From NCBI GenBank assembly GCA_028534125.1, contig CM052837.1, forward strand, positions 30,380,001-30,444,000: a stretch of 64,000 bases of DNA, in the 5' to 3' direction. Source of the stretch: Lama glama (lineage: Eukaryota). The translations under genes were made by a program, and so were the position numbers. The notes below the pieces were generated by a model. The model had not been told where the DNA came from. It saw only the letters and a program-made list of their open reading frames with translations, and did not search any database. Position 1 is the stretch's first letter. Each line of letters begins with the position of its first letter. This document shows positions 1-64,000 of the stretch, piece by piece.

Positions 1-1145
1 ATAGGCTGAACTTTTAACTGGTACATTGTCTCCAAAGTTAATTTAGCTGGTTAATTTTTTTTTAATTTTGAGAATGCTTTTCATTATTATAACACCACTG
101 AATAAGTACAGAGCCTTTGCTAAATTCTTTTGTAAAGCAAAATCCTTAAGCAAAAGCAGGATGAATGGCAAATACCACAAAAATCAGACATTTAGTTGAT
201 TATATACCAGGTTTAATCTATTAGGTTCTTTAATGGGTGTTTTTGTTGTTATTTAGAGAGAATTGTATGAAATCTTCACGAAGGCCTCATTGACTTGGAG
301 TGATTTATTTTGGGGGAAACCAGATGTTTGGGATGGCTGATAACGCATGAAAAGCTGCTTTCTTTGCTGTTTGTTTTCTCAGGGTGTTAGGCAATGATGA
401 CAAATATTAAGGTACCACCTTACCCCATCCTACTGACAGGCCTGTGACTGATCTTTTTTATCAGCTGGTTGAAAACACACACGGAGAAAGAAAATTAAAT
501 AATAAGGCCTAGATGTGTGCATAGTTTAAGAAGTTAATTTAAATTTAGATGGCTAACTTACCCTCTGTGCCTTTACATTTTTTTTAACAAAAACCCCACG
601 TGCCCACCCTAAACACACACACACACACCCCCCCCTGTAGAATGTGTCGGAAGTATTTCTGAAGAACTACCACTGGCTCAGGGAAAAAAAAAAAAAAAAG
701 CCAGGATGCCTGGGCCGTTTGGTTTGAATAAGTAGTACAATTGCTATTTGTATATTTTAAAAATTCCAAATCTTATTGAATTAGAAAAGTGGGCTCCAAA
801 GAAGCTTCAGGAAACAACTGAACCACTTGTGTGGCTAATTTCAGAAATTCAAAGAAAACACAAACCTGAGAATGTCACATGACTTGGTTCTAAGGCACAA
901 AGCAGAAGGGGGATGGCCTCGGTCATTTGCTTGGTTTCTCTCTTCACATAAGATGGTCCTGCCGAATTCCAATTCAGTGTGATGACTCCCTGGGAACTGA
1001 GCTAGAATCTCCCCAATTCCCAGCGCTGAGGGGTGTCTTAGCCAACGAACAAAGCCCACAGTCCACCGCTGTGCCTGGAGGTCAGGCTGCCCAGCGCACA
1101 ACTGAGCCAAGATTCATTTGCCAGTTTCAGGCTTATTTTTGCCTC

Positions 1146-1170
1146 GGGGCGGGGCGGGGCGGGGCGGGGG
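1146..1170 (+). repeat. (GGGGC)n microsatellite / tandem GC boxes
   Basis: ggggcggggcggggcggggcggggg seen directly. Confidence 0.9.
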
Positions 1171-1494
1171 AACCCTGGCCCTACGTGACTTTTCAAATCA
1201 TGTGTCCCTCACTTTCCAACCCAAGGCGCTGTATGGATGCCAAGTGCAGGTGGCTCTTTGTCCTCCACCGATAACGAAGTCCTGGGGATAACTTCTCTCA
1301 TTTTACAGCAAACTAAACATGAGTCTATCTTTCAGCATTCAGCGATGGAAGCTTCCAGGCCTTTTTGAGCGGCACTTTATTTCTGATTTCTCAGGTCAGA
1401 AACAGAAAACGGTTGGCAGATGATCTGACTTGACATAAGGCCAGCTTCCTGGCTTTATATCTCCAGAGGAAAGATTGTAACAAGAGAAAAAGGA

Positions 1495-1620
1495 AGGGAA
1501 CCATGTTCAATGTCTTGTAATAAATGGTAACAGACAAGAACATGTATAACTGAGTCATTTTGCTGTGCACCAGAAACGAACACAACACTGTAAATTAGCT
1601 GCACTTCAATAAGAAAAAAA
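1495..1620 (+). mobile_element. 5'-truncated L1 3' end (cetartiodactyl type)
   Basis: tataactgagtcattttgctgtgcaccagaaacgaacacaacactgtaaattagctgcacttcaata followed by an A tail. Confidence 0.75.
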
Positions 1621-2719
1621 GATCCTCGTCATCGGAAAAGAAAAAAGGAGTTATTTCGATGCATAACGCAGCACCTCAGGTGGAGGACTGCATATGGCAG
1701 AGCTCATCGTTTTTTGGACTTGTGCCTCGACACGCGCTGCGGAACATCCCGGGGATAGGAAAGGTCTTCCTCTTTGAGTCTTTTAATGTGAACGGAGGAC
1801 TCTGATGGCTCCAGCCACGTGGCTGTGGGGTGATGCTCACTGAGCCCCAGTGCAGGCACTGGGTGGTTGGGGGGGAGGGCTGTGTCAACAAGACTAAAAG
1901 TAGTGGTCAGTTGAAAGATGTAGTTAGTCAGCCCTGAGGGGTGTGCGGAGGGAGGGGGAGGCAATCCCTTGAGCAGGTGACTCTGCTTGAGCAGGTATCT
2001 CCTGCTAATTGATATATTAATATTATTATTTAAAAATCAACAATAAAGCAAACAGCTTCCTTGCTGTGCCCAGGACGGTTCTAAAGTGCTTTGTAAATAT
2101 TCGCTGGCTTAGTTCTCATGGTAACTTTTCTTGTCCCCGTTAGAAAAGCGAGGCATGAGACAGATTGTAAACTGGGGGTCCCCAGGCCACCCCCACCCAC
2201 AGATAGATCTTGTCTGACCTACAAAGAATTTGACAGGTTGGTAAAATTCACAAAAAATTTGAGCTTCTGGGTGTTCCTTGAAAACTGGAAAGATTTGGTG
2301 AGTTTGGGTCTGCATTTCTGCACGGAGAGCGCTGGCGAGAGTTAGACAGACTCAGAGACAGATGGGCCGAGAGACACGCGCACACAGACAGGGCCCTGGA
2401 TATGGACTGGCTTTCTGGCTACCGGGGCTCCAACCCGGCCTGCTGCCCCCACTCCTGATCTGTGCCCGGGTTCTGAGACAATCAGAGTTGGTGACCCTGG
2501 TGTTTCAGCTATTCAAGTTCATTATGGGGGACAGATCATTCATGGTGGTGGTGGGAAGGGGTTAGGGAAGTTGAGGAAGAAATAAAATATGTGTTGAATG
2601 AATGAATGGTGTCTCTGGCCTTGAGCTGAGTTTTCTGGGTGGTGAGACAGATCAAAGGGGAGGGTTTTCCTAAGGAGAAGGTACAAGAAACGCCTTAATG
2701 TGCTGGTCTGCACTGGGGG

Positions 2720-2900
2720 CTCTGGAGAGTGGGACTGCCTGGGTTCAAGTTCCGTCTGAGGAAGCATTGTGGTCTCTGGGCTTCAGTGTCCCCATCTGTA
2801 TAATGGGACTAAGCAACCCAGTTGCTCCACCAGGGACCTGCATGGACAACATAGTGCAATGCCTGGAACATAGTAAGTGTTCAACAAATGTTAGCTCTGA
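2720..2900 (+). mobile_element. MIR
   Basis: gcctgggttcaagttcc...cttcagtgtccccatctgtataatggg...gcctggaacatagtaagtgttcaacaaatgttagc. Confidence 0.78.
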
Positions 2901-3106
2901 AAAGCCCTTTAAAAATGCTCCTTTTATGAAATTCAAATAAAAGTCTGGAGTTTAGCTGATAGTAATGGAACGATGTCAGTTTCTTCACAGTGACAAATGT
3001 ATCCCCCGTGAGGACAAGCTGGGTGAGGGGTAGGTGGGAACTCTCTGTACTGTTTCTGCAACTTTTCTTTTAATTAAAATGATTCCACAATAAAAAGTAT
3101 ATTCAT

Positions 3107-3223
3107 GGGGGGAGGGGATAGCTCAAGTGGTAGAGCTCATGCTTAGCAAGCACAAGGTCCTGGGTTCAATCCCCAGTCCTTCCTCTAAAAATAAATAAAT
3201 AAATAAACCTAACCCCCACCCCC
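3107..3223 (+). mobile_element. Camelid Vic-1-type tRNA-derived SINE
   Basis: A box tagctcaagtgg, B box ggttcaatcc, (taaa)n tail, TSD aaaa(g)ttatattca at 3092-3105 and 3224-3236. Confidence 0.88.
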
Positions 3224-4639
3224 AAAATTATATTCAAAAATCACCTTTGTCGGTAAACCGTCTATGTCCCTTTCATCAATGGCAATGCCAAATGTTCACC
3301 GAAGTCAAGAAAATCCTCAAACACACCCTCAGGTTTCACGCACCGAGGCCATTAAAGCTGCATCTGCGAAATAAATAATCTCCCAAACGGCTTTTTAAGA
3401 CAAGTGGCGATTCTGGGAAACAGCCCTTCCCGAAGCACTGGCTGACCCAGTGCCACGATGTGAACAGACCCCGGGGAGCCATGGAGCGGAGAAGTCCCAC
3501 TTTGAGAAGGCCATCCCAGCCACAACCGAGAGGCGGGATGAAGCCCAGGAGTCAGATGAACAGGCCTGAATCTCAGTCCTGCAGTCACCGCTTGTGTGAC
3601 CCTGAGCCACGTCACTGAAACTCTCTCTGCCTCAGTTTCCTCATCAGTGCGATGGACATGGTGACTGTATTTACTTGGTAGACATCAGACTTAGCAGAGG
3701 GCCTGACCTATTGAAAACATTCAGTAATACTGCTGAGCATTTCCACACCCTTTTTTGTCAGTCCAACCATTTATCTTATTACACCCCAAACCTGAGTCAG
3801 AAAGCACGATCTAGGAGAGGTCAGGCTTCGAGTCTCCTTTCATGGCCCAAGTAGGGGCCCTCGCAACGTATTCACATTGCCTGTGTCTAAAATTTGCAAA
3901 TATAAGATACTTTTATAGTCTTTGTTTTAAAGAGCCCCCCGATTGTAAAGGTTCAGGCCCCACACAGTCTAGATCCGTCCCTGCATGGAGGGCAGGTGTG
4001 GCTGCCACAAGCTCCAGAGAAGTAGCATTTTCTCTCTGCACTGGAATTCAGTGGTACCGCCATCCTGGGCTGGACTGGGGGCTCGAATGTCCAACTCCAG
4101 ATGCCACTCACTTTCTGAGCCCTGTCTCCTCACCTGCAGCACGGGAATTGGTCAAGATAATATAGAACTGACCCTAGGAGACGCGCCATCGGCATTTATT
4201 TAAATTTTAAAGCCATAAATGGCCTTTGTCATAATGGGATTCCACATGGAAAGTATAAACATGGGGTAATTCTTACGCAGCTGTCTTCTTGTTCTTAATC
4301 CTGGGCTGAGATACTCATCTTGAGTCCTACCTCCAAGCCTGATTATCTTTAGACTTCGAAAGACAATGCCTCCTAGGACAATAGCTGCTATCTCTTAAGA
4401 GGAAGACAAAACAAACGAAAAAAGCCCGGATCCCCAAACAGTGGAATGTGAGCTGGGTGGGGGCAGGGAACCCGACTAGGTGCTCGCTGAGCATCCAAGG
4501 GACTGAAACGCCATCGGGTCCAACCCGAGACCACCAGGGTCCTGCTTTTTGTCTCTTAGACCCACACCACATGCCTTCCTCACCCAGTGCTGGCTGAGAG
4601 TTGAATGTAGGGTCAACCAAGGCTGGTTGTGGAGCTGAC

Positions 4640-4835
4640 ACAGGAAACTGATTCAACCCCAGCTCTGCCACTTGCCATCTACATGACTCTAGGCAAGGTC
4701 CTTAACATCTCCAGGTCTCAGTTTCTTCATCTGTAAGATGGGGCTACTAGGACCTACCTGATATGAAATTATACATATAAAGCTTTTAGCCAAGTGCTTG
4801 GTACACAGTTAGTGCTCAATAAATGTAGCTATCAG
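4640..4835 (+). mobile_element. MIR
   Basis: Core ctcagtttcttcatctgtaagatgggg...gtgctcaataaatgtagctat. Confidence 0.8.
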
Positions 4836-5704
4836 TATCAGGCAGCAGTAAACATTTCTTGAATGTTTGGTAGAACTAGCCTGTAAACCTGCTCCTGCCT
4901 GGTGTGTGTGCCTGCGCGTGTGTGGACACGTTAGGTACTGATTCAATTTCTTCAATAGTGTTCAGTCTATTTAAGTCTCTGGATTTTCTTGGTTTGGTTT
5001 TATAAGTGATGCTTCTGTAGGAAGTTAACTTTGCCAAGTGCTCACTTTTTTGGGCATGAAATCTTTCACGGTATTCAATTTCAATTACTATTCTCTCCTG
5101 TCTCCATAGTTAAGCCCTTTTTTTTTTATCCCTAGTATTTTTATTTACATGTTCTTTTTTTAAATTACTTGACTCGGTCTAGTTAGATGTCTTCCTTAGA
5201 TTATTCATCTTTTCAAAGAACCAGCTTTTTTGGCTTGGCCAGTTTTTTTTTTTTTCTCTCAAAAATCTTTTTTTTTTCAATTTTGTTATTTCAAAAATTA
5301 TCTTTATTACAACCATCCTGCTTTCTTCAGATTATTCTATTTTTTCCCTTACTTAATAGTTTACACTTGTAAGAATAATTAAGATGTGGCCGAACCTATA
5401 ATTCTCACCTCACAGGACTGTTGTGAAAAGTAAAGGACATTATGCATACTTAGTGCTTATCAAGATGACGGGTACATAGCAGGTGCTTAATAAATGTCAA
5501 CTCTCATTACTGGCTTCATGCCTCAGTTTTTACCATCTCTGAAATGGGTCCACAGGAGGATTAAACGAGATAGTGTGTGTAAAGTTCTTGGCTCATGCAG
5601 GCCCCCTTGTGATTCATGTCATTCACTGGGTGTACAGTATATCTGTCATTAATTATAACTGTCCTGATTGTGCCTGGGGGGAGCAAGGGCCTTGGCCTCC
5701 TCTC

Positions 5705-5870
5705 CCGGGACTAGCGACAGAATTGGCAGGACCCAGCGCGAAATGAAAGTGTGGTGCCTCTTGTTAAAACCTTATTAAGAATTTCAAGATGACAACAGCA
5801 GAGCTTTAAACCAAGCTTGGGGCCCCTTCTGAGCACAGTTGCAGGTCGGACGTCCCTGAAGTTGGTCCTG
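5705..5870. mobile_element. MER45A-like hAT-Tip100 MITE
   Basis: aaatgaaa...ttaagaatttcaagatgacaacagcagagc; same family as 44905-45060. Confidence 0.65.
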
Positions 5871-6926
5871 TCCTCTCCCGGGGTCACGTGGGCAGAGAGC
5901 TGGTGTTCGGGTCTCGGAGGGTGATTTTTCTACAGGACTCTTCCCCTGTCCCTTCTCACATGTGCCTGCTCCATCCTTCTAACTGATTCCAGGACCTTGG
6001 AATTCCTTCTGACCCCTAAGGCTGCTCCTAATGCAATCAGAGGGACACCAGATCCTGAGTCAGCCCCCAAATCAAAGGCCAGGACAAAATCCTGGATAGA
6101 TTACAGCTGTTCTAAAGAAGCCACCTTTTACCGTGTTCTCCTGTTCCTTATGTTTATCGTCATAACTCAGTGAAGCCCACAGCATTTGCCATTGATAAAC
6201 CCGGCCGGGGAAGCCCGCCCGATGAGCTCACAAGGACAACGAGAGCAACTTAAAGTGCCAGGCTGCAGACGGGAGGCCAAATCTGACTTTTCAATATACA
6301 AAGCTGTTTTTTTTTTTTTTAAAAGAATGAGTGGTGATTTACAAAGATGCAGCTCAGAATAACATTTTTTATAAGAAATTGAAGAACTAGTGAGATTCGG
6401 TCAGCTTGTTTGCTGTTCGTGAGCAGATGGTTTTGCTCTGAAATGCTAGGATTTTCTCAGCTGCAGACACTGCTCCTGTCTTGCATGAACAGGAACCATG
6501 GCCGTCTCCACATCAGCCCCAAATACCTCGTACACCAGGTCCCCCGCCAAGGGCTTTACAAGGATCATCTCCTTTACTTCTCCTGACCACCCGGTGGCTA
6601 CTACGTTACCCAAGTTCACTTAGGAGGTGGGTGAGTAGGTTTTCAACCTGCCTATTTGACAAACCTATGTTCTTAGTCCCCATCCGTCACCTGGTCCTAT
6701 AAGCATGAACGACAGAAAGAGATGAAGATACAGGAATAACTAACATATGTGTATTCAACACAAATTGTGCCAAGGCCTTTACACATATCATTGCATTTGT
6801 ACCTCGTTTTGGTTTTGTGAGAGAGATGATGATGATGAATATACCCATTAGACAGATGAGGAAACTAAGGCTTCAGGGAGTTGAGTGCTGAGGGTCACAC
6901 AGCTGGTGACAGATCTGTAGAAAGGT

Positions 6927-7254
6927 TGTATCAGCAGTTGTCTAAGCTATCACAAGATACCGCAGGCTGGGTGGCTTAAGTGACAAACATTTATTTCTCA
7001 CCGTTCTGGAGGCTGGGCCATCCAAGACCAAGGTGCCAACAGATCCGGTGTCTGGTTTGCAGATGGTGGTGAACAGAGAGAGAGGAAGCAAGCTCCCTAG
7101 CGTCTCTTCTTACCAGCGCACTAATTCTATCGCAGGGGCCCCACCCTCATGACCTAATGCCTTGTCAAAGGCCCCACCTCCAAAACCCACAATGCCGGGG
7201 ATTAGGGTTTCTGAACATAACTGTGGGGAGGACACCAACATGTAGTCCATAACA
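6927..7254. mobile_element. MLT1A-like solo LTR
   Basis: TG...CA ends, internal ggctgggtggcttaa, ttctggaggctgg and ccaccctcatgacctaat motifs, imperfect 5-bp TSD aaggt/gaggt. Confidence 0.85.
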
Positions 7255-7437
7255 GAGGTCGTAATGTCAAAAATCAGAAAAGAGGCATTTGTTTTCTTTG
7301 CAGCAGTGGAGAACTGTGCTGCCAACTTTTGAATTTTCATTTACTTTACTTTTTTTTTTTTTGCTCAGTATGCTTGGCCTTCAGGGCTCCAAACAGTGAG
7401 AGGTACAGGAACACGTGAGGCCTCAAGATCCTGAAGT

Positions 7438-7459
7438 CACACACACACACACACACACA
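7438..7459. repeat. (CA)n microsatellite
   Basis: Seen directly. Confidence 0.9.
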
Positions 7460-8549
7460 GGTGGCTTGATGCCAGTGATGAAAGAGTTAACAACCCTCTT
7501 GATTGTCAGCCTCAGACATTGCAGAACTAGGCCAGCAACTTTTTCTTTTTTCCAGAAAAGGTTATAAGTAAACACAGTATGCAATAGATCTGCACTCCCT
7601 AATTGTAAGCCGCAGTCAGCACAGAAGGGTGCACAGGCTGCAGGGACAGACATGAGGGCTGGTGGCAAGGATGTCTTCTCTTCTCTGAGGGTAGCTTTTT
7701 TTTTTTTGGAGAAGATTCAAATCAACTGAAAAGTACAGAAATAGAGTATAACAAAAACTTACATTCCCACTGCCCCGAATCACCAAATATAATCATTGTG
7801 TTGCAATCTGATATTTTTAAAATAAAAAGTAAAACATGACTAATTATATCAAGCCCACTATACCTTTTCACAAGGCCTCCCCGAAAGCTACTGCTGTCAT
7901 GAAATTGATGCTTCCTTTTAGCCTCTGATACAATGATTTTAATACTCTTGTATGTACGTGTATATCTATCTGTATCTTTAAATGTTATAAGTTAATTCAT
8001 ACAATGAGTTTCTTGTTCCACTTGCTTTGTGTCTGAAATGTATCATGTTGATACACATGATTCCCTTCGACCTCAGGGTCCTGTTCTCTCTCATTCTATT
8101 TATCCTCGCTCAGATTGGTGCATTCAGGCCGTGTGCAATATTTTGCTCTTCCAGCAGTGCTGTGAGCCTCCTTCTGCCCTTATGACACTGGTTAGTGTGC
8201 GTTCCTAGGCTGTATGGTGTTGACATGCACAGGCTCCCAGAGCTAATACGTTGCTCTCCCAAGTATCACAGAGAGACTTATGCCCACTTTTACGCCCCTG
8301 CCTTTGACTTGAGGACTAACAAGTCACTCTTAGGATACATCCAAGCATCTCACCCAGCCTGTGGGACCCAGGGGGACCTGGCTGGAGCCCATCTTGGCCT
8401 CTGCTCCCCGCTGGGGTCACTCTCTGCCCCTGGAACATGTCAAACCCTTCCCGGCCCCCAGACCTTGCGCTAACTGGCCCTCCCCGCAGCTGCCCTCCGG
8501 AGACTCGGACGCTCTTCCCGGACCCGAGCTGGCCAAGCCATCGCCCCGC

Positions 8550-9315
8550 ACTTGAAATGTGGCTGCCATGTCTGAGGAACTGGATCTCTGACTTTACTTC
8601 ACTTGAATTTAAATTAAAACTTCAAAACTGCTACTTCACTCGGTTATGAGAACACTTTTAAGTACCTTTAGTACAATCTGGGGTATATGACTCTACCTTT
8701 TCAACTGTAACCTTTGTGAAATCTAGATTTAGATCAAATCTTTCCCATGAAAATTTAGTGTCCAAATTGAGATGTGCTTTTTTTAAAAATAAAATCTGTA
8801 CCAGACTGCAAAGACTTTGTGTGGGAAAAAAAAGTTAAAAAAAATCTCATTTGTTATTTTTTTCACACATTTTTGAAAAGATCATATTTTGGATACACTG
8901 GGTTGAGTGAAAATAAAAGATATTATTAAAATTTAGTCTCACCTGTTTCTTTTCTACCCTTTTTAATCTGGCTACTAGAAAACTTAACATTACATATGAG
9001 GTTAAATATGCCAAAATGTACTATTAAATAAATGTAAAAATAAATAAGTAATAAAAATAAACTTAAAATAGTTTTAAAAACTAAAACTAAATAAAATGAA
9101 AATTATAATACAAATGAAATACAATAGATTAAAATGAAATTTTAAAATAAAACTATGTAAAGATTAATATAATACATTAAAAGATTTATTAAAATAAAAA
9201 CAAATTTAAATTAAATAAACCCTAAATAAAATCTTTCCACCCATTTCTTTTTCCCTCTTTCAACTTGGCTACTAGAGAACTCAGCTTGCCTTATATTTTG
9301 AGTGGCGAGCTCTGG
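8550..9315. mobile_element. MER33/Charlie5-like element with an AT-rich interruption
   Basis: gtccaaattgagatgtgct...atattttggata...cacctgtttctttt...ggctactagaaaa. Confidence 0.7.
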
Positions 9316-9349
9316 TCTGTATCTTCCTAAGGCTGGTTTCTTCTAATAT

Positions 9350-9635
9350 TTTTGCTTTAGCATCACCCTCTCAACGAGGCTTTTCCCAACTGTACAAACT
9401 TGAGGGTCACCCCTGTACGACACAGTGGCCCCCATCACCCTGCCTTGCCTTGTTCTCATCCCAGCACTTATGACCACCTGCCACTTTGGGGTGTTTATTT
9501 CTTTGTTGCTTTTCTCAGCACAGAACATAAATGAGCATCTTCTGAATAGGAGTCTTTGCACTCTTGTTAAGCCATCTGCTCGGTGCTAGAATCGCGCCTG
9601 CCTCTTGGGTTATGCTCATAAATATTTGTTGAGTC
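9350..9635 (+). mobile_element. L2 3' fragment
   Basis: Ends gctcataaatatttgttgagt. Confidence 0.6.
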
Positions 9636-9905
9636 AACTCATCCCCATCATTCCTCAGGAACCTTTCCAAGAATTTACAAAACAAACTACACGTTGACAC
9701 ACCACCCACCCAAGGTCTCGGACTGTGTAACTTGAAATCTAACATCAAGAAGTGACATTTTCTACTTGGGATTCCGAGGGCAATTGGATCTAATGACTTT
9801 TTGCCACCCAGCCTTCCTGAGGGGTGGAAACATGGGATGGAGAAAAAGATACAGTTTGGATTTTTGCGGGAAGTACATTTGCCTGCAGCTTGATGAAAAA
9901 TCATG

Positions 9906-10048
9906 NNNNNNNNNNNNNNNNNNNNNNNNNNNNNNNNNNNNNNNNNNNNNNNNNNNNNNNNNNNNNNNNNNNNNNNNNNNNNNNNNNNNNNNNNNNNNNN
10001 NNNNNNNNNNNNNNNNNNNNNNNNNNNNNNNNNNNNNNNNNNNNNNNN
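9906..10048. other. Assembly gap
   Basis: Run of N. Confidence 1.
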
Positions 10049-11244
10049 CTCACACACAATGCTGGGAGGCTGGAGGCCCAGCTGCAGGACACCTTTTGTG
10101 TTTTCAATTTAAAGCTTCTGGGTTGATAGTTCACATTAACATGGAAAGAAATATACAACTTGTGAGTTGGGAAAGCAGTTTTTGCTCATAAAATCCTTTG
10201 ATAGTTTAGCCATCTGGTCAGAGTGAAGCCCCGCATAAAAGAGGCCCAAATAAGGTTAAAGGGCACACTCTCTCAGGGTCAAGGGGGCCCACCAGAGTTT
10301 GCTCTAGCGGAGTCCACTAAAAGGCCGCCTGACAAATTATTGCACATTCCATAGCTTTTTGCGTAAAGTATTTGATTACAGTGGACAGGAATGCTGTTGA
10401 TATTTTCAAACGTGAGGCCCGGAGGAGGGGAGGACGCAGTCCTGTTCATTAACGCTTCTCGGATCACCCGGTTCCCTGCTCCTGTTAGACGTGCTCTAAG
10501 CATTTTATTGAATGGCTCCGCGCGGCCTCGGTGCATTCGGAAGCCTTTTGGCTTCGGCAGTGGTGTGAAGAGATACGTTCCTCCCCCTCGGGGAGAAAAA
10601 AGAAACACGCTGCCTCACCCTGCATTGCCAGGACAGCCCCTCTGCTAGTTTTTCTTGCTGTTTGGTAATAAAATAGGGAAGGAACCACAATACGGGGAAC
10701 TCTGTGCTCTTTCCGGTGTGAATGTCAACAGAACGAAACATATTTATGGCTTTATTTCTCAGAGGGGATCCCAGACAGAAGGGAATTTGAAGTGATTAAG
10801 CGTCATTTTCTCTAGAGCTCTGGACAAAAGCAGAGGAAATCACTTGATTTTATGGGGTCTTTGATAATACAAGTACAGTAAGTAAACACAGGTCTTTGAA
10901 CGGCCGGAGCACACATCTTGGATTGCTAAAACGTGCCAAGAAGGTATTCCCTTTACTTGAAATTAGGAAGAACAACAGTTTCATTCTGGTAAGAGACACA
11001 GCTTTGCAGATCTTTTTCCATAAGACATATTTGGGGGTGCATGTGTAATTTTTCCAGCTTCCGGAAGCAAAGAGGTGGGCCACGCAGATGGACCAGTCAG
11101 TCCAAGAGGAGGTGAGTCTATGAGTTGGGCCCCAAGTCTCCAGCAGAGGGAGGACTGGCTGTGGTGGAAGGTCTGAGTGTCAGGAGCCCCACCCCATCTC
11201 CAAGTCTCCCTACAGGTGCCCAGAAAGCCCCTGGGGCCTCTTTG

Positions 11245-11410
11245 TATATTTTTTTTTGGAGGTAAAATACACATAACGTAAAATTTACCATTTTAGGTGT
11301 AAAATGCAGTGGCATTTAGTCCATTCCCAGTGCTGTGCAAACAGCAACACGATTTAGTTCCGGAACTTTTTTAGTAACCGAAAAGGAAAGCTCCGTGGCC
11401 ATGAAGCAGC
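11245..11410 (-). mobile_element. L1MB-like 3' end
   Basis: ggtaaaatacacataacgtaaaatttaccattttag...cagtggcatttagt. Confidence 0.7.
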
Positions 11411-11424
11411 CCTTCAGGCGTCTG

Positions 11425-11579
11425 CTTTTTATTTTTTCTTTTATTCTGGGCGGGGGGGGGGCGGTAACTGGGCTTCTATATTTATTTATCTACTTATTTT
11501 TAACGGAGGGGCTGGGGATTGAACCCAGGACTGTGTGCCTGCTAGGCATGTGTTCTGCCCCGAGCTATGCCCTCCCCCC
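11425..11579 (-). mobile_element. Camelid Vic-1-type SINE
   Basis: ggggattgaacccagg (reverse B box), gagctatgccctcccc head, (ttta)n tail. Confidence 0.82.
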
Positions 11580-12583
11580 ACCAAGGCGTTTTTAAAAATA
11601 ACAGGTTTGCTCCTGTGGGAACAATGCAAGAAGCCCATAAAAGACGGTGGGAAACTGCTCATTGGATCTGTTTATTTACGGTTCTATTTATTTCCTTCAT
11701 GACAGGATATAAAGTCAGGCATGATGTAAAATACAGATGCACGCACACACACACATACATATTTAGGTAGTTTTATTTATTTATTTATTTATTTGTGAAA
11801 ACTAATTTGTGTGAGAGAGAGAGAGGGAATGAGAGGGAAAGAATAGATCATGGACCCGAGGACGAGGGAAGAGCCATTTCGCTGTTGCCTGATCACGTGC
11901 AATTTTATGTTCTACTGACAGCGAGGTTCCCACATGTCATTCCATTCTGGCTATTTGACAACATGTTATATTAAAACATCACCTTAGTTGGCCTCAGCTT
12001 CTCAAGGTACCAAATGTTTATGTGAACAATGGGACATAGATACATTAATAAAAGCTAAAAAAAAAAAAACATAGAGAATTAATGGCAACCAACGCATCAG
12101 GCTCAGTACCAGTTGCTCACGTGTTTCGTCTCTAACCCAACAGAAGACTCAATTTGCAAAATGAGAGGATGGGTCCATTATCCCATTTTACAGATTAGGA
12201 TATTGAGGCTCCTGGCAGTGAAGGCACTGCTGAAGGTTATTTAACTAATTAGTGCTGGAATCACTGGGTCTAAACTCTTAACCATGAAACTCAGTGCCAT
12301 GAAGAAAGTCAAAGTTTAACAGAAATTATACACTCCAATGACAAAAAGGAAAATTAGGTAGAGGTATTTAATGATACACACGGACTATGTGCCATCTGAG
12401 TTCTTGGAAAGTGTGGCAGACATCCTTGTTTGCCTCCTGGACGGCCCTTGGCCCCTGATTTCGTGCAGACTGAATGATACCTACCTTCTGGATTCATCTA
12501 AATTAGCAGTTCTCAGTTTTTTTGGATGTCAAGATACCAACTTTGACATGAAAACTAAGAACATTTAAAATATTTGTTTATTA

Positions 12584-12733
12584 CAGTCAGCCCTTGGCAT
12601 CGGTGAGTCCTGCATCAGGGGACAAAGAGGGCCGACCATACTATGCCATTTTATATAAAGGACTTGAGCATCCACAGGTTTTGGTATCTGCAGGCATCCT
12701 GGAACCAATACCCAGTGGATATGGAAGAACTAT
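12584..12733. mobile_element. MER2-like Tigger MITE nested in an older hAT element
   Basis: ta|cagtcagccct...ggacttgagcatccacaggttttggtatctgcagg...ggaaccaat. Confidence 0.7.
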
Positions 12734-13659
12734 AATTCCTTTAAAATAATAACCCCATTCCATATTAATAAATATTTTTTATGAAATATGAATATTTCCC
12801 AAAATTAAAAAAATTTAGTGAGAAGAGTAGCACTCAATCTTTTATATTTTTTGAAAATCTCTTCAGTGTCTGGCTTTAATAGAAGACAGCAGGATTCTTA
12901 TATCTGCTTTTGCATGATTTGTGCAAATGTCCACACAATGAAAATAGGCAAGGAACTTTTTAGCGTTATCATGAAAATTGTTTTGACTTCACAGCCTCCT
13001 GACTCAGAGGGTCTCAGAGACCACAGGATTCCATGGACTATACTCTGAGGACCAGCTGGTTTGTATCAATCAGAGCAATTCTGTCACCTTTGAACAGTAA
13101 TACTGTGGAAGAGGTCATGTGACCCAGTTTGGTCAATAAGATAGACCCTCTGGAAAATATTTCCCTCCCTGACAAAAAGAAGGAGCCACAAGAGAAAAAA
13201 GCACTGTTGCCCCTACTCCTGTCTCCCTTTGCTGTGTGAGAATATGATACTGGTTGTGATGGCAGCCATTTTGGGACCATGTGGTAAGAATTTTCTCAGA
13301 AAAATGCTGAGAAAGGAGAAAGGAAAATCCTATGTCCTCGATGGCATCACTGAATCGTTATGTCAAATTGGAGATGCAAGATTTTTGCTTTCTGAGATAA
13401 TTAAATGTCTTTGTCTAAACCACACTGAGTGACCTTTGGATATAGAAGCATCCTACATGATACAACTCGTTACAGAAATACCAGAGACTAGCAGTAGATT
13501 TTAGAAGGTACAGGGTTGGAAACTTAATTTATGATTTTTACCAAATTAAAGTAACTTACTGCTTGAAAAAATGCTTTACCAAATGCCAACCTAGGAATGC
13601 ATGTAAATTCTTCACTCATTCGGTCAAGAAATATTTACTGAGCCCTGAATGAGCTAGCA

Positions 13660-14112
13660 TTAAGTCTCGCTGACAGAAAATCCAAAGTAACAGTGGTTTA
13701 AACTAAGAGACAAGTTTGCTGGTCTAAAGTGCACATAGGCAATAGAGTCCCAGCATGGCAGTTCCACAATCATCAGGAACTGAGGCTCTTTCCATCTTGC
13801 CATTCTGCTACCTGTTCTCAAACTGTGGTTCCCACTGTCCACTATGGGAGCATGAGCTCCAGGTACCATGTCAATATTTACCTAGGGGCAAAGAGACCAT
13901 GCTCCTTCCCTAAGGCCACTACTGGGAAGTGCCATGTGATGCTTTCTCATGTCTCATTAGCTGAGCATAGTCACATGACCACACCTAGCTGCAAGGGAGG
14001 CTGGGAAATGTAGTCTTTATTCTGGACATCAATGTGTCCTGCAATCAATCAGGGTTTCTGTTTTTATAGAAGACAAGAGTGGCTAACTGGGGACAAGAGC
14101 AGTCTCTGCCAC
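13660..14112. mobile_element. Old MLT1 (K/L-like) LTR
   Basis: tagtcacatgaccacacctagctgcaagggaggctgggaaatgtagtcttt. Confidence 0.65.
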
Positions 14113-14529
14113 ATGTACCTACCACATGCCATTTGTGAAACACTGTGTACAGTTTATTAAGGCATCAGCTTGTACTAGGAAACAGTACACTATCCTTCAC
14201 TTAAATATTCATTTACTCAACAACTATTGTTTGAGGGCCTTTGTATAAGCTCTGAACTATAAGACACTGGTGATAGGAAAACAAAGCAGAAGAAATTGTT
14301 ACCCAACAAGAAATAGCCTGGTTGGGGAGAGGAATTACGTTCAAGAAGTAAATAAAAAGCCATCATGAATATTTTCTTCATGAGGGAATAATTAAGGGCA
14401 TGTGCAAAATTCTAGCTATACAGAAGCTCACTGTCCTTTTCTATAAACCCATGGAAGATGGAAAGCAACCAAATATCCAGCTATTGTTAAAATCAGTCGT
14501 GGCTCATAATTAACACCAATGCTGTAAAG

Positions 14530-14770
14530 CAATAATGACAGTGAGCTTTTGATTACCACTCACTTTACGCCAGATACTGCACCAGCTCTTTATCTGTGTT
14601 AACGAAGGTAAATCCTTAACTAAGGCAACTGAGTTCTATGAGATAGATCATTATTATTCCCCCACTTTACAAATGAGGAAACTGAGGCACAGAAAAATAA
14701 CTTGCTCCAGGTCACATAGCACAGTGGGAGTGCTGGGATTTAAACACACAATCCAAGCTCTTCATCACTA
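14530..14770 (-). mobile_element. MIR
   Basis: cccactttacaaatgaggaaactgaggcacaga...aggtcacatagc. Confidence 0.8.
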
Positions 14771-14789
14771 TTAGTTCGTGCACTGATAA

Positions 14790-15370
14790 AAAAATTTTTT
14801 TGAGCTCTTATTATGTATAGCAGTGTGTTCTAGATGCCTGAGATACCTCCTTGTGAAATTTATATCCTAACTGGGGGCAGGGGTTCAGACAATGAATAAT
14901 AGATATGACAATCAATTAGATCATAAAATGTCGGGGGGTTATATATGCTGTGGAAAAAACGAGCAGTATAAGGAGGACCCAGAGGAACTGTCATTGAGGA
15001 AGCAACACTTGAGCAAAGATTTGAAGGAGGTCCATAAGGATGGATGCCTGAGCAAGGCTGAGGGAGTGGCCAGTGCGGTCTCCCGGGCACGAGCACATCT
15101 GGAATGTTGGAGGAAGCAAGGAGGCCAGCGTGGCTGATGCAGAGTGGGTGAGAGGGAGAGTGGGAAAGATGGCCAGATTGTAAGGACAGTTGGGGGTGGG
15201 GGACTGGTCATCAGGGCTTCCCAGTTTAATGTGAAAACTTTGATGCCTTGGGGAGTGGCTTGGGGATTTGGTGGAGGGCTGCCACCAAATCCCTCTGGCT
15301 GCAGTGTGAAAACTACACCACAGAGGGCAAGCGTGGCCCCCGGGAGACCAGAGATATTGAACACATAGGA
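14790..15370 (-). mobile_element. L2 fragment
   Basis: ttgagcaaagatttgaagga...ggaatgttggaggaagcaaggaggccagcgtggctg...ccctctggctgcagtgtga. Confidence 0.72.
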
Positions 15371-18206
15371 AGACCTTCACATTAGAGTAAGAATTTTCTT
15401 AAAGAGCTACACAACTGTATGTACAGACATGGTACTACAGTCACGTGAGTGTGACCTCTGGGAAGTGGGTGAAAGGCACACGGGGGCCTCTCTGGGCTCT
15501 TTGTCATGTCCTGTGAGTCTATAATTATTTCTTAAAAAAAAGTATGAATAGAAAAAGCGCATTTTATTTAAAAAATGTCTATGTAAAGAAATAACACTGA
15601 AATCTTAATCTTAAAAATTAAATATCTTTTTTTTCTTGTGTGTATATTTTATAGGTTTTTTTTGTTTGTTTTTCAATGTTCACTTACTACTTTTGTAATT
15701 TAAAGAAAAAACTTTTATAAAACCATCTAGACTCATCTGAACCTGAGGGATCAGACAGTAAGGAAAGGAAGTGTGAGGGTGGTTCAGGAAAACAATTCTT
15801 CCTACAAAAGCTGACCCGGGGCCAAGAGTAAGTGCTTTGACAGATTTGGAGACTGACCTGACCCAACGATGGCACATTTGAACATCATCCGATTTATGGC
15901 CACGGCTTTAACACACTGCGTCCAGCCCCCAGTCATCACATGTCATGCTGGCTTTGGAGGAGGCCGTCACCCCCCTGGTGGTTCCATTTGTCACCAGAAA
16001 CTGACATGTTTGGATAACACACCAGCTCTCACCACGTTGTCCAGTGCTCCTGGGAGCTCTGTCCAGTCCCCCCACCCCGACATCTCTGTAATGACCTGTC
16101 CCTGAGTCTGAGTCTCCCTCCAGCACGTGAGCCACTTGAGGGCAGGAAGGAGGCTTTGCTGGGCCCACAGTGGGCACTGTGATGCCATCTGTCAGGAGAA
16201 TGTCTTCCACCTTTGCCTGAACAGAAAGTGGCAACTCACTTCTGTTGATTCTGCTTGGTCCCTTAAAGAAGGAATGGCTTTTCAACAATTCCCCTCGAGG
16301 GAATAAACAGCATACAAGCTAGCCAGATATGAGAGTGAGTGCTGCAGTGTCCCGAACAGGTGTCCCTCTGAAGCCCAGATGAAGCCTCAATGTGTTTTTC
16401 AAAAAAAACAAAGCTCTCGGTATATTATTTTTTCCTCTCTCTCCCTCCATCTCTTCTTTTTTTATCTAACAAATATATATGGATCATCTCCTGTGTTTGA
16501 GAACACACGCCAAGCAGCGCAGTGCAGTGAAGAATAAAAAAGACAGGGTCCTTGCTCTTAGGAAGCCTGCAGGGTAGGGGACAATCAGACATTAAACAAA
16601 GGTGCAGATGAAACAATTTAACTGCCGTGGCGATGAGTGCCAGGACAGAGATGTTCTCAGCACAGCAAGAGGGCACCAGCGTGGCCCTGACTTAGAGGTG
16701 AAGAGGATGGAGTGCGCAGTGAAGGCTTCCCAGAAGAACTGACTTTTTGTTTTCTTGATAAAAATGTTCATACTTATTTCTGTATGTAAGTGCCTTGAGA
16801 TGCTAGGCTAGAAGACATCTGAAAGAAGCCTGACAATTATTCCAACCAATCTGACAGCCAGTAGAGTTGCTTATGGGCAACATGCTTTACAAAGTGATGT
16901 AATCACGCCCTCATCCTTTAGCCAGCAGATATCCATCTGTCAGTGGATGTCCATTTAGGACCAAAGCTGTTCCAGTCCCCTTCCACAGATCTCCAGGGTT
17001 AACAGGATGCCGGTGTGAGGGGTGGGCTGGGGGAGGGTGTCAGAAAATGGATTTGCAGAGATGAGCTGGGTCCCGGTCATTGGACTTTATTCAAGAGACA
17101 TGGTTAGGGTTTCATTCTATGTTTTGTTTGTTTGTTTGCTTTTGTTTTTTTAAATTTCTGTTGTGATGAGAATCCTTAGAGGCTTATATTCAGCAAAGGT
17201 ACATGCTCTGATTTCACTTTAAAAACTCGCTCTGGCTGTCAGGTGAAGAATAGAGCATGGGAGTCAAGAATGGAAGCAGAGAGCAGTGAGGGGGCTACTG
17301 ATGTCCCACATGGTACCCTAACACGAGATGGGGAGGACTGAGAGGAACAGGTGGGGCTGGGGTGAGGGAGGCCATATGGAAACCAACAGGACCATTTTCT
17401 TTCACTTATTTCTTTTATATTTTGTTTGTTCTCATCCAGAACCGTAATCTCTCTGAGCATCGACTTCCTCAATGGCCAAAGGGAGAGAAGCAAGCCTGTC
17501 TCACAGGGATTCTGTGCCCTCTGGGATCTTTTCAGCTGCAAGTAACCGTGGCTTAAATACTAACAGGACTTTATGATTTCACATAAATTGCCTTGGAGGT
17601 AGGTAGCTTCACGTGGGTTTACTGGCTCAGAAAAGTCACCAGGATTCAAGGTTTCTCCATCCTTTTGCTTTCTCTCCTCTTGCATTGGTTTTCAATCTTC
17701 AGACTTGTTGTCACATGGCTGCTACCCATCATATCCTCACACGGTTCCAAGCAAAGATCGGAACATACAAAGTAGTCAGAGAGTCTCTCTTCCAGTAATG
17801 AATCTCCCTGGCCAGAGATTGGATCCAAGGTGAGCCCATGACCCATCCCAGGCCATTCAGAAAAAGCAAAATGGAATTCTTGTTCAGAACTCTGGATGTA
17901 ACCCTAAGGAATGATACACTCTCTTGGTGTTGGACTGGAAGCTGGAAGGACTGGAGCTCTTGAGGATCCCACACATACAGGCTGCCTAACAGGAAAGCAA
18001 GGCTTGTGGCACAGCATCTGAACACCTGGATGCAGCCACGCCTGAAGCCAGACCAGGCACCAATTGCCTTTTCAGTTATGTAATCCAGTATATTTCCTGT
18101 TTTGCTTAAGCCTATGTGAGCTGGGTTTCTGTCACAGTTGAAGGATGCTTTGTAGCTTGCAGTAAGAGTTTTTCCTTCAATTCTAGGGTCTCTAGAGATA
18201 AACAAA

Positions 18207-19057
<851 letters not shown>

Positions 19058-19221
19058 NNNNNNNNNNNNNNNNNNNNNNNNNNNNNNNNNNNNNNNNNNN
19101 NNNNNNNNNNNNNNNNNNNNNNNNNNNNNNNNNNNNNNNNNNNNNNNNNNNNNNNNNNNNNNNNNNNNNNNNNNNNNNNNNNNNNNNNNNNNNNNNNNNN
19201 NNNNNNNNNNNNNNNNNNNNN
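19058..19221. other. Assembly gap
   Basis: Run of N. Confidence 1.
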
Positions 19222-19779
19222 ACTTATCTTAGTAAATCCAAAGACTTCTATAAAAATTAGTTTAAAATAATTTTTAGAAAAATTCTAGAGCAGCTTTTTA
19301 ATCCAATGCAGAATGCAGAGGAGTCTTTCTTAATTCAGATGGTGTGGGCAGTATTCAGGTAGCCGTTACATTATGCTTTTGAATTTACAAATAGCCATCG
19401 TGGTATTATTGTTACAGAGAAGGAGATGGCAATAAGAAGGTCAATGGTTAAAAACATTCAGTGCAGCCATACACTGAAATACTATGAAGCTATTTTATAA
19501 AATGTGGTAGGGAGCTTCCTCTAGTATTGATGACATGGGTCATTTTCCAAGAAGCAAGAAAAAGCAAATACAGATTCAGGTGTCTAATATCCTGCATTTG
19601 TAGCAACAAATTAAAAAAGACAGGATAAAAACATTTGCTTGTGAATGCATAAAAAACCTCCAAAAAGAGAAATAGGAGACTAACATGGAGGCTGCCTCGG
19701 GGATGGGAAATGGTGGTTGCAGAACAAGAGAAGCAAGTGTGTTTTTTTCCCCCCTCTCTGGTCTGGGTTAATACAGGGA

Positions 19780-20164
19780 TTTTTATTTTTTTAACTGAAG
19801 TACAGTCAGTTTACAATGTGTCAGTTTCTGGTACATAGCATAATGCGTTAGTTATACATATGTGTACATATGTTTGTTTTCATATTCTTTTTCATTCTAG
19901 GTTACTACAAGATATTGAATATAGTTCTCTGTGCTATACAGTAGAAACTTGCTGTTTATCTATTTTATATATTGCAGTTAGCAAATCTTGAACTCCCAAT
20001 TTATCCCTTCCCACTCCCATCCCCCCATAACTGTAAGATTATTTACTATGTCTGGGAGTTTGTTTCTGTTTTGTAGATAAGTTCATTTGTGTAGGCTTTT
20101 TTTTTTTTTTTTAGGATTCCACATATGAGCGATATTGTATGGTATTTCTTTCTCTTTCTGGCTT
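19780..20164 (-). mobile_element. 5'-truncated L1 3' end (cetartiodactyl type)
   Basis: T tract, then aactgaagtacagtcagtttacaatgtg...tgtgctatacagtag...gattccacatatgagcgata. TSD agagaagcaa(g/a)tgt. Confidence 0.85.
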
Positions 20165-21449
20165 AGAGAAGCAAATGTTTTTATTGCACATCCCTTTTTA
20201 CCTTCTGAATATTGAATCCCATGAATGGATTATCTCTTTGAAATAAATAAGTCACATGCATGCAAATAACAAAAAAAGATAAGCAAAAATTGCAAACATC
20301 AAAATAACACAGGATCATCTAAGGTTTGCTGACCCAACAAAATTAAGAAAGAATTGGCATGGAATTTTGCTAAGACTTCCTAGCAGAATCTACTTAAAGG
20401 AACAGAATGTCTTCCACGGATTTCACGTTGACCCTGATGGTCCAGAATCAAATTCTGAGCCCTGCTCTGTGTTTTCCCCCTTGGGTATAAACGATGGACG
20501 CATCACATCTCTGCCACTTTCCCTGAGAACTGGTATTCACAGTGTTGCTATTCACGATGATTCTTTTTTTTAAAAAAAGATTTTTGTGTTGCATATTTGG
20601 TCATTAAGAGTGGGAAAAGTGAATGTTATTTAAAATTAATATGATGACAAGTAAGTCCCCATAAGAAAACACACAAGAAAAGTCTTTAAACTCAACGAAT
20701 AAAAAAAAAAAAAAGAAATAAAAAGAGACTTCTGTCTGGCTCTGTTGAGACTGTAAAAGGCATCTTTTCTTTCTTAGAAATATTAAGCTCCCAACAAGTA
20801 GATTAAAAACTTTGCCCTCCATTAAATCCTAAAACAGTGACAATGAATGATCCACTTCCCCAGTGTCATATTTCCGGAGGGGACAATGATTATGAATGTC
20901 TCTTGGATCTGTACGCTCCATTAAATCCTGTTAGGAAGAATACGTCCAAGCTCCAAGACACAATTAATATCTTACTGCAATGGCATTCTTGAATAGATGA
21001 CTTGGATTTTAATTACACTGAAACAGAAGGTAAGACTTTCTAGGGCTGGGTAAAAACACTCTTCGGAAGTTAATTTGGGGGTCATAAAGATGGGGGATTA
21101 CTTCAGCTAGTCAGTTGTGACAGGTAAATGGTTGTGCTTTAATTTCCCGGAGTTAAGGCTGGAGAAACAGAAGAGGATATTTTAGGAGGAGGGAGAAGAG
21201 TCCAGCTGAGGGAAGGGGAGACCTTTATGAATTTTTCCGTGGTTGAGAATTCATAAATAGTAACAGTATATTTTGTAAGAAGGCTACAACTTCAGGAAAC
21301 ATTTCTACAAATTTGTAAGTAACCCATTGGTGGTGTTTACCCAGTGCATTAATCATTACTATAGGAAATGCAAACACCTCACCAAAAGTTGGAAAGAAAA
21401 ACTGTAATACAGTCACCAAAACTTCAAGTGGCTTGCAATAGTCTTAGTC

Positions 21450-21655
21450 CAGTGATTCTTAAGCAGGGACGATCTTGTCTCCCAGGGAACACTTCACACT
21501 CTCTTGAGATATTTTTGGTTGTCACAACTTGGGGTACCACTGGCATCTAACAGGTCAAGGATGCTGCTAAACGTCCTATAACATACAGAACAGCCCCCCC
21601 CACAACAAATTATGCAGCTCAAAAGACCAACAATGCTAGAGCAGAGAAACCAGGT
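21450..21655. mobile_element. MER20
   Basis: atttttggttgtcacaact...ggcatcta...ggatgctgctaaacgtccta. Confidence 0.78.
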
Positions 21656-22299
21656 CCAGAGCTTTGTTGAGTTCATCTATTGGAGAGTCTCTTCTCTTGC
21701 AACCCAATGTGACATAAATTTAGAATAATTCCCATTTAGAACGGAGCCTAGCCCTTGACATATCATTTTGTTTGGTGGTGGGGGGGGAATTATTCGGATC
21801 GCAGGAGACTCTACCAATAACTACAAAAACAGTGGCAATCAGTTGGGGAACGAGGAGTATGCCAATTTGTTCCCACAATAGAACACCATACACTCCATCA
21901 ATTAAGAAATAGCTAAAAAGGCATGGAAAATAGAAAGAAGATAGTATTTTTTTTTTCCTTTGGCAGGGGGGATGTAGGGAAAATCAGCACACTAGTTGAA
22001 AGAGGAAGTTTGGCCTCCTGGTAATCTCTCTAATTGGAGTAGCAGTCTTTAAAAGTCTTGGATGGAATTCAAGGGGGGTTCTGTGGGCCTCCTTGAAATT
22101 AAACGCAGAATAGTTTGTATGTGCAGAGGACTGCAGCTTTCCTCAGATTCTGTGTGGGATCTATCACCCCCAAATGAGTAAGAACCATGATTGCAAAGGG
22201 TTCCAAATACCACTTGTGGCTAAATACATTTTCCACCCTGTTCTTGAATAAGCCATACTTGTACTTGGTGAAAATAAAGTCAAGCAGATGAAAGGATGT

Positions 22300-22552
22300 T
22301 GAGCACCAAGACGAGGATGAAGAGGTCCCTCACTCATCCTGGGCACAAAATTGAAAGGGGGTGCCAAAAAACTTGGTCATCAAGATAAAAACTCTTTTAA
22401 TGTAATATGCTAAACACAAAATGAATGGAAATGGAAAAATTAATGGAAAGATTCCATGATGAACAAAAAGATCAAAACTTTAAATAAAAGCAAGGACAGT
22501 ATTACTGATTTTTCTTTTTGCCTCAGACTTCAACATGGCTCAGAAGGGCACT
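22300..22552. mobile_element. MER96B-like hAT MITE (related copy at ~46128-46330)
   Basis: aaagggggtgccaaaaact...ccatgatgaacaaaa...gtattactgatttttctttttgcctcag. Confidence 0.55.
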
Positions 22553-25500
22553 GTTACCGACCATGGGTTTTGTAAGTTTCTTGTGTATTCTTCCAAAGAG
22601 ATCCCATGCAACTGCATGCAAGTATGCAGAGAGGTCCTGCTGACCTGTACGCTTTTGGTTACACCATGTGCACCGTTTTATATCTTGATTTCTTCATTTA
22701 CCCTATTTTCAAGACTTTTCCATATCAGAATGGAGAAGAATATATTACATATATATGTTATAAATATATATTTCATGTTATAATTATGCAAGAAAACCCA
22801 CTTACTGTCCTCTCTTTTGAAGTGTCTATCTCACGAACTGCTTTCTATAATTAAAATTATTTCTCTAAAGCCCCATCTTTTCCTTTAAAATCAATTTCTC
22901 TAATACTGGTGGTTGGCCATGCCACAGCATATTAAAAAGAAAAAAATCCCCAGAGAACTATACTTAATTAGCTCTCTATTTTTAAAAAATGCTCGCCTCC
23001 TTCCCTCCTTCCCTCCTTCCCTGAGTCTGGTAACGCATCTAGGGATGGCGGGGTGGACCTGCGAGACTCCCAGGTAAACTGAGCACCCTAAGGGGCACGC
23101 TGGCCTCCTCAGGTTACTAGTCACTGCTAATTAGTTTAGCGACTATAAACCCTTCAAATTCTCGAATTCCGTTTTCAAAGAAACAAGAGGCTTAAGTCGC
23201 CACAGATGTGAATGATGTCACTGCGAGGAACTTCACGAGGTACAGTCGAAAATCATCTGGGGCTGGCAGAACGCAAGCCCGTGGCGTGGCCCTCCGCTAA
23301 TGCGATTTAGCCAACACAAGAACCATCCAGTGTGTCCCTGCGGGAGCTCGGTGGCTCTCATGCCTCGTGCTGTTTCAGTTTGGGCTTAAGAAAAAAGAAA
23401 GTAAAAAATAAAGTTGGAAATACATCTTTTGTTGCAAATGAGACCAGTATGTTACATAGGGTGTTTTCCTTATGCCAGTAAGGGCAGCGATTCAGTAAAC
23501 CTTATTTTACATAATCCCCTTTATATAATGCTTCTCTGGTCACAAATTTGCTATATACAGTAACTCCACAGATATTTATGGAGGGTCCACTTTGTGCCTG
23601 GGATGTTTCCAGGACTGATCATGTAGGATGAAAGCAAACAAACAAAAACAAAGCGTTACAAAGTATGTTCTACAGAAAGAAAAGACGATAAGGGCCCATG
23701 GGTTTCTCCAACTTTTCTCCTTCCCTGCCTGTGCTCACAAATAATATTTTGCAATGATGGGGCTTTCTTGTGTGGATATGTGCATGGTTATATAGATATT
23801 CTCAGTAACATCTGTGAGGGGAATAAAAACCTCCCAAATAAGTGATATTATAAAGATCCCTGTGTATCTTTCATCTCTACAGAGATTAAAATTGCTGACA
23901 CTTCAACTGTATTCTGCATTTAAAAGAATTCTCTGCCTTTGATGGTGGGTCATCGTTGTCACATTTATATGAATAAAAATGACAGCAGTGATAATAATCA
24001 TAGAAACAAAAATGCCCCATTCCTGAGACCCAGCCGCAAGGCACACACACTATGCCGCATGTTTACAGTATAAAGCACTTAGCCTGGCTCTTGAAACCAC
24101 ACAGCAGCCCTGGGAGGCTGGGTGCAATTCTCCAGGTGGAGATGAGCATGGGATGGGGGTGGGGGGCTGGGGCCTGGAGCAAGGACTCAGCAGCTCCCAT
24201 CACAGATCTGCTTGGCTCCCAAGCACCTTCCTGCTCTAATACCATCTAAGCGAACAAAAAGCATCCACAGAAACTGTAAATCGACACGCAGAAAACGGGG
24301 CTGCCATTTGTCAGCGGCTGTATTTTGATGGAGCAAGCGCACTGGAGAAAAGCAAGATTTCCAAGTCTCCAGTTCTGTGATGTCACTAGAGGGTGACAGT
24401 GGGTGAGTCAGGTCCCTGTCCCTCAGTAGGAAATGAGATAAATGTTCAAAACATGGACTCCAAAGGGGTCCTATCCTATGAGGATTAAGCCACACAGTGC
24501 AAGTTAAAAAAAAAAAAGAAAAAAAAAGTAAACTGTAAAGTGCTTTCAAAATTTTAATTACTATATATTATCTTGGGGTTTTTTTGGCAAGATGATCTCA
24601 CTTTATTTTTTATGATGTGCATTCACATAACATGAAATTAACCATTTTAAAGCATATAATTAAGAGGCATTAATTCATTCCTGATGTCATGCAACTACCA
24701 AACTATACCATCTTCATGAACATACACACGTTGCACACGACAATGCTGGGCACCTGACAGGCAGCATTCTTCTTTGACCCTTCAGTGATTTAGTGCCCCT
24801 CAAGGACCCTAGGCTCTTATAAGAGTCTCCCAACCCCTAGGCCTCTAGCTCACACAGGGTTTCCTGCCTCTTCTCAATCCTGTCATTGAATTTCAAAGCC
24901 TTACAATTGCACCTAACAAATTGCTATGGGTATTTATTCATGGTCTTTGTGATATGTGGCCATTTTCCAAAGCAAGTGAATGTCTGGGTCTCTGACTGGC
25001 TACGAAGCCAAAAATAATTCCAGGTAACAAGATAAATTTTTTATTATAACCACACTTGATTTTAAGGAGTACACAAACTGAAAACAACAGCCCCCACCCC
25101 GCCGCCATTTCCTTGTCGGGTCGTTCAGTGGAGGACAGACTCAATGCTTACTGCTGGAAAGTTCTAGAAACATAGAGGGCTCAAAAACATTTAAGACCTT
25201 TGCACAGAAATAGGGAAGCCAGTTCAGAGCCCTTTCCATATCGGATAACTGGAGCTATCATTTCTTTTCCAATGCAAATAAGTTATTTGGGGTCTTATCA
25301 GAAAAAATTAAACTAGGTTATTTGCAGCACAGTGCAGGAGGATTACTTTTAGAAGTGATGCATGTTTGCATGGGGACCAGCCCTGCTTTGATTTCTAGAC
25401 AAGTAGTTTTATAGATTCACACATGAAGAGAGGCCCCGGTGATTTCTCTGAAGCCACAAATAAGCCCTGTGTTTCTATTTCTTCTGCTGAAATGCTCTGG

Positions 25501-28500
25501 CTCAGGCTGTGTGTTCGTGATCACACCAAAGCAGCAGCATCCAGTTAAAAGCGGAGGAAAAACAATCTTAACAATGTAAGAATTTCCAAAAGTCTAAACA
25601 TCCCTGGCCACGCCGCTCCCACAAATGGAAATGTTGTCAGATCTGCATCATAATTGATCCTCCAGATTTCCATCCACAAAAGAAGGATGTGGTCAAACAG
25701 AACAAACAACCGGGGAGCCTTTTTGCAAACTTTCCCCTCCCCTCCACCCAGCAAAGTTTAGCAACCAACATCCATTTCAGCATAATTGCCCAAGATACAA
25801 TCACAGTGGAGGTTTATGACATGTAACGAAGAGCAGGGGACAAGCAACCGGCACCATTTTTCCTCCTTGAGTTGTGAACTGCTGATAGATATTCACGGTA
25901 GAGGTTTTTTCCATAATTCTTTGATTCTTCAAAAGCTAAGCCATTTTGGGAGTCCAGGCTTTTTGCCCCTGCCCCTTACCCTTCACCCCTAAAATGAGGG
26001 GGAAGGGAGAAAGAGTGAAAATGAGGGGGAGTAAGAGAAAAAAGAAAAAAAATTGATACAGATAAAAGAAATTAAGCGAGCCATAAAGTCTCTTTATTTT
26101 AACTGGGTTGTAAGGTCCTGCTGTGCCGCACAAAGTCCAGCTGGGAGAGGGGCCCCTGCTGGGTGGCTAATTAAAACAATTATAAATACAAAGAAGGTAT
26201 CAATGGCATTCCAGGACTCAAACAAAGAGATAAAGCATTGAAGATTTAAATTGTCAATAGTCAATCTCTCTTCAGGAGGTTCTGAAGAGGAGTCAGTGTC
26301 CCCAGGACCCCCCAGTTCCTCCCTATACTGACTTATGTTTGGTTACTTGAGACCCTTCCTTCTGTTGGGCTGATAGACATCAAAATATGTCAGCGATGGA
26401 ATTAAGGGAAATTAATTTATAGGCACAAAGAGACTTCATTTTCCTAGCACGTCAGGATGGCAGATTTGAGTTTAAAAATACAATCCTGCATAGGGGAAAT
26501 CGATATTTTCAACATCAGAAAACAAAAGAGATTGTGAGACCTTTTGCCCTGATTCAAAGTGACAAAATGAAAGTCAATGTGAAATGTGATTAGAGAGCTT
26601 TCAAAAAGTACCGTGGGCAATTTTAGGAATGTTGAAAATGTGGTAAGTGTGCTAGAATACCACTTCGATATGTTTTTTTTTTTTAAAGTGAGCTGCAGAA
26701 TTAAATGTATTAGCCAACAAAAGTGAAAGTCTTTCTTAATTTCTTAGACCAAACTTTTTTTTTTCCTTTCTGGCTTTTATAGGCTGAACCCTAAAAGGAA
26801 CACTCAGAAGTATAATAACCTCGAGTTGCCTAAATTAGTTCTCTGATTGTGGTCAAGATCCTCAAGGTGTGAAACTGAAAGCCACAGGGAGCCTGTTCTC
26901 AGGGAAGTGTGGGGCCACTGTGAGTAGTTACAGAGCAGGACAGAGTAAGTGTCAGATGTGGATTAAAATGTGGGATGAGTGACGTTCCTGATTCCTGCAG
27001 ATACTGCCCTGCACACACCTCGCACCTTCTCAGCCTGTACGTGCTGAGCTAGCTCACTGCACTTTCAGGAACCTCGCTGGACTGAGTCCCCCTGAACAGA
27101 CTGCAAACGTTTCAAAGGGGCGTCCCTCGGGGAGGGTGGTCTGTTGGCTCTCACAAGCTGGGTGTGACCAGTGAGAGCCTGCACTTTGGGGCCGGTCAGC
27201 TGGGCTTCGGGAAAAAGACCCAAAAGCTCCGATTCTCCAAGGCTCACCCTCAAAAGGAGCAACGCTCCTTTTCATCTTCGAAAGAAAGTAAGTGGGGAAG
27301 CCAGTTAAGGAGGAAGGCAGTTAAGGTAGAGGAGCGGATAAGGACTCAGTGGGGGTCAGAGCCCTAGAGGCGCCCGCCCCCATCCTCCTCCCCAGCTCCT
27401 CCCCTCCCCCCCTCCTTTCTTGTTTTGCCTTCAGTTGCAAGGGGATTGAGACTTTCTTTGAGAATATCATTGCCCTCTCACTCTTCGACTTCGTGTTATT
27501 TCTTTAATCAAGTAGCTGGAAGATACGTCTCTTTCCTGGTGTCGAAACAGTATCAATAAAAAAGACCGAGAGACTGAACTGGCCCAAAGCATTTGCAACA
27601 TGTGATGATGATTAGTAAGAAGAAAGATAGGATTTGACCAGAATGACATTTTTTTCTAAGATAAAAATGTTGCTTTAAAAAAAAAAAAGTTGCCACCCAA
27701 AGCACCTTTGCTGATTTATGTATTGTTCAGTTATTATGTAACCAGAGTATTAATACAAAGCCCAGAAACTCCTCTAGTTATGAATGTTCAATTCAGAGCT
27801 TTTCTTGTGATTTGAACAAAACTCCACGCGAAAGGAAGCAAAGTGTGACAACTCTGCTCAACGCCAACAGAGGGCGGTCGATACTGGGATCTGTCACTTG
27901 AGTCTGGCCAAAATTTTTCGGCTAAGGCAAGACAAACTCAGACACACTCAGGCGGTGGAGCAAGTCTTCCAACAACATTGTGGCCCACGGCCCACATACT
28001 GTTGGCCAGGATGCGTACAAGTCATTAAACTAATCTTAAGACATTTCATCTTCCCACTTTGACACATAGACATTCATAATGACAAAAGCAAAACGTACGT
28101 GTCAAGCTATTGTCTATGTAGGATTCAAAGTCAGAAAATTATCACAAGGAGAGAATGTCCTTATTTTTGCACACGTCTGGGTGTCCTGTTGATGGCCTGT
28201 GATTTTCATGTGAGGAACGAACGCACTTCATAAATCACTATTTATCCCATAGCATTTCTCTTTGTTGCTTCCACTTCAGTAAAATCACAAAATAGGTAGT
28301 TACAGTCAAGTTTTTACATAATTTATATTCTACTGACCATAGACTGTAAAATATTTTTGTAAAGAGCCAGATAATAAATGAGGCTTTGTGGTCTACATAT
28401 GGGGTCTCTCACATATTCTTCTTGGTTTATTTTACAAACCTTTAAAAATATAAAAACCATTCTTAGTTCACAGGATAAATATAGCCCTCAGGCTGTTAGA

Positions 28501-30284
28501 AATAAAATTCTGTCATTTGTTGATGCCTGATATCGACAATAATCATCTTAAAGATAAAAAATATCAAGTCCAGCTACATTCAAAATATAAAAAATGTGAA
28601 CGTAGTCATTAAAAAATTAAATGTTAAAAAATACTTCATGAATGTTTTAAAATATTTTTCTACCAAAACATTCAAAATTATTTAAGATGGAATGGTAAAA
28701 TAGATAAGATAATTGAGATCAAGCTTTATATAAAGATTATTTAAATGAAGCTAACATATATGTAGTTAAAAGAATTCATTAAAGCCCATTAAATATTTGC
28801 TATTAAAAAAAACCCTATTTTCAATTCCAGCATTCAGTATTCATCTAGCTGCCAATGTTGTGAATCTAAGCATGTTACATCAAGACCAATATATAAACAA
28901 ATCGAAGAATAATATGAATTGTTTAATATCACATGTCGTCTGCTGCCATGTGCAACTGACGCAAATACCGTGCTCTTTGTAGGCACCTCCAGAATAATGA
29001 ATTGGGACACTGAGAAGCAAGAAAGGGGATGGTTGGTATTGCTGGGGAGATAGGCTATACAGGCATCCGATGCATTTACGGCGGGAGAAGGCTTCGACAG
29101 TTAATTCAGTTGTCTTTTCTCTTTCCTAAGTGCTTCCCCTGTTCAAATTCTCCCCGCACTGTGGAGCAGTGTCCTCTGATGCTGGCAGCAAGACGACAAC
29201 CAACCTTCAAGATGTTCAGAAGCAAGTGCTTCTTGCTTTGCAGAACAGGATCAGAGATGTGAAGTGTTCCCTGTGGCCTGAATGGTGTCAGGCACGAGCG
29301 TGGATGTTTAATGCCATGGGTTGCCCGTTGCTCTTCCTACCTGAGTCTAAAGAAAGACTGCAGGATAGGTTAAACAAACTCAAGTGGGAAGACAAGGGCC
29401 ACTGACACCAGGTGGCAGAATCAGAGAGATGACATGAAGTGGTGGAGATGTAGTGATCTGGGAAGCCCACATTCCTGTCTAAAGAAAACTGTCAAGATTC
29501 CGCCCTTACCAGTTATTGACAGGTAGGAAAGTGCACCTAATGTTGCTGGACTGTGTGATTTCTCAAGAGAATGCTAAACTCTGGGGTTTTATATGAAAAA
29601 AAATGATATTACAAATAATTCAAATTAAAAAAATTAAAAGGTACATTTGGAGGGATCACATCTTTAGGCTAGACTGATTCCCAAAGCCACCATGATCAGC
29701 CTTTTGGTCTACCACATGTTCCTGTCTGTGCTCATTTTGAAGCATTTATGATCATCAATTCTTCATTTTGGATAAATATGAAAGCAATGACAGAGTCAAA
29801 AGCATGGAAGACGAGGTATATGATTAGGTTAGAGAAGACAGTGAAGGTTATGTTTACACCTATCTGAACACAAGGGCTACACGTGTTCTGTTACTTAGAC
29901 TTAGCAGAACATGGACTCAGCAAGATCCTGTTTACAAGTAGAGAAGCCTCCATGTGAGGATATGTTAGTCTGTTTCTCTAAGTTCAGATAAATGTTTTAG
30001 AGATCTTCACTGTACTTCAACTAATTTTCAGTAATAGGAGAGTGAGTGGTGAAAAATGTGAGATGAGGGAGTGAAAGGATGAAGTGAGAGATCTATGGGG
30101 AGTATTTCCAGGAGAGAGGAAGACTCAGGGTGTGGGGGTGCATCCTGTGGTCCCAGAAGGGCTAGCAGAAGATATTTGGCCTGGGAGTCGGGGAAGGAGA
30201 AAAGAAAGGAAAGGTGTCCAGTTCTGTTCGAGGCATCTTGGGAGCACAGGTGAGAGGCCTATGGCGATGTCAAGAGGTCAGACT

Positions 30285-30480
30285 CCCAAGTTCAAAACCC
30301 AGCTTTAGTTGCTTCTGAAAAGTTGCTTCTCCCTCTGAACTTCTGTTTCATCATATGTAAGAGGGTGATAATTCTTACCTATCTCTGAGGGCTGCTCTGG
30401 GCAGTAAAGGAGCTAATCAAAGTCAAGGTCTAGTGCACATTCCTCAGTAAGTGCTCAATAAATGCTGCCTGTTGTTAGTA
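30285..30480 (+). mobile_element. MIR
   Basis: ttctgtttcatcatatgtaagaggg...cagtaagtgctcaataaatgct. Confidence 0.7.
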
Positions 30481-32304
30481 GGAGAGTCCCTGGGATTAGT
30501 GAAGGGAACTTGGAAATCATCAGCAGAAGGCAGGCAGCTGAAATCTGAAGACACCACCTTGGAAGGGGGCATACGTATTGGGGAGCATATGGACTTGGGG
30601 GAGTAGAGGAAGGAAGTGGAACCCTCAAAGGGGTCAGAGAAGGAACTATTAGGTAGGAGAATGGTCAAGAAAGGGTTAAGGGTTAAGAATTAAACTGGTT
30701 GATTTCCAAGTATTGAACCAACCTTGCATTCCTGAAATAATCCCATTTGGTCATGATGGATAGTGGGAAAGAGACACATTGGTCAGACCTCAATCTCAGG
30801 TTCCAGGATCCCTTTCCAGTCTCCAGGGTTCACAGAGACATGACCTTCTACACCCAAACAACACAACAGCTCCCTGAGACTTGGAAATAAACTAGAGGTC
30901 TTCAGGAGCAGTGATCTTTAAACTGTTTTTCTCTTATACTCTATAAATTAATTTTTTAAAAGTTTGTACTCCCTTGCATGTTTTAAAGTTGATATTTAGA
31001 AGATTTCCATATATTTAAATAGCTTAAAAGGATTCTGGGGCTTTATAATTTATTTGTTAGATCATTTCTTTAAATGTATTGAGAGTCATCTAAATATCAT
31101 ACATCCTTGACCTCCACTGTCATCCATTTAAATAACATATGAATAAGCTGTTCTTTAACAGTTGAAATTTTACCTCATTATTTAAGGAGTTTTTCTTAAA
31201 TAATAACTTCAATTCTACATCCTCATGGAATTTTATATTAATCTTATAAATATTTTTGGCTTAGAAGTCTTTTATTGGTCACCTTGTCAAACTTCTCAGC
31301 AAGGAAATTTATATATAAGTAAAAAAAAAAAGTTTAACTTCCTTTGGTCAAAATGGAGTTACTGTTACAATTATTAATTTTTGTGTAACTGATGAAAACA
31401 AGGTGAATGTTCTACAGAATTAGAACATCAGAAGTTGTATCATTGTTGAAGCTGGGTCATGGGTGCAGGGAGGACCACTGTGATTCTCCTTTGTACATGT
31501 TTGAAATTTTTCACAATAAAAAGTTTAAAAACATATTGAAGAAATAAGTATGCTATATTCTGGTTAAACATTCCTAAAGAAGAAATATAACATTTTATAG
31601 GCAGCAACATTTTAAATAGATGGATGTGACTTTTCATAAGGTCCCTTTCTTTGGTGCAGATCAAGTAGCAACTCCTATTACCAGGTTCTTGCGATCTTTC
31701 CAGGCATGTTGGGTGAATATATAAATATTCATTTTTTTGGATATACAAATGGTAGCATAATGAGCACATTCTGAGCACTATTTTTTTGCCTATATATCTT
31801 CTATGACTATGTCATATAATAATATATGTATATATACAGACAGACAGATACTTGCTTTCCATTTTTTAGAATGTCTTCAGAGAACTCCATGGAATGACTG
31901 AACCATAAGTTATTTAGCTAGCCTCTTTCCTACTTAGGAGCGTTTAAGTATTTTCCAACCTTTCACCTTTATAATCAGTGCTGCAGTGAATAACCTTCAC
32001 AAATATTGATTTTACACATTTTACTTCACAAATCTCTGATTTTATCCTAGAAAAAAACCCTGCAAGTTTTAACAGAAAAAATGCCCTCTTTCAATAGCTT
32101 AAAAAATGCCTTTCATAGACTTAAAAACTGGCCACAAGTGATTCTCTTGGCTCATTTTCAGATGGGCCCTTGTCCTCTTACTGCTTTTCTAATACAAACT
32201 AGCCAACCTCAGTGATCTAATACAAATCTCACTTCCTGTTATTTATTCTCCAAATATTTAAGCACAGCCGTTTGCTCCTTTTTCTGAAATGACAGAGAAG
32301 GGAG

Positions 32305-32520
32305 AGCTAGCATTTACTGAGAGTTTATGATACGCAGGTCATACTAAGAGATGTTATCTCATGGAGCCCTCACAACAACCCAATGACATGGACATTGTTT
32401 AAAAATAAGCAAACTAAGGCTCTGAGAGGTTAAGTCACTTGCTCAAGGACACACAGCTGATAAGTGGCAGACAAAGCGATTCATCGCAAGGTCTGTCTGA
32501 TTTCAAGAATTCACTCACTG
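32305..32520 (-). mobile_element. MIR
   Basis: aaactaaggctctgagaggttaagtcacttgctcaagg. Confidence 0.75.
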
Positions 32521-33479
32521 CATCAGGAGTCCTATAATATAAATTCATGCTATCCAAGCCAACACCGTCTTGTATGCTTTTAAAACTACTTTCAAACTGA
32601 TGGAAATATTTCTAAGATAGTACAGGAAGTTCTAGATATGCTTCACCCAACTTTTCCTAATTAATAAGCTAAGAAATTAACATTGGTATAACACATAACA
32701 CTATTAACTAAACTAGACATTTTATTTCTATTTTACCGGTTTTCCCTCTAAAGTACTTTTTTATTTTCTAATTTGGGATCCAATTCAGAATATTATATTT
32801 CCTGTAGGATTTTCTATTACTTTTGTTCTTTCTTTCCTGAATTTCTTAGCTCCCCCATTACTTCTTGAGAGTAAAAATGTTATAGAACATTTGAGTCCAT
32901 CCTAGTGCCCAAGAGCCAGTGCTGGACCCACAACAGTGGAGTCAACTGTGATGTGACATTTCATCAGGCTTGGCTTGATTTATGAAGGATCTGGCTGTAG
33001 AAGAAAACAGGTTTCCAGGGCTCTGGACTATCAGGTGTGCTAATGAATGTCCTGTGAAGCGGGGATGGCGGGGGGGGGGGGGGCGCCCATCAGCACCTCA
33101 TCACCTCGTCCGCCAGGCGCTGGAGGAAGAGGGAGATTTGTTCATAACACCAGGTCATTTCCTCCCTTCCTGTCCTGACCTCCCAGCTCTTTCAGCAGCA
33201 GCCAGCGAAGGCCATGGACAAGTCACTTAGTGACATCTTAAGGTGAGGCAAAGAACTGACAGGGCGTGCTGGTGCGACACTCAGAGGGGACCTTTTAAAT
33301 CCAGACTTCCCATCCTTGGCTGGGTTGCTGCACAGAAATATGAGAGGTCTAGACGCTGAATGGACATCAGAACATACTTAATAAAAAAGAAAATTTTGCT
33401 ATGTAATTTTACCGAATTCCCTGATTATTTAGTACTTACTACCCATACTAAGGTTTTTAAAATGTGTGAGGCTCATTCT

Positions 33480-34030
33480 TGATTCATTCAACAAATGTTT
33501 ACTGAATACTATGTTCCAGGCACTATTTCAGAGGCTGGGTATAAGCAATAAATGCTAGAAAAGAGCTTATAGGGATACAGAACGCAGACCAACAATCAAT
33601 CAATCAATCAACATAGTATATAAGGCAAGTGAAATGTTAGCCAATTGTGGTAAGTGTTACATTCATTTAGTAAGTATCTGAGCACCATCCTGTGCCAGGC
33701 ACTGATCTAAATCCTGGAGATGTGACAAGGAACAAAATAGTCCCTTAGCTTTGAGATAACAGAGATTCTAATAAAAGGGGAGGTGATTTTAAATAGAAGG
33801 GATCAGGGAAGGCCTCTCCAGGAGTATCCTTTAATCTGGGATCTAAAAGATAAAAAAGAGCTAGCCTTGGGAAGAGGGTGGAAGAAGTATGCCAAGCAAA
33901 TGGGGCAGCATGTGCAAAGATCCTGGGGTGGAAAAGAGGCCAGTAGTTCTGAAGAACTAATAGAAAAGAACATACTGGAGAGTGTGGGTTGAGCAAGGGT
34001 AGAAAGCAGCCATGGTATGGAATGAATATC
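33480..34030 (-). mobile_element. L2 fragments
   Basis: attcattcaacaaatgtttactgaat (L2 3' end) and tgagcaccatcctgtgccaggcactg...ggaaggcctct. Confidence 0.7.
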
Positions 34031-34271
34031 AGTCCATGGGAACGTGGAAGCCACTGGGCTAATTTATTGCCATTTTGCCATTTCCTAGAATCCCCTTCCC
34101 ATGGGTTCCAGGTCCTGCCAGTGGGAGGCACCCTTAAGAAACGTCGCTGGCAGAAGAAGAGAGGCTAGCTGGAGGCAGCTTTCTGGAGAATTTTGTGAGG
34201 TTTAACTGTGGTTAAAGGTTTTTAAAGGTTCCCAGTGGTTTTGGGCAAGCTTTTGAAAACTACCTAAGAGG

Positions 34272-34475
34272 GCAAGGGTTGACAATCTATGGCTCTCAGG
34301 CCAAATTCAGCCCACTGCCTGTTTTTGTAAATAAAGTTTTACTGGAACATGGCCACGTCCATTTGTTTGTATACTGTCTGTGTCTGCTCTTGGCTACGAC
34401 AGCAGAGCTGAATGGCCTGCAAAACCTGAAACCTTTTCTTTCTGGTCTTCTACAAAAAAGTTTGCCAACCCCGTG
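34272..34475. mobile_element. MER58A
   Basis: ggccaaattcagcccactgcctgtttttgtaaataaagttttactggaaca...aaaagtttgccaacccc. Confidence 0.82.
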
Positions 34476-34819
34476 CTAAGATGTGGCAGGACAGCATGTC
34501 AGAGGCTGGCCTTGAGCAAGGCTTCAGTTCTCCGTGCTCAAAGACAGGGTGATTTGAGTTATCCTGACCTGACCCTGACACCCAGCAGAAGTTTTATGCG
34601 AGGAAATGATGAGGTCCAGGTAATGTTTTAAGATTATATTTTTTGCTGCTGTTTAGAGGACAGATTGGAGGAAGGCAACTGGAAGTAGGGGATCCATAAA
34701 GAGGCAGATATTCAGGTGAGACATGATGATGTACCAGGGGGATGGTGGTGGGCTGAAAAGAGAAGATGCAAAATTTATTCTAGAGACACCCAACAGCAAC
34801 AGATAAAACTAGTGCTCAG

Positions 34820-35710
34820 ATTGTGCTTTCAAGCCCTATTCTCCAATAAAAAGAACCAAAGCTCCTTTGGGAAACGGTTGATCCCAGACTGAGGCAGGAA
34901 ATACACAAGAGGCACCAGGAACATCTTATGATACCAGAAATTAAGAAGTGCTTTAAAAAGTATGGGGCCATGTTGAAAACATAGGAGCCAACTTGAAGGA
35001 CCTCCCAATGGCCAAACCTCGAGCGAGCTGAACAATAAAGCAATGAGAACAATAAACGATTTAAGTCAATAAACAAATAAACGGGGGGGGGGGGGGAAGA
35101 CAGTACTTCTTTGGAGACATTCCAGTTAACAAATGTGAAAGAAATGATAGAAATTGAAAATCACCACTTGGCAAACCACAGGAGTAACTGTTACAGCCAA
35201 GAATCGTGGATGAATGCTAAAGTTAGTGGGCAGAAGAATGATGAGAAACAGGATATTTGCAGTCTTAAAGAATCTCCCCTTCTCTCCCCAAGATTCTTAT
35301 TAAGAACAAAGGGAAGAAGAGTAACTCTACAGTGAAGAAACTCGATGGACACCATCTTCACCAAGTTCCCAATTAAGGAACATTCTGCAAAACACTGGTC
35401 AGTGCTCTTTAAAAGTGTCAAGTTCCAGAAAGACAAAGACTGAGGATCTGTCAAAGGACAACTAATGCATGCGGGACACTGAACAGGATCCTGGACCAGA
35501 AAAGGGACCCGAGAGGGACAACTGGCAGATTTTGAATAAGGTCTGTGGATGAGGGGGCAGGAACGTAGCGAGGTGGCTCCATGCCCATAGCTGTCCTCTG
35601 CTCATGTCGGACGGTCGCGTTTGGAGAAGCTCGGTGGAGGGTCTTCCTGGAAATGCGACTATTTTTCCAACTCTTTTCTAAGTCTAAAATTATTTCAAAA
35701 TAAAATGTTG
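34820..35710 (+). mobile_element. L1MC4/5-like 3' region
   Basis: gatcctggaccagaaaaggg...ttttgaataaggtctgtgga...caactcttttctaagtctaaaattatttcaaaataaaa. Confidence 0.65.
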
Positions 35711-36651
35711 GAAGCTCCAGGGGAAAAAAAGACCTGGTTTGGAGAGAAGAGGAGCAAGATTGCAGATCATTGGGTGTGTAGGAAGAAAAGGGGAAGAAGT
35801 TACACTCTGCTTTGCATTGTTACCAAGTGAGGTAAGAAGATACAGATACACGTAAAAATGCCCTAATACTTAAGGAAGACGAGCTTATAACCACCCCTGA
35901 ACACTCTGTGTGTCTCTGCCCATAACACCCACTTATTTGTACCCAGTGGAATTGATTCTACACGTCAAGGCAGAGTTGTATGATTGGGCACCACCTCAAT
36001 CCTGAATTTCCAGAAGGGAGCAGGGGAAATTCTGCCAGGATTATGAGTTTATATGAACATATTCATCTTGAATATATACACGATATGCAAATGCCTATCT
36101 TGATTTCATTATCCGAAATGAGAATCTCTTGTGAATATTTTAGGAAAAACACTAGAATTAGCTAGTGTTTATTTTGTGCCTGTCCCAGAGCCTATTGTCA
36201 CAGACACTGTCACAATTTACTGGGGACATAACACAAAGATCCCAGTTATAGCCATCACTGAGTGAGCCCCTACCTGGGTCAGGTGCCAAATGCCACCCCT
36301 CCACGAACCCTGTGCCCATCATTTAGATGTGGACGCTGAGCTCCTGGGAAATTAACAGTCCTGCTCAAGATCCCCTGGTGCGAGGATGAGGCAAAGGCAT
36401 CTGAGGGTCACCGCCCCGGGCCTCTCAGCCAGTAAGTGGCAGAGCCGGACTGAGACGTGAAGCTAGGCTTCTAACCACAGTTGCAGGGACTCTGTTCTCT
36501 ACTCTCTCCACAACCAGCAGAAGGAGGGCCGCTCGGGGAGTGCTTCCAGTTTTGTCCAAGTCAGTGTGTTCGTTTGAGACAGCAACGTAACATGTTTGTA
36601 TATTATAGAGACTGGGCCCTCAAGCCCCTTATTTTGTATTTTAGCCACTCT

Positions 36652-36741
36652 TTTTCCATAGAGGTACTGGGGATTGAAACCAGGACCTCACGCATGCTAA
36701 GCACGCTCTCTCCCACTGACCGATACCACCCCCTCCACCCC
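36652..36741 (-). mobile_element. Short camelid tRNA-derived SINE
   Basis: gaggtactggggattgaaaccaggacctcacgcatgctaagc; 14-bp TSD attttagcc(a/g)ctct at 36638-36651 and 36742-36755. Confidence 0.85.
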
Positions 36742-38079
36742 ATTTTAGCCGCTCTCGTCAACACTTGGTATCACCAACTGTACAAGGTTTGCCCATCTTA
36801 TGGCTGGAAACTCTCTGTCCCCATCAAGTTCATTTTCTCGAGTCATCCCCTTGCAAATGGTACTGAGCACGTCCATCCTCTCCCGTCATCTTCCTGTCCA
36901 CGGCCTTTGTCACGTTTTCTCTGTCGGGTTCTCTTTTACTTACTCACTCGAAAGAGTCCTTTATGCACCCTGGATGTTAATAATTTGAAAAAGTAGGTGG
37001 CAAAGTTTTTGCCCAGTATCCTGCTTGTCTTTAAGTTTGCTATTTGGTGACTTTTACTGTTATTACTATCACTGGTGTTTGGAATTTGGAGCTGTCAGAC
37101 CTCTTTCTTTGACGGTATTTGGGTCTTCTGAATAAAGTCAAATGTATTTTTCCATATTTTCTTCCACGACTGTCAGTTTTGTTAATCAATGGGGATCTAT
37201 TTTTGTAATGGAAGCAGGGACTCTAACTTTACTTTTTCCCAGCTTGATAGTATATTTTCCTAGCCATATTGATTAAATTGTCCTTCGTCTTTCTTTTTCA
37301 GTTATATGTAAGATTTGAATCTTTTACAAATTTCCATGTATTATTTTTATAACAGCAATGACTGAAATACAATTACTTCAAAGGAATAAAATCATATATT
37401 GATGTCTCCCTCTCTCATGTCTCTCCGTGGCTCGCATAAAGCCAGCATAGTATGTGTTCAGTAAATATTTCTGAACTGAAGGCGTCAACTGTCTGTTTTC
37501 TCCAGACAGTCTTATGGGTGATATAATCTTTGTTAGCTGTGGTATCGTTACAGGCAGCTGGGGATAAGATCACATCATCAAGGATTTTGTGCTCTTACTG
37601 CCAGTTTTTCAGTTAGATTTTATAGAAACCCGTTCCATGGATATAAAGACAGAAAGATGGGGAACCAGGATTCTCTCTTTAACTAGTGAAATCAACACGC
37701 TGTCTGAAATCTTCAGATCCTCTTCAGCCCTTAAGTATCGATGGACGACTCATTTCACACATTTTTAACTACTCTTAAACGAAGCTACTCTGCAGCAATC
37801 CTGAATCTTCTCCCAAATAATTCAATGCGGATACAGAAATGAGAACAAGGAGTAGTCCTCAATAGACGCTAGAGAAGCATTTCTCTTTCCTTCCTTTTAA
37901 ACATGTACATTTTAAGGAATTGCTTCCCTCCATCTCCCCACCATACCGCACGGCTCTCACTCATTTTCTGACACGCTTTATCCACTGCAGCATTTCCAAT
38001 TTTCAGGTTGCCCTTAGTTACTGAAAATTCGGCAAAGCTGTACGTTTATTTTTTTTTTGTGGCGCCCATCTCATCCCCT

Positions 38080-38720
38080 TTCCTTGATCACTGTTGTGTT
38101 CAGCTTTCAAGAGGTACATTTAAATATAGGAGTAGAAACCATCTGTGAGGCTGTTAGTAATGAAAGGTAATCAATTAGAAATGGTTCCCTGCCCAGCAAT
38201 TTTCAAGCAGAGTCATCACCAAAAACCAATTACGCTGGCAGCGTTTGGTCATCACGAACGGCGCTGTCCAATTAGAAGTTACAGCATCTGCTGAGTCCTA
38301 TGATTTATTTACAAGTGGCATTTAATATTGATTAAAAAAATCAAGGCTCATGGTATAAATTCCCACCATCCTTGGGAAAACGGTCCAGATTTTTAATAAT
38401 TTCCCCTTTTGCTGGTTACTATAGTAATTATGAGCTAAATAAAGTAAAATTCTTTAGTAAAAAGCTAAATAAAATTTCAAATGATTTTATGTCTTGTGCC
38501 TCCTATGGTGCTGGATTAAGGCGTTGGGGGATTTCATTTTTGCAAACTGATATCTGGTCATCAGGACACTTTTTTTTGCCAATTTAAAATTTAATACACA
38601 TCACTTAACTACACAAAAATAGGATCATGTATTATGGATTTTTTAAAAGTCCTCCACTAATGTCATTAAAAGTTACTAAGGCAATAATGATAATCAGCTT
38701 ATCCAAATTAGCACAGTACT
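38080..38720. promoter_or_regulatory. Candidate conserved non-coding element / enhancer
   Basis: Repeat-free block with clustered CAATTA and TGATTTAT homeodomain motifs. Conservation not tested. Confidence 0.45.
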
Positions 38721-40859
38721 TAAAATAATACTCAGTTTTGGAGATGAGGAAAGTCAGCGTGGCCTTTCAGCATTGCTGACAAGGGGAAACCGGCCCCACC
38801 TTTGAAGACAGCAATTTGGCAACGCTTAGCAAGAGCCTTAAAAACATTCATGAACTTTCACCCAGTAATTCAATTTCTGGGAATCTATCTGAAGGAAATA
38901 ATCCTATAGATGGAAATTTATGCATTATGATAAATGTAGCATAATTTTTAATTATAAAAAAATGAAAAGAAACCCAAATGTCCACTAAGGGAGTAATGGT
39001 ACGTAACTTACGTCGTTTTGGCAGAATGAAGAAATGCCATGTTAGGTTACAAAGAGGGGAAAATAAATTTCAAATTGTGTATATACCAACACACATTCCA
39101 CAATGATGTAAAAACATACTAAGCAGAGCAAAAGACGGAAAAAAAAAAAAGGAGCAAAATGTTAGCAGCTGCTGCCTATGGATTTGGGACTTGATTTTAG
39201 GTAATTTTACTTTCCTGTATTATTTCATATTTTCTACAAGCATGAATTTAATTTATATAATAGAAGTAACTATATTGCAATAGTTTTAAATTAAAAAAAA
39301 ACTAAGATCCCTATTTCCTTTTGGTGTGATGCAGAAATACACTATATTACCCCAGCACATTACCTGTTCAGAAGAGGTGCAGTCATGTTCTTCAAGAGAT
39401 ATTTTATTAAAAGAAACCATAAGCATGGAAGGTGAGTTCTAGATGGAATCAGGGAATAGATCTACTCTGTGACTGAATTTTTGGGGCAGAAACAAGGTTA
39501 GCTGCTGAAATGACTACTGCTCTAATCGGATAAATTCCTATTTCATCCTGAAGCTAGAATGTCAGAGAATAACAAAGAAACCCAGGAAAGCGATCAGTTC
39601 TTCCACGCTCACCTGTGGAAAGAAGAGGTTCTGTGCAATTCACAAAATGCATTTTAAAGAGCACTTTTCAGTTGGTTGTCCAAGTATTTTTCGAGAAAAT
39701 GAGATTAAAAAGTGCCTAAAGGCAAGTAGGTGGGTGGGAGGGAGAGACAGGTGCGGAGGCAGAGATTAGAAGAAGTAAAACAAGCAGTGAGTGCTCGTGG
39801 AACTTCGAAATTCCTAGGATTTTACACACTGAAATTAATACATCATTTATATTTAGAACATGGATACCGACAGAAATAAACCGGCAAAGCAGATGAGAAT
39901 CTGGTGGATAAACTTAAAAGCTATTTTAAAAAATATTCATTTAATACTTGCTTGTTGTAAAAAGCCTAACAGAACAGAGGGGTATTCAAGTAATAAAAGC
40001 CGTCCTCTTTCCCACATCTGCTTCACTTACCAGGGACAGCCTCCATCAAAGTTATTTCACATCCTTGAAGACAATATTCACGCATACACCTTTTTTTAAA
40101 AACATCACTGGGGATTAAACTGTACAGAGTACTCTGCAGCTTAATTCCGCCCCCCACCCCACTTACTAACTGACCTTCAGCCACTTGCACGTCAACACAC
40201 ATGGGTCAGCCACACTTTGGTTCTTTTTAAAGTGACGTGTGGTCACGACTGGACGGCTGTAACATCACCTGCCCAGACCTGTACTCACGGACGTTTGGCT
40301 GTATCCCGTTAACTGCTCTTGTGAACAGTGCCGCTCTGAACATCCTTGTACCTATTCATTTGCACACCTAGTCAGGTTAATTCCATGCGAGAAATTCCTG
40401 TAAGTCGAACTGCTGGGTCACAGGGAACTCAGATTTTAGTATTTTGGAAGATACCGCTAAACTGGTCCCCTCCAAAAGTCTCCCTCTAACAGACCATGTG
40501 AACGCTCTTCCCCCCCTTATCTGGCTGTGGAATTAAGCTTTATTTATGGTGAAAAGGTGCTTTCTACTCTTTTGGGTCCACTTATTTCTATTACATCTGT
40601 TTATTTTCAAAGTACAGGTGCTTCTTACTTGACCGAAGAGAAGAGGATAAAGGGGAAGGTGTGTGAAGGTTTGTCCTGGTTCAAGTAGGTGCATCAAAAA
40701 TTACTATTAAGAAAGTAAATCTAATACATAAAATATGTAATTAACTCCAAAGTCACACATGACTGATTTGAGGATTAAGGAAATTCCTTAATTGAGAATT
40801 GTTGGCACTTATTAACTACTCTTTAAACATTTTGAATTACAATCAGCTAGTCTGATCTG

Positions 40860-41080
40860 GGGCCAGGCCCTGTTCTAGCTCTTTACGTAGATTAACTTTA
40901 TTTAACCTTTATGACAACTCTGTGAAGTGGGTGCTATGATTATCTCCATTTTATAGGTTAAAAAAAATGAGGCATAGAAGGTCTTAAGTAGTATGACCAA
41001 GGTCATACAACTCATAAAATGACAGAGCCAGAATGCGAACCAGGTATTCGAACTGTAGCCTCTGGGCGCTCAACTACCAT
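40860..41080 (-). mobile_element. MIR
   Basis: atctccattttatagg...tgaggcatagaagg...ccaaggtcatacaac. Confidence 0.75.
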
Positions 41081-42113
41081 GCTAGCATATATTTAAAGTT
41101 CATCTTCGGGAAATAAGGATGTATTCCACAGCTCTCCACAAAGCTTTTCATCACTGTGTTGATGATGGAAAATTTCCTTTCTGCCTCTGGGCTGGAGGTG
41201 GCCCCCAAAGCAAGATGTTGCAATGACTGAATTATAGATTTTCAATTTTTCTTTTGCTTTCCTACATTTCCTCCAGTGATTGCATATTGCTTTTGTAATA
41301 AAACAAAGTTGCTTTGCAGTATTGACAGTTCTTAAGAGAACACTTTTGATACCAGAAAGTGGCTCATCTTTTTAAGTGTCTCAGTAACCATCGTACCGAC
41401 AGTCACTCAGCATCAGGAGGGTTTCAGCCCATCAAACCACAAAACCACACAGACACCCCGACCTGCTTGTACCTGATGACTCTACTCCATCTGTAAAGTG
41501 GGGCCAGCATCATCGACACTGGAGAGTTGCTGTGTGGAGTAGAGATGTTTGTGAGGTTCGGAGCACCATTTGGCACTGGTAGCTCCTATAATGATTATTT
41601 CTGGCAGCTAATCCCAAAAGACAGCCATGATGACAAATTTTAAACCAAAACTTTTATAGATACAGGCACTGCTAATGGTGACTGCCTCCCAGAGGGGAAA
41701 ATGGGGAACTAGGGTGGGGGAGAGACTTCACTGCCTTTCCTCTCATATTGCTGGATTAAAAAAAAAAACCAAAAAGACATATGTATGGAGTATTATTTTA
41801 AAAGAAATCATTTTAAGACCACAGAACTTTCTATAAATGACTTTCACATTTAGGAAGAACTTTTTAATTAAGCAAACATTTTGACATACGTCAATTTACT
41901 TGGAATCACTTAGATACGTAAGGCACACTAGAATCTTCGATTACAACAGCTACACGGCTGAGGCTTTTGTACCTGAACTGCAATATATAAACCAGTATTT
42001 GGGAACAGCACGGGTCAGAAAAAATCCTATTCAAACATTCCGTTCACGTCAAAAACAATCTAAGAAATTCTGCAGAGAAGTTTAAAATTAAGTATCATTT
42101 AAGTTCTGACTGG

Positions 42114-42562
42114 CAGGGGATGTAAACGGACAGTTTGGGGGCTAAATCCAGCCAACTACCTGTTAGTTTATTTTTTTAACTGACATTTTTACCGAGGTAA
42201 TTGTAGAGCCACGTGCGGTCATGGAAGCAACACTGAGATCCCCCGCATCCTTTGCCTGGTGTTCCTCATGGTCACTCACCACCTGTTCTGTATAATCCAC
42301 AAGCTAAGACTGGCTTGTAGATTTTTAAATGGTTGAGACAATTAAAGAAAAATAAATATTTTGTGGTGGAAAATCACATGAAATTCAAATTTCACCGTCC
42401 AGAAAGACTTACTGGAACACTGCTATGCACCTTCCTTTATGAGTCATCTCCGGCTGCCTTTGTGCTGTGAGGTCAGAGTTGAGCAGGTGCAAGAGGACCA
42501 CATGGCCTGCAAAACCTAAAATATTTACTACCAGCTTCACAAAAATGTTTGCCGACCTTTGC
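42114..42562. mobile_element. MER58B-like element with a nested L1 fragment (~42170-42280)
   Basis: gctaaatccagcc...atgaaattcaaattt...tggcctgcaaaacctaaaatatttact...tttgccgacc. Confidence 0.7.
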
Positions 42563-43647
42563 GCTGGAGACTGGGCTAGGGTCAGGAGAGAAATGAGTAT
42601 CTAGAATAGTTTTCTTTTAAAGACAAAAAAAATTTCTAAATGCTGCCCGCACTGTTGATTCCCTCAGATATGGATGTTAGAAATGTCTTCTTGCAGCAAG
42701 GGACAAACGGACAATGGAAGAAGAGATACGTCAAGCTCTTTTCAAAATCCAGAGACGTCTATGTGTTTCGAAAGAACGACACACAAGACGTGAACTTCTC
42801 TTAAATATGAAGGGGTCATTGATCAAAAACTAAAAGAAATGAAGATAGATTGTTTCAAATCTACAAGTAACAACCAGTACGACTCAAATAACCATTTCCC
42901 TCCTAGGATGCTTAACATGAACACATGCAGATGACACTGGGCTACATACCAGAATAACAGCTCTTTTTCTCATGTGTTACTCCCCCAGCCTTGGACAAAA
43001 TCCTCACCCTTAGCATCAGGCTGAAGCCAGTCTTTTGTGACCTTTCAAGAAATAGACGGCACAGTGTGAGAGCACGTGAGTTTGTGCGACGCCTTGAGAA
43101 TTTCAGAATTGTGTGACAAATGTACAGTGTCTGTTTTCTATACAGTCTCTCAAACTACCATGTGAGAACTAAGCCATCCTCAGAACCGTTTGTCACGAAA
43201 GGGCTGCACGTAGGTATTACAGACAGCCCTGTTTGGTGAATCCCTCCCCAGTTTTTTTTTTTTTTTAGAGGGGGTAAAAAATTTCAGTGCTGGTGCTGAT
43301 GGATCTAGTTATGATGGAAGCAACTGCAAATTCAAAATTTTACCGAGAAAGCCAGACCCCAGAAATTCCACTCACACCGGAGGTCTTAACACACGAGGCA
43401 AAGGGACCACGGATGTAATTGAGAGGGTCCAGGGATTCGGATGGGAAAGAAGATGAATCTCATTTCACTGGCCTCTTACTGAAACTGAGCACGTGTCAGT
43501 CTGGGATGCAGGTACCAAACCACAGCAGCACTAACAGGACCAGTGATTCAGTCGACAAAAGAAATCAGTTACTTTTTCATGTAACAGCCTGGTTGTTGTA
43601 ACTATCTTGCAATACCATTTATTATGCACATTTCTACTTCAAAATTC

Positions 43648-43843
43648 GAGTACCCTTGAACAACACAGGTTTGAACTGCACCGGTGTACTTACGCACACA
43701 TTTTTTTTCCCCAACAGTAAATACTATACCACTACACTGTCGTGGTCGGTTGAATCCGCAGGCATGGAGGAACCTCGATATGGAAGGCCAGAGGCCGACT
43801 ATAAATTATCCTCAGATTAGCCCCCGCGTTGTTTAAGATCTCT
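43648..43843. mobile_element. MER8-like Tigger MITE
   Basis: acccttgaacaacacaggtttgaactgca...ggttgaatccgcagg...cccgcgttgtttaag. Confidence 0.72.
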
Positions 43844-44904
43844 AGTTAGTGGATTTGCTGTTACAGCCTTTACTGTGATGCTAATAAAACTGCACATAAT
43901 CCAAGAAGCATTTTGATAACCATTTCAATATAACTGTTTTCCTTGGCAAACCAATGCATTTTGCTTTATTCTTTTAACATCACTCAGAGAGGGGACTGAT
44001 AGAGACCGCTGGGTTCACAAAGGGATTCAGGACTCAAAAAAAAAAAAAAAAACATGAAGAAAACTGGCTTTAATGTGGGTCTCCCAGGCAGGCGGTGTTG
44101 GGTATTTGAAGGAGCGCAGACGCGGGGTCTGATCCCGACCGGCTGCTGGACTGCAGGCCTCTTTACCTTCATTTTCTTCTCTATTAAAGCAGAGGGACCT
44201 GAAGGTGGGGCATAAGCAAGGTCCTCGCCACGTGTTCCCTGAGAGCGGCTGAGCACGGGCCGTTCGCGCTCAGGGGAGTTCAAGTGCAGTTATCAGCAAC
44301 CATCAGTATCGATGCAAAATAGACTGTAATTGTGTAACCTGCCCGTGCTGGGGGACGTAACCTGGGTCATTCCTGCCATACTTGCTCCCAGCATGCGGGC
44401 AGACAGCCTAGGGACATTTTCCGATCATCCAACAACACTCACATTCGAAATTTTTTTTCCAATCCAACTACAGGCCTCACCATCTGTGCAAAAGATCTTG
44501 TCCTTTTTTTTTGCCGCAGCACTTAAAACTCAAAAGTTTCCATCCCTGATCCCCCAACCTCTGCCAGTGGAAGATGCCCTAGACTAAGGGGAGAGTCAGG
44601 CTGCAGATAACACACAGGCCCTGGAGTTCAGCACACCGGGATGGACCATCCTGTACCTGCGGCACCGAGCGAGTTAACTTTTCTGAAGAGCAGTTTCCCT
44701 CCTGAGGGTGAACGCAATGCCATTCGTTGTAAGGTTTGAACGGAATCGTGCAGGGAAATGCTTGAACTTCATGGTTCACGGTGCGTGTTCCATCCAGACC
44801 CCTGGCTGGACCTCCCCAGCCAGGAGTCTTGGTGTCAAAGGTTGAGACCTTTTTTGTACCAGCAATGCAGACAGCTTCCTTCTTAGGCACGTTTTCTTGC
44901 CTTC

Positions 44905-45060
44905 ACAGGATTGGCTACATAATTTACAGGACTTGATGCAAAATGAAAACACAGGACCCCTTGTTCAAAAAAAATTTAAGAATTCCAAGACGGCGACAGC
45001 AGAGCACGCACCAGAGTGTGGGGCCCTCCGTGACAGCACCGCCCACGAAGACGGCCCTGC
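44905..45060. mobile_element. MER45A-like hAT-Tip100 MITE
   Basis: cagg...ggctacataattt...ccccttgttcaaaa...aagacggcgacagcagagca...ggccctg. Confidence 0.7.
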
Positions 45061-46919
45061 TCCTTCACCGGAGCAGCCGGACCTGCCTGGTTACACCTTA
45101 CCGTCACCTGCGGGACCCGAGAAAGTACCGATGCCCAGGCCCCTCCGCGCAGAGACGACTCCAAATACCTCCCAGGGGACGGCAGCATGGAGCCAGCTGA
45201 GACCCGCGGGACTAGAGGGACAGAAAACCTCGGAAGAACGCCGTGGCCAGTATCTAAGAGCAGGCAGAGGGAGCCCCGGGAAAGCCCCGATAAAGCAGAA
45301 ACGTCTGTGTATAGAAATACCCCGGGCGTTCCGGACCTGTGCCAGGTGTTTCACAGAAAACGAGCCTTCAAGAGTCTGTGCCACTGCTCGGGGGCAGAGA
45401 ACACTCAGAGCCCAGCATCCTTCCGGGCTTTAACTCCGCACGGGCTACTCCGGAGCCACGATTTCCCAGCACCCTTTGCACAGCAACGCCGCTGAGCGGC
45501 CAGGTGGCCGGGGGAGGAGAGCAGAAGTTTATGCGCAACTTTCCAGCCGTGCCAAGGGGAGGGAGGATGGCCTCCTCCCATCCTGGCTGGAGCTTAAGTT
45601 GCCACCTCCTTGGACCACATGAAGCTGCGGAGTAGGGGTGAGAAGGACAGAAACCACGGAGCCCAATGTCGTAAAGTCACAGTACACGTTCTCAGTTACC
45701 CTCACCACCCCCAACAAAATAAACGAGAAAAGACACAGAGGAGCCAGTTTTTGTTTTGTGTTAAACCAGCTGATTTTATCATTAAGCCAAATGCCCCAAA
45801 CGGCCCATTTTACAGACGAGCAAACCAAGAATCTGAGGTAAAATCTTCAGCCTGATGATGGTGCCCGAGGCAGGGCTACTGTCATCTCCTCCCTCCTCGA
45901 CCCCATCACCTTTTAACAGGAGAAGGCTCCTTCTGGATTGTTCTCTCTTCACCCCACTGAGATCAGCTTATTACTCTAATGAAAGATTTGTTTTTTTATG
46001 GGAGACCCCGTCTAGCACTTTGGTTAAAATCGTGGGCTTTGGATCTACACTGCCTGGGGCTGAAACCCAACTCTGTTCTAGAAGTTGCTTCACCTTCGTG
46101 CTTCAGTTTCTGTATCTGAACAAGAGGCAGGGACTAGGGTGAGGTGGCTGAGGCCATCCTCTCTGGTGCAAATACAAAGTGGCGTCCAAAATCTCACTGA
46201 TCAGGGTCAATATTTTAATGCAACTTTTCTGAAAACCAAACGAAAGGCAGCAAAATCCACTATGAACAAAAACATCAGAATCTCAAAGACAGGACCAAGT
46301 CTGCCCCTGTACAGCCCTGCCTTAATTCCCAGGCCAACTTCTAATAAAACTTTATTTACAAAAGCAAAGCAGCTGACCTGTGGGCCATACTTTGCCAATT
46401 AAAAAGATTGTGCTTTGTGCTTTAGAATATGTGATGACCGAGTTTTTGGTGACTAGGCCTCCTTAGTCTTGCCCCAGTTCCAGCTCTGGTTGGCACCTGG
46501 GAGAAGGCGGTGAGTTAACACAGGTCAAGTTCTTAGTATAGTGCGTGGCTCAGAGTAAGGACTCACATCACCATGGCAACAGGAATTGAGGCTCACCTTT
46601 TTCTTTAAAAAACTGAATGCGTGGACAAACACAAAATCTGTGTTGTACAGCTTTGGAAGGCAGAAAGAAACCCTGGGCGGAGGAGAGCAAGAGGATGCCA
46701 CCTTGATTTCTGGACTCTTCGCTGGAGATTTTATAGCTGCACTCAGTGTGGATCAAAAGGACTCAGCCCGTCCCAGAGCCTAATCTGGAACTCATCTGTC
46801 TCTGGCATGAAGCTGTACCTTCCTCGAAGGGACCCCGGGAAGGTTGGCATTCTGAGTATTTCTCCCGTGTTTTTACCCATCACCCATTACCCTGCTGCTT
46901 GCACTCAAACAACCCAGCT

Positions 46920-47160
46920 CAGGAGTCAGCAAGAGAAGGCCCTCCAAATCGTGGCCTGTTTTTTGTAAATAAAGCTTTATTGCCACAACGCTGTACCCAT
47001 TCACTTACCTGCTACCACGGCTGCTTCAGGGACGATGGCAGATTGAGTGATTGTGTTACAGAGGTGAACAGAGCTGAATGGTTTCGAGAGAGACTAAGGC
47101 CAGAAAAGCCCAAAATATTTACTAAGTGGCCCTTTACTGAAAAAGTTCGCCAACCCCCGG
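46920..47160. mobile_element. MER58A (further fragments at ~46330-46400 and ~47390-47540)
   Basis: ggcctgttttttgtaaataaagctttattg...ccaaaatatttact...ggccctttactgaaaaagttcgccaacccc. Confidence 0.78.
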
Positions 47161-48624
47161 TTCCAGGTGAAGTCGAACTATAAACATATCCATTAATCAA
47201 TTTCCCCTTTCAGATCCATATCAACCTTGCAAAACGGAGGTGGGTATAGAAACTTGGCCTCCCCAGCTCTGCACCCCGTCAGCAGCCTCTGAGCCATTAT
47301 GGCCGTTTCCCAGTTTTATTTGGCGATTAGCTGTGTATTTTAAGTCTCACCCTAGCAGGGTTAGCCAGGTTGCTCTCCCACTTCCTGAATTACTTTACAA
47401 AGTTTTGTTGGAACACAGACACGTGGATTCTTTTTCTCACCATCTGGCTGCTCTGGTGCAGTCACAAAAGAGACCTTCTGGCTCCACGATGCCTCAAATA
47501 TTTACTATCTGGTCCAGAACTTTTTGCTGACCTCTGCCCTACGGGGCATCCACATTTACTAGCTGATACCAGGGTGGACCCAAGACCCTAGACGCCCACA
47601 CAGTTGTGAAAGTACGCTTTCCAAAAAGGCTATTTTTCCTCTTTGTCAAAAGAGCTACACCACCAGAAAGTACAAGAAATGTTTGTACGATTTCGATCTA
47701 TGGGTTTTCACTAGAAAGGTCAACAGCCCTTCTGTTCCTAGAACAGAAACATTGATAGCTCATGACAAATGGCAGAAAGGTGACAACAGACTGTAAAATG
47801 CACCAGCATTCCCCAGCCAAACCCTTCCGAACAACCGAAAATAACTCCAACGCAAAGAAATGATTCTATCATGGGTCTCCGCCGTCAACTCCATCTTTCC
47901 CTCTTACAGCGAAGATTCAAAACTGTGTCATCACCCGCCTGATGCCACCCTTCTGTGGAATCCGATTTGTTCAAACACAATTTCTAAAGTAAGCTATATC
48001 TTCAGTGAAACAGCCCCCATATACAACCAGTAACAGAGCTGTTTTCACATCTTTTTCCCCAGTTTACCAAAAACAATGAACTCTATTCAATGTTTTAAAA
48101 GCAGGGATGTTTAGGTTGACAAGGGCACACGAGAATTTGTATTAAACAAAGGCTGTATTTGAAGAAAGGAACTTCGCGTAAACTGTCATTCCACAGCCTC
48201 TTAAGCTTTGGTCAAATAAAATGTCCATTTACAAGAAATTTGGGTTTTCACCTGCTTGTTAGTTCAGCAAACACCAAGCGCTTACGGTGATGAAAGACAC
48301 TTGTCTCAGGCTTTCCCACACATCACACGTCCCAGAACTAAGTCCAGGACCCAGTGGGCCCCTCATCTCTTTTAGAAACACAAGCACAGAAATTTTGAAT
48401 TTCACAACACACAATTACAGGCTGAGCTGGGGTTAGCTTGATCTTTGGTGCCACCTACAGATCAAACTGCGTTTCTCTTCACTGCAGCGCTAAGACACTG
48501 AGAAATCCCACGTGCATTTACAATGAAATTACTCAGGGGAAGGGGTGGGAGGTGGGTGGGGTGGCACTGGAGAACCCCACACCGTAACCTGTCTATGGGA
48601 GAACATAAAAATGGAGTGTCCCTC

Positions 48625-49171
48625 ATTCTACAGATGAGTTTGCATTTTTATTGTAAGACAACAGACGGAAGGAATCACACAAAAATGTATAAGGCGAATT
48701 ACTCTGATAAACCATCACCCAGGTTAAGAAATCGAAACTTTCTGGCTACCCCAGGCCCTCCACCTACCCCGCCATCACCTTCACCTTCTACAAATCAGTG
48801 TAGTTTCAGTTTTCCCATGTGGTCGGTCTAATGAGTTTCATAATTCCATCGGAGATGGATTAGTTTTAGAACTGGAATCCATTGTGAAGACGCTATCCCT
48901 ATTGGATAGAGCAGTGCTCAATGGACCCACACCTCGGAGCCGAGTCAACCTGCTTGGATGATTCTTGGAGGGAAGACAGCCACGTGGAGAGGGGTCTCCG
49001 TGGCACCTGCCCTCATGCCACGGGGACTGCAGCTGTCGCCTCTGCAGGCCTGTGAGGTTGGAGAAGGCATCTCCAGAGCTAGTGATGCAAGTCTGGCTTG
49101 ATGGCCTGACCGCAGAGGGCTGGGCAGGGGCACCTGGACATCTGGACAGCTGACCACCCTCTTGGGCAGAA
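48625..49171 (-). other. ZFP64: ZFP64 distal isoform 3' UTR (end approximate)
   Basis: Runs from the stop codon to just past the first downstream AATAAA. Confidence 0.65.
48647..48652 (-). terminator. Polyadenylation signal AATAAA
   Basis: tttatt on the plus strand, about 520 nt downstream of the stop codon. Confidence 0.65.
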
Positions 49172-49881
49172 CTAGAGGCACTGGCTGGGCTCCAGGGACG
49201 TCTCGAGCTGCCCGACGGAGACCAGGGTGCCCAGCTGCCCCGAGGCACTGCTTTCGGGTGGGAAGGTGACCAAATCCGAGTTCTTGCTCTCATTGTGGTC
49301 ACTGTGCTGCTTCTTGTGGCACCGCAGAGAGTCGTCCCTGACGAAGGAGGCGCCGCAGGTCTCGCAGCGGAAGGCCCTCTGGGTCACGATCTTGGCCACG
49401 TGCTGTGCGCTGCTCTCCCGGGGCCCTTCCCTGCCCGGCGGGGCCCGGTTCTCCGTTTTGGCCTCGTCCCTGTGCACCTTGTCGATGTGCTTGGCCAGGC
49501 TGCTGGGCCGCTTGGTGTCGAAGCTGCAGAAGTCGCACTTGAAGGGGCGGTCCTTGCAGTGGACCCGGCTGTGCACACGCAGGGCGGCCGCGCTGGAGCA
49601 GGAGTAGCTGCACTCGGGACACTTCTCGGGGTGGTCGGCCTGGTGCAGCCGGCTGTGCTCCAGGAGGTCGGCGCGGTCCCGGCCCTGGAAGGCGCAGTGC
49701 AGGCACTTGAAGGTGTGCTTGATGCGGATGTGCGACTTGAGGTTGGCCTTCATGGTGCAGCGGACGTCACAGAACTCGCACTTGAAAGGCTTCTCCCCCG
49801 AGTGCACGATCATGTGCCTTTTCAAGTCCGAGCTGATTTTGAACTTGGCGCTACAGAGCCAGCACTGGAAGGGGGTGTCCC
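49172..49881 (-). CDS. ZFP64: ZFP64 distal terminal coding exon, six C2H2 fingers, ending ...QLETSLEPSQCL*
   Basis: Lies within ORF 49172..49906. Acceptor ttgctag|GG at 49883-49882, TAG at 49174-49172. Near-identical to the remembered C-terminus of the human alternative isoform (...LEPSQDL). CpG-rich. Confidence 0.96.
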
Positions 49882-50029
49882 CTAGCAACGGAAGGTGTGT
49901 TTCCATTAGAGCGGGCAGGCCAAACAGAACTCCCCCAAAACATGCGTCAGAACACCTGGCTGCGGAGATGGTTGGGTCTTTGAACTCCCATCACCTGTCG
50001 CCTCCTAAGGCCACCACTTACCGTGTACA

Positions 50030-50190
50030 TTGATTCCTTAATCCTCACGATCCTATGAGGGGTACCATTACGTCCATTTCATAGATGGGGAACTGAGGCT
50101 CAGAGAGGTCCAGTTGTTTGACCATGGCCAAAGAGGAGAGATTTGAACCCAGGTATCATGGTATCTAAGTCCACACTCTTCATGAGGACA
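50030..50190 (-). mobile_element. MIR in the last ZFP64 intron
   Basis: ccatttcatagatggggaactgaggctcagagagg...atttgaacccagg. Confidence 0.75.
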
Positions 50191-50917
50191 CTATGGTTTC
50201 GAACCTAAACTCACTTCACTCAGCATCCCAAATTGGACGTGGAAGGAAGAGGTGTGACTTACATTACATACAACTCTTCCAAATCAAGCTAAGACTTATC
50301 GACACACTTTAGTGTTTAAGCTGTATTAATACCTCGGTGAACTGGCTTGTACTATTTAAGTTTCATAGTTTTACAATGACAGACTTTTATTTATAAAATT
50401 AACCCACGAATATGGCAGCAAAGACAAGTAATGAAACGCCACAGCCTCTGCACTCCCTGGAGGCACCGTGAAGGGTTTAGCTCCTTTGGAGGCTGTTCCT
50501 TTAAACATCGTTGTCAGCCGTCCATGCGCAGAGATGAGATTCTTACTTACCCTACACGCCCATCCTTTCCCCGCTTTCTGTTGGTTGTGACCTTCATTCT
50601 TCTAGCATTACTTTCTAAGTGGAGTAATAAGCTCCACGTTGAGCCCATCAGCTTGAGAGGTTTGAGGACTCCTTCCTCTTGGTCACACTACCTCCCTCTG
50701 CTTGTCAGAGATAGCTGTACTGCACTGACTTGTGAATTCTCACGTTTAACCAGTTGTTTTTAAACTTTAGGATCAAACCCCAGGTAACGGACATTATGGC
50801 TGGGCATATGAATATTCACCAGAGCCAAATGCTGCCCTGGGATCACATCCTCTTCCTCACAGGGTCACTGTCACATCGGGGCCAGTTGACTGTGTTGCTG
50901 GTATCAAGGTCAGATTG

Positions 50918-51132
50918 ATTTTTTTAAAAAAATTGAAGTATAGTTGACTTATAGTATTATCTTAGTTTCAGATATGCAACAGTGATTCAATATTTGTAGA
51001 GATTATAAGCCCTTTAAAGTAATTATGAAGTAATGGTTATATTTCCCAGTCTTGTGCAGTACATCCTTGTTGCTTCTCTTATACACAGTAGTTTGTTTCT
51101 CTTAATCCCAGATCCCTATCTCGCCCCTTCCC
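50918..51132 (-). mobile_element. L1 3' end fragment, intronic
   Basis: aattgaagtatagttgacttatagtattatcttagtttcag...tacatccttgttgctt. Confidence 0.78.
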
Positions 51133-52883
51133 TTGATTCTCATTTCTCGCATGCTCACTTGGGGTCACATTCTGTCTCGCTTCTTGACTTGTGCATTTAG
51201 GACAAAAAGAATCTCACCATAATGTCAAAAGCCATTGTGTCATTTAATGATGTAACATTTTACATGAAATTTCTTATGGATTTTGAGTTTCATTTATGGA
51301 ATTTCCTCTTAACATTCTATGTATGTATTATTCTGTTACTTCTCTTTACTTTGATTATATTCAGCTATATTCAGATATTCACATCATTGAATATCTCATG
51401 CCAAATTTGGTTTTTTATTTGGCTAGAGCTGATCTTCTGCAACTTCCATCAGCCAGGTGGCTGGGAGTAACATCGAATTCTTGCATACCTTTGTCTAGTC
51501 TACTTTCGTACTTGAGATAGTTTGGATGGGTATAGAGGTCTATGTTCCAAATCATTTCTCAACTTTGAGGGCACTGTTCCACTATTTCCTAGAAGCCAAT
51601 ATTACCAACAAGTTTTTCTAAGTAATGGATCTCTCCAGCCGTTCATTCCCTTTGTCCTGTGCAGCATGTTGTGAGCCCCCTCATCTCTCATGTCTCTAAG
51701 AATTGCAAAACTTTTCTCATTTCCTCACTTCTATTTTTTCTTCCTAGATCTAGTCAGAAACCAGACTTCTATCTTCTTATTGTTAGTTTTCCAACTTTTT
51801 TTCCCCTTGTCCCTTGGAAGTTTCTTTTATCTTTAAAGCCAGTAACCCTACCTCTTTGCTCTCACTACCTTTTTTTCACAGAACTCTTCTTGGATACAAC
51901 ATTTCTGCCAGTGGGTAGATACCAATTAGAATGGATAAATTCTTGTAAGTACCCAGGTACTCTGTTATCTCCAGTATTTGTTATTTGTTAGATTTGGCAC
52001 CTTTTATACCACTTATTTGCTGCAAGTGACTCATCATCCATAGCTGACACTTTGCCTTTAGGAAGAGTAGATTGGTTTAAGAATTAGACATAAGTGCAAC
52101 CTGCTGATAGACAGTTTGGGTCATTTTGCCAATAGGTTTCAGCTTCTCCTCTGAACTCTGACCTTTGCAGCCTCCATGCCAGCTCCAAGTCCAGAACTCT
52201 CCAGGCGGCCAGACATTGTCTGCGAAGACTGACTCCCAACTCTATCGCTGCCTCCCATTTGTCTCCTGGGACACAGTTTTCTTTATTCACTTTTAGATGT
52301 CAGTGTATTCCTGTCTGTCTGCCATTTTTCATGAATTCATTGAAAATTCTCATTTTCTGAACCTCCTTATGAACCCTGTAATACCCATTTTTCTGTGCCA
52401 TGATGGGTTGGCTCGTTCTATCTTACTATTGCAACAGGGTCTCACAAAGAAGACAAGGAAAAGCTTTTTTGCAAAGTCTAATCTCTAGAACTAGAAGTTT
52501 GTGCTCTGCATTTATGTTCAACTGATTTTGCTACATGTTTCTGAATTAAGCCATGCAATTAGAGTTTAAGTTAGATGACAGAAACACCGAGTTTATACAT
52601 CAGGCTTTTATTGAGATTCATCCTTTGCTTCTTGACTGCTGAATTGGGTAATCATCCCCAGCTGTATTCTGCACAGTCACGTTAGCAAACCCAGCTGTCA
52701 GACTTTCGTGTCTTACTAAAAGCTGTTGTCCCAGGGAAAGAAACCACAATCTTCACAATCACCAGAGAAGTTCCAAATTTCTTTACTGACACCATGAAGT
52801 CATTTAAGTTGTGTTTTAACTAAATGAGGGTTGAGACATCAGGGAACGAGTCAGGCACAGAGGTCTCGAGGTGTGGGACTTAC

Positions 52884-53135
52884 CTGTGTGGGATCGGAGG
52901 TGGACGGTGAGCTGGCTGGAATTGCGGCTGGCGTAGGGGCAGAGCTGGCATTTGTACGGCCGCTCGTCGGAGTGTATCCGCAGGTGCTTCTTGAGGCTGC
53001 TGCTGTCCACGGCAGCATAGTCACACAGGTGACACTTGTGGGGCTTCACACTGGTGTGGCACCGCATGTGCATGGTCAGGTTGTCCTTGCGACTGAAGCA
53101 CTTATCACAGAACTCACACTTGTGTGGTTTGTCCC
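52884..53135 (-). CDS. ZFP64: ZFP64 internal exon (252 nt, phase 1/1) encoding three C2H2 fingers, GDKPHKCEFC...QLTVHLRSHT(G)
   Basis: Lies within ORF 52816..53145. Acceptor tgtgtttgaag|GG, donor ACAG|gtaagt. Canonical C-x2-C-x12-H-x3-H fingers. Confidence 0.96.
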
Positions 53136-54687
53136 CTTCAAACACATAAGAGTCAAGGTGTTAAGGGTTTTCTCTATCAAGATGATGACAAAGAGATTTG
53201 ACCAAGATGGTAGCCTGAACACATGGGTGGGTCTCCTTCTTTCTGTCCAAATGCCCAGAGACAGCAGGACACTATGAGGTCTAGATTAGTACACTGGGAA
53301 ACAAAAAGGTGTGCTATTCATTGATGGCTCAGAACTTTTGAAGAATCTTAAGAAACAGAGACAAAAACTAGACTGAAGGAGAAACTCACAGGCCTAACCT
53401 CATTTGGGAAAACGAGAATGGTTACAGGAGTATCCAAGATCAGAGATGGCAGGCATAGGGGTCTTCTGACTCACTAGTTGATGAACCGCATTGAGAATGA
53501 TTGCCAGAATATTTCCACCAAACTGTGTTCCATCCTTCCCCAATAACCACTCCAGACTGATCACATCCAGATAAAATTAATCTACCCAATAACCAAATGC
53601 TTGGGGAAAGTCAAAATCAGAAAGACATGCCCAACTCAAGAACCTGAAGTTGGAGAAAATAATTATTTCTGAATACTAAAGACAGACGTGGGTCTTAAGA
53701 TGGCTTATCTAGAGGCAGGGTGGTATAATTTCAGAAGCCTAAGAGTGCTGAGATCTTAAAGCTTTCAGAAAAAAAAAAAAAAAGCCCTGATCAGCACAAC
53801 TCCTTAGACAAAAGTGGATAATAGCAAGGAGACAATATCTGCAAAGTTCTGCAGAAATTATTTAAAGAGAATCCTATACTTGAACAAGCACTCAGTGGGA
53901 AGAGAAAATACAGCTATCTGGCAAAGGACAAAATGTATCACATTTGAACTGTGTACATCAGAACAACAGAAAAAAATGGGAAGTGGACAAGATGTGGGGT
54001 ATAAGTAATAAAATGGAAAGTTTTGCTTCCAAACCACAAGGGAGAATCCATCATCAAAAAAGAGAATACAGCAGAACACAAAATAAGGTAAAAATCAAAC
54101 TAATGTCATTAAGTACAACAAACATAAATGGATTAAATCTCCCTATTAGACGTGTCAATTATATTTAAAAAAAAAAGTCAGCTTATTGCTCTTAAGATAC
54201 CTAAATAAAAATGACAGAGTAGAAAACAGGAAAATATTTGAGGAAAATGCTAAAAGAAATCAGAAGTAGCAATGTTAGGCAAAACAAATCATGGTGAAAG
54301 CCACTCAAAATTTCATATTGAAGAGGCAGCTCACCAAGTAGATGTGAATCAGACTTTCATGAATCGAACCTGGTTTCACTAGAAGTTTTTCTAAGAGAGT
54401 GAGCCCTGAAAATTGTCAGACATATTTTAAAACAATTTTGTTCAAAAATCAAAACTCAGATTACCAACTTCCAGGAGATGCAGCGAGAGCTCTAGGTGTC
54501 AAAGCCTGCAGCCTAGTTACTTTTGAGAATAATGTTTGTGATCGTCAGTCCATTTTAAACAAATGGCTGAAAGCAAGGAAACCATACGCAACTCGTGAAA
54601 CTAGAAGAAATGAAAATGCACAACACTTGATCAGTTAAAAAAAGATCATCGTTAAGAGGGAGGTTTGCTCAAAGAGAAGATACTAAC

Positions 54688-54882
54688 AGGTCGGAGTTTT
54701 CAGTCTCGGCAGTAGGACACTGGGGCCAGGTACTGTAGGACGTTTAGCAGCATCCCTGACTCCTTCCCGCAAGATGCCAGCAGCACCGCCCTCCCCAGTT
54801 CAAAGAGTCAAAAATATCTTCCGATATTATCCAAGGTCCTGGGGGAAAAGGAGGCAAACTTGCACTTGGCTAAGAACCATTT
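54688..54882. mobile_element. MER20 (opposite orientation to the 21.5-kb copy)
   Basis: gtaggacgtttagcagcatccctg...agatgccagcagcac. Confidence 0.72.
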
Positions 54883-55282
54883 TAAGAGACAACTGGAAAA
54901 GAGACAGGACAACATGATTGACTTTGTCTAAGTAGACCTTTGCCCCAATTTAGAAGACTCAGTAAAATGGTGATGGTCTAAGAAGACATCGAATTACAAA
55001 GTCTGAATCAAGAAAGAGAAAACAGAACGATAACTTCGAAAAACTGCTATCAGTCATGGTGTTTCCTGAGGTAAACTGTTTATTGTTCAAATATCTGCTG
55101 TCCTTCCCAGGAGCATCACACTACATGGTCCCAGCTGCAGGCTTGGACGTGTGACTGGCTCTGCCCAGTGGAATATGAGCACGACTGACAAGTCCCTGTT
55201 AGGCAAATGGTTTTAAGAGCCAGTTTCCGGTTGGCTACACTTGTTTCTCTTGCTCAAGAGGACCTGTAACATTGCAGATGAG

Positions 55283-55432
55283 GTTTTTTTGGTTTTTTTT
55301 AAATAGTTTTTTTAATTGAGGTATTGTTGATTTACGGTATTATGTAAGTTTCAGGTATACAACATAGTGATTCACAATTTTTAAAGCTTATATATTCCAC
55401 TTATAGTTATAAAATATTGGCTATATTCCCTC
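55283..55432 (-). mobile_element. L1 3' end fragment, intronic
   Basis: T-rich tail, then aattgaggtattgttgatttac...tttcaggtatacaacatagtgattcaca. Confidence 0.78.
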
Positions 55433-55762
55433 TGAAGATCAAGAGTTCTTAATTTGAGCCTCGTGGATAAAATTTAGGGGATCCAAGATCTTATATGGGA
55501 ATGGATTACATTTTTACCTCCAATACCTCTAACTGAAATTGAGTATTCCCTGCATCTGTAAATATAGTCGACAAACCACACTAACGGAACCCAAGACCCT
55601 CACCAATCGACAGGAGCCATGTTCAGACCACATTTTCCTTGCTGTAGTTCTCAAAGTATCATTCAAACTCATCACTCTTCACAATTAAGGTAGTTAGTAG
55701 ACCAGCCACTGGATTCTAACATTAAATGCATCTGGGGGCGAGATGGCTCATTAAAATGCAGA

Positions 55763-56082
55763 TTATTTTCCCCCAGCTTTGAGATATAGTTGACATATGA
55801 TATTGTGTAAGTTTAAAGTATACGATGTGATGGTTTAATACATGTTCATCTTCAGAAACGATTACCAAAGTCAGGTCCGTTAACACCTCCATCACCTCAG
55901 ATAAGTGTTCTTACTGCACTATGGAAATTAAGATCTACTCTAAGCAACTCTCAAGTACACAATACAGCACTGTTAACGACAGTCACCATGCTGCACATTA
56001 CTTCCCCAGAACTCTCATAGCCGGAAGTTTGTTCCCTTCGACCAACATCTCCCCATTTCTCAAGCCGAACTCCCCAAAATAG
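55763..56082 (-). mobile_element. L1MA8/9-like 3' end inserted into a MER5A-like element
   Basis: gagatatagttgacata...gtcaccatgctgcacatta...ttcgaccaacatctccccattt. Flanked by taaaatg(c/t)ag; MER5A-like sequence resumes at about 56095. Confidence 0.72.
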
Positions 56083-59074
56083 TAAAATGTAGTTTTTGAT
56101 TCAGTGGGTCTGGGTGGGGGACTGAGATTCTCTATTTCCAACAAGCTCCCAGTGGTGCTGATATGTCTGGTCTCCACCAGATTTCAGGTAAGCAAGGTTT
56201 AGTGTATTAAAACGCCACATACAGAACACTTTGATAGCAATTATACTTAAGTATGGTTTAATGTGAGTTTATTATATTTAAAAACATTGTTCTGGGAAAG
56301 GGCCATAAGCTTCACAAAATCACCAGGAGTCCACAGCAGAAAAAATGTCAAGAACGCCTTTATCTGATGTGTTCCAGACAAAGACAGCGCCACCCGCTGG
56401 GTCCTGGGGAGAAGACCACGGGGAGCAGAGCTGAGCCGGACTCTGCGGGACAGGGACAAGCAGCCTTCAGTGACCACTCAGACTGACACTGTAATCGCAG
56501 CCTAACCTACACCTCCTCCATCCTCTGAAAAAAGTCGTAAGCAGAGGATTGTGGGCACGTTCTACCCAATTTCCCAGGAAAAGTGTTTCCACGTTCAATT
56601 AGTTGTTTAATAGCAGAGGGGAAGAAAAAAAAAAGCCTCAACTCACTACACGATAGGTTAACCCAAGTGAAAAAAAAAGTGGGATAAAGACACAAACATT
56701 GTAAGTCAATTTTCTTTATGAGACTAAATACCAAAGAACCATCTTAATCGCAAAACATTTGAAATTCCACCATCATTCTTGATTAAAAACCTCAAACAAA
56801 ACACACCTCAAAATCAACCTCAGAAGCCTTGAAGAAAAAAAAAAGTCCTTCACATGATAAATGATCCCTACAAAGCCTAAGGACTTGAACCATAAATGGT
56901 GGTTAAAAAAACAAAAACAAAAACTAAGTATTCCATTAGAGTAACGAATAAGATATACAGATGGTTACTTTCACTGCTGTTTTTCAACTCCGACCAGAAG
57001 CACCAAGATCAGGGCTCTCCAGATATAGAATAAACAGGGATACAATAGTCCATCTGCGCGATCCAGAAGAACAGACTTGAACTCTCGGAATAAGACAGAA
57101 GGGGCCGGGGAGAACACACGAAATTCACCTGAAAACACTGTGCTCCTGTCAGCACTCTGTCCAGTTCCTGTGCGCCCCTCACTCACACATCCTTAACCCC
57201 AGTCTTCTCCCTCGAGATAACCACGTTCTCCAACTTGGCAGGTGGGGAAGAGGGTGTGCCGGTGATTAAAGTAAGTGCCCAGCGATATACGATGCTCTTC
57301 GATTCACTATCTTAATTTAGTACTTTTTAGCTAACCAGATGCGGAAGATACAGTATTTGTGTTTCTTTGCACTTTATTGGCTTGTGGGCTTTTCATTGGA
57401 ATATTGGCACTTTTATTTCTTAACTGACTGATTGCTTGTTCAAACCCTTTTCCATTGGGGGTCATTTGATTTGTAGGCATCCTTGAGTGTTCTGAAGATT
57501 AACTCTGCCCCATGTTGCAAATTTTTCTCGTGGGACACTTGTCTCAACTTCAGTGGTGTTTTATAAGTTAAAACTTTAGTCATATTTAATGTCTTCTTTG
57601 TGGTCTTTGTTAATTGTTTTTGCCTGTCTACTTATACTGTACGTTTGTCATCCGATATTTCCTAGTAAGGAATGGACTTTAACATTTAACTTATTTGGAA
57701 TTTGAATGTAAGGTGAGGGACTACTGGACTGTCACTTGTCCCGGCACCATGCAAACTTCACCCACTCCTCCTCCAACCAAGGCTGGGTAAGAGCCATTCA
57801 GAGTGGAAAACAGACCAAGGGATTTTAATTTAACAGTTTGAAAAACTCATGGATGTGACTTGACTGCAAATTCTATACAGCAACTAGTCTTTAAGAAACT
57901 ATCATTTGCTGTGTTTTGGTATAGTATTAAAGAAATACAATTATCTGAAAAGGCTATCAAAATACTCCTCCATTACATTATGTGAAACGCCAGATTTTCC
58001 TCCGATACTTCAACCAAAGCAACACAGGGCAGTGGACTGAATACAGGGACAGAGGCATGAGAATCCAGCCAACTATTAAACAAGACAGGTTTGCAAATGT
58101 GCACACAGTGTTACTGGTCATTTTGTTTTGGAAAATACTTACTTTCCATAGATGTGTTTATATAGAATGGCCTTAGTGCTATTTTAAAATCAATAAATAT
58201 TTTTAAATCAATAACTATTTTAAAGTTTTGGTTTTTAACTTCAAGTGCAATTAACCGTAGATAAAAAACTCTCTGGGGATCTTCAGTTTTGAAGCGTAAA
58301 GGATCTCAAAACAGTGGTTTGAGAACTACTGTACTCATTCGGCGGAGGTGAAGCTTCAGTGATCACTTACACATACCACCATCCCTGCCTCCCACTTACA
58401 GCGGGCCCACAGGTACCACTGGCCCTATGTATCAGTTCTTTTTCTCATTATAGAATCTTCTCTTCATAGCTGGGCACTTGCCACAGATTCAAGACTTCAA
58501 GCTCCTGGCCTTTTCCACAATGAGCACTGGCCATACGACTAAGTTCTGGCCCAATGGGCATCACCTAACTCAAGTGAGATAACATCTAGGCTGTGCTGTT
58601 AAAGAGGAAGCCATCTCAGACCATGCTAGTGAGAGCTACACCCTTGGGATGTCAAACCAACAAAATACGAGCCTGAGTCCCTGAAACCACGAGGCTGGCC
58701 ACATACTTAACTTGGACGTCACGGGACAGAAGTCCTTTGGTTTTCTGTCCTTTGGCTTTTACTCATTATTCTTCTTGTCACAAGGGATCCTACTTCTGGG
58801 TCATGCCCAGACGGGGAGATGCTGTGAGGCTCCCAGGTCCCACTCCTACTTTCTACCATTCAAGAGGTTCAAAGTACTAGCAAGAGCAGTTGCCTTGAAA
58901 CCTGGAACCAGAGAAGTAGCCTAAGTGTTCCTCTGCCAGAGGGGCAACGGGTCTGCCTACATTGCGTTCCTGACTCAGGGAACCCACCAAGGACAGAGCC
59001 TTGCTCTATGCTTTCTGTGTCCCCATCATGCTCTGTATTATCCTCAATAAAACATTATTAATCCAGCTGCTGCC

Positions 59075-59270
59075 TCGCGAGGTCCACCTGGCACTGCTGA
59101 CATCAGGTGCCGACAGTTCTTTGTGGGACCTGTCCTGAGCATTGAGGGATGTTGGCAGCACCTTTGGGCCCCACCCACTAGATGGCAGTAGCACTGCCCC
59201 AACTGAGAAGGACCGCTCAGTTATCACCAGGGCAGTCACCCACTTCGAAGTTGCCTTAAAGTGCCACGTT
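59075..59270. mobile_element. MER20 (opposite orientation to the 21.5-kb copy)
   Basis: ggcactgctgacatc...ggatgttggcagcacc...acccactagatggcagtagcac. Confidence 0.72.
59175..59188 (+). promoter_or_regulatory. CTCF core motif CCACTAGATGGCAG within MER20
   Basis: Exact match to CCASYAGRKGGCRS. Occupancy unknown. Confidence 0.5.
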
Positions 59271-60588
59271 GGTGGGGGTCTCATCTTTGTTCAAATGGTT
59301 CCCGCAGTCTGCACACTCTTTCCAACATCATCCTGGCAGCCTTGTCTTTCAACATTCCCTTTGCTAAGAAGCATTTCATGCTCCCAGCCAAAGCTGACCC
59401 TTCGTTCTCTATTTCCAGAGCACAATGCCCATTTCCAGCAGAGACGACTAACTGTGCAGAGGCAGTCCTCTTAATGAGGCCCCAGGATTTTAGCTGGGCA
59501 TGAGGCTGCCCTTCTTAAAAACCACCTTCCAGCCCCCCGATGCTTGATGCGGCCACAGCTAAGTTCTGCACAAATCCCCCAGTCACAGGGGATGCTGCTT
59601 CTGGGGCACGGCCCGAAGGAGGGACGCCGTGAGCCCCTCCTCCTGCTGGTTTTCCACCTGTGGAGACCTGGAGTGCCAGCGCAGCTGCCCTGGACCAGGG
59701 GATGAGGCCGTGTGTGAAGGGGACAGCTCCTCTACCAGCTGTGGACTCTTCACTTCTTAAATCGGACTTAGGACACTGGATTATGTTTAAGTCACTTGGT
59801 CGGGTTTCTGTAAGAGCAAAGAGATCAGTATCCTAACCCATCTAGGTCCACACTAATGACAAAAGGTTGGCAAAGTTTTTATAAAAAGGCCGGACAGTAA
59901 ATCTTAAGCTCTGTGCACCATGCAGCCTCCAGCAATTACTCCATAATGCCACTTTTCATAATAATTGTTAATATATAATGGGATTACTGTCATATATTTG
60001 TAACAGGCTGGATTTGGCCCCTGGGCCGCAGTGTGCAGATCCTGGTTCTAGATCATGCATCCCTTTGCTCCAGCACATCTTATTTCTTTGTCTTCTCAGT
60101 AGCCGGTTGCTCTGGAGAAAGGCACCTTTAAGGAGCAGCCTTATTGCTCTTATGGTATTAAGATTACTACACCAGGCCTGTGTATGGCAGCCCCCCACCT
60201 CTGCCAACCTCCCCAACTTCATCTCACCCGTTCTGCTCCTTCAAGCCTTTGCCCTGCTGTTCCCTCTGCCTTGAACTCTTCCTGCCCCTTGTCAGGTGAC
60301 TCAGCCATCTTCCACACTTTAAGAGCGTCTTCCGAACAGCCTCTCATGACCCGCCTGGACCAAACGCCCTTCCCACAGTCCCAGCACTTTCCCCCTGGCC
60401 TCTCAGTTACCATTTTCGCCTCTGTGACTTTTTAGGTCACAGCCCACCCCACTAGACTAAGTTTCACGAGGCAGAGACCGTTTCTGTCCTGCTCACCGCT
60501 CTCTGTCCAGCACTTCACTCATATCCATTTCCTGAGGGTTTTGGGTTTTTTAAACATTACAGTTTTGAACAAATGAATGGGTACCTAC

Positions 60589-60651
60589 CCGTGTGGATTC
60601 GTAGATGGCGGTCTAAATCTTTCATGCCGTGAACAGTTTTGAAATGGCAAC
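60589..60651 (-). CDS. ZFP64: ZFP64 internal exon (63 nt, phase 1/1): (G)CHFKTVHGMKDLDRHLRIHT(G), completing finger 1
   Basis: Acceptor ctcttctag|GT and donor ACGG|gtaggt. In frame with both flanking exons. Too short for the ORF track, so read by hand. Confidence 0.93.
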
Positions 60652-60888
60652 CTAGAAGAGAGAAACAGGTTCTCTTTACATAACCTCAAAAAGGAAGCTA
60701 CCGTGAATCTGAAATTCTGGAGTCACACACTGAGCTCTGATGCCCAGGACACGCAGCTCCCCGGAGAGGGCTCCTGTGCAGTGACTGTGGCCGGGACAAC
60801 GCCAGGAGTCTGCGAGCGAATGGATGCAGCAAACTGAGCTCGCGCGGCCGCCCAGATGGGGCTCAGCACGTTCAAGGTTCTTCTTTAC

Positions 60889-61038
60889 CTGGATAGCAAC
60901 AGTTGAACGTCCTCTCCCCAAGGGTGGCCGTTTGTTCTTTTGACTCTGAAGCAAGAGCAGTTACAGGGGCTTTCTGGGCGTCACCGCTGTCGGTGGAGGG
61001 ACAAGGTGGCTTTGGAACCTCGTTATCTAGTTCTGCAG
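60889..61038 (-). CDS. ZFP64: ZFP64 distal-cassette internal exon (150 nt, phase 1/1): (A)AELDNEVPKPPCPSTDSGDAQKAPVTALASESKEQTATLGERTFNCCYP(G)
   Basis: Acceptor tttcag|CT (AG at 61040-61039) and donor CCAG|gtaaag (GT at 60888-60887). Translation resembles the human ZFP64 alternative-isoform segment ending ATLGERTFNCCYPG. Confidence 0.9.
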
Positions 61039-62524
61039 CTGAAATTTGAGACACAAAGTGTTACTTCATTTCTCAAATACAAGCACCATGGTACGTCTTA
61101 TAATACAGCAGGTTTGGGCTCACTTCACCTACCTACCCACCCCCTCCAAAACCATTTAAAATTAAAAGCCATGTGTACTCTGGTCTTGAAGAATTCTTCT
61201 TCTAAATACCAATTTCCAGGGAAGTGCAGGGGACAAAGGAACATGCTAACATGACAGGTATACAAACGGCAAAGATCCAGGCAGCAAAACTCGGCAACAG
61301 CGCTTCTCAAAAAACGTAGGGAAGGCTTAGTTCCTTAAATAATTTCCGATCCATCACTGGCCAATATTTGTATAAAATAAACACTAATTACGAGAAAAGT
61401 GAAATAAGACAATAGAAGCCCAAACGTTATTTAGAGATGACAGAGAGCTGGATGCCGAGCTATTTTTAAGTGCTTACTCTCCATTTCTGAACTTATTTTG
61501 TCTCAACTCAGTGACAGGTCAGAGGCCACATGTCAAGCACCACTGCTCTGCAGAAAAAAATGCCATTGTTTCAGCTTGACAGATGGAGGGAAAAATCAGA
61601 CTAAAAGACTTGAGATGATAGTCTGCAACATCAAGACCTTTTTTGGATCCTGATTTCAACCTATTGGAAAAGCCATTTAAGACTGTGGGACACATGAACA
61701 CTAACTGAAAGTTTGATAAGGGCTTTTAAGATGTGAAGATGAAATTAAAGTTTTTAACAGCATTCTCGTCGTTTAGGGCTGGGCATTTATAAATTCTGTG
61801 TGTCTGATGTGCTTCAAAATAACCCAGTGGAATGGCTGTACAGAAGACTGGCCACCTGTACTTAGCTGAAGCTGAGCACCTGGTACGTGAAGTCCATTGT
61901 CTCATTCTCTACCGTTATTAAGGATGAACCATGTGAAACTGTCTTTTTTGGGGCCAGAATGGTCAGGTAACTCACATGGTTCAGTCTAATACGTAGTTTT
62001 AAAAGTTTCTATAACAAAGACAAAATACTCGTAAAAGATTGTAAAATGATTTCTCTCCAAACAGATTTAAGACCAGGGTAAAGAGAGGTGCTGTCAATGC
62101 CTTACGCCTTAAAAGAAAACTATATTGACCAGTTTATGAATTATAGGCCGAGGTCAGGGACTCTCGGCTCCAGATACAGAGGTGGGTTCTCTTTTCCTTG
62201 AGAGGTTTGTCCAGGTAAACCTTCTTACCATGAGAAGGTGTACAACACACTGGTGAGCGCTCTTAGGCACAGGGCTTGCTTAGCTATATGCTAGCTGTTA
62301 ACTACTGGCAACTTAACCTTTCTGAGCCTCAGTTTACTTGTCTGTAAAAAGGGATCACTAACTCCCTCAGAGTTAAGAGATGTACAATGTAAATTCTCGG
62401 TATAGTGCCTGGCCTCTGTCAAGTAAATGTCATCACAGGGCTTCACTTAAAGGATGCAGCTTTCTCATCCAAGTAGCTGTGATGCCTAAAGCCCCTTAAC
62501 AGGGTCTGAACAAGTGGCCTAGTC

Positions 62525-63165
62525 CTGTGGCTCTCAACTGGGGGCCATCCTGCAATGCCTGAGGATACCTAATTGTCACGACCATGTGCACACGTGTTTA
62601 TGATGGTGGCATCTAGTGGGTAGAGGCCAGGGATGTTGCTAATCACCCAGTGATGCACAGGACAGCCCTGACACCTATGCCAGAATCACTTGAATTGTTG
62701 GTTAAATCTACTTTCAGAAGCCTCAACTGGGGATGAGGGTGGTTAAGGGCAGACCCCAGGAACCTGCATTTTTAAAGCACTCCCAAGTTATATGCTCAAA
62801 CTACCCTCTAAGCCTTGGCTACGCGAAGGGTGGTCCCCAGAGCGCTGACATCAGCATAACCAGAGAGTTAGTTAGAAATGCAGAACCTCAGGTCCCAGAC
62901 TTCCAGAACCAATCTGCACTTTAACGAGATCCCCAGGTGATTCCCATGCACATTAAAACTGGAGTACACCACAACCCCAAGCCAGTGCTTCTCAAACACC
63001 TGTGCATCAGAATCACCTGGAGGGCTTGTTAAGGTATGGCAGCTCGGGGTCCACCTCTGCAGCTCCCGATTCAGTATGTCTGGAGTGGAGCTGACAAGTT
63101 TTTCATTTCTAACAAGTTCCCAGCTGATGCTTTTAGTCTGGGGACCACACTTTTGAGAATTCCTG
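62525..63165. mobile_element. Cluster of MER20 and MER5A/B fragments
   Basis: ggcatctagtgggtagaggccagggatg; cagtgcttctcaaac...catcagaatcacctggagggcttgttaa...tctaacaagttccca. Confidence 0.78.
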
Positions 63166-63439
63166 CCTTGTGAGAAGGGAAACTGGCTCAGAGGAAATGC
63201 TGCTCAAGACTGCAGGGCTACAAGCTTTCAGCTCATTTGAACTCACGCTTCCCAGACCTACAGTCCAGCTTATGTCCCTCAGAGGAAGACACAAAATCTT
63301 GCATTGTTTAGCAATTCACTTGTTAAAAAGAAAGTCATTAAACTCTTGAGAGTTTTCAATCCCACAGAAACCACATAAGACTGAATAGCTGGAATCTCAG
63401 TGAGAGGTTGTAAAGCACAAAGGTTTAGGAAACTGACCA

Positions 63440-63670
63440 GGAAGCTAGTTGGTAAGTTTCAAATTCCAATTCTATCTTTTTATTAGCTGTGTGACCCCAG
63501 ATAAGTTACTCAACTTCCCTGTTCCTCAGTTTCCACGTTTGTAAAATAGAGATTATAGCCCCTATCTCACAGGTTTAGGTGAAGATTAAATTCTTCTACT
63601 TACAGACCTTACACATAAAGTAAGAGGACCTTATACAGTAGCCAGGACTGTATGAATGTTAATGGTTTTA
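63440..63670 (+). mobile_element. MIR
   Basis: tagctgtgtgacccc...cctcagtttccacgtttgtaaaatagag. Confidence 0.75.
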
Positions 63671-64000
63671 TTCACCGACGTGTACACATGTGAGCCACCA
63701 GATTCTCAGGGAGAGGGAAACACATTGTGCAACGCACACTTGAAGATGGGAGACTGATGAGTTAAAGCTATCAGAAACCTGTGCCCAAGGCCATAAAGGG
63801 TCACCCATGCAGAATCCACAGAGGCATGAGGGGCCTCCAGAGGCAACTTCCTTCACCTTTAAGCATCCGGGAAAGCAAGGAAGGTCGGAAGCACAGTCTC
63901 CTGAGACAGGTACAGCTGGGGCAGAGGCCCCTCTGGTCTGAAGGAAGGGGTGGGCCACATTTGACAGTCTGAACTCAGTTTACCACAGTGGCCATTTTAA

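Follow-up and report, generated by a model that had tools for sequence, protein, structure and literature searches.

It is probable that the promoter and first exon of SALL4 were joined to exons 3-6 of ZFP64, likely by a single tandem duplication, giving rise to a predicted repressor, and that a decayed stretch of DNA behind the stop codon of a duplicated ZFP64 exon is the leftover of this process. Regarding the parts of this proposal, we hold it likely that a placental SALL4-ZFP64 chimera was made by one duplication, and the predicted repressor function of the chimera appears reasonably likely. The window analysed here is the whole stretch of 64,000 nucleotides (C22:30380001-30444000).

Two homologous ZFP64 last exons lie in tandem, on the same strand and in the same splice phase, and both are named ZFP64 by database matches. 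The distal exon (Z6') is found in the window, and the proximal one (Z6), located about 37 kb away and upstream in transcription, served as the same-genome reference for the comparison of tails:

49175..49881, minus strand: Z6', coding part of the distal ZFP64 last exon, six C2H2 fingers and a short tail
49883-49882, minus strand: splice acceptor AG of Z6'
49172..49174, minus strand: TAG stop codon of Z6', in frame with a proximal CAG (exon codon 236, VP-Q-FS)
C22:30467711-30466428 (locus L002), outside the window: Z6, the proximal ZFP64 last exon with intact tail, 427 codons, ending in ADSIPD

Z6' is 62% identical to Z6 at the amino acid level, and its residues 130-235 show 59-92% identity to 53 placental proteins. 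Use of the last exon is exclusive among database proteins, with 53 of the distal type, at least 120 (among 202) of the proximal type and one mixed Logan sequence.

The DNA that follows the TAG of Z6' preserves, in decayed and non-coding form, a copy of the C-terminal tail of ZFP64. An initial annotation had proposed such a fossil, colinear with Z6, and the alignment of 49171-48850 with the Z6 tail at the DNA level bears this out, with a score of 337 against 214±18 for shuffled sequence (z 6.9, 0/300; 300 dinucleotide shuffles were used per segment). Aligned alone, 49110-48990 (z 4.6) and 48990-48880 (z 3.6) each exceed all of their 300 shuffles (0/300). The segment next to the stop, 49171-49100, gives no significant alignment when unanchored (z 1.2, 32/300 shuffles); anchored at the stop, the 47 nt of 49171-49125 are matched by 0/2000 shuffles and two longer cuts by 4/2000 each. 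No significant alignment with the Z6 tail was found in 48880-48400. The frameshift-aware protein-to-DNA alignment of the tail, which the annotation had recommended, scores 57 against 32.9±5.6, the best of 60 shuffles reaching 52. The remnant and the elements behind it are as follows:

49125..49171, minus strand: remnant of FSEGRVKIIVGHQVP, by anchored alignment only
49045..49098, minus strand: remnant of NQTFITSSGITCTDFEGL, 35/54 nt identical, after a net deletion of about 254 nt
49016..49042, minus strand: remnant of EGTAEVTVV, 18/27 nt identical
48944..48976, minus strand: remnant of TSQQELPKQTY, 21/33 nt identical, with RIIQAG here in another frame
48900..48941, minus strand: remnant of IIQGGAHPALLCPA, 24/42 nt identical, with an in-frame TGA
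48647..48652, minus strand: first AATAAA after the stop, predicted poly(A) signal
48434..48481, minus strand: 48-nt block matching DNA about 950 nt past the Z6 stop, 75% identity over 48 nt (36.8 bits; best of 30 shuffles 26.8)

All the peptides quoted in the annotation are present in minus-strand frames where it had placed them. One of them, RIIQAG, had nevertheless been taken for a tail fragment in the wrong register, as its DNA aligns to the proximal QQELPKQTY in another frame (SLQESSKQVD); its homology to SIIQG was rejected on the same ground. The homologue of IIQGGAHPALLCP in the remnant reads GSEVWVH*ALLYP. The four gap-free blocks are identical to Z6 at 98/156 nt (63%), and the frame is broken by stops and at least two frameshifts. 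Identity at codon positions 1 to 3 amounts to 33, 34 and 31 of 52, a test covering 52 codons only, in blocks picked from the alignment; being flat, it gives no sign of protein constraint. The remnant may be transcribed as a putative 3' UTR, in view of the first AATAAA at 48652; RNA runs contain about half of the words from 48500-49900, a count that does not distinguish which part of that stretch they come from. The 48-nt match at 48434..48481 may be convergent. A putative CTCF-like motif occurs in it and at the corresponding place behind Z6, C22:30465480. Scanning metagenomes for copies of the UTR from mammals returned 63 loci whose best segments have 25-52% identity, with no orthologue among them.

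The tail was cut by an in-frame change, CAG>TAG, which removed 191 codons. The DNA around the TAG has a gapless identity to Z6 of 36/51 nt, and a 1-nt frameshift was rejected as the source of the stop, since two alignment gaps cancel out and leave the stop in frame. Before the NQTF block, 327 nt in the proximal exon face 73 nt in the distal one, which corresponds to the net deletion of about 254 nt. The annotation had attributed the loss to frameshift or stop together with deletion; the deletion and the later frameshifts stand, but the stop itself is the substitution. All the distal proteins (53/53) end at the same point. Homology of the distal DNA reaches the last codons of Z6 and, weakly, a block about 950 nt beyond its stop, in agreement with the annotation's claim that the whole last exon was duplicated before the tail was lost. 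Our results therefore support that exon 6 was copied whole and later truncated, whereas the available passages of PMC8373072 describe a copy of only 'part of' exon 6.

The main context of the remnant lies beyond the region that the annotation had considered, as the distal exons make up one unit with a promoter and a first exon (S1') that derive from SALL4:

C22:30446160-30446055 (L007:2160-2055), minus strand, about 2 kb outside the window: coding part of S1', MSRRKQANPQH...
60889..61038, minus strand: Z3', diverged copy of ZFP64 exon 3, receiving the splice from S1'
60589..60651, minus strand: Z4', copy of ZFP64 exon 4
52884..53135, minus strand: Z5', copy of ZFP64 exon 5, three fingers, 87% nucleotide identity to proximal exon 5
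56235..56524, minus strand: alternative last exon, seen only in two retrocopies (S1'-Z3'-Z4'-exon), 77-85% identity to L084 and L081

Mapping of database isoforms on 160 kb places S1', a 36-aa first exon with a phase-1 donor inside a CpG island, between proximal exon 6 and Z3'. The five exons (S1' and Z3'-Z6') sum to 426 codons here, the same length as mouse RefSeq NP_001357875.1 (isoform 3, 426 aa). S1' is spliced to the full Z3'-Z6' set in annotated proteins of 416-430 aa, and the whole spliced form occurs in the Logan/ENA protein P0186 (47 contigs of at most 2041 nt, hence too short for genomic DNA). Seventeen of the 53 distal proteins, from primates, bats, elephant, rodents and lagomorphs, start with MSRRKQ[AT]KPQH. 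In an alignment of 16 rows of S1', 9 of the first 11 columns are invariant and the remainder diverges; motif position 8, an x position, is N in place of K in this genome. A search with the S1' N-terminus gave 34 matches of 413 candidates, all named ones placental. The UniRef name of a bovid ZFP64 cluster (P0024) is 'Spalt like transcription factor 4', which hints at an encounter of automatic annotation with the SALL4-like exon.

The origin of S1' can be traced by the N-terminal motif pattern, which has 4 sites in the genome and 0 in the control. Compared with the site at C22:30252630, S1' gives z 13.7 for the promoter, 9.9 for the exon after the motif and 7.4 for the intron start; the corresponding values for the other two sites, presumably SALL paralogues, are 4.7/1.6/0.9 and 0.4/2.4/-0.3. 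The gene at C22:30252630 shares the strand of S1' and is located downstream of the distal stop, at a distance of 176 kb; a PDB search with its exon 2 retrieves chains of SALL4 (E 3e-139). When promoter, first exon and start of the intron are taken jointly, S1' matches SALL4 with z=21, and a second promoter block, displaced by repeats, does so with E 4e-12; at L007:2373-2841, several copies of one interspersed repeat family cut the SALL4-derived promoter into two blocks. A PDB search with the 36-aa S1' peptide, in a set without chains shorter than 20 aa, returned one chance match. The order SALL4-ZFP64 has also been described in the pig (PMC2374978).

These observations allow us to propose a model in which a block running from ZFP64 intron 2 to SALL4 intron 1 would have undergone a head-to-tail duplication in the placental stem lineage. 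The resulting junction would have set the N-terminal NuRD motif of SALL4 ahead of the ZFP64 fingers, CAG>TAG would then have cut the tail of 191 codons before placentals radiated, and the tail DNA thus released would have decayed by deletion and frameshift. A duplication with these borders copies exon 6 whole, which explains the tail fossil. Read along the minus strand, the exons come in the order Z1, Z2, Z3-Z6, S1', Z3'-Z6' and then SALL4 exon 1 (S1) and S2-S4, and the splice joints of S1' and Z3' are both phase 1 and thus compatible. Intron 5 and the intron end align between the copies, which indicates a copy made at the DNA level.

Two separate events, namely a tandem duplication of ZFP64 exons 3-6 as alternative exons and an independent landing of a copy of the SALL4 5' end upstream of them, would also yield this arrangement. 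The spacers are unequal in size (20 vs 176 kb), and neither junction nor spacer remnant was found: the S1'-Z3' intron has no match to ZFP64 intron 2 above shuffles, leaving the breakpoint unmapped, and a scan of 81 windows found that the spacers have only repeats in common away from their ends, which align. A seemingly colinear match between DNA 8 kb past the Z6 stop and 42624-42150 was rejected, since it belongs to an interspersed repeat of which at least 39 further copies exist, and a second flagged spacer window as AT-rich noise. We nonetheless regard two events as unlikely, because the observed order, strand and intronic borders are exactly those that one event predicts, because S1' carries a promoter and an intron and is therefore not a retrocopy, and because the divergences are of one size (promoter 67-69%, introns 62-71%, remnant 63%).

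As to the age of the duplication, the distal exon was found in 53 proteins among 113 candidates, all placental and including elephant, and the long tail is present in placentals, marsupials, monotremes, sauropsids, amphibians, coelacanth and shark (at least 120 among 202). In a tree of 26 of 157 cut rows, chosen for taxon spread (LG+G4), placental distal and proximal copies group together (100/99), apart from marsupials and monotremes, a result to be read with the long distal branch (0.49) and conversion between copies in mind. Branch lengths of 0.23 on the placental stem before the split and 0.49 on the distal branch after it reflect fast change of the finger exon, followed by little within placentals. 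From these data we infer that the duplication would have occurred on the placental stem. An older origin, in the therian or mammalian ancestor, would require that the placental copies were homogenised by conversion and that the distal unit was lost or left unannotated elsewhere. In its favour, the event is dated to 'Mammalia' in the passages available of PMC8373072, conversion is observed in ruminants and could make the duplication look younger, and three tail positions of the remnant show the non-placental state or come closer to it (S, L, and a TGA one step from an S codon). Against it, these three positions also agree with a copy that arose at some point along the placental stem; AU tests reject trees that place the duplication earlier (p-AU 0.0005 and 0.003); and no marsupial or monotreme appears among the named distal-exon matches (53) or S1' matches (34), although their single long form was found. 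We thus consider an older duplication quite improbable.

Lineage-specific residues common to both copies were found in 3/9 pairs examined, all three ruminant, and this looks like recent gene conversion altering the fingers of an activator. The shared residues of the pairs P0024/P0139, P0032/P0093 and P0035/P0073 span two fingers, and the proximal exon of muskox carries the distal helix SSAAALRV. Synonymous differences between the copies number 1/46 in the first 50 codons and 15/94 later (p 0.02), a comparison confounded by a GC3 of about 0.9. The stretch 49952-49730 and the intron end plus exon start of L002 are unusually alike, a possible conversion tract. P0080, the mixed sequence mentioned above and one of the 120 with the long tail, is a single Logan sequence from one contig that joins distal-type fingers to the full proximal tail, and is likely an assembly chimera.

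This sequence, together with a second open frame of 181 codons (49383-48841, minus strand) that runs across the end of Z6' and the remnant and holds SQTCITSSGDAFSNLTGL, could be taken to indicate that the remnant is still in use, either through read-through or another frame giving a longer distal protein, or as a selected UTR element. We find this hardly credible, given the internal stops and at least two frameshifts, the even identity over codon positions and the termination of 53/53 proteins at the TAG; P0080, moreover, is one sequence from one contig, has the proximal tail and comes from a lineage with converted identical stretches, and the 181-codon frame is likely a by-product of GC-rich third positions.

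Other products of the distal unit are evident from two broken processed retrocopies, L084 (C4:23471669 on) and L081 (C37:21729793 on), in which S1'-Z3'-Z4' is spliced to the alternative last exon, ending at 56524/56406-56235, with no Z5'-Z6'. The two processed retrocopies suggest that the S1' promoter was active in the germline. A 645-aa isoform, with exon 5 spliced into Z3', would carry neither effector. Among the vesper-bat forms P0174, P0175 and P0195, P0195 ends a few residues before other distal proteins, and P0174 carries the extra Pfam family PF03221. Mouse isoforms 2 and 3 are hardly detectable in Purkinje cells, according to the part of PMC12178792 available.

With respect to function, the N-terminal RRKQxxP binds the NuRD subunit RBBP4 in SALL4, FOG-1 and BCL11A (PMC11602157, as far as available), and this motif is conserved at the extreme N-terminus of S1'-type proteins. 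The region lost, in turn, is cited in the accessible part of PMC12178792 as the transactivation and Notch-binding region of canonical ZFP64, so that the isoforms would differ by an effector region, as the annotation had anticipated. The prediction for the chimera is thus a gain of a repression motif together with loss of the activation tail, a loss that may have been either selected or tolerated. The 426-aa product would recruit NuRD via RBBP4, under SALL4-like control, to sites partly shared with canonical ZFP64. Between canonical and distal fingers, 4/9 compared keep positions -1, 2, 3 and 6 and 5/9 have a recognition position altered, so targets may differ and no more than a partial overlap is to be expected.

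The chances seem to us evenly balanced that 'ZFP64 isoform 3/e' covers an unrecognised placental gene, for which one duplication combined the promoter and NuRD motif of SALL4 with the fingers of ZFP64. This gene would have exchanged the activation tail for a repression motif and would either counterbalance canonical ZFP64 or serve targets of its own in the early embryo, the germline or the placenta, with the UTR fossil as the footprint of the exchange. If so, a single locus name would stand for two proteins, one an activator known as the MLL-promoter factor in leukaemia, the other a NuRD recruiter that is specific to placentals and has a promoter of SALL4 type, and 'ZFP64' knockdowns, antibodies and expression counts would mix both products. 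Such mixing could account for reports of Zfp64 as high in pluripotent cells and responsive to Oct4 RNAi, with the isoform unstated (PMC4756831), and of a ZFP64-HDAC1 co-immunoprecipitation with the isoform unnamed (PMC10527061), in the passages available of both papers. The locus would also provide a transcription factor whose change of sign, via exon capture from a neighbour, can be dated. The remnant alone would be a footnote, correcting 'part of exon 6' to all of exon 6 followed by truncation.

Among the matches listed for full-text literature queries, no title or abstract start concerns the remnant or a SALL4-ZFP64 chimera, and none of those listed for the NuRD motif and ZFP64 brings the two together; subscription motif papers may name the isoform. 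The matching passages of PMC4595712 refer to Zfp640, and nothing on the chimera is found in those of PMC10012579, which describes Zfp64 imprinting in rat, PMC12953826 and PMC12155391. A published study of terminal domain gain names ZFP64 and SALL4 0 times in its main text.

The exon duplication and the truncated isoform are already published, as event 236 of Martinez Gomez et al. 2021 (PMC8373072), a C-terminal substitution derived from a tandem exon duplication in ZFP64; the distal exon is treated there as an alternative C-terminus, and the UTR remnant and the SALL4-derived exon are absent from the passages available. Like canonical ZFP64 isoform A/1 (cited in the accessible parts of PMC12178792 and PMC7465943), the distal unit encodes a homologous finger array, but it has lost the C-terminal tail that the canonical form conserves from placentals to shark. 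The combination of an N-terminal RRKQxxP with C2H2 fingers is shared with FOG-1, SALL1, SALL4, BCL11A, ZNF296 and ZNF827 (PMC11602157); in contrast to these proteins, ZFP64 is absent from the motif list of that paper, which has one unrelated mention of it in the parts available, and NuRD binding of the isoform is predicted. As in the published cases of terminal domain gain, exons of neighbouring genes would have been joined after duplication, whereas here the two parent genes have stayed intact and the chimera goes by the name of ZFP64, within which it is nested. It would be a further instance of a known route to new genes.
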